Assembly: GCA_037447605.1 (NCBI GenBank) | Contig: CM074819.1 | Coordinates: 806,001-870,000, forward strand | Origin: Zygnema circumcarinatum SAG 698-1b | Taxonomy: Eukaryota; Plantae; Zygnematophyceae | Length of the DNA: 64,000 nt | Direction of reading: 5' to 3' | Shown here: piece by piece, positions 1-64,000 of the stretch | Layout of the letters: every line of letters begins with the position of its first letter | Numbering within the stretch: position 1 is the stretch's first letter | Position numbers and translations under genes: made by a program | Notes under the pieces: generated by a model | The model's database searches: none | Told to the model about the DNA's origin: nothing | What the model saw: the letters and a program-made list of their open reading frames with translations, nothing else

Positions 1-773
1 GTCATTGACAGTTCAAATGGCTGTTAGGAACAACGCTATTTCGGTAATTTCGTCATATATCCAGTTGGTGGCATGTCCTGCCAAAAGTTCACCGTATGGC
101 ATGCCCCCCCCTCCCCCCTCCCATCATCATGTGCTCTCCGCATGGGTAGGTGAGGGAGATCAGAGGAGTGGGAGGGGGCTCGAGGGGTGAGGGAGAGAGT
201 GAGAGAGATTGAGAAAGGAAGGGAAAGAGATAGAGAGGAAGAGAGCGAGAGAGAGGGAGAGAAGACAGGGAGGTAGCGAGAGGAGGCAGGAAAGAAGGAG
301 TGGGGTGAGAGGGGAGAGAGAAAGCGAGAGAGAGAGGGAGAGAGGAGAGGAATGCAGCGAGAGGAGAAGGAGGAGGTAGGAAGGGAAAGGGAGGAGATTG
401 AGACTGCGAGAGATAGAGAAGGAGGAGTTCTTCCCTCCTATAAGCTCACTATAAGCTTATAGGACCTTATAGCTCACTCACTCTTCCCACTAGAAGCTTG
501 TAATCCCAAACGCAGATAATTAGGGTTCGCCGCCTCTCTCACTTTTAGGCTTCTTCGCTTTCCTCCAATTGTTACCCCACATCTTCCCCGCTAAATGAGG
601 GTTTGCCGCGACTGTACACTCTCAATTTCCCTCCCTTTCAAATATCCCCCCCGAATTTCCGGGCCAGAAATGGGAAATCTTTGGCCCATATACTTTTCCA
701 TGAGCAATCCCTAAGAAAGAAACCCCTAACCCCAACCCTACCCCCCCCCCCCCTCCCTCCCTTCGGATTTAGA

Positions 774-3700
774 ATGGATACCTGCGAGTGCATCGGCGCC
801 CAATGGGCCCCTGATGACCTTCTTATGCGATATCAGTACATCTCTGATTTCTTCATAGCCCTCGCCTACTTCTCCATCCCCCTTGAGCTCATATACTTTG
901 TGAAAAAGTCCGCCGTCTTCCCCTATCGCTGGGTACTCGTTCAGTTTGGCGCTTTTATTGTGCTGTGCGGTGCGACCCATCTGATCAATATGTGGACCTT
1001 CCGAGAGCACACGCGCACAGTGGCGATGGTCATGACCATCGCCAAAGTTCTGACAGCTGTCGTTTCTTGCGCAACAGCGCTCATGCTGGTAAGGATTAGG
1101 GATAGGGTTAGGGATAGGATTAGGATTAGGGGTAGGGGTAGGGGTAGGATTAGGGGTAGGGTCAGAGGTAGGATTAGGATTAGGATTAGGGGTAGGGGTA
1201 GGGGTAGGGGTAGGATTAGGGGTAGGGTCAGAGGTAGGATTAGGGGAAGGGGTAGGATTAGGGTTACAGGATTAGGATTAGGGTTAGGATTAGGGGTAGG
1301 GTCAGGGGTAGGATAAGGGGTAGGGGTAGGATTAGGGTTACAGGATTAGGATTAGGATTAGGATTAGGATTAGGTGTAGGGATAGAGGGCTGGGAGGAGG
1401 GTGCAAGGGTCTGGGAAGATGGGGGCCTGTGGAGGTTGTTGAGCTGGGATACGTGGGTTCTGAAGCATTTTAGGTTCTTGGGAGGCTGGGGTGTTTAGGT
1501 TTTCGGGTTTTTGGTTTTTTGAGCTTTTGGGGTGTCGAGTGTTTTAGGTCTCAGAGTGAAGGGAGGAGGATCATAGGCAGGAACTGGTTGAGAGAGAAAT
1601 GCGGGAGCCGGGGAGAGGGGGGGAAGTAAAGGAAAGGCGGTAGTGGAGAGAGGGTGACAAAAGAGAGGGGGGAGAGGGGGCAGGAAAGGAGAAGGGCATA
1701 GGGCTGGAGGGGGGGGTGACGGAGGGAGCACGAGAGTGGAGGAAATGGGAGGGGAGAGAAGCGAGAGAATAGAGGGAGGGAGAGTAAGAGACTGAAGTGA
1801 TTGCAATGAGCCTCTAAGTAATATACACTCGAAGGGAGAATTCTTGAGGACAAAAAATCCAAGGTTCTGATGCTTCATAGGGTTCCTGTTCAAGATTGCA
1901 ACCAGAAGCCTGCCAGTCTTGGTCCCTCTTTTCCCTAGAATTAGGGTTTGCAGTTAGATACCTCCGTACTAAACTGATTTGCAGATAGCTACACTGTCTG
2001 TGCATCCTCACTACCTGTTGAACTGAAACTTTGGCCTTTCTATGTAGGCAGGTTGAGCTTATTTGATTTCCACCTGAGTCTATGAAAAACCATTTTGAAT
2101 GCGTTCAAGTAGGTTGACTTGTTAGGGTTTTCTGCACTGAGTTGGCACATCCAATAAAGTAAAGTAACCCTTCATTGTAGGCACTCTCAACAGGTCCATC
2201 CCCTGTGCTGCCTCGTCTAACTTCAAGGTTCCATGTGTTCTGTTCCGTTCCGTTTCCCCCTGTTCTGTGCTGTTGCAGGTCCACATCATCCCGGATCTCC
2301 TTTCTGTGAAAACGCGCGAACTATTCCTCAAAAACAAAACTGCAGAACTCGACCGAGAAATGGGTCTCATAAAAACGCAGGAAGAAACTGGGCGGCATGT
2401 GCGCATGTTAACGCACGAAATCCGTTCAACGCTCGACCGTCACACAATACTGAACACAACCCTCGTGGAACTCGGAAAAACCCTAGCCCTAGAAGAGTGT
2501 GCTCTTTGGATGCCTTCTAGAAACTCCCTCGAACTGCAACTCTCCCATACTCTAAGGCAGCAACCTCTCTCCATCACTGTCCCCATTCAGCATCCAACTA
2601 TTAAGCAGGTCTTTAGCTCAAACAGAGCAGTAGTGATATCTCCCAACAGTCCTGTTGCTCTCACTCGGCCTCGTTCTTCGAAATATATGACAGGAGATGT
2701 TGTTGCAGTTAGGGTTCCGCTTCTTCACTTGAACAACTTCCATTCAGGGGATTGGCCGGATTCGTCTCAACGGTCATATGCGCTGTTAGTTCTCATGCTT
2801 CCGTCGGACAGTGCGAGAAGGTGGCATGTGCATGAGCTGGAAATGGTAGAGGTAGTCGCAGATCAGGTGAGAATTGCACTAAGTATTGAATCAAATCTTC
2901 CTCTTAATGTGTTTTAGGGTTTGTTGTTTTTCTTTGTTGTTCCCCAGTCTGCACAATCTGCACGAGAAACTTCACTGGAACGTTTGCAACCCTAATTTCT
3001 GCAACCCTCTGCAACCCTAATCTCTGTAACCCTAATTCCCCCCACTCTAATCCTAACTCTGCAACCCTGCCTTTTGCAACCCTAACATGTTTCTATGCCC
3101 GTTCTATGTGTTCTGTTCTGCAGGTTGCAGTTGCGTTGTCACATGCTGCCATTCTGGAGGAGTCTCTCCGAGCCCGGGACCTCCTTATGGAGCAAAATGT
3201 AGCTCTGGATATGGCGAGAAGGGAGGCAGAAACTGCCATTAGGGCAAGAAATGACTTTTTGGCAGTCATGAACCACGAGATGCGGACTCCCATGCATGCC
3301 ATCATCGCACTCTCAACCCTGCTGCAGGTAGGGAGGGTTCAAGGGAGTTAGGGTTCAGTGTTGAAGGTGTGGATTTGGATGGTTCGGTCTTTCCCAATCT
3401 TCGAAATACATGAAAACAGACCTTTAGGAAGTGAAGTCGTTTGGGAACCTTGAAAGTCTGAATTCTAAAAATATGTACTGTTGGAAACCCCAATGCAACA
3501 GTCAAAACCTGCATGCCTCTGAAAAACTTCAGAACTTCAACTTGAATTTGTATTTCAAGGATACACATATATGCAAGACAAGGAATATTTGTAAGTACTT
3601 GAGAAAGCCTCAAAACTCAAGAGCCCGAGAATCCCTATTCCCTATTATCCCTTTTTTACTTTATTGATAAAGTGGTTTCTATGTTGGGAGGAAGCAGGAG

Positions 3701-6409
3701 ACGGAGCTTACTCCCGAGCAGAGGTCCATGGTGGATACAGTTCTGAAATCATCCAATCTTCTTGCAACTCTTATTAACGATGTTTTGGACTTATCTCGTC
3801 TCGAAGATGGAAGTCTCAAATTGGAGCAGCGAACCTTCAATTTGAAAGCAGTCCTCCGAGAGGTACGCCCCCTTTCCATGTGCATTGAACTTTCCGTTTC
3901 CGTTGCACGGATTTCCCACATGGAAGCCCACCCGTTGACCGCATTGCCTGGTCCATGGAAAGGCCCATCAGTTCCGTTGCGCTGACAGTTTCAGTTCCGT
4001 TGCAACTGACAGGTACTGAGTCTGGTCAAGCCGATCGCTTCCGTTAAAAAGCTTGCGGTTTCGCTTCGTATTCCGTCAGACATTCCGGAATTAGTTGTGG
4101 GCGACGATAAACGGCTCATGCAGACGGCTCTGAATGTGATCGGAAATGCGGTCAAGTTCACGAAGGAGGGGAGTGTGACAGTATCAGTCAGCGTAGAGAG
4201 GCCAAAAGACATTCGGGACAAAAATTTTGATTTCAAGTTTATTCCAAGCGACAAGCATGTATATATTCGGGTGCAGGTGAGTATTGGTTGGCTGCATAGA
4301 GAGAGAGTGAAGGGGAGACAAGGGGGGGGGGAGGGAGGGGAGAGGGAGGGAGAGGGAGAGTGATGGGGGGGGAGGGAGGGGAGAGGGAGAGAGAGGGAGA
4401 GTGATGGGGGGGGGAGGGAGGGGAGAGGGAGAGAGAGGGAGAGTGATGGGGGGGGGAAAGGGAGGGGAGAGGGAGAGCAGCAGTGGAAAGGGAAGGACGG
4501 GAAAGGGGACAGAGAGGGAGAGGGGAAGGGGCTGAGAGAGATGGAAAACGATAGTGAGGGGAAGATTGAGAGGAGCAGGGAGAGTGAAAGGGAGATGGAG
4601 TTGGAGGGTGAGGGAGAGGAGATGCGGAGTGTGGAGAGAGTGAGAGAGAGCAAAAGCGAGAGAGAGAGAGGGAGAGAGAGTAAGATGTGTGTGCATAATG
4701 CGTGCAGGTGAAGGACACGGGAATAGGAGTAAAGCAAGAGGACATTCGGAAACTGTTCAACAAATTTGTTCAGGCAGACTCAACTACCACACGGAACTAC
4801 GGAGGGACAGGGTTGGGACTGGCGGTCTGTAAAAGGTGGGTTCATTGGGGAACTGGTTAAGGGGAGGATAGAAAGAGAGAGAGAGAGACAGGGAGAGAGA
4901 GAGAGGGAGAGGCTCGACTCCTCCCATCCTATGACTTGCCCTTGTTCATTTCATCACCTCTTTTCCCCTCATAACCATTTGCTCTCTTAAGAGAGAGGCG
5001 AGAGGAGAGAGGAGAGAGAGGAGGGCGAGGAGAGAGCGGAGATTGGTTGCAGTTCCCTTTCAACCCTACAAAATTATCGTTTTCCATCTTATCCCTTCTC
5101 CCAACAAACTCCCTGAACCCGGAAAACCCCCAACCATACACAACACCCACCCACACCTTACTCTCCGCGACTCTTAACCCTCCCAAAAAAACCGATTTTG
5201 ACTCTTATGTCCAAAACTAAAACCCAGTTTTTCTCGCAAAACCGCAGGTTTGTGAGCCTGATGCAGGGCCACATCTGGATAGAGTCCGAGGGTCCCTTAA
5301 AGGGCGCCACTGTGACCTTCATAGTGCGGTTGGGCCTCCCCGAGAAGGCGCCGGAAATAGAGGCTACGACCACAGCCTCGGCCGCGGCAAGCAGGGCGGC
5401 GGACTTTAAGGGCACAAAGGTGCTGGTTACGGACGACAACAGGTGAGANNNNNNNNNNGGAGGGGGGAGGGGGGAGAAAACCCTTCCGATAAGCATAGAT
5501 AAGCATAAATTCGGGTATGTGCGTATTTATCGTTTTGCTGAGTAGTTTTTCGGCGGTGTTTTCCGGATCGCAGTGTGAACCGGAAGGTGACAAAGGGCCT
5601 GCTCACACGCTTGGGCTGTGACGTGACGGATGTGAGCTCTGGGAGAGAGTGTCTGTCGGCGCTGGCGGGACCCGGCCATGGCTTCAAGGTGGGGGGGCTG
5701 CGCTGGCATGTTTTTTAGGGCAGAGAGAGAGAGAGAGGGAGTGAGAGAGGGAGAGGTAGAGTTGAAGTGTGAGAGAAAACCCCTTGACTGTTGTTCGCCA
5801 ATCTTTGCAAACTCAAGAGCTCGTCAGTGCGTCTCAGCTTCTGCCTGGTTTGAGAGAAGTGTAGAAGGAGAGACACTGAGATAGAGAGAGAGAGAGATCA
5901 CACTTCCCTTCCCCTCCTCCCACTTTCCTCATCTCATCATTCCCCCATCTCCCTCCTCTACCCTCTTCTCCCATCCACTCCACTCCCCTCTCCCCTCCCC
6001 CTTCACCCCCTCTCCCTTGACCCCTTCCACTCCCACTTGCCACGCTCCCCACTCTCCCTCCTTTCCGTCTCCTCTCCCTTTCCCCCCTCTCCCTCTCCTC
6101 CCCCTTCCTCCACCCCTCCCCTCCCTCACCCTCCCCCTCCCCCTCCCCTTCCAGGTCCTCCTCTTGGACCTGATGATGCCGGACATGGACGGCTACGAAG
6201 TTGCCCGCCGCCTCACCGCGCGATTGCAGCCGTCGGATCGGCCCTCCGTGGTGGCCCTAACCGCCAACACGGATGCCGCCACACGGGAGAAGTTTTTGGC
6301 CCTTGGAGGCGACGGCGTTGTGACGAAGCCGATCAACCAAACCAAGATGAGGACAGTTCTGCAGGAACTCGCCCTGCACGGGAAGGTGGTCACGAACTTC
6401 ACTTCCTAG
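774..6409 (+). CDS. ETR1: Ethylene receptor, ETR1/subfamily-I type hybrid histidine kinase (3 TM ethylene-binding domain, GAF, HisKA/HATPase, receiver), 9 coding exons
   Basis: Exons read manually with GT-AG borders: 774-1088, 2279-2866, 3124-3327, 3698-3862, 4013-4276, 4708-4835, 5248-5442, 5574-5688, 6155-6409. Motifs: [54 protein letters not shown]-box [26 protein letters not shown], receiver [10 protein letters not shown] and VTKPI. Confidence 0.96.
1091..1375 (+). repeat. Degenerate telomere-like hexamer array (GGATTA/GGGGTA/GGGTTA) at the 5' end of ETR1 intron 1
   Basis: Direct reading; the array starts immediately after the GTAAG donor at 1089. Confidence 0.85.
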
Positions 6410-8067
6410 TCAGGGAGGGAGAGAGAGGGAGAGGGAGAGGGAGAGGGAGAGGGAGAGAGGGAGAGGGGGAGAGGGGGAGAGGGAGAGGGAGTTGGAGAGG
6501 GGGAGAGGGAGAGGGANNNNNNNNNNAGGGAGGGATAGGGAAAGGGGGAGAGGGAGAGGGAGAGGTGGAGGGGGAGGAGTAGGGAATAAGGAGAGCTGGG
6601 GGGAGAGGGAGAACAAGAAGCAGGGTTCAGGGCTGTTCAGAGTAAAGGTTGCAGTGTCTACTTTTTGAGAGATGGGGGGGGGGAAGGGGAGGGAGGCGAG
6701 GCTCAGGTTTTAGGTTGTGTAGGTAACGTTTCATTGATTATGCACATGCGGTGCAGTTTAGGGTTTAGCGGAGAGGGAGTTCAGGTGCTTGTAGAGAGAG
6801 AGAGAGACAGCGAGAGAGGTTGTTTAGGAGTGGTAGGAACGCATCACCCTCGTATAGTGGCTGTGCAGGTAGTACAGTATTGAAGGAGTCTCAGGCGGGA
6901 GGGAGCTCCCTTGTATGAAAAGGGCCATTGGGAGGGGAGGGAGTGGGCATGGGTGCTAATATTGGTTAGGCTTCCGGCAGAACGGTGATGTAGTGAAGGA
7001 TAGGAAAGTGATGTCGTGGATGTTTGGCTTAACACATGTTTTACTAATCTTGACATCACCAACTTGTTTGGTTGGATAACAACACATTTTCATTGTGATC
7101 CGTGCAATGTGTACTTAGGTTTTCGCCACCGTCTCTCCCTCTCCCTCCCTCCCTTCCACCCCCCACCCCCTCCCTCCCTCCCTCCCCCCCTCCCCTCCCC
7201 TCATCCCTCCCTCCCGCCTCCCCCTCCCCACCCTCCCCACCCTCCCCCCTTCCTTCACTTCCACGCCTCTCGTGTATGTGTACAAATCAGGGTTTGAAAA
7301 CAAGTGATCTGCCGTGAATAAGGAATATGGATGAAATGTGGTAGTCTCGAAGCTTCAAAACCCTCGCTGACTGAAATTGAACGAACATGAAAACCTTAAT
7401 ATCGTCGAGATGCACGGATGCCTGTGAATTATTATTAATTCACATGAGTTCTCAGGGGTTGAAATTTAGGGTTGGGGGGTTTGGGAACAAATAAATAAAC
7501 TTGCGTCATCTTCCTTTTGTGGACATATGCGATATAAGAAAAGGCTTCAAAAGAGAAAAGCACAGTTAAGAGAGTATTGAATCACATAGAAACTTACCTC
7601 CCCAGCCTGTGAGACTCAATCCAGAACCAACTGCTATTCTCCATGTCAAATGTCCAACAATAGGCTTTCTGCACCGTTTATTTGTTCAACAAAATCACAA
7701 ATTCTATATATCCCTGAACCCTAAAACTGGAAACCGCATCAGCCTCTATAGCGAACCCCTCGTCCTCAACTGCTATCCCATCCATTGCTCCTCGAAAAGT
7801 GGGAGAAAGGAAGGGGAAACAATCTGCAACTTGGCATTCAAACTTGCGTGTTTATACAAATACCGGAAGAAACTCGCACTTGTTATTGAGGCATCGCGCT
7901 TCTCCATTGGGGTGCAATCTGAAAAGGAGCATTTCTACGGATCCATGGAGTCTGTTCTACGTTCTGTTGACCCGACGATGCCCCCTCATGCTGCCACGTG
8001 GACTCCTCTCCCTCGTCCTCTCCCTCCTCCCTCCCTCTCCCTCTCCCTCTCCCTCCCCCTCCCTCAC

Positions 8068-11000
8068 TTGCAGCCATCTCCTTCCACCTCTCCTTCTGAC
8101 TTATCGGCCGCTCAATCTCAATGCTTCGCAGAGCCGCCCTTACAGCTGCCTCCGCGCTGAGTTGTGTGCGGGGAAACTGCTCGTAACACTCCAAGACCGC
8201 GTTCCATTGAGAAACTGCAAGTTGAAGAATTTAGGGTTCAGGGTTAAGGGTTTAGGGTTTAGGGTTTAAGGTTTAGGGTTTAGGGTTAAGGGTTAAGGGT
8301 TAAGGGTTAAGGGTTAAGGGTTAAGGGTTTAGGGTAAAGGGTAAAGGGTAAAGGGTTAAGGGTAAAGGGTAAAGGGTAAAGGGTAAAGGGTAAAGGGTAA
8401 AGGGTAAAGGGTAAAGGGTTTAGGTTAAGGGTTAAGGGTTAAGGGTTAAGGGTTTAGGGTTAAGGGTAAAGGTTAAAGGGTTAAGGGTTGTGGACGTTGG
8501 TGTTTAAGGGGGAATACAATCTGGGAGAGTTAACCATTGGAATAAAGCACACAAAAGTGAGTGTCAGTTGGGAGTTTCGTTGACTTCATGATAATGAGAG
8601 TTTGGCTGGTCAATCGGACTGTTTCTATGCGATGATACAATGCATATGAAGACGATTCCCACTCATAAAACAATGTGAACTTGACAATGTACAGTAAAAG
8701 CGACATAAAAGGTCTGCAAAGTCGGAGGGGGGAAGAGGGAGAAGGAGGGAGAGTGGGAGGAGAGAGGAAGGAAAGAAAAAGCGAGGAGGAGAGGTCAATA
8801 GAAGAGAGGGCGAGAGACCGGCAGTGGGGAACGAAACAGAAAGGGAGGGGGCGCGGCAGAGTGAGTCTGTGTGTATGTGTCTCTGTGTGTGATCAAGAAA
8901 AAAGAGAGGGAGAGGGAGAGGTAGAGGGAGAGGGAGAGGGAGAGGGAGAGGGAGAGGGAGAGGGAGAGGTAGGAGGGAGAGGGAGAGGGAGAGGAGGAGG
9001 GAGAGGGAGAGGGAGAGGAGAGGTAGTGGAGAGGGAGAGGTAGAGGAGAGGGAGAGGTAGAGGGAGAGGGAGAGGGAGAGGGAGAGGGAGAGGGAGAGGT
9101 AGAGGGAGAGGCAGAGGGGGAGAAGGGGGAGACAGGGAGAGAGAGAGAGAGGCGTAGGGCGCGCACTGGGCAGGCCGGGCATGTCGTCGTGGCATATCTC
9201 ATAGTCCCTCGCCAGCGCGTGGAAGGCCGCGGGGATGGAGAGGCGGCGGCGCGGCTGGGAGGCGGAGGCCCTCTCGCGGAGGAGGTCGAGGAAGGCCGCC
9301 TCGAAGAGGTTGCGGTTGTCGAAGTTGAAGAAGCCGTGCTCGAGCCCGTTCGGACTCACCTCGCAGCAGGCGGAAGGGCCGCTGCACGCCCACACGCGGA
9401 GGGTCACCTGGGGAGGGGGGGGGAGGGGGAGGGAGGGAGGGGAGGGGGAGGGGAGGGGGGGGGAGGGGAGGGGGGGAGGGGAGGGGGAGGGGAGGGGGAG
9501 GGGAGACGAGAGGGGAGGGGGGGAGGGAGGTGGGGGGAGGAGGGAGGGGGGAGAGATGGGTGGAGGGGGGAGGGAGGGAGGGGCTGGGGGGGAAGGGGCG
9601 GAGGGAAGGGGGGAGGGGGAGGGGGGAGGGGGAGGGGAGGGGGGGAGGGGAGGGGGAGGGGGAGGGGAGGGGGAGGGGGAGGGGGGGAGGGGGAGGGGGG
9701 GAGGGGAGGGGGAGGGGGAGGGGAGGGGGAGGGGGAGGGGGAGGGGGGGAGGGGGAGGGGAGGGGGAGGGGGGAGGGGGGAGGGGGAGGGGGGAGGGGGG
9801 GAGGAGGGAAGGAGGGGAGGGAGGGAAGGAGGGGAGGGAGGGAGGAGGGGAAGAGGGGGAAGGGGGGGGTGAGGGGGGAGGGGGCAGATGGGAGGGGGGA
9901 GGGGGGGAGAGGAGGGGAAGAGAAGAGAGGAGTGAGGGGAGAGGAGGAAAGGGAAGAGGGAAGTGAAGAGACAGGGGAGTGGGGAGGGGGGAAGAGGAGG
10001 GCAGCGGGAAGGGGGAAGAGAGGGGAGAGGGGAGGGAGAAGGGGGAGAGAGGAGGGGGGTGGGAAGGGGGCGGGAAGAGGGCGGGAAGAGGGAAGTGGGG
10101 GGAGGTGGGGGGAGGGAGGGGAGAGGGGAGACAGGGGGAAGGTGGGAAGGGTGGGGAGTGGGAGAGGAGGGGCGGAGAGGAGGGAATTGGGGAGGAAGGG
10201 GGGAGGGGGGAAAGGGGGGGGAGGGGGCGAGGGGAGGGTGGAGAGAGGGAAATGGGAGGGGGGGAGGGGAGGGGGGGGGGTTGAAGAGGGGGGAAGGTGG
10301 GGGGAAGGGAGGAGGGGAAGGGTGAGGGAAAGGCAGGGAAAGAGGGAGAGGGAAAAGAGGGAAGAGGGGAAAAGAGGAAGGAGGGAAGATGGAGAGAGAA
10401 GTAGAGAGGGAATGAGAGAAGCCGAGTCAGACAGAAAGATCCAAGACAAAAAGTCCATCAGCAATCATTCTAATACACAGCACCTTAAATGAAAGGAACT
10501 TAAAACAGAGTTGAACAAAATTGTGCATATATCTGCCTGAAAAATGTCCCCCCTTTTCTTCTGTCCACTCCTCCGCCTCCTCCCTTTCCCCTCACCTTGC
10601 CTCTCCCTTTCCTTCCCCTCCCTCCCTTCATCCCTCGCCCAGTATCCCTCTCTCTCCCTTCCCCGCGTCGCTACTGTCAACGCCCCCACGCCCCCTCTCC
10701 CTTTTCCTGTCACCCTTGCCCCCACTCCGTCCCTCCTTCCCCCTCCCTTTTCCTTCCTCCCTCCCCTTTCAATTCTCCTTCGACCCTCCCACTCCCTCGC
10801 TCTCCCCCTCCTCACTCTCCCTCCTGCTCCCCCTGCCCCCCCTTCCCTCCCCCCTTTTTTCTCACTCACTCCCTCCCTCCCTCCCTCCCCCCTCCCCCCT
10901 TCCCCCCCCTCCNNNNNNNNNNACTCCCTCCCTCCCTCCCTCCCCCCTCCCCCCTTCCCCCCCCTCCCCCTCTCCTCCCGCTCCCCTCCCTACCCCCCTC

Positions 11001-11595
11001 CCTCCCTCCCTCCACGTCTCCTCACCCTTGTCCTCCCTCCCACGTAATGCATGGTCGCATTCTCATTTCGCAGCAGCTGCCACTCCGTGTTGCAGGGGGC
11101 CCACTGCGTGGCGGGCGTGGGGGGGTACGCCACTCTCTCGAAGTTCTCCTTCAGCTTCTGATACTCGTACAGGTGGCGGGGCCGCTCTCCCTCCCCCTCC
11201 CCCTCCCCCTCTCTCTCCCTCTCCCTCTCCCTCCCTCCCTCTCTCACCGTCTCCCCCAAACAGTCCGTCTCGTGCTCCCGCCACTGCCACGTCTTGGGGC
11301 GCCACGTGTCAGGCGCACAGAAGACGGGCTCGTGCTGCGGTGTTCGGCAGAACTGGTTGATGTGCCCGCAGCGAGCGGCGGGGCTGCGGGCACAGTGCGG
11401 GGAGCAGTTGAGGCAGGCGACCACGGTTTGGGGGTTGGGAGAGGGGAGGGAGGGAGAGGGGAGGGAGGGAGAGGAGGGAGAGAGAGGGGAGGGAGAGGGA
11501 AAGGAATAGCGGGAGCGGCGCAGGGCGGCCTTGCGCGCCTCACACGTGTACTCGTCGCAGATGTCGCCCGGGCAGTCGCGGGGGTGCTCCTTCAT
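8068..11595 (-). CDS. Putative spliced Cys-rich protein with a CxC4-like domain (KDZ transposase/HMGXB3-associated); no transposase catalytic core seen
   Basis: GC3-rich coding-like segments at about 11595-11046, a clean exon 9407-9167 (CAG acceptor; [45 protein letters not shown]) and a possible phase-compatible exon 8214-8068. The pattern C..W...V..C...C...G(F/L)FN..N..L resembles CxC4 clusters. Family assignment is from memory, not from a search; the exon structure is uncertain and one N-gap lies inside. Confidence 0.45.
8230..8488 (+). repeat. Interstitial degenerate telomeric heptamer array (TTTAGGG grading to TTAAGGG and TAAAGGG)
   Basis: About 35 consecutive 7-mers read directly; the first units match the plant telomere consensus TTTAGGG. 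Confidence 0.85.
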
Positions 11596-13627
11596 CTTCG
11601 GGAGTTAGGGTTCGAGTGGTAGTTTCTAGGGTTCAGGGTTCAATGCCCAGGGTTCAGGGTACAGGATTCAGCTTTCAGGGTTCAGGTTACAGGGTACAGG
11701 GTTGGAGCAGGGACGAGAGAGAGAGAGAGAGAGCGAGAGAGCGAGAGAGGGAGAGGGAGAGGCAGTGGGAGGATGTTTAGGGTTTATATGCAGTTAGGGT
11801 TTTGGCAGTTCTAAGTCCGTTTCTGCATGGATCGCGGCCAACAACCACCCACGGCCTGCCACGTGGCGGCCGACGGGACGTGCTGAGCCATGCCCGCTAG
11901 GGCCGCTATGCCCCTCTCCACATTGCTGACGTCATATCCTCCGCACATGTACGGTTTTGGCCCTACTTCCTGGAAATGTGACCAATGGTCTATCGACACG
12001 TGTATAAAAGGACAAGTAAATGTACGGACGTCCATATCGTGGGCTTATTTTTTGGGCTTGCCCGGGATTTTCGCATGGAACTTTTCTGGCAAGCAAGGGG
12101 CGGGTGCCACGTGGCGTGGCGAGGGGCTTCGTGAAAGTGACGTCAATCGGATTGGGATTAGGACCGGGATTCTCTCCCTAGACGACAAACATCAGATACG
12201 CCTTTCTTGTCGGTTTAGACCCCTCTGACAATCGTAGATTCGTTTCAAATCCGAACTTGGACGGTATGTTGGCGTGTAGTGTGGAGTTGCATATCGCGGC
12301 GGATCGGAAGCGTACGCAGGGGTGGTTAAAGACAGGGTTTGTTTTTGTCGGTATTGGAGGTTGAAGGACTGCCGCGTGGAAAGAAGATTCTGGATTCTGT
12401 ACGGACGAATAATGTCGTTTTTGGCAACGAATTTTGTCGGTTGTTGTACGGAATAGGCGGTCGTTGTCAACGAAATGTCTCCGAAAGTCGCCGCTCAACG
12501 GTCTGGTGGGCGTCACAAGACTCGCAACGGGAAAAAAATATCTTCTGACAGGGCCGAAATGTTTTTTCATAATAAAAACGTTGACCAACATTGAATGAAA
12601 AGTTGCCACATGTTACATATTGCTTTCGTGGGTACTTTCCATTGGTTGAGGTGTTTTTTAATTTCAGTGGTGGGAAATTTCGAGGCTGCAAAAATTTTCC
12701 AACAAGTTTCCCAGCGGCGGCAGGAACAAGACGACTCTCCCGCGTCGTACGGCGGTTTGAAATTTTTCGTTCGAGTCGGTCGGCCGGCGGGCAGGGGCGG
12801 GACGAAAACCGGTTGGAAAGTTGTTTTGAATTAGATGCTGACACGGCGCGTCGGGATTGGTTGTTGGAAGATCAGCAAATAACTTAATTGAATTACCATT
12901 TACACAGCTTTTGGCTACATACACACCTTAAGAAAAAAAAAAAAAAAAACCCTGCTTTTTCCATTTTAAGCTTATCTAGACAAACAAGGGGATGATGTTT
13001 GATTGAACTCACGATGGCAAGGCCATCAAATGTACATGGATAAAATCGACATAGGGAACCAAGAGAAGCGGTCACAATGGACATAAGGACAAAGAGAAAG
13101 CCTCGAAACGGAAACCAACTTCCAATAAAAAGTTGCAAGGATTGCTGGGGGAGGGCTTTCGGGGCCGTGCGCGTATCTCAAAGGAGCGGTGGGCGCACTG
13201 GCCAAGGAAGACATCCAACCGAGCATCAAGGCAGCCAAAAATTTCGACCGCCAACGGAACAAACTCATCAGCCGAGTCACGGTGAGCATACGCGCGCAAA
13301 CAAGGTGTGAAAATAGCATTTTCCTAAATTAGAATTTAAAAGTTTGAATTTGAGGGCTCAATCCATGCAGCTCGAAGGTTACTATTGAACAAAACCCCGT
13401 ACATATCCGTACGGATAACGTTGTGGGAGCCAGCCAATCAGGAGCCACCGACAACTGGAGAAGTTTCCTGGCAGAAGAGGATCTAGTGGTTTTTGACCAA
13501 TTGGCCGGTATATCGGCAGGCAACGATATATTGCAAAATCGCCGGCGCATCGGATGTGCAGCCAGAACTTGCCGGCGTAGCCGATGGCGCCGTTACTGCC
13601 GGCAGGCCGGCGGCCGTCCGCCTCCTA

Positions 13628-14156
13628 CAGTAGGGGGTCCTCATATTTTCCACCCTGGTTCCGGGCAAAATGAGGCGAAAATATTAAATTTGCATATATA
13701 AGGTTCGTGTTACGAATAGACGGGCGGTATTATGTTAGAGTTCATGTTTAACCGTACGTATCGTACCCTACCGTATCGTATCGTACTGTATCATTTAACA
13801 TCGTATCGTATCGTGACATATCGTGACGCTTATACTGTCGTACATACTGTCGTCATCCAGCCATCGGGGAGTTTCGTATCGTATTGACCGTATCGTATCG
13901 TATCTTATCGTATCGAAGTCAAGAAGACGGGGAGAAGAGCGAGCGCCTCTTACGGCGGCACGAGCGGGGAGATTAGGTGCGATTTGCGTAAGCCCGTAAC
14001 GGCTAGTACAGATAGTACGAACAGTACGAACAGTACGAGCAGTACGAGCAGTACGGCTAACACAAGTTACCGTACAAAAAAGTGGTTTCGGCAAAATTGG
14101 GGCGAAAATATTGAGGACGCACTCCTTGGGGTGGTAAATACGAGGACCCCCCACTG
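13628..14156. mobile_element. MITE (529 bp) with ~28-bp TIRs and TA target duplication, Tc1/mariner-pogo-like CAGT termini
   Basis: Left TA|CAGTAGGGGGTCCTCATATTTTCCACCC; right end reverse complement TA|CAGTGGGGGGTCCTCGTATTTACCACCC. Interior has TATCG and AGTACG(A/G) repeats; no ORF. Confidence 0.85.
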
Positions 14157-14750
14157 TATTGGAGTGTGTGTACGAAAATGTACGGTACCGACGACCGGCA
14201 ACTTCTTCTGTCCGCTGAAACTTCTGAGGGTGAGGGTTTAGGGTTTAGGGTTTTAGGGTCCTGTTCGAGCTAAAAGGTTTTTAGGGTATTTAGGGTTTTC
14301 AGTTGAAAGCAGTTTTATACGCGGACGAGTCCAAATTGAAAGTTGAAACTTGGTTTGGAAAAACTGGGGCTATTACTAAACCACAAAACCAATTGCTTTT
14401 TTTACTTTCCTTTTTTGAAAAGTGCAAAAACGGAGCCGTACTGCATTGTTGTTGGGGGAATTAGGGTTTGACAATGGAACAAAACTGCTTCTAGAAAAGA
14501 GCCATTGTGCTCCTCCATGTGACAGAATCCTGAACCCTACACCTCAAAACCTCTGAGAAAAAGGAGAAGAAGGAGAAGAAGAAGCATTAATATAATGCAT
14601 TAATATATTGTTTTGAGATTCACATGCCATCAGTGAATCCTTCAAACCCTAAAAGTCCGCATAGAAACCCAAATGCAAACGAAAACCGTAAAAACCTGAA
14701 ACTCTTCAACCTCTGAAACCTCGAGGAGTGATTCTGTGCCAGCCATCACA

Positions 14751-16927
<2,177 letters not shown>

Positions 16928-17375
16928 TGTAAAGGAGAAAGGAGAAAAGACTTAAATCACTATTCTGCCTACCAGACAGTAGTTAATGCAATGTGCAGGT
17001 CCAGAGACTGAAAAATCACTGCTCTGTGCAGCAGACCACCGCGAAACCTAAATATTAGAGTTTCCAGGATACATCTTAGGTTTCATCCTTTGCAGCAGGT
17101 GGCTCTCCTTTACAGAATGGTATTTGTAGATTCAAAACGTTTAGGGTTCGCAAAAACCACCGACAATCTATCAAAGCAGGAAGTTAGGGCTAAGGGCCAC
17201 TCCGCCTTCAGACAGTTGTACTATCGGAGCCTTGGTGGTGAGCCTGGTGACTCCAAGGCTTCTTTAATGGCTGCATTTTTTGCGCCATTAGAAATGTAGA
17301 GCTAGGCCTCGTAGAAACAAAATCCGGTTGATGGTTGTGTCTTGTTAGGTTTTTGTTTTGCCTTTGGTGGCAGCC

Positions 17376-19447
17376 ATGGATGCTCGGAGACGGAGAGAAA
17401 GCGAGGAAGAAGGCAGTGACGGTGGTAAAGAGAAAGAAGAGCTAGTCGATATTCGTTTTGGAGCTAAGACAAGGAGGCTACCGACTCCTGTAGAGGCTGT
17501 AAAATTGCATCAAGGAGCTGATGCGTACAAAGAGTCTGCTGGTATGATGGATAATGTCCCCTCAGTATGATTCTGCTTGCAATTGTTCGGGCCGTGTGAT
17601 TCTGCTTGCAAGGTTTCTCCTTACAGGTCCTTACAGGACTTCCTTGATGGGAATAAGTTCACTTTGAATTATGCATCATGCATGGTGTGGTGTCGATGCG
17701 TAAAGGAAGAACGATGAGACTTCTTCTCATTTGTCGTTGGGAGATGTCTAAACCAGGAAAGGCATGCCAGGCGAACATTTCCATTGTTGTAGGCAAAACT
17801 TTGTTCGATTTCTGAAGGACGCAATAGTGCTTTAAAAGCTTCTGAATGGACCCTAAGTGTTGAGGAGATTGACAGCACCTAGACGTTCCAAATATGCTCC
17901 TTCGATTCCACCAAACAGGAGCCTTTAGTTTCTGTTAGACATCCATAATCAAAGAAATGAAAGTCAAATACTAATGCTTTTTAATCGGTAAATGGGAATC
18001 TGGAGTGATAGCTTCTGATATTTGCTATTTGTGGAGATTTGGCAGAAGCTTGGCAGTCCCTTCATGGCACATCACACGATGCTTCGTGGGATCCTGATGA
18101 TTGTGAGACTGCAGAAGCCCTCCGCGCCTGCCTGGATCGAACTTCTATGTCAGTAAAGCGAGAACAGACTCATTAAATAAATAGTAGGACTTTCTTTTGA
18201 TACTTTTCAACAACGCTTAAAAGATTAGGTTTGCCTTCAGCGAGCAGCTGCATGCGATATGTTGGCTTTTGTTCAGCTGGAAACTTTCAAAACTCGAGGG
18301 GCACTTTCATGGATTTTTTGGATGCTTCTACCTGCCAGCGATATGTCTGCTGAATCTTCACCCTTAGCCTAAAGGGATATACAATCCTCGCCGTTCGTTT
18401 TCTTGTGCAATTTGTCACAACCAGTACTCATTACTTTTCATTCTAAACCTAAAACTGCCCAAGGCAATGTGACGATGAGGAAATGCAGCACTTCTTGATC
18501 CTTGTTTCCCTTGTCTTTGTACGCAGGTCTGCTGAATCGGCCAGTTGTGGCTGTAATTGTGAGAGTGTAAAGAGCTTTCAAAGCGGCCCTTCCTTGGGTG
18601 AAAGAAAAACTTGTAACTGTGCTTGTCATCTGAGCACAGACTCCGTTCTGGCAGCTGCTGATTGGCTTATCAGTCGGCATGTAGAGGGAGGGCAATCAAA
18701 CAGTCCCTTGGTTTCTATGCTCAAGGCAGTTGTGAATGATCCTCCGGTAAGCGCACACTAGAAATCATCTCCTTCTTTCTCTCCTTCCAATTCTTTCAGA
18801 AAGAACAAGCTGCTCAGTCGTCACTGTTGCTCTCCCGCTCTCCTTTCCCCTGCCCTTCCCCCTCCTTCTCTCTCACTCCCATTCCATCGCATTCTCCAAG
18901 ACGATCCCTTGCTCCGATCCATCTCTTGATTCCCTCTCTCGTGCTCCTCTCTCGCTCTCTCTCCCTCTCTCATCCCTCTCTCATCCCTCTCTCTCCCTTC
19001 ACTCTAAACACCATTGTTTCCATTGTTCAGGTTCAGCGGGCTTTATTAGCTAATCCGGATGTTCGCCGAGCTTTAGGAGAGGTGGAGATCAGAGGCAGAG
19101 GGGCAGAGGGTGGAGACAGGCCTCTTTCTCTGACTTCTGAAACCACGAGCAGTGACTCCTCTCCCAACACTCAAAGGAATGCAGAGGCGACCTCCTCTCT
19201 GTTTGAAACGATAGTGCTGCGTGCCAAGCTGCTTCTCGAGGGAGTATTCAGATCCGCTCAAAGGATTATGGATGCAGTTTTGAGGAGCCATGGGTTAGAC
19301 TCCTCTCATGGAGGGCATGAAGGGGGACAAAAGATGGAGAGTGGGAGCAGCCATGCTGATGATGATGGTGCCATGGGACTGCCATCACTGATTCTTGCTA
19401 TAGGGAGCACGCTGTTGCTGGCTAGATTGGATGTAGTGACGGAGTGA
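17376..19447 (+). CDS. Uncharacterised plant-type protein, weakly resembling the UCP012943 (At5g54540/At4g25170-like) family; exon structure incomplete
   Basis: Segments 17376-17541 (IRFGAKTRRLPTPVEA), about 18527-18746 (SPLVSMLKAVVNDPP) and 19031-19447 (VQRALLANPDVRRALG; hydrophobic C-terminus). Phases between the first two segments do not join, so at least one exon was not resolved. Confidence 0.4.
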
Positions 19448-20381
19448 ACAGAAATCCCAGTTCTAGTTTTTAGGGTTATCCAGAGGATGGGTATTTTGGG
19501 ATGTAATTTTAGGGTTTGGTGCTGCGTTCAATTTTTGAAACCTATGAAGAGCTTGGTTTGGATCAGTCTCTGCCTCCTTGCGGGAGGCTTTGTTTCATGC
19601 CGCGTTGTTTTGAATATGTGTCTCAATCCGATGCCCTCAACAATTGTTCTCTCTCCCTCTCCCTCTCCCTCTCCCTCTCCCTCTCCCTCTCCCTCTAAGT
19701 CACGCAGACGAATAAGCCACTGCTTTGTCAAACGAATCAAAGATTTTTTATCACGTCAGTCATGTGAATAATCATGTGTAAATCGATGTTCTTGAAGCAA
19801 AATGTTTTCCTGGCGTGATTTTGCACCGGCTTGAGACCGTCAGTAATTTCTAGCAAAGCAGGGTCCTCAATTACCGCGTAAGCGTAACGAAAAAAGTTAG
19901 CCAAAACTAATTGAGTTATTTCTTCTCCTTGATCATTTTGGTCAATATCCAGGTCAATATTTTTTCTTTCACTGCTTCCTAGGCGTTGACGGCGAGCAAA
20001 ACTTTTTTGTCCCATCAATTCCTGCAATAACCTTTCCGCTTCCTGTAGGCAAGAAAATTTTAAACAAAAAAGACGACGTGTGGACTCTTTCATCGTACTT
20101 TCGTAACGTTCGGCTGTTCGGCCCTCTCCCTCTCCCTCTATGTTGGATGCGGATAATGGAACTCGTTTCATGCATGTGCAACGGGATACAAACAATAAGG
20201 GCCTTGCGAGCATGGCCGTTTTGAGAAATATGTTAGGCAATTAGAGTGGCATTCTTCAAGCTGAAGCTTTTACAAAGACCCGCGAGAGACGAGGGATGGG
20301 TGAATGGTCCAGAATATGGAGAACAAAAATTCAATGACTTGTATTTATTTATATAAATTACATTTCTACTGTCTTTCATCC

Positions 20382-20453
20382 GCCTCTATAGCACAGTGGT
20401 AGTGCGTTCCCTTCGTAAGGGAAAGGTCCGGAGTTCAATCCTCCGTGGAGGCA
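20382..20453 (+). tRNA. tRNA-Thr (anticodon CGT), intronless
   Basis: Complete cloverleaf: GCCTCTA/TGGAGGC acceptor, GCAC/GTGC D-stem, TTCCC-TTCGTAA-GGGAA anticodon arm, CGGAG-TTCAATC-CTCCG T-arm, discriminator A; T-runs follow at 20457-20467. Confidence 0.96.
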
Positions 20454-20651
20454 GCATTTTCCTTTTTCTTTTCTCTCCCACTTCCAGCTTCTGCTACACT
20501 CTGGTTGAGTGCCCTTCCCTTCCTCCCCTTTTTTCCTTCTCCCCTTTTCACAAACAGAGCGCTGCTGCCACCTCCGGAGCCGTCCGCCATACATCTCTCC
20601 GCTGCTTCACCCCTCCCTCCTAGCTTCCTTTTGCCGCGCTCTCTCGCAGAG

Positions 20652-23600
20652 ATGTCAGGCCGGCAAGCGAAGCGCTTGCTGAAGGAGTTGGAGAAAAGGA
20701 GGGAGTCGGCCGCACAGGGGGAGGGAAAGGAGGAGGAGGAGGAGGAGGAGGGAGGAGAGGAGGAAGGAGAGCAGGCGGGGGGAGGAGCAGCAGGAAAATT
20801 GAACCTCTTTGACCTATTGTTGCCGGAGGAGGTGAATTCGTTCATCCTGCTCCTGGTTTTAGGGTTGCAATTTTCTCTCGTTTCCCTTAGTCCCCTCTCT
20901 CTTATTCTTCCTCTCACTCATTCATGGTATTTTCTCTTCACTCCACCCACCCTCCCCTTCACCCCCTTCTTCTCTCTCACTCCCAGCCACCCCCTTGTTC
21001 TCCCGTTTTGAAATGCTAGGGTTGTAATCCTCTGTCTTCCCCCATTCTTTCGCTCTCTCTCTCTCGCTCTCGCTCCCTTTCTTTCTCTCTGCCACTCCCA
21101 CTCTTATTTTCTCGCCTTTTCCCGACCACCCCAACCTCTCTGACTCTAAGCTGTTTTGAGATTTTAAGGTTGTAATCCTCTGTCTCTCCCCCCCTCCTCT
21201 CTCTCTCTCCCCCTCTCTCTCTCCCTCCCTCCCTCCCAGCCCCCTTCCTCTCCCACGGCTGCTTCCTGCTTCAGTTTTTAGGGTTGCAACGCTCTCTCTT
21301 TCTGTTCGACTTTCTATTTCTCTCTCCTCCTCTCTCTGTCTCTCTCTCCCTCACCCTCTGTCTCTCTCTCTGCCTCTCACTCCCTCCCTCAAGCTAACTG
21401 CGGCTTAAGCCCCCTTCCAGGATGATGAAATCGACGATACCGAGACGGCCTCTCAGGAAGTTAGAGATTCAGAAACTGCAGCACAAAAGCAAACAGCTTC
21501 GGCCACTTCAGGAAGAACAAAGAAAGGCAAAGGAAAAAGTAAAGGGAAAAGTAAAGGAAAATCTGAAGCTTTGGGAGAGAAGAGGAATGCTCCAGCAACA
21601 GCGACTTCCGCTGCATCCGACGACATCCACTCGCTCGATCGAATTTTAAAAGAGTTGGCGATAAATGACAAAGCCCACGAAGAAACTAATGAAGAAAATG
21701 AAGCGAATAACGAAAACGATTCGGTAGATGAAAGAAATTCAACTGAATCTGGCCGAGCTGCTGTTCTTGGAGTAGATGTGCGGTATCTTCGGGCAGACGA
21801 CGAATTGAGGCGAATTTTTGGGTCTAAAGTGATCGACTCGGCTGGGAGGAGAGAGGAGATGGAGGGAGGAGGAGCGGGAGGGAGGAGGAGGATGGGAGGA
21901 GTAGGAATAGGAGGGAGGAGAGTGGGAGGTTTAAGAGGAGGGGCAATTTTGAAAAAGCATTTGCTTGTTCAACCAATGGATCACTGGCCGAGATGGGATG
22001 GAGGATTGTCTATGGAGTGCTCAGGAACTAAATTAGGGTTTCAGTACTTCAAGTATGTGCAGTCATATGATTATCTCATAGTTCAAAAACTGTATGAGCA
22101 GTGTGTGGCTACGCATGATCCGGGAACTATAGGACAGCTTTTGGGGAATCACCCGTTCCATGTGGATTCTCTGTTGGCGTTAGCGGACGTGTACCGTTCT
22201 ATGGGCGAATATCAAACTGCGGCGGATTTGCTAGAACGGTGTCTCTATGCGTTGGAGTGTGCGTGGCACCCGTGGTTCAATCCGAGACTGGGGACTTGCA
22301 GGTGAGGGAGAATACAGGGTTCAGGTTTTTGGCTTTTGGGCTCTTTTGATTTTGGGTATTTTGAGGTTTTACTTCTTTAGTTCTTCTTGGTTTTGGGTTT
22401 TTAGCTTACCCTAAAATCTTGAAGACCCAAAAGACCCTATTTTATCAACCTCAATTCAACACCCTTTCAACTTGGTGCAGATTGGAATATAAAATTGAAG
22501 AAAACCGGCCCTTATTTCATGCTTTGTTCCGCCACATGCAACATCTCGGTCGAAGGGGATGCCACCGAACTGCCCTTCAAATATGCAAATTTCTTCTTTC
22601 TCTCGATGCCGAGGACCCTTTGGGAGTTCGATTCTGCATTGATTATTATGCCATCCGGGCAGAGCAATATGAGTGGTTGGAAAGTTTTGTATCTCAATAT
22701 AGTCCGGATGGATCGTTGAATCTCTTTCCCAACTTTTCTTTCTCACTTGCCCTCGCAAGATTCAGTTCGGAAACGAAGGGGAAGGAGATGAGGGAGGAGG
22801 GAGGGGGTTCAGGAAAGGGGAGAGAGGAGAGGAAGGAGGAGGAGGAGGAGAAGGGAAGGGGAGGAGGGAGGGCTTCTTCAGAAGTTTTGTCAGAAGAGCT
22901 TTTGCAGCAAGCACTCTTACTTCATCCTCTCATGTTGAAGAAACTTGTTGATAAAGCCCCTATTAAAGTGGATGCCAAATGGGCGAAAGTTTTGAAACAT
23001 AAACTTTTTGCTTTTCCTAAGGCAGGGGGACCCTCGTTAGAGCATTTAATCGAGCTTTATATTCAAAGGAGTTCGGTTTTGTGGAGAGCTTTGGATGTTC
23101 AAAATTGGCTAAGGGATACTGCAGAGGGAGTGGTGACTATAGCGGAGCAGAAAGGAGGAGATAGAGGAGAGAGTGCGAGCTGGGCGGCTGTGAGAGAGGA
23201 AGCTTTTCCTTCGGATGTGAACGAGTAAGTATTGCAGGGGGCATATAGTGGGTGGTAAGAGGGAGAGGAGGTGGGAGGAGGCAGCAAAAGGGTGAAAGGA
23301 GAGGCAGAGAGACAGGAGAGGAATGGGAAAGGAGGCTCTCTATCTTTTCCTCTCTCTCTCTCTCTTTCTCTCTCTCTCTGTCGATACCCAAAATCCTTCA
23401 ATCGTATCCTCGTCTAAACCACTTCAAACCCTTGAAACCCCAACTTCTCCCTGCCCCAAAATTTCCTCAAAAAGTGATCATTTTCTTGATTTCTATCTCT
23501 CATTCTCTCCCTATTTGCCCGCCTTTTTGCTCACTCCCCCCCCCCCCCCCCCCCNNNNNNNNNNCCCCCCCCCCCCCCCCCCCTCCTCCCCCCCATTTTC

Positions 23601-23994
23601 TGTTAACTATAGGTATCGTCACCTTTTCCTTTCCGATTTCTCCGACTCTGTGGCGACTCTTCCTCCCGAGGAACTCGCCGCTATGAGAGAGGCAGCAGGA
23701 GGAGGAGGAGGAGGAGGAGGAGGAGGAGGGAGGGGAGAGATGGTGGGAGGGCCTCCCCCTCAAGCTGCAGCCATGGCGGCTCCGCCCCCTCAAGCTTTGG
23801 ACCCTGCAGGGCAGAACGCTCTCATGGTGTTTGTGAGAGCCCTCCTTCCTTGGAATGATTTTGGAGTTCACGGTGAGAATAGAGAGTTGGTAGTGGAAGG
23901 AAATGTCGATCGTGACTTGAATGGAGAGAGGGAGAGGGGGAATGAGATACCTGGGGGGGAGGGAGAGGAAGGTGTGGGAGAGGGAGCGAGGTAG
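20652..23994 (+). CDS. TCF25: TCF25/NULP1 (Rqc1 homologue, ribosome quality control), 4 exons
   Basis: Exons 20652-20831, 21421-22301, 22481-23224, 23613-23994. Motifs HPFHVDSLLAL, LERCLYALECAWHP, ENRPLFHALFRHMQHLGRRGCHRTALQICKFLLSLDAEDP, DYYAIRAEQY, EYRHLFLSDFSD, FVRALLPWNDFG. Confidence 0.92.
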
Positions 23995-24442
23995 GGGAGG
24001 TGGCAGGCTGGAAAGAAGGAAGGTGGGAGAGGAGCATGGGCAAGCAGAAAGAGAGGATTCGCAACTCTGTAGAACGGGTATAGGTTTAGTCGACCGATTT
24101 TTTGAAGGATGGAAAAAAAAATAATAATAAATTAGCAACTGCTCCTGTCAGAAAACTCAGTTTGCTTTCGTGTGGGGAGTCAGCTTTCTGACCTTACCTA
24201 TCGCTCTCTCTCTCTCTCTCTCGTCCCTCACAAAAGCCTCCCTATAGTAAAAAAGAAAGGCTAAGAAATTTTCCCACTCCCGCCCTCGTCCTGCGCACTC
24301 ACAGCACCTCCGCCAACCGAACCCTCCCTCCTCTCCCCCGTCCCCCTCGCTTCACCCTCTCCCTCCCTCCCGCCTCTCCTCTCCCCCCTCCCCTCCCTCT
24401 CATCTGTACTGGTGGGTTTCGAAACGGTATTCGCCGATTCTT

Positions 24443-25578
24443 CCTCTTGACCGGAGGTGTGGCATAGAGTTATAGGCATATCTCTAGAAACAAACCTTTC
24501 CCAGATGTAGCTTCATTTTTGTGTTGAAAAAGACGTCGTCTGTTGCATACGCCGTCTAAAGAGTAGACATACATATTCATTTGATCTGCCAATGTTCGAT
24601 GTTCCTCGGCGTGATCTGTGACGTGTTCCGTTGCGTGATTTCCATGCGCTTCTGTTTGTGTTTGTGTTTGCGTATTGCCTGCCATTATCGGCAACTGTCG
24701 TTACACGAGGAGCTTAAAAGACGAAGGCATGGTCGGCTGCTCTGCCTCGCTCGGTCCTGTCAATTTCTTTTCTGACCAGAAATGGAAAGAAATTGCGAGG
24801 CGGTGTTCAGCGAAGATGTGCAGTTCTGCAAGGCCCTCGAAAACCAGTAACGGCGTCTACTGCGTCTGGAGATGGTACATTCCAACCAAAACAAAGACGG
24901 AACTAGGGACTTTGATGTTGTGACTTTAGGACGAGGAGAGACATGGAGTCTTCAATCAACGATTAAAAAGTGGCATGCAAAGCCGCGTTCACCCTTAAGC
25001 CAGGCCTGCAGACACGGGTCGTCATGCCGAATTGTGAAATTGTCGAATACATGAAATTGTTTCGGAATCTCTGTCTTAACGAGCACAAGGAAACTAAAGG
25101 AGCTTTTTCAAAGCTGCATTTGTAGCTATCCTGTCACATGACTGCGTTGAAGTCCAAGTCCTTCCTCCACTGTGAGGGAGAACTATTTCTAACGTGTGCA
25201 GAAACCTTCCTTTAGAACTCTCGTAGGAGAATAGGGCACTCACTCACTATGGCACAACGACCGCGACATGTCCAGACACGGTCTGAGTGAGATGAAAATC
25301 AGCTCTACTGTACAGCTTTGAGGTGTGACCTCCTTTCGGTGCACACGCCATGCACAACGATGCCTTCACGCCCACAAGCCCACTTCAACTTCATGCTCCA
25401 TATAATATGGCGACGGGAAATCTAACCTAAAATTGTTGAGGAACAAGTGGAAAATGATGCCTCACATGCAGCGCCTTAAGCTGCCCGCCTTGACTGAAGA
25501 GGGGAAGGAGGAGGAGGAGAAGAGGCGCGGCCGCTTCGCTTGGGCCATTGAGCCCCGCAGCTGGACGCTTAATAAGGG
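24443..25578 (-). repeat. Left arm of ~1.15-kb inverted duplication (inverted copy of the expansin 3' end and downstream flank)
   Basis: Reverse complement aligns by eye along its whole length with 27914-29082, e.g. GACCGGAGGTGTGGCATAGAGTTATAGGCATA at the outer ends and GGGCCATTGAGCCCCGCAGCTGGACGCT at the inner ends, with scattered substitutions and indels. Confidence 0.9.
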
Positions 25579-26392
25579 GGGTCAGACTAAGCGCGGGAGC
25601 GTACGAAATTTCCGAATTCAGTATACAGCACGAAAAGTCACTTTTGTCGTTTACGAATTTCGGCGAACCCAGCCGTACTGAAATGCGTACATAGCCAATG
25701 CGAAATACGCCCGGCAGGCGTACGAAATTGATTTGGCCATGTGTTAAGTCTGCCTCCCCCCCCCAAGGGGAAAGAACACTTCACCTTTTCAGTATAAGTA
25801 CCCCACTCGGGCAGCGTTTGCCCGGAAGTACACCCTCACCGATACTAATTCCGAAATCTAAAACTCTGAAAGTCGCTTGTACGGACTTTTCGCTATTCCC
25901 TAACGACAAATCGCAGCAATCGGATGATTAATAACCGCAGTCAACCTCATACGGTCAAAAAACATGACGTCATCAGTACATAGCGCCCTACTTGGACCAG
26001 TTAACGATTTCGGCGGTCAATGATTGCTGCGTTTTGTCGTTTGTTTGCACGGAACTGTACGAATTTCGTCCGTCACGATATATTCATATTGGTGTATCGG
26101 CGGGCGGCGGCGGATCTGCGGCCGCCGCCGACCGCCGCACCGCGCGCCGCGGCCCGCCACGTGGCGGTGGAGCCCCGTTAAAGGGGAGGGAGGGAGCGGA
26201 GACGGCACCACAGCACCGCAAGCAGAGAGAGAGAGAGAGAGAGAGATTGGAGGAGAGAGAGAGAGATTGGGAGAGAGAGAGAGAGAGAGATACTGGAAGA
26301 GGGGAGATAGGAGGCGGGAGTGAGAGGGAGAAGAAGAGCTCAGACTGAGCGGGAAGCAGCGCAGTGAGAGAGAGAGAGAGAGTTCTGAAGCC

Positions 26393-28013
26393 ATGGCGCC
26401 ATCGCTCCTTGTGCTTGTTCTCGCAGCCCTTCTTCCATGTGTCCGCAGTGCCGCACTGTACGGCCGAGTGTGGTACAACGCGACCAGCACGTGGTATCCG
26501 GGCGGGCCGGGCCAGGGTAACCCCGATGGTAAGAGGTCGCCTCTCTCCCTCCTTTCTCTCTCCCACTCTCTCTCTCCACCTCTCTCGCTCTCTACTCTCT
26601 CCCTCCCACTCTCTCGTCCCTCCCGTCCTCTGACACGTGGCACCTCCCACTGCTGCAGGCGGAAACTGCGGGTACGGCGCGCTGGACGACACGGCGTACG
26701 GACGAATGGCCTCCGCCGGCAGCCAGGCGCTGTATGTGAAGGGAGGCGGCTGCGGGACGTGCTATCAGGTGCAGCCACGTGGCGATCCCTGACTCGCTTG
26801 CACAGCCATGCAAGGCGGCTTTTTGCAAGTGCCCACATTTCGCCTGTTCTAATGCGTGGCCGGCGGCCCCTCCCATTGGCTGCAGGTCAAGTGCACGAGC
26901 AACCCTGCATGCAGCGCGAGGCCGATCACTGTCACGATCACGGACGTGTGTCCGAGCAACGAAAGGGCGAGCCCCAATTGGTGTGGCGACGGGAAGGTTC
27001 ACTTTGACCTCACAAGGGAAGCGTTTGCCGCCATGGCTATCCCCTCGGCGAGGGAGAGCTTCCCGAGCAAAGGCTACATGAGTGGGGTACTTTACCGAAG
27101 GTGAATTTCTCCCTCTCTTCTTTTTGTTTAAGTCATTGCATTGGCGGCAGAAATGATAAGAGGACTTCTCAAGGGCACCTCTCTCTCTCTCTCCTCCCTT
27201 TACTTCTCTCCTTCACTCACTCTCCCTCCCCCTCCTCTCTCTCTCCTCCGTGCAGGGTTCCATGTACGTACGAGGAGCCCATCTCCTTCTTCTTCAATCG
27301 AGGAAGCTCCGTGTGGTGGCTCAACCTCGTCCTCCGCGATGTGGGTGGTCCCGGAAACGTGACAAATGTCTACATTCGTCCGGTGAGTCCTTGTCCTAAA
27401 ACTTGTCGAGGAGAAGACATTTGATCGATCGTTTGGTTGGCCAACACGCTGGATGGTGCTTGTGACTAACCAATCTTGGTTGCTCGTTCTTTATTTGGCG
27501 CAGACAAACTATAACGACTTCCTTCCAATGAATTTCAAATGGGGCGCGAGTTATGACCTGCAGTCGACGGGAACGCCGTTTAATCCTCCATACGAAGTCA
27601 AGCTGGTCAACAACGTGACAAGTGAGGCAAATAGTTCTTTAACAGTCGAGAAAGAGAGAGAGAGAGAGAGAGAGTGGGAGCGGGCATGATGGTGAGAGTC
27701 GGAGTGTCCCATCTGACATGTTGATGACCTTCGCACTCTCCGTTTGCTTCTCAATCTCTGGAATGCCTATGCAGCTTCCGTACCGTTTTTTCCTGATTGG
27801 TGAGACTGCAAACGCCTGCACAAGATAGACTTGACATTATTTCACAATGGATGCTTTCTGAATGGCTTTGCAGGGGAATCCGTGACCTGTCCGAATCTGA
27901 TCAACGGTCCATTCCCTTATTACACAGCGTCCAGCTGCGGGGCTCAATGGCCCACGCGAAGCAGCCGCGCCTCTTCTCCTCCTCCTCCTCTTCAGTCAAG
28001 GCGGGCGGCTTAA
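26393..28013 (+). CDS. Expansin (signal peptide, DPBB domain with HFD motif, CBM63/pollen-allergen domain), 6 exons
   Basis: Exons 26393-26528, 26659-26768, 26886-27100, 27256-27382, 27504-27621, 27874-28013. Motifs [61 protein letters not shown]. Confidence 0.92.
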
Positions 28014-29082
28014 GGCGCTGCATATGAGGAATCATTTTCCACTTGTTCCTCAACAATTTTAGGTTAGATTTCCCGTCGCCATCTTATATGGCGCATGAAG
28101 TTGAAGTAGGCTTGTGGGCGTGAAGGCATCGCTGAGGTGCATGTTGTGTGCACCGAAAGGAGGCTACACCTCAAAGCTGTGCAGTAGAGCTGATTTTCAT
28201 CTCACTCAGACTGTGTCTGGAGATGTTGCGGTCGTTGTGCCATAGTTAGTGAGTGCCCTATTCTCCTACGAGAGGTTTAAAGGAAGGTTTCTGCACACGT
28301 TAGAAATAGTACTCCCTCACAGTGAAGGAAGGACTTGCACTTCAACGCAGTCATGTGACAGGATAGCTACAAATGCAGCTTTGAAAAAGCTTTAGTTTTT
28401 TTGTGCCCTTTAAGACAGATTTCGAAATAATTTCATGTATTCAACAATTTCACAATGTGGCATGACGACCAGTGCCTGCAGGCTTGGTTTAACGGTGCAC
28501 ACAGCTTTGCATGCCACTTTTTAATCGTTGATTGAAGACTCCATGTCTCTCTTCCTAAAACCACAACATCAAAGTCCCTAGTTCCGTTTCTGTTCGGTTT
28601 GAGTGTACCATCTCCAGACGCAGTAGACGCCGTTACTGGTTCTCGAAAGCCTTGCACAACTGCACGTCTTCGCTCAACACCGCCTCGCAATTACTTTCCT
28701 TTTCTTGTTAAAAGAAATTGACAGGACCGAGCGAGGAAGAGCAGCCGACCATGCCTTCGTCTTTTAGGCTCCTCGTGCAACGGTAGTTGCCGATAATGGC
28801 AGGCAATACGCAATACAATGCAATGGTTCCAGTGTCCTCTGAGGGACAGTCACGGCCGCGCTTGCTCTCGAAAACACAAACAGAAGCGCATAGATAACAA
28901 AAGTTGCGGACAATCACGTCCAGGAAAATCGAACATTGGCAGGTCAAATGAATATGTACGGCTACTCTTTAGACGACGTATGCAACAGATCGTCTCTTTA
29001 ACACAAAAATGAAGCTACATCTGGGAAAGGTTTGTTTCTAGAAATATGCCTATAACTCTATGCCACACCTCCGGTCCAGAGG
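27914..29082 (+). repeat. Right arm of the inverted duplication (begins inside the last expansin exon)
   Basis: See left arm; the shared inner boundary lies at CCCTTATTA. Confidence 0.9.
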
Positions 29083-29389
29083 GAGAGTGAGAGGAGTAAG
29101 TGAGAGAGGAAGGGAAGGTGAAAAAGAGCGAGAGTATGGCAGAATTCAAACATTGATACGTTTGTCGATGTCCGAACGGGAAAAACAAAGAGAACCCTGA
29201 CCCTTGACACCTCCCTTATTTCCACTGTGTCACTGGTCATCCTTACTACTATTGAAACTTTTTAATAATCAGGGTAGCGAGAGTAAAGGGAAGTATAGTG
29301 GGAGGTTAGAGAGAGCGGGAGTAGGAACTGGACTGGGAGTAGGAACTGGAGTGGCAGATTGGGGGGGGGGGGGGGGGGGNNNNNNNNNN

Positions 29390-29420
<31 letters not shown>

Positions 29421-29550
29421 GATGTTGCGCGGAGTTGTGGGAGATAAAACAGTAGTAGCGGGAGAGCCAAGAGTTGCGGAAGGAGTAGAGAGAGTAGAAG
29501 GAGTAGTGGGAGAGTTAAAGAATGGCGGGAGGAGTAGCAGCGGTGTCCTC

Positions 29551-43998
<14,448 letters not shown>

Positions 43999-45697
43999 GT
44001 TCAACCCTAAAATGTTTCAATCAAGCAATGCTTGATATATTGAAATGTTTGAGATATTTGAATCCTGAGATATGTGAACCTTAAGATAGCGGAACCCTAA
44101 AAAATATGTATATTCCTGATGATATCCTGACTCTGCTGCCTTTGAGTTTCACAATGTTGCAAGAGAGCTCCCACACATCTCCCCTGTAACCCTGACCATC
44201 TTCCTCTCCGTCTCCCTCCCTCCCTGTCTCTCTCCTCACCTCACCTCTCCCTCTTCCTCACCTCCGTCCCTCTCCCCTTCCCTCTCCCTCTTCCATCTCC
44301 CTCTCCTGTTATCCCGATTGCCTTCCAAAACCGCTTGGACGTCCCCCGGGACGCTCAAGTACCCTTCCCACGGACTCCACGCGTGCGTCACAGACACTTC
44401 TGCAACTGCAGTAGAGGCGGAAAATACCTGTAAGCGACGCCAAAAATGTCGGCCAACGGCCCAAATGACATTGCCGGCCGGCAAGGGAACCTCCCCCTTC
44501 ACCTCGGGACAAATACATATCCCGCGGGCGGACTCTATAGCTATCATAGGGACACTCGGGGGACGACAGAGTCTGAGTCTACCTCCCTGCCGGCAGAAAA
44601 TGCTGACTGCCGCGCAGCCGGCCGGCAAACAAGCTGCCGGTTGGAGGGCAGGGCTAACGGTACTATTGTGGGAACCGTTCGAGGGTGTGCACATATCGCT
44701 CGTACCGAGTCCAAAAGACATATCGAGATATATCTCATAATACCGCGATATCGAGAGGCAAGAGAGAAAGATGTCGCGATACGAACGAGTCGTATCGCAT
44801 ATTGAATTTTCGATACCGTATCGTAATATCGATAGCAAGTGAGGGGATATATCGCGATGTTTATTCGTCGTATCGAGTAAGAAATATCCGATTCAGTATC
44901 GCAATATTGGAATTTTCAATATTCTGAATGGGCTTCCTTGTCGGTTAGCGGTATCGAATGGTCAGTATAATATCGCAATAACATTGTATCGCAATATACT
45001 CAAAATACGATACGCTATATCGTCTTACATCGGACAGTTCATGTTCGTAGTTTCTTTCGCGGTCCATGAGGCTGCCTTCCACTGTGAGTGGTGGCCTTCC
45101 TCGCAGGTTCTGAAGGAGGTGAGTCCCCACTGCCCCTCCCTCTTCCTCCCTCCCTCTCCGTTTCTCTCTCCCTCTCCTTCTCTACACCTCTCTCTCTCAC
45201 ACACGATATACGCATATAGAGACTGTTCTTCTCGCCCTCTCCAAGGGATGGAGCTAAGAAGAGGTTCGTCGTTAAGGAATGTGTGATAAATCTCCGTCTC
45301 TAGGACTGCAACAACCTCTGCAACTATCCCATCAACTTCGTTGTTTGTGTTTTCTGCTTCTTTAACCCAGAATAGCTTCACTCCTTAAGATGCGTACGCA
45401 ATACTACCGTCCTCTGCCTCGATCCCTTCCACCTTTTTAGGGCAATCTGTAAAATATTCTGAGACGGCAAGGCCTATAATTCTGTGGGTTTTAGGGTTTG
45501 AAAAGATCGAGGCCAATCTCAAGAAATGTTTCTGGTAGGAAAGAAGAACACCACACTCCAACCTGCGCTTTTAAAAAAAGAAGGAAAAAACAAGATCGCT
45601 CAAATTAAGCATTTCCAATATGCACAGGAACCCAGGTCCCTTCTTCCACGACCCTCGTGTTCATATTATTAAAAACTGGATGTAAGCGAGTTAACAA

Positions 45698-47270
45698 ATG
45701 CCCCAAACTGGTAGTGCGAACGCTCTCGACGAGATTATTCCGGAACCTGTAACGAACGACGTCACGTATGTAACCGCCGAAGGTGATGTCATCGATGTTC
45801 AAGATGATGCTGATAAGGCCATGGATGATGTCGACAATGACGAGGCACCAGATGGCATGCTGCCAATGGTCGTCATGCGAGTAATGGGCCAATCGGAGCA
45901 ACCCCGCGAATGGAGCACCAAACTTTGCGACTGTCTCGATGATCTCCCGAGCTGTAGGTGAAATTCAGGGCATTAGGGTTTTAATTATAATTATATTTAC
46001 CGAACAGTTTTATTATTGGAGGATGAAATTGTCTGGGATTTGAGGGTTCCGGGTATGTTCTTCGAGCGTAACAAGTAGGTTCGTTTATTTCGAGTTCTTG
46101 AAATCTCTTTTGGCGACTTCACGTTTTGCATCTCTTAAAATATTGGGGTTCTGAGTTTACTCGAGGTTTTACGGGTGTTGTGGTTTTAGTCCCGCCGACC
46201 CCACCACAAAAAATCCATCAAATATTAATTCGCAAAGCCCCCTAATGCTGACTCGTGTCCCTCCCTCCCTTCCCTCCCTCCCTCCCCCCCTCCCCCTCCT
46301 CTCTCCCTCCCTCCCTCCAGGCTGCGTGGGCCTGTGCTGCCCCTGCCTCCTGCTGGGCCACAACGTGCAGACCCTGGAGGGGGGGTCCTGCTGGGGGCCG
46401 TGCTGCCTCCACTGCGCGTGCCTCTCCCTCTGCGCTGTGCTGCAATCCACGTGGTGCAGCGCCACGCCCTGCGGGTACGTGTTCCTACTCGTTCTCTGCT
46501 ACAGCGGAACGGTACGGAGGGCGCTGCAGGCGAAGCTCAACATCAAGGTCAGGAGGGAGGGGAGGGGAGGGAGGGAGGGGAGGGGAGGGGAAGGGCACAT
46601 AGGAACTCTCATACGGAAAAGGGGGGGGTGGGAGAGGGCGGGGAGGAAGGGGAGGGGGGGGGGAGGCCTTTGAGTCTTAGAGGGGTTTTGGGGTTCTTGG
46701 AGATTTGGGAGTGTGGGTGGCTTGCGTTGGAAGGAGCTGGCGACGTTTTTTTTGGTTTATGGATTGTGGGTTAGAGAAAGGGGATAGTTAGAGCAGGGAG
46801 AGAGGGAGATAGAGAGAGAGAGCGAGGCAGAGTGGGGCGATGAGATATAGGCTATGATCGTACTAGTGCACTTTTCTCTGGCCCTCTCTCTTTCTCCCTT
46901 GCTCCCTCTCTCCCTCCTTTCTCTCTCCCTCTCTCCATCTCCCTCCCTGTCCCTTTGCCCCCGTGGCGAGCTTTCGGAGTCCATCCAAAATTACGGAAAA
47001 TTTCGTTCCGTTTCCGTTACAGGGACCTGACCTTCCGTTGACCGTTCTATGCAGAGGACGTATTTCTGTGGAGTGTGGTCCTGTGACGGAGCCCTCCAGC
47101 ACCTCCTCTGCCACCAACTGGCTCTATGTCAGGAATACCGTGAAATGCAGAACCGTTCGGCGCCCGTAGAACTGATGTTCATGGAACCGCCTCCTCGTCA
47201 GTACATGGAGCCACACATCTCCTTCAAAAGACAGGCTTTCAGTAAAAAAAGAGGGGGGGACAATACCTAA
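45698..47270 (+). CDS. PLAC8 family Cys-rich protein (PCR/CNR-like) with acidic N-terminus, 3 exons
   Basis: Exons 45698-45953, 46321-46547, 47055-47270. Motifs EWSTKLCDCLDD, CCVGLCCPCLLLG.N, YSGTVRRALQAKLNI, HLLCHQLALCQEYREM, MEPPPRQYM. The 3' end is less certain. Confidence 0.88.
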
Positions 47271-48407
47271 GCAAGAAGGAGGCGAAGTTGAAAAAGTTAT
47301 CATTCCAACCTTACTTTATTCCTACCTCTCCAGGAGGAGAAGGTCAATACGGCCACTTCGAAACCATGTACGATAGAAAATTAGGCCAGAGTCGCTACTT
47401 CCTCTCCCGCTCCCACCTTCTCTTTCTCCTCTCCCTCCCGGCTTCCCTCTTTCTCCTTCCTCTCCTTCCCTCCTCTCTTTCCATCCCTCTCCCTCCCTCT
47501 CCCTCCCTCATTCTCTCCTCCCTCGCTCTCCCTCCCTCTCCCACCCTCCCCTCCCCCCCTTATCCCTCTCTCTCCATCCCCCTCCCCCCTCCCTCCCTCT
47601 CTCCCTTCCCTTCCTACCTCCCTACCCCCCTTTCCCTCCCACCCTCTCCCCTTCCCCCTTCCCTCCCTCGCTCCCTCTCCCTCCTCCCCTTCCCCTCCCT
47701 CCCTCCCTTCCTCCCTCCCAGACTTGGATTATAAATCCCCGAATTTCCCTTGTAATCTAACGTTCTGAAGTTTGTACAGGCCCCACTAACCCTCCCGCGG
47801 ATAAGCCCTCCCCCCTGAACCCCCATTTCCGAAACCCTTGTAAAAGTTTGCGCTTAACTTTTGAACTCCCTCCCATTGGGCTCCTGTGAAGGCTCGGTCA
47901 CGGTCCAGCTGTACTGTCCATAGCAACCACCTCCCTTTTTTTTTTTTGATTTTTTTTTTTGGTGCCAATTACCAAATGTTGGAGCGGAGCGGCAAGGAAT
48001 GTCAACTGTCTACAATGGTTCCAACGGTTGGCTTCATTTGAAGATGGTTTGGACGAATGCTGTTCTGCCATCTTGTTCTGTGGTGGCTGCACTAATGCGG
48101 TCTTCTAATTCAACGAAAGAATTTAAAAATTAAATAACTAAATCGAAGTGTATGTGACCTCAATTCAGGAAACAATAGGTACAATTCATATCAAATAAAT
48201 AAACTCAGTCGCCACTCGCCAACCATTGGCTGGAGCGAAACAGCCCGTGCCAAAGCCAGAGCAATGACGTGACGTGACGCGACGTGACGTCAAATAGCGA
48301 CTTTTAGACTCGTGAGTTCAATGAAATTTCTTTTAGAATTAGACCGAGGGTCGACCGTACATGACCGTATGAACATGACGTCTGTACGAGCACCGTGGTT
48401 TACACTA

Positions 48408-48847
48408 CAGTAACCCCCCTTAATATTTTCGCAAAGGTTTCGGCAAATATTATTCCTATTTATTATTATTATTGGGCGAAAATCTTGAAATTTGGAAATA
48501 TAAGGTCCGTGTTAACAATAGTCGAAAGGTATTATGTTAGTGTTCATGTATGTCCGTACGTATCGTACCGTGCTTTTAGATACTGTACACGAGCTCCTAT
48601 TGGTGCCGTACGTATACCGTACGATTTATAGATTCTATTCGTACTTACCGTACAGCGTAATAGCGTGACACATGTTCGAAAGCCGTTTCGATTAACAGAT
48701 TTTGTACTGGAAAATAGGTCAGGTTAGGTTAACACCCCTAATACGTTAACACAGAGTTACCGTACAAAAAGGTGGTTTCGGCAAAATCGGGGCGACTTTC
48801 TTGGGGGACGCACTGTACAGGGTGGAAAATATTAATGAGGTCTACTG
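48408..48847. mobile_element. Second, more degraded copy of the TA-flanked MITE family (relative of 13628-14156)
   Basis: TA|CAGTAACCCCCCTTAATATTTTC at left and GAAAATATTAATGAGGTCTACTG|TA at right. Shared internal blocks GGTATTATGTTAG..TTCATG..CCGTACGTATCGTACC and GTTACCGTACAAAAA.GTGGTTTCGGCAAAAT.GGGGCGA. Confidence 0.8.
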
Positions 48848-49488
48848 TAGATCTGACGATGACGCCGTACCAATGCCTGTCGCTTCAGTACAGTCCTGAA
48901 GTGAGTGTCGCGGCCCCGCGGGCCGCGCATGTACGAGGCTATATAGAGGTACCGTACGGAACGAGTGGCAGCCTGGCAGGCAGTGACAGGCGGGCGGCGC
49001 GCGGGAACGGGTTTGACTTCTCGTGTGGTTCCGGGAAGCGGGGGGGAGGGACAGTGGGAAGAGGCGCTGCGAGAGAGAGAGGGGGAGAGGGAGAGGGAGA
49101 GAGGGAGAGGGAGAGGGAGAGGGCGAGGGAGAGGGAGAGGGAGAGGGATAGGNNNNNNNNNNTTTTTTTTTTTTTTTTTTTTTTTTTTGCACCTTTCCTA
49201 CATCTTGACGGCAAGTGGTCGGTTGGGATGAAGAGAATGAATCATATGCTCAAATTTCCGTCGACATGTGCGTGTCTTTTCTTGATGTTGATTGATGTGA
49301 AAGACAATGGACCATTTGGCATTACCTTTACTTTGTCCGTTTTACGATTATTCAATGCAAGGCTTTTTTGTTGCGAGTGACTTTCAGTAGTGGTTTCAAG
49401 CACCTCGTCTGTCGTTGTGCCACGTGGCATTCTTGACCCTGGTAACACTGGTGAGCTTTGGGTCTATGTTTCAGCGCGTGAGCTTCTG

Positions 49489-49944
49489 TTCATGTTCATG
49501 TTCATGTTCATGTTCATGTTCATGTTCATGTTCATGTTCATGTTCATGTTCATGTTCATGTTCATGTTCATGTTCATGTTCATGTTCATGTTCATGTTCA
49601 TGTTCATGTTCATGTTCATGTTCATGTTCTGCCCTGGCGTTCATGTTCATGTTCATGTTCATGTTCATGTTCATGTTCATGTTCATGTTCATGTTCATGT
49701 TCATGTTCATGTTCATGTTCATGTTCATGCTCATGTTCATGTTCATGTTCATGTTCATGTTCAGTTCATGTTCATGTTCATGTTCATGTTCATGTTCATG
49801 TTCATGTTCATGTTCATGTTCATGTTCATGTTCATGTTCATGTTCATGCTCATGTTCATGTTCATGTTCATGTTCATGTTCATGTTCATGCTCATGCTCA
49901 TGCTCATGCTCATGTTCATGTTCATGTTCATGTTCATGTTCATG
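49489..49944. repeat. (TTCATG)n microsatellite in the SKP1 copy-1 intron
   Basis: Direct reading; roughly 70 units with a few CTCATG variants and two interruptions. Confidence 0.95.
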
Positions 49945-49991
49945 TCATTGATCTGACGCCGCCAATGGGTCGTTGTTGTGCGTGTTTGCAG

Positions 49992-50620
49992 GCCGCCAAC
50001 TATTTGGACATCCCAGAGCTGTTGGACCTCACCTGTCAGACGGTGGCGGACATGGCCAAGTGTAGCGAAACGCTATACATGTGTTGTATGGCCTAGTATT
50101 TACATCCGCGGTTGCCTTTTAATGGTAAAGCACTGGTGTGGGTACCGGGAGGTCTTGTGTTCGAACCCTGCCAGGGGCGGGTTTGTTACATTGGTATCAT
50201 AGCCAGTGCCCGGTATTTGTAATCCACCCTAAAAACACCGTGATCTTTGAGCATGGTACGGGTTGCTCAGTGGCCTGAGGGGCTGAGACCGTCGCGGCGC
50301 ATGTGTTGAAGGAGCTTGAACGCTGCTCGTGAAAACCCTTGAGTGCGCTCGAGGACAAGCCCGGTTTAGGTGGGGAGGAATGTAGCGAAACGCTATACAT
50401 GTGTTGTATGGCCTAGTATTTACATCCGCGGTTGCCTTTTAATGGTAAAGCACTGGTGTGGGTACCGGGAGGTCTTGTGTTCGAACCCTGCCAGGGGCGG
50501 GTTTGTTACACCAAGGGTAAGACTGCTGCGGAAATTCGACAAACGTTCAACATCAAGAATGATTTCATTCCAGAGGAGGAGGAACAGGTCAAGCGTGACA
50601 ATCCGTGGGCATTTGAGTAA
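49992..50620 (+). pseudogene. SKP1: SKP1/ASK copy 1, exon 2, interrupted by a TRIM insertion; exon 1 not visible (probably lost in the N-gap 49153-49162)
   Basis: Removing the insertion and one TSD gives [57 protein letters not shown]. The upstream intron (49200-49990) is homologous to the intron of copy 2. Confidence 0.85.
50061..50510 (+). mobile_element. TRIM (non-autonomous miniature LTR retrotransposon), 450 bp
   Basis: Identical 130-bp LTRs 50061-50190 and 50381-50510 (TGTAGC...GTTACA); TSD CCAAG at 50056-50060 and 50511-50515; PBS TGGTATCATAGCC at 50192-50204 (one mismatch to the iMet-type TGGTATCAGAGCC); PPT-like AGGTGGGGAGGAA abutting the 3' LTR; 190-bp non-coding interior. Confidence 0.96.
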
Positions 50621-53600
50621 GTGCGGAGCGGCCGAACACACACTTCTCCTTCTTCGTTGACATTCATTCGCTCATTTCGACTGTTCTGCTTGGAGTAGGA
50701 CCTTCTACATGTGTTCAGTCACAGTTGTCTGGAAAGCACTTTCTCTCTATCCGTCAAGCATGGCTGCAGTAGGATTTGGCCTCCATCCTTTTCGACAAAT
50801 ATCCTGTGTCAAGTTTGAGCACATTGGATGCAAATGGCACTGTTTCACCTGCAGTAGTTCGCTGTCACGCAGTACAGTAACTACATGTGCAGAGGCTGCC
50901 AGGGAGGGGTCAAGACCAAATGCGTGCTCCGGTTTCATATTTCAAGCAGCAGTGAGTGAGTCTAAAAATGAAAGAACGAAGTATCGTCCTGCAGAAACAT
51001 GAAACATGCACCAACAAAGTGTTGATGTATAGGTTACATCAAGGTGTTGGCACTTAGTTGCTCGCATGAATGTTGTCCGGGACATCAATGTGTTGGTGGA
51101 AAAAGTACAATGTGGTATAGGGACAATGTCCATGCATGGATGGTCATGTTTGGTGAAGGACCGAACATGGGGGGTGCCCGTATCATTAAGGCACGGTACG
51201 GCAGGTCTATGGGTGGTCTATGGTCGTAGGTTTGCGGCCTAGGCTTAGACCGCACCAAAGGGGGTGCGCGGAATGCGCCTGAACGGATGGATCGCGGCCG
51301 TACAAACGGCGCCCGACTGTACGGACGACTCGGAAGTGTACGAACACGGAGATTTGGGCGCGAGAGGCGGATTTGCGTAAAGCGACATGATTGGTTGCGA
51401 CAGTGCGGAAATCGCGGCGCATCTCCGTGACACATGGTTCGGCAATGTCGGTGGAGGAGAATTTGAGATGTCGCTGATTGGTCGGGGTGAGAGCGTGGTG
51501 TACGGAGCGCGCGACATGTGGCGCGACGGACGGACTTCAATGGTAGTGCGCGAAGCGGCGGCGCAAAGCGTCAGTGGTGCCGCTTCAGCATGTCGGTGGC
51601 GAATCAGGTGACGCCACGTGGACCATGTTGATAGTGGGTCCACGGGTGTGCGCTGACGGCAGGATGGACGCCGGCCGGTTTGCCGAACGAGTGCACTTGC
51701 AAGGGCGGGCGTGACGTGATATCTAGTGTCACGTCACATTGTCATGGTTGTATGAGAGGGAGCAAGCTTGGCTCTCTCACTCACTCATTCTCGCTGGATG
51801 TTATGCTGCTTGAACTTTGCTGTTTAGGAATATTATGTGAAGGCTGAGGCCTAGAGGATTCTGGCCTTGTGTAGGAAGGTCGTGAAGGAACAAGTTCTCA
51901 TCATGCTAAGCTTTATTGGAGAAGTTAGGTGGTGTGTTGCCCATGTGTTGAGGTAGAGTAGTTCTTGGAGGCATGAACTGTTTGGCTATTGGAGTTGAAG
52001 TGTAAGCTATTTATCAGAGGATAGGATAGTGCTAGGGTCGTGGGCTTTCTCCGTATTATTTTGTCCTTCGTCGTGTGGAGTCCTTGTGTTGGACTGGCGT
52101 GGTGGATGAGTGGAGGCGACCATTGTATGGGCGGTGTGTCGCTCCACACGATTGGAGGTAAAAACCCTAAAAACCCTAAAAACCCTAAAAAAGGAGCCGA
52201 GACCATGGAGGAGATGAAGAAGTGTTCATGTAGGTGGCGCGTTTAGTTTCCGCTGTGTGCGCCTAGCGAGGGGTGGATGAGAAGGTAAGGTAAGGTAAGC
52301 GGTATGTGGCCCAAGGAGAAGTGGAGGAACGTTTTGAGTGTCATCCGGGCATGTGTTTGTGTTTATCCTGACTCGAGTCCTCCTTGCACCAACACAAAGT
52401 TCTGAACAAAATGCAGCCCCTTCAAGAAAATGGGAATTTGAGGAATTGGGTAATTATACTCGGCAAGAGAAGAAGTTTGAAACTGATTGTGGCTAATTGC
52501 CAAACATGTGAGCGCGCGCGAATGAACGTCGATGCCTCGTTGAACAATTAAAAAACTTCTGTTGGTAAACTTGCTTTGTCTGCAAAACTGATCAATAGTG
52601 TATGATTAGTTGCTCGTGACTGGTTTGAATGAAACCATGGCGTTGTTTGGTCGACAGTTTCGTTTAGTTTTGTAAGTTGTGTGTCTATTAAGGAGGTTCC
52701 TAGGGTTGTGGGAGAGCTCTCAATGGGCATTGGTGCAGCCACAAGGCACTACCTCTGTCTATGGGGGGATCAATCAAATCAAAGTTTGATCAATCAAAGT
52801 TTTTGTCAATGGTTGTCTATGGTCGTTTTTCTGTATGGTCACTTCGTATCACGTCTTCAGATCTATTGAAATTATATTCGAAAGGCAATGAAGTGCGATG
52901 TTAATGCAGATTGCGCTTTGCTGCTACTGTAACGAATTGTTTTCCGCTAATCCCCATTTTATGTTTGGATTCTCTGGTGATCCTTGCTCAGACTCCCATC
53001 AACGAAAGGTAGAAGCACATACATCGACGAATCACTGACAAGTTTTTCAGGCTGTGATGTCTCGCAATCTCACATGTACAAATCCTTTACAGAGGTTCAA
53101 TGAGACTTCCAAGTTGAGTCTAAGTTGAAAGAGAATTATCGAGGTCCTTATGGTTTTATTTCCTCCAAAATTGTAAAGTGATTATCATGCTGAATCAGCA
53201 TTTTCTTGCTGAAGGGCCCACTAGCTGCATACATTGCGAAATGTTTTTTGGCGTAGCAACAAGGACACAGTTTGTATCCGCGAGTTCTACTCCTGCCTTG
53301 GCTATTCAGCTGTACACAGAGAGGAACGTTCTCAGGACAAATTATAGACCTGACCCTTTCGTTGGTAGCCTCTCAATGTTGAAAGACTTTAAAGCGTTCC
53401 AAGGGTTGGCATGCTAAATTCTTAAAGATCAAAACCCCAACTAAGCAACAATGCCAATTCGAAAGCACAAACATTACCCTCCATTAGCGCTCTCCTCTCT
53501 CTCCCCAAGTCAGAGTGCTTTTATAGCAGCCACTCGAGTCTCGCTGCTTTCCACCCCAACTCGTGGTTTCTAAACCCCCCCCCCCCGGACAGTCCCCTGG

Positions 53601-54612
53601 GCACAGGGCCGCCCCAGCTCATCCGTACAACGAGTGCTCGTACAACCAATAGATGCTGCGCTCAATTCCAAAGGATGGCTCCACTACAAGAGGGAGTGAA
53701 GTTCCGGCCCTGCAAGAAAAAAAAAAAAAAAGGTTCCGGCCCTTCAAAACTTACCAGCAAGTTCGAGGGGGGGGGGAGAGGGATGGGGGAAGAGGGGNNN
53801 NNNNNNNGGGAGAGGGAGGGGGGAAGGGAGAGGGAGGGGGGAAGGGAGAGGGAGGGAGTGTGGGGGGGAGAGTGGGCGGGAGGGGGACCTCCAGGAAAGG
53901 AATAAGCATGTGTAAGTTATCTCTTTTTTTGTGGGGCTGAGACTAAATTGGGCAGTGAGTGACTTCTCCTCTCTGAATATTTCAATCTCCATTTCCATGA
54001 TGTTGCCTGTGGGAGTATGGGACCCTTAAAATTTGATAAGCAGAAAAAACTTTACGAAACGTGACAGAGGAGCTTGTCCTTGTTCAACTAATGAAGCGGC
54101 AAAAAGTCAATGACGATGAGGGCATTCATAGATGACGAATAAAAAGACAGATAGACAGGGGCAATAGTGCAAAGAATTGTCCTTTCAAATTACCTCAGCA
54201 CAAGCGTAGAAGCAGCTCTGAATTGAATACTGTACTGCGGCGCTGAAGTGCCTGCCGGGGAAGTGCTGCAAGCGAGGAGATATGGGGGGAGGAGAGAGGA
54301 AGGAACAGTGGGAGAGGTAGGGGAGAGATAGAGAGAGAGAGTGGGGGACGGAGGGAAAGAGGGGTAGAGAAGGGAGGGAAAGTCAAAGAGAGAGAGTTGA
54401 GAGAGAACGAGAGTCTGTAGGGAGAGCTTTTTCAACCCAGCCACTCGTGCAAAGTGAAAAGGGATCAGAAAAGTTGACATGCAAGAAGCGGCGGTTTCGC
54501 TGCCGTGCTTTCCGTTACGGCTGTTGAATGGGGCGAGGGAAGGGGGAGAGAGAGAGAGTGAGAGAGAGTGAGAGAGAGTGTTTACCTCTCGTTTTCGAAA
54601 TTAAGACTCGGG

Positions 54613-55061
54613 TTACTCTTTGGAATCGAAAACACCTTCCTTCGGAGTATCCGTCAAGTCATTGAATGTTTCGATCTGCCATTTTCCGTATTCATAAATA
54701 GTGTAATCAACAATCCCCTGCAAGCATCAATTGAAGAGATGAGTTAAGAAAAGATATTTGAGAAATCCATCAGGAAGACAGACCCTAACGTTTCTTAAAA
54801 AAACAGATTTTGAAAAGTCTTACCGCCATCATTCCGTCAAATTCCGGTTCCTTATCCTCCCCAACAATTTCCTTTGCTTCCTTCCACCACTCGCTGCTCT
54901 TTCCCCACAAGTGTGAATAATCACTCAATTGTCTGACTTGATAATGAGCAGAAAGTGGAGAAAAAAAGCCGGGCTGCTTCTCGTTCGTAGCGATATAGAT
55001 TGTGCTCCCGTTAGCTATATTTTTCTTCTTCAAAACTTCTAACAAACTGCACCAGAGAGAA

Positions 55062-55142
<81 letters not shown>

Positions 55143-56947
55143 TGGCGCCACAAGTCAGTGACTGATCCATGACTTTGGAATTTGTGTTTTGTAAAGTCAT
55201 TCAGTGTGTAAAGAGAGGTCATATTGTACGGGTGGTTGACATTCTGAGGTTATTCATATGAAGTTACAAGTTTAAGTTTAAGTGTAAGGAGAAGTTTTGG
55301 CACTCACTGAGGTGGACTGGTATCTTCATCAAGGTGGGGCCATATTTCTGGTTGCAGAAGTTTATCACCTCTCCGAACATGTACAGCCACAAAGTAATAT
55401 TTCATACTTTCCAGAATTGTCCACACAATCTTCAAAAGGGATGGCGCAAAAAGGAACGCTTCATAGGGACGTTGAATCTTCTGCAAAGGAAAGAATAACA
55501 AGAAATAAAGAATACCTTGAGTGCTGCTTGCAAATGAGCATGAATGTAATCGACAGTTTGCCCCTCCTGCCCTCTCTCTCTCTCTCCCATCCCTCTGTGA
55601 GTTTCCGTCCTCCCTACCTCTTCGTCTCTCTCCTCTCCTCTCCTTTCGTTCTTCTCCCCTCCTTTCCTTTCCTATCAGTCTCACTCCCTCGACTTCACAC
55701 TCCCTCCCTCTCTTCTCCCCCTTTCTAGACGTTCTTGATGAACAATACTCCAAAAGAGGTAGAATGAATAAACGATCACTTTAACGGGCAAGTGCTGAGA
55801 AACTCAAAAACATTCAAACACGAGTAAGTTTGTAGAAAAGACTGCCTCACCGGGTTCTGCAAGCAGACTTCATATGCGTAGTCGCTCTCTCCATAGGAAC
55901 GGTGAACAATGGTGGCATTACTTTTCTGAATTTCTTCAAAAGGAGGACCATTTGTGATTGGAGCTTCCAAAACAGACAATTTATTTTCCGGCCGAAGAGC
56001 TTCCCATTTAGCCCATCCGTCTTGGAACACTTTCATGTCAATTATTGGGAGGGTTCTGCATAGAAAGTATGCCCAAACACCTCCGCAAAACCCCAACTAA
56101 GAAAGCGGAAGGCCATATCTGTGGAAGAGTTGCAGCTCAAGCAGACGCTGCCTCACAATCGTACCCATCTTCATTACTAATATTTCTCCCCCCCCCCCTT
56201 TCCCCCTCTCCCCACCCCTTTCTTCCCTCCATTTCAGTTTATTCATCATCTGAGTTGCCTCAACAGACCCATAAGCCCCACTTAAACGTTTTATTCTAAA
56301 AATGCATCATCAATTTTACCCCAGTGCCAACCCATCACCTTGTTCTGGCAGCCCATCCAAACTCACTTGCGCGTCTTCTCCAAGTCAAAGTAGAGCGCGA
56401 AGGGAGTGATGGTCTCCTTGTCGTCATTGTGTTCGGCGGCAACCCCCACTTCCAGGTCGAGCACGAAGATGCGGCGAAGCAGCACAGCCTCCCCCGCCAT
56501 ACATGTGTAGCTCCACCGCCGATGACTCACTCCCGCGTAAAAATCCTTATAATCTCGCTCATAGAACAGGTACTTCTCCTCCGGGTCGAAAAAATCGTCC
56601 CCATGGCCACTCCGCCATGGAGGATTGGGGGGGGCGAGAGAGAGAGAGGGGGGGGGGGAGGGAGGGGGAGCAGTGGCAAAGTGAGGAGGGGGGGAGGGAG
56701 GAGGAGGAGGGGGACGAGGAGGAGGAGGAAGAGGAGGAGGAAGAAGAGGAGGAGGAAGAGGAGGAGAGGGAGAGGGAGAGGGAGAGAGAGGAGGAGATGC
56801 AGGAGGCGGACTGAGGGGTTTGGTTAGGGCTGCTTCTCTCTCCGCTGGACGAGGGCGCAACATTCGGCCATGTGGCCGGTGGAGGGGCAGTGCCACGTGG
56901 ACCAGCCACCCCCCGAGGGCGATGACGACCACCAGCGTCATCCGCAT
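54613..56947 (-). CDS. O-fucosyltransferase-family protein, SUB1/At4g08810-like; type II membrane anchor and Pro-rich stem, 6 exons
   Basis: Exon 1 from about 56947 to 56367, exon 2 56055-55851, last exon 54717-54613, three internal exons in 55570-54820. Motifs EKYLFYE, SYTCMAGEAVLLRRIFVLD, YFDLE, AVHVRRGDK, IWPHLDEDTSP, IYIATNE, SEWW, EFDGMM, QIETFNDLT. Start codon could be 56980. Confidence 0.88.
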
Positions 56948-58368
56948 GGGGAGCCATCGCGGCGGCCGGCCGGCAGGCATAGATGGATGGGTTCAGGGGG
57001 GGGGGTCAGGATTTAGTCGGGGGTTCTGGAATGGGCTTCAGGTGGTGCATTTCGGTAGTAGTGGTGGGGTGATTGCAGGAGGGAGGAAGGAGGGAGGGAG
57101 GGACGGAGGGGACGGAGAGAGGGGGGGAGGGAGAGGGCGGGAGTGGGAGAGGGAGGGAGTGAGGGAGGGAGTGAGGGAGTGAGGAGGGAGGGCGGGAGTG
57201 GGGGAGGGAGGGCGGGAGTGGGGGAGGGAGGGAGAGACGGACGGTGGAGAGAGGGAGGGAGGGAGGGAGAGAGGGAGTGGGGGAGGGAGGGAGAGAGGTG
57301 AGGGTGGAGAGAGGGAGGGACGGAAAGAGGCTGGGGAGGGAGTGAGGGTGAGAGGTGGGGAGTGAAACCCTAAAATCAGTCGGCGGCGACGGACGTGCGT
57401 AACCGCGGTGGGCCTCGCCGCACGCTTGAAGTGTCCACGTGACGAACACTGATTCGAGCCGCGGTTCTGGGAAAATCCGCAAAACTTTCCATCCACGTGG
57501 CGTACATCGAACCGTTAAATGGCTCCCCAACTGTCCGTTGCGCCACGTAGGATACACTCGACGACTTTTGGCTCATATGGCAATTGATCGAAACTGCGAA
57601 CAGCATGGAACAAGGCACAAGGAAGCGTTGTTGTCCGTACGGCGAGACCGCCGTGGCGCGGGCAACTGCCGAAGTGCCGCGTACGCAACAAGAAATCGAG
57701 TGAGGGAGAGAGAGAGGGCGGGGGAGTGAGAGAGAGGGAGAGGAGGACGGAGGGAGAGGGGGGGAGAGTCTGTGATATTGAGATAGAAATATAGAGACGT
57801 AGTGTTGGAGAGAGGGAGAGAGAGGGGGAGTGAGAGAGTGGGAGAGGGGGGAGAGAGGGAGAGAGTGTGGGGTGGAGAGTGTCTGATATTGAGAGAGAAA
57901 GAGAGAGGGAGAGTGGGAGAGGGCGAGAGAGGGGGGAGTGAGAGAGTGGGCGAGGGGGGAGAGAGGGAGGGAGAGTGGGGTGGAGAGAGTGTAATATTGA
58001 GAGAGAAAGAGAGAGGGAGAGTTGGAGAGAGGGCGAGAGAGTGGGGAGTGAGAGAGAGGGAGAGGGTGGATTGAGATAAAGATGGGGGGGGAGTGAGAGA
58101 GTGTGGAAGAGGGGGAGAGGAGAGGGGGAGAGAGTGGGTGAGATTGAGAGAGAGTGAGAGAGAGGGAGAGTGAAGAGAGGGAGAGAGTGTGGGAGCGGGT
58201 GTGAGAGAGGGATTGAGAGGGAGGGAGCGAGAGTAAGCCAGAGAGAGAGGGAGTGAGTGAGAGAGAAGACGAGAGAGGGAGATATAGGGAGAGAGAGAAG
58301 TAAAAAGAGTGAGACAGCAAGGGCAACTCTCTTCTGCATATCGCATACAATCGTGCCGCTGCACAGCC

Positions 58369-59245
58369 ATGGCTTCGCAGGAAAAGGTCAGGCTCAGGAG
58401 CCGCGAGGATGAAGTGTTTGAAGTGGGTAAGGAAGTTGCTCAGATGTTTGAGGTTCTGGAAGATGTGCAGATAGATGGCGCCATGAATTTGGACGTTAGC
58501 AGCAGGGCTTTGGCGAAAGTGATTGAGTACTGCAAGAAGCATGCGAAGGCGAACAAGGCGGAGGGCAGTGAGGCAGAGGAGGACGAGGAGGAGCTTAAGG
58601 CGTGGGATGCGGATTTTGTGAAGATGGAGAATTCTGATCTCTTCGCCCTTATTGAAGTACGTAATTTCCTTTATGATGCTCCTCCCTTTACTCGACGAGG
58701 ACATTTTGATGGCTAATGTTCGGTTGGGCTGAAGGGAGTTACTCATATGCTGATTTCGTAATTTTTCTTCACGTTGTAATTGCCATCGAAATGTGTTATA
58801 TCTTTTTACCAATTTTGACTGTTGGGAAAGATAATAAACCTTTTGGTATTACCTTTCCCTTGAGCGTTTTGCGATTCTGCAATGCAAGATTTTTTTTTTT
58901 GGGAGTACATTTGAGTGCTGGTTTAAGGCACCTCGTCTGTCGGTGTGCCACGTGGCACTCTTGTCCCTTGGAACAAATTGGAGAGTCCTGGGTTTACTTT
59001 TTAGCGTCTAACCTTATGTTTATGTCATTCATTTGACGCTTCCAGATTGTTGCTGTTTTCTCTGTTTGCAGGCCGCCAACCTTTTGCAAATCAAGAGCCT
59101 GCTGGACCTCACATATCAGACTGTGAATGACATGATCAAGGGGAAGACTCCTGCGGAGATTCGGCGGCTGTTCAACCTTAGGAACGATTTCAGTCAAGAG
59201 GAGGAGGAAGAGTTCAGGCGTGGGAACAAGTGGGCATTTGAGTGA
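58369..59245 (+). CDS. SKP1: SKP1/ASK-like SCF adaptor, copy 2, divergent but intact, 2 exons
   Basis: Exons 58369-58656 and 59072-59245. Motifs [72 protein letters not shown]. Confidence 0.95.
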
Positions 59246-60809
59246 CTGCGAAGGAGCAGAGAGCGTTCTGGCCATGAAGTTCTTTCTATCATTTCGACTT
59301 TTCAGCATGGAATGAATGAATGCCTTCTACATGCGTTCAGCCACACTTTGTAAATGGCGCTTTCTCTATCCAGCAAGCATTGTAGTCAGCGGCGGATTCA
59401 CGGATGTCTCTGGGGAGGGGGTTTAACCCGTCCTTAGATTCTGAAAAGCTGTTCGTCTTTGAAGGTTTAACAGCAGAAAATGCAGTCAGATGTTTTTTCC
59501 CAACTTATTGAGCAGCTCCACGGAAACTAGAATCCGAATTCCGCCACTGATTATAGAATTAGATTTTTGCCTCCATTTTAAGTATCTTAAGCTGAGTGAT
59601 GGTCGATGCAAACGGCACTATGTTGCCGCTAATTCGCTGTCTCGCAGTACAGTACCTGTACATAGGCTACCAGGACCTAAGCGTGTGCTATATTTAAGAG
59701 ATTTCCACGTTTGAAGCGGTAAGTGTGTGGTGCATGTGATTGAATATGAGACGAATAGGAGAAAAAGAGAGAGTTAAAGCTCCCCCTGAAATCGAAAAAG
59801 AGCGAAGGGGAAGGGTGGATAAGGGGAGAGAGAAGAGAAGGGGAGGTGGGAAAGAGAGCGAGGGCAAGTGAGATAGGGAGAGAGAGGGGAAGATATGGAG
59901 GGAGAGGGTGGGAGAGGGAGGGAAGGATATGGAGAGGTGGGAATGGGCTGTCGAGGAAACTAAAAAGAGGAGGACGAGGGGGGAGGATGGGGGAGAACGA
60001 AGATGGTAGAAGAGAGAGGGGAAGGTGAAGGGCCTCGCCATCGTGAGTTTGTTAGTGAGTGGTACATAGTTCATGAAGAGCATGTAGTTGTTTCGGAGTC
60101 TAGTTCGCATGCTAGTCTAGGATCTGCACATTGAGGAGCATGTGGCGCATTCGGATTGGCCGCTGCATTGGCGCGGAGCGCTGTCATTGGTCGAGACACG
60201 TGGCGCTCGGAGATGTACGCGATTGTACGGACGGGGAGCTCCAGAAAACTCGCGGCGTTCCTTACGCCGGAAAATCATTGGCTTGCAAGGCGCGCAGTGG
60301 CGTGACGTGACGGAGAGTGTTCCGGAAGTCACGTCACACTGTGACTGATAAATGGCGAGGCAAATGAGCGGGCTGTAACCCTTAGTGCAGGCTGCTAGGT
60401 GCAGAGTAGAGGCTTGCCAGTGTGTGGTGAAGCTTTACAGCATAAGGGGGACACTCTTGTAGTGGAGTAGAGAAGCGCAGGAGGGGCTCTTGTTGTGTTC
60501 TTGTACTCCGTTTTGAAGTTAAGAGTTTTCAACATTTGTGCATTCTCTTATCATCTGAATCTTCGATCTGTTCATTCATTCTTTGCTTGGGGCAGTCTTT
60601 GCTTGTGAGTGTGATTCTGTGTTTCCGCAAGGCTGGCGTCTCCTAGTTCAAGGAGTAGAGGGATGTCATCCTCAGAGGGATCCTCTACTAGGACCGGAGG
60701 CTCCACATCTACAGAGTTCAATAAAATTTTCTTGTCCTTGAACAAAGTCTCAATCAGTTCGGTCACACTTGTGGATTCTACTTTTTGCCACGAACGATTC
60801 AAGCAATTA

Positions 60810-62231
60810 GGGGGAGTCAGACCTTGTCCATCGCCAAACCAATTCCGCGAGCCCCTCGGGCCAATTCCGCGTTGTACGGCAGGCCTTTTCCGCCAAAAGT
60901 GGACGTTCGACAGGCTCGGGCGCCGCGAATTCAAGAAAGCAATTATTTTAGGGTAGTGATATTTCCACCCCTTTTTTGGATCCAAACACCCCTTCCCGGC
61001 CGGGCAGATTTCAAAAAGGATTAAAAACGGAAAATGCTTTTTCACACCTTTTTGGAATCGATACCCACCCTCTATCGGCAGATTTTATTTTTGCGAATGA
61101 AGGAAAATGATAACCCGTCACCCCATTTTGAATATCCCGCCTACCTGAATTTTTTTTTTCACGCGTGCGGTCAATCGCAGCCGTCGATTCCCTCGCAGAT
61201 CGCAACACGGCAGATCACTATTTGCTCTGCAGCCGGGCAAGGTCACAGCGAATGGCACGTGCCCACGTATCCCGCCAAACTCGTCTCAAAAAGTTGTCCG
61301 TACAAATGTCGTATGGTTGCAACTTTGAGGAACCCAAAATACATTGAGAGCTTGAACCAATCAAAATTTTCCACGTCGATATGTAACACGTGGTAGATGT
61401 TGATTGGTTGGAATCTGACAATGACGAGATCTCGGGCCGAGGGACGCGCGCACTCGCACGTGCGATCCGGCTTTGACGGGACTCGTGGGCGCATTCCATT
61501 CGCTGAAATCGAGCCCGGCTCCAGATCGAACGGTGATCTGCAGTGGTGCGATCTGCGAGGGAAATCGACAGATGCGATTGACATGCACGTGTGAAGGACG
61601 GACACCCGCGAACGATCTCGTGGAGGACGGATCTTCCGCTCCGAGCGGATTCGAGCAGGCAGATATTTCTTTCCATCAAAAAAAAAATTCAGGGAGGCGG
61701 GATACAGTATTCAAAATGCGGTGACGGGGTATCATTTTCCTTGGTTAGCAAAAATAAAATCAGCCGACGGAAGAAGGTGGGTATCGATTCCAAAAAGGTG
61801 TGAAAAAACATTTTCCGTTTTTAATCCCTTTTGAAATCTGCCCGGCCGGGAAGGGGTGTTTGGATCCAAAAAAGGGGTGGAAATATCACTACCCTTATTT
61901 TACCTTTGTACCTCCGGGCCAGGTTTGACTCCCCCCTTTTCGCGCCCCCGCGCTCCCTCCCGCCGCCCGCCGCCCGCCGCCATCCGTTTTGTCGCCACGC
62001 GCGCCTCACACGTGCGAGAGGCGCTCGCACGTGCGTGACGCGCATGGCGACAAGGCGGGGCACGATTCCTCATCGGCGGATAGCTGGAATAACCTATTCC
62101 ACCGTACGGACGTGACAGACAGGTTCGGGGGGAGCCGTGGTTTCCGATCCGAATTCAGAAATCGAAATCAATACCTTTCCGCCGGCGAAATCTTTCAATT
62201 CCGCGGGCGATGGTCAAGGTCTGACTCTCCC
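60810..62231. mobile_element. Outer non-autonomous TIR element (about 480 bp without its nested insert), TA-flanked
   Basis: Left TA|GGGGGAGTCAGACCTTGTCCATCGCC; right end reverse complement TA|GGGAGAGTCAGACCTTGACCATCGCC. Superfamily not assignable. Confidence 0.75.
60951..61894. mobile_element. Foldback/Mutator-like non-autonomous element (944 bp) with long TIRs and 8-bp TSD, nested in the outer element
   Basis: TSD TTATTTTA at 60943-60950 and 61895-61902. TIRs start GGGTAGTGATATTTCCACCCCTTTTTTGGATCCAAACACCCC and are near-perfect for about 200 bp; weaker inverted similarity continues to about 61250/61500. Confidence 0.9.
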
Positions 62232-62569
62232 TAATCTGCGAGATTTTCTTACAGTACCTCGGGCCCAATTTTTGCCGTACGACAGTTTGCGCCAGATCAA
62301 CGATTTTTGTACTTTACAGAAACGGGCGAAATTTGAACGCGAGTGGACCTGGGTCCACGCGCTTTGCGATTGCCAAGATCTAGTTGTTGGTCGGTCGATG
62401 CGAAGTACTGTTTATACTTGAACACGACCGAGAGTTGATTGTTGAGGGGGTGTCAGACTTATCGAAATCTAACGAACAAGAAAAAAATCGGTACTCCGCC
62501 GAAATGGCATGGCATGGCAGCGGCATGTCATGGCATGGCATGAAAGTGTTGTACCATTTGTCCGTACGG

Positions 62570-62684
62570 TATATGTACTGTACTGTACAGTGTACAGTAC
62601 TGTACTGTACAGTGTACAGTACTGTACAGTACTGTACACTGTACTGTACTGTACAGTGTACAGTACTGTACTGTACTGTACAGT
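62570..62684. repeat. Self-complementary TACTG/TACAG pentamer array
   Basis: Direct reading; contains repeated palindromes such as TACTGTACAGTA. Confidence 0.8.
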
Positions 62685-63316
62685 ATGAACAAAGTCGCAA
62701 AGCTGTACGGCCAATAGTTTGAATTTGGCGGTTTCCGTTTAAAAAAAATCAAAATCAACTTCCGAGTCTTGCCAAAAATATTTTCTGAATTGGTCCTTTT
62801 GGCTATGATTTTACAAAATTTTGAAATTATGGATTTCTGTTTATTTAGTCAAGAAATTTTAGCTGTCGTCCGCCATTTCTGAGGGCGACTCTCTCTCAAT
62901 TGACCGGGCCGTTCCATTCTGCGCAGTTTGACAGTTATCTGTTCCGTTTCCGCACATTTCTCGAACTTCCGTTGAGAGGCCGCGCATGTGACGGCAGTTG
63001 TTGGGAGTCAGGGCTTTGCCAGATCCGGCCTTGGGCTTCAGAGTTTTAGGGTTTGGAGTTTAGGGTTTCGGGTTTAAGAAAGTACAGGTTTAGGGTTTGT
63101 GAAGCTTCAGGGGTTTTAGACATTCGGATGGGATTGGGAGTCTCGGAGTTTTTGTTCGGCGATTTTTGAATTTTTTTACGGGTTTTCGGACTTTCGAACT
63201 TCAGGAGTTTGGAAGTAGATTGGAGGGCTCAGAATATTAGGGTTTAGGTTCTGGCGGATTTGAGGGTTTAGGGTTTTGCGGATTTAGGGTTTAGGGTTTC
63301 GCGCAGGGGACGAAAG

Positions 63317-63360
63317 ATGGCGGAGGAGGATGGAGGTTTGCCGCAAGCTGGCAAAGACAG
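63317..63360 (+). CDS. Possible first coding exon of a gene continuing beyond the window (MAEEDGGLPQAGKD...)
   Basis: ATG after a CAG acceptor, AG|GTGCAC donor, followed by a long TTAGGG-like intron; product not identifiable. Confidence 0.35.
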
Positions 63361-64000
63361 GTGCACTGAAAACTTTCTGCTCAAACTTTTTTGGTTTCAG
63401 GGGTTAGGTTTTAAGGTTTAGGGTCTCGGTTCTAGGGCATATGGTTTAATTTTTTAGTGTTTAGGGTTGAAGAATGAGGGTTGAGGGTTGAGGGTTTAGG
63501 GGTTAGGGTTTAAAGTTTAGGGTTCAAGATAATAGGGCTTAGGCTGAAGGGTTTAGAATTTAGAGTTAGGTTTAAGGTTTAATGCTTAGGGTTCAGCGTT
63601 CAGGTTTATGATTTAAGGTTTAGCGCTTAGGCTTGAGGGTTTAGGTTTAGGGTTTAGGTGTAGGGTTCACGGTCTAGGGTTTGAGGTTCAGCGTGTAGGG
63701 CTTAAGATTTGATCCTCCATAAAAAACAAACTTGAAAGTTTCTTAGAGTTAGACTTAGGGTTAGTGTTGGGGTTAGAGTTAGGGTTAGAGTAAGGCTTAA
63801 GGTTCAGATTAGCACCAATTTTTTAATTTTAATTTAATTTATTTTTTTTATTTTTTTATTTTGAGAATTCTTTCCTCCTCCGCTAAGTTTGATCAACCCT
63901 CCCTCTCTCCCTCCCTCCCTCCCCTTGATTTTAATATTCTCTCTTTCTTAATTTTTTTCTCAAGTGTGGTTTCAGAATTTTCGAAGAAATTACTCCCAGC

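Follow-up and report, generated by a model that had tools for sequence, protein, structure and literature searches.

The question raised by this locus is whether the LTRs of a short retrotransposon in the streptophyte alga Zygnema circumcarinatum SAG 698-1b contain the remains of a tRNA gene and, if so, whether those remains drive transcription by Pol III. We analyzed a stretch of 64,000 nucleotides (64 kb; hereafter the window, from whose first letter all positions are counted), in which a sequence-only reading had recognized a TRIM with 130-bp LTRs, each holding a tRNA-like block. This description was borne out, as the two LTRs are identical and each block reaches 18.5 bits against a tRNA profile. 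Overall, we consider it quite probable that the locus is best explained as a young TRIM of the Helenus/TRIMp3 type, with a tRNA-derived block in its LTRs, inserted into an exon of a SKP1 gene.

A complete TRIM interrupting an exon of a SKP1 paralogue

Positions 50061-50510 form a complete 450-bp TRIM on the forward strand (Table 1), in which terminal repeats with TG..CA ends, a PBS, a polypurine tract (PPT) and a 5-bp target duplication (4-6 bp expected) are combined with a length below 1 kb and no gag or pol. The sequence directly 3' of the 5' LTR is TTGGTATCATAGCC, and the PBS within it was assigned by its initiator-tRNA-Met type, not against the host's own tRNA. No ORF inside the element exceeds 67 aa, leaving it without gag/pol coding capacity; a protein-word search with the internal 67-aa ORF found no homologue, and a full HMMER scan with the 47-aa ORF that spans the LTR returned only two unrelated repeat ORFs. 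Neither a second copy nor a solo LTR is present elsewhere within the 64-kb window. Judged from its layout and repeats, this copy is complete and very young, having inserted very recently.

Table 1. Positions of the element, its parts, the interrupted host exon and the control tRNA gene in the window
Feature	Position	Strand	Basis or detail
tRNA-Thr(CGT) gene, genuine, positive control	20382-20453		ARAGORN; Rfam 67.1 bits
SKP1 paralogue, first part of interrupted last coding exon (AANYLDIPELLDLTCQTVADMAK)	49992-50060	+	Pfam Skp1 PF01466 positions 2-16, E 8.8e-6
Target-site duplication CCAAG, upstream copy	50056-50060	+	Same 5-mer at 50511-50515
5' LTR, 130 bp, TGTAGC...GTTACA (TG..CA ends)	50061-50190	+	100% identical to 50381-50510
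TATA-like TATACAT	50074-50080	+	Read from sequence; ~30 nt upstream of the tRNA-derived block
tRNA-derived block, 5' LTR	50109-50179	+	nhmmer envelope, profile positions 13-71 of 76 (sequence-only reading: 50106-50180)
A-box-like TTGCCTTTTAATGG	50112-50125	+	Sequence compared with the motif of Kojima 2024
T4 run within A-box region	50117-50120	+	Only T4 on this strand of the element besides its 3' LTR twin
B box (candidate) TGTTCGAACCC	50158-50168	+	GTTCGAACC core intact, G52 replaced by T
Internal region, 190 bp, non-coding	50191-50380	+	ORFs <=67 aa
PBS TGGTATCATAGC	50192-50203	+	Initiator-tRNA-Met 3'-end type
Polypurine tract AGGTGGGGAGGAA	50368-50380	+	Adjoins 3' LTR
3' LTR	50381-50510	+	tRNA-derived block 50429-50499; T4 50437-50440
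Target-site duplication CCAAG, downstream copy	50511-50515	+	
SKP1 paralogue, rest of same exon	50513-50620	+	PF01466 positions 16-48, E 1.6e-15; stop 50618-50620

Removal of the element together with one CCAAG restores a continuous Skp1 reading frame. The TRIM has the same orientation as the gene and breaks its last coding exon at PF01466 position 16, inside the Skp1 dimerisation domain; with the element in place the frame stops after 11 codons. The C-terminus encoded by the restored frame, ...NPWAFE, is of the plant type, in keeping with a streptophyte-algal host. Assembled, RNA-derived contigs from public runs of the same organism cover both junctions. A 478-nt mismatch-free spliced contig from run X1 joins the locus at the splice acceptor (49991) and extends 30 nt into the 5' LTR (to 50090), while the intron upstream of the interrupted exon has zero contig depth in that run, and a 706-nt contig spans the 3' junction of the TRIM. 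These junction contigs show the interrupted gene to be transcribed, and spliced, while carrying the TRIM, and thus the insertion truncates the Skp1 domain of an expressed SKP1 paralogue.

An empty site was not seen in the contigs. A joint from 50003 to 50512 in run X9, considered as an unfilled allele, was rejected because it belongs to the SKP1 paralogue described next. The contigs also reveal a second SKP1 gene, aligned to 50512-50625 and 50743-50786 (...TCQTVADMI..., ADMI-KGKT...), which shows 16 differences in 114 nt and whose similarity runs beyond the stop codon. Contig depth for this second gene is 483, 2641 and 610 compared with 42, 12.7 and 0 for the present locus, and it is 6- to 200-fold higher in the runs covering both; this second gene is probably the main SKP1.

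A motif scan of 40000-49995 for upstream SKP1 exons found none. In the intron that precedes the interrupted exon lie a (TTCATG)n microsatellite of ~520 bp (49424-49945), a (GAGGGA)n tract (49057-49150) and a 10-N assembly gap (49153-49162). Farther upstream, minus-strand ORFs at 40494-43411 match EH-domain and EF-hand families (PF12763, PF00036) and are likely exons of an Eps15-homology-domain gene. At 31925-36638, three overlapping ORFs of 1287-1548 aa occupy different frames and both strands; the one at 31925-36361 (1478 aa) has no Pfam match, and the arrangement suggests a long compositionally biased or repetitive tract.

tRNA ancestry of the LTR block

A sequence profile and a covariance model were built from the same 91 bacterial class-I tRNAs. 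With the profile (nhmmer --max), the score of each LTR block corresponds to an E-value of 8.2e-5 over the 64-kb window, where the genuine tRNA-Thr gene scores 26.2 bits and the next non-tRNA match 2.4 bits. The alignment extends over 58 nt with a single gap and at tRNA spacing, and among 20,000 dinucleotide-preserving shuffles of the LTR none rises above 8.5 bits. An ungapped comparison with the tRNA-Thr gene gives 33 identical positions out of 72 (p ~0.02), and the composite motif AGGTC-N4-GTTCRANNC is confined, within the 64 kb, to that gene and the two LTRs. The block comprises a D loop, an anticodon-arm region, the variable loop AGGTC, a T loop and a 3' acceptor remnant, and the landmarks kept at tRNA spacing are TGGTA of the D loop, AGGTC, and the T loop/B box GTTCGAACC. 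The sequence-only reading had located these parts accurately, with CTTT/TAATGGT/AAAG at 50116-50130, CTGGT/GTGGGT/ACCGG at 50133-50148, GAGGTC at 50149-50154, GTTCGAACC at 50159-50167, the pairing ends CCGC and GCGG at 50106-50109 and 50177-50180, and the T4 runs at 50117-50120 and 50437-50440.

At the level of structure, little of the tRNA is left. Rfam cmscan of 701 nt and of 91 nt around the block yields no match at E<=10 to any family, 5S rRNA included; a comparable control search recovers the tRNA-Thr gene at 67.1 bits and lists matches of 13.5 bits. Our own covariance model scores the block at 4.4 bits (E 0.12 in 232 nt) compared with 66.8 bits for the held-out tRNA-Thr, and its alignment contains non-pairs in the D, anticodon and T stems. 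ARAGORN does not call the block at its default or -ps settings, only at -ps82 (82% of threshold) and with a 6-nt loop, a setting at which 3% of shuffled LTRs are also called and 15 other calls arise in 63.5 kb. Folding energies relative to shuffles favour a structure neither for the block (z = +0.39) nor for the whole LTR (z = -1.72).

These structural results bear on two alternatives. It is very improbable that an ordinary TRIM LTR came to resemble a tRNA by chance: the lack of an Rfam match, the covariance-model score, the ARAGORN call confined to -ps82 and the unremarkable fold would all suit such a resemblance, but the profile score, the shuffles and the 58-nt alignment with its one gap are set against it. 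The notion of a working tRNA gene, or a recently formed tRNA pseudogene, in each LTR, to which the overall tRNA geometry and the good T loop would lend themselves, we regard as having a negligible probability, given the 6-nt anticodon loop, the broken T, D and acceptor stems, and a score of at most 4.4 bits where a real tRNA-Thr reaches 66.8-67.1. Neither a cloverleaf recognized by covariance model or ARAGORN at its standard settings nor a 7-nt anticodon loop is found in the block, in agreement with the original judgement that it is not a functional tRNA. Similarity to tRNA under a covariance model had been named beforehand as a check on the tRNA origin; that check found none, which formally speaks against the origin, but the sequence-only profile still displays tRNA ancestry. 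Because the structure tests stay at noise level while the sequence profile is significant, the block is better described as a promoter-like relic than as a tRNA. On its primary sequence, then, the LTR block of ~70 nt is a descendant of a tRNA gene whose cloverleaf has decayed, in the manner of a SINE head, and presumably a tRNA-derived SINE or a tRNA gene once entered the LTR of a TRIM.

Family variation, promoter boxes and transcription

The RNA-derived contigs also inform on other members of the family, whose variation is read here from contigs rather than from aligned copies. Each run contains between 37 and 518 contig pieces that lie on the element at 80-99% likeness, which indicates that the family is multi-copy; it looks active and is evidently still mobile. 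Among the best-supported variants listed in the contig-level table, none falls in 50100-50162 and several fall in 50163-50179, while the internal stretch 50260-50300 is highly variable, with both substitutions and indels. Position 50163, in the B box, is G or A in family contigs, and both purines are allowed at the corresponding tRNA position 57. At position 50200 in the PBS, the family majority has G, giving the canonical TGGTATCAGAGC, and therefore the T of the present copy is private to it, even though its LTRs are identical. A diverged subfamily reads CTTAG-GTGAATA-CTGGG at the position of the anticodon arm, a 5-bp stem with a 7-nt loop in standard register, and differs from the present copy by a G-C to A-T double change at pair 30:40. 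Contig depth peaks at 50106-50137 in three runs, a measure that cannot rank the parts of a stretch.

Several contigs depart from the layout of the element. One from run X1 shares the internal region from 50209 onward, and its upstream part reads ...TTTAGATACA followed by GTAGTATCAGAGCCGTGAT, with a different LTR end and PBS; it possibly represents a sister family or a longer relative. In runs X10 and X20, a contig contains only the 37-nt anticodon-to-T-loop segment (50136-50172) between unrelated flanks, with another B-box-like GTTCGAGCC in the upstream flank, and thus the tRNA-derived module may also reside in another repeat, perhaps a SINE. Run X9 contains joints of 50133 to 50308 (skipping 174 nt), 50134 to 50214 (skipping 79 nt) and 50487 back to 50299 (189 nt backwards, leading from the 3' LTR to the internal region), which may be assembly chimeras or else reflect deletion derivatives together with tandem arrays of the LTR-internal-LTR-internal kind described for Cassandra. 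Beyond these runs, a metagenome scan with a 20-mer for other family copies gave one chance match in an unrelated contig of 36% GC, and two scans of viral contigs gave none.

The promoter elements expected of a tRNA gene are unequally preserved. Most Helenus LTRs, described below, keep TRGCY/YGG as box A and GGTTC as box B (Kojima 2024, PMC10886601). The A-box-like segment here reads TTGCC in place of TRGCY (one mismatch, T for R), with TGG present; it lacks A14 and is ~2 nt longer than standard, with GG kept. The box B region TGTTCGAACC matches four of the five letters of GGTTC. By comparison with these motifs, the B box of the block is predicted to be good and its A box weak.

The T4 run had been put forward as the only one in the element and as a possible terminator in the 3' LTR. 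The first point holds for this strand, with the 3' LTR twin as the sole companion. The second carries little force, as a T4-free interior of 316 nt has a probability of 0.37 by chance and the same run occurs in the 5' LTR, where any plausible start site would precede it by only ~15-25 nt. Having no statistical weight, the argument was dropped as evidence.

Whether the A-like and B boxes would recruit TFIIIC and Pol III is, from their sequences, a matter of about even odds. If they do, transcription from a type-2 promoter would start ~10-20 nt upstream of the A box, at ~50095-50105 in the 5' LTR, read through the weak T4 of that LTR and end at the T4 of the 3' LTR, producing an RNA of ~340 nt with an R of ~15-25 nt. 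Cassandra has a similarly short R of 18 bp, with start and stop within its LTR module (Kojima 2024, PMC10886601). An autonomous LTR element would then reverse-transcribe the RNA in trans from an initiator-tRNA-Met primer, and the copy would integrate with a 5-bp duplication, in the present case into the last coding exon of SKP1 and in sense orientation.

Somewhat short of an even chance is given to a second possibility, in which Pol II transcribes the family as it does ordinary TRIMs, and the tRNA block is either a relic carried along as a passenger or acts only as an enhancer or chromatin element. Transcripts would then come from the TATA-like motif at 50074-50080 or from read-through of a host gene, as observed here for SKP1. 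In favour of this possibility, the A box is poor and every stem has decayed; against it, the B-box core is intact and the only common family variant in it keeps the consensus purine, and the D-loop/A-box segment has no well-supported variants among those listed. Also in its favour, the T4 just inside the putative transcript would stop Pol III ~15-25 nt after a start in the 5' LTR, and TATACAT, ~30 nt upstream of the block, would have Pol II begin at nearly the same position; from its sequence, this motif could serve as a Pol II promoter or as an upstream Pol III element. Family pieces occur in contig sets that behave as mRNA-type, but the LTR contains neither AATAAA nor TGTAA, the poly(A) signal types of the green lineage. 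Conservation of the boxes is, moreover, the rule in other Helenus families (PMC10886601), which argues against a mere passenger.

Kinship with Helenus and meaning for the family

The sequence-only reading had implied that a TRIM headed by a tRNA would be new. This is no longer so: TRIMs with tRNA-derived LTR sequence have been named Helenus and, together with Cassandra and Ajax (both carrying 5S sequence), make up TRIMp3 (Kojima 2024, PMC10886601). Helenus is reported from Pucciniales, some Agaricomycetes, six animal phyla and a single plant, Selaginella moellendorffii, and its fungal and plant families generate 5-bp duplications (PMC10886601). The present host is unlike these in being a streptophyte alga, a lineage absent from Table 1 of that study, and in the literature searched here we did not find the term "TRIMp3" used for any alga.

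Helenus-1_SMo of Selaginella provides the closest comparison. Both are TRIMs below 1 kb that carry the tRNA block in the middle-to-3' part of a short LTR (130 bp here, 120 bp in Helenus-1_SMo), and both have a PBS of the type TGGTATC(A/G)GAGC (TGGTATCGGAGC in Helenus-1_SMo), a G-rich PPT and no coding capacity; the 5-bp target duplication is likewise shared with Helenus. The two differ in that the cloverleaf is much more decayed here, whereas by our own reading the acceptor and T stems of Helenus-1_SMo still pair. The A box deviates from the TRGCY of Helenus, the only T4 of the LTR falls within the A-box region, whereas that of Helenus-1_SMo follows the tRNA part, and the internal region measures 190 bp compared with 85 bp. 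Compared by eye only, similarity to Helenus-1_SMo is limited to universal tRNA positions and to the PBS and PPT type. With these likenesses and differences of sequence, the family apparently belongs to the Helenus/TRIMp3 type, in a lineage where that type was not listed.

The relation to better-known elements follows the same lines. [quoted passage not shown] Cassandra, however, uses a type-1 promoter from 5S rRNA with experimentally supported Pol III transcription, whereas the sequence here is tRNA-derived and its promoter would be of type 2. Like tRNA-derived SINEs (SINE2), it has a decayed tRNA head in which A/B-box sequence is kept and the cloverleaf is not, but SINEs are mobilised by LINEs, have a LINE-type tail and duplications of variable length, and have no LTRs, PBS or PPT, in contrast to the full LTR-retrotransposon layout and 5-bp duplication found here. 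In annotation, such a block could be mistaken for tRNA pseudogenes or SINEs.

A further possibility is that the tRNA-derived LTR module is common to this TRIM family and to coding Ty3/gypsy elements of the same genome. We regard this as unlikely, and it would contradict the argument that Pol II must transcribe the autonomous partners of a TRIMp3 and that these should have no long LTR stretches in common with it (Kojima 2024, PMC10886601). If true, it would constitute the first lineage of autonomous and miniature LTR retrotransposons built on a tRNA-derived LTR. Either a Pol II LTR would then accommodate a functioning type-2 Pol III-like module, for instance bound by TFIIIC as a barrier or an enhancer, or both polymerases would use a single LTR. 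Such sharing would also suit Pol II better, since a multi-kb element is an unlikely template for Pol III.

For the family as a Helenus/TRIMp3-type TRIM, the reading that we prefer, the significance lies in its host and its age. Elements of the Helenus type stand to tRNA as Cassandra stands to 5S rRNA; Pol III transcription has so far been demonstrated for none of them, a point on which the original description is itself explicit (PMC10886601), and among green-lineage organisms only Selaginella has been listed as a host. The insertion also supplies a natural truncation allele of a SKP1 paralogue. Being young and evidently still mobile, and hosted by a streptophyte alga with a small genome and abundant public RNA data sets, the family would offer a convenient test system, in which it could be determined whether a tRNA-derived LTR module drives Pol III transcription and how a terminator inside R is bypassed.
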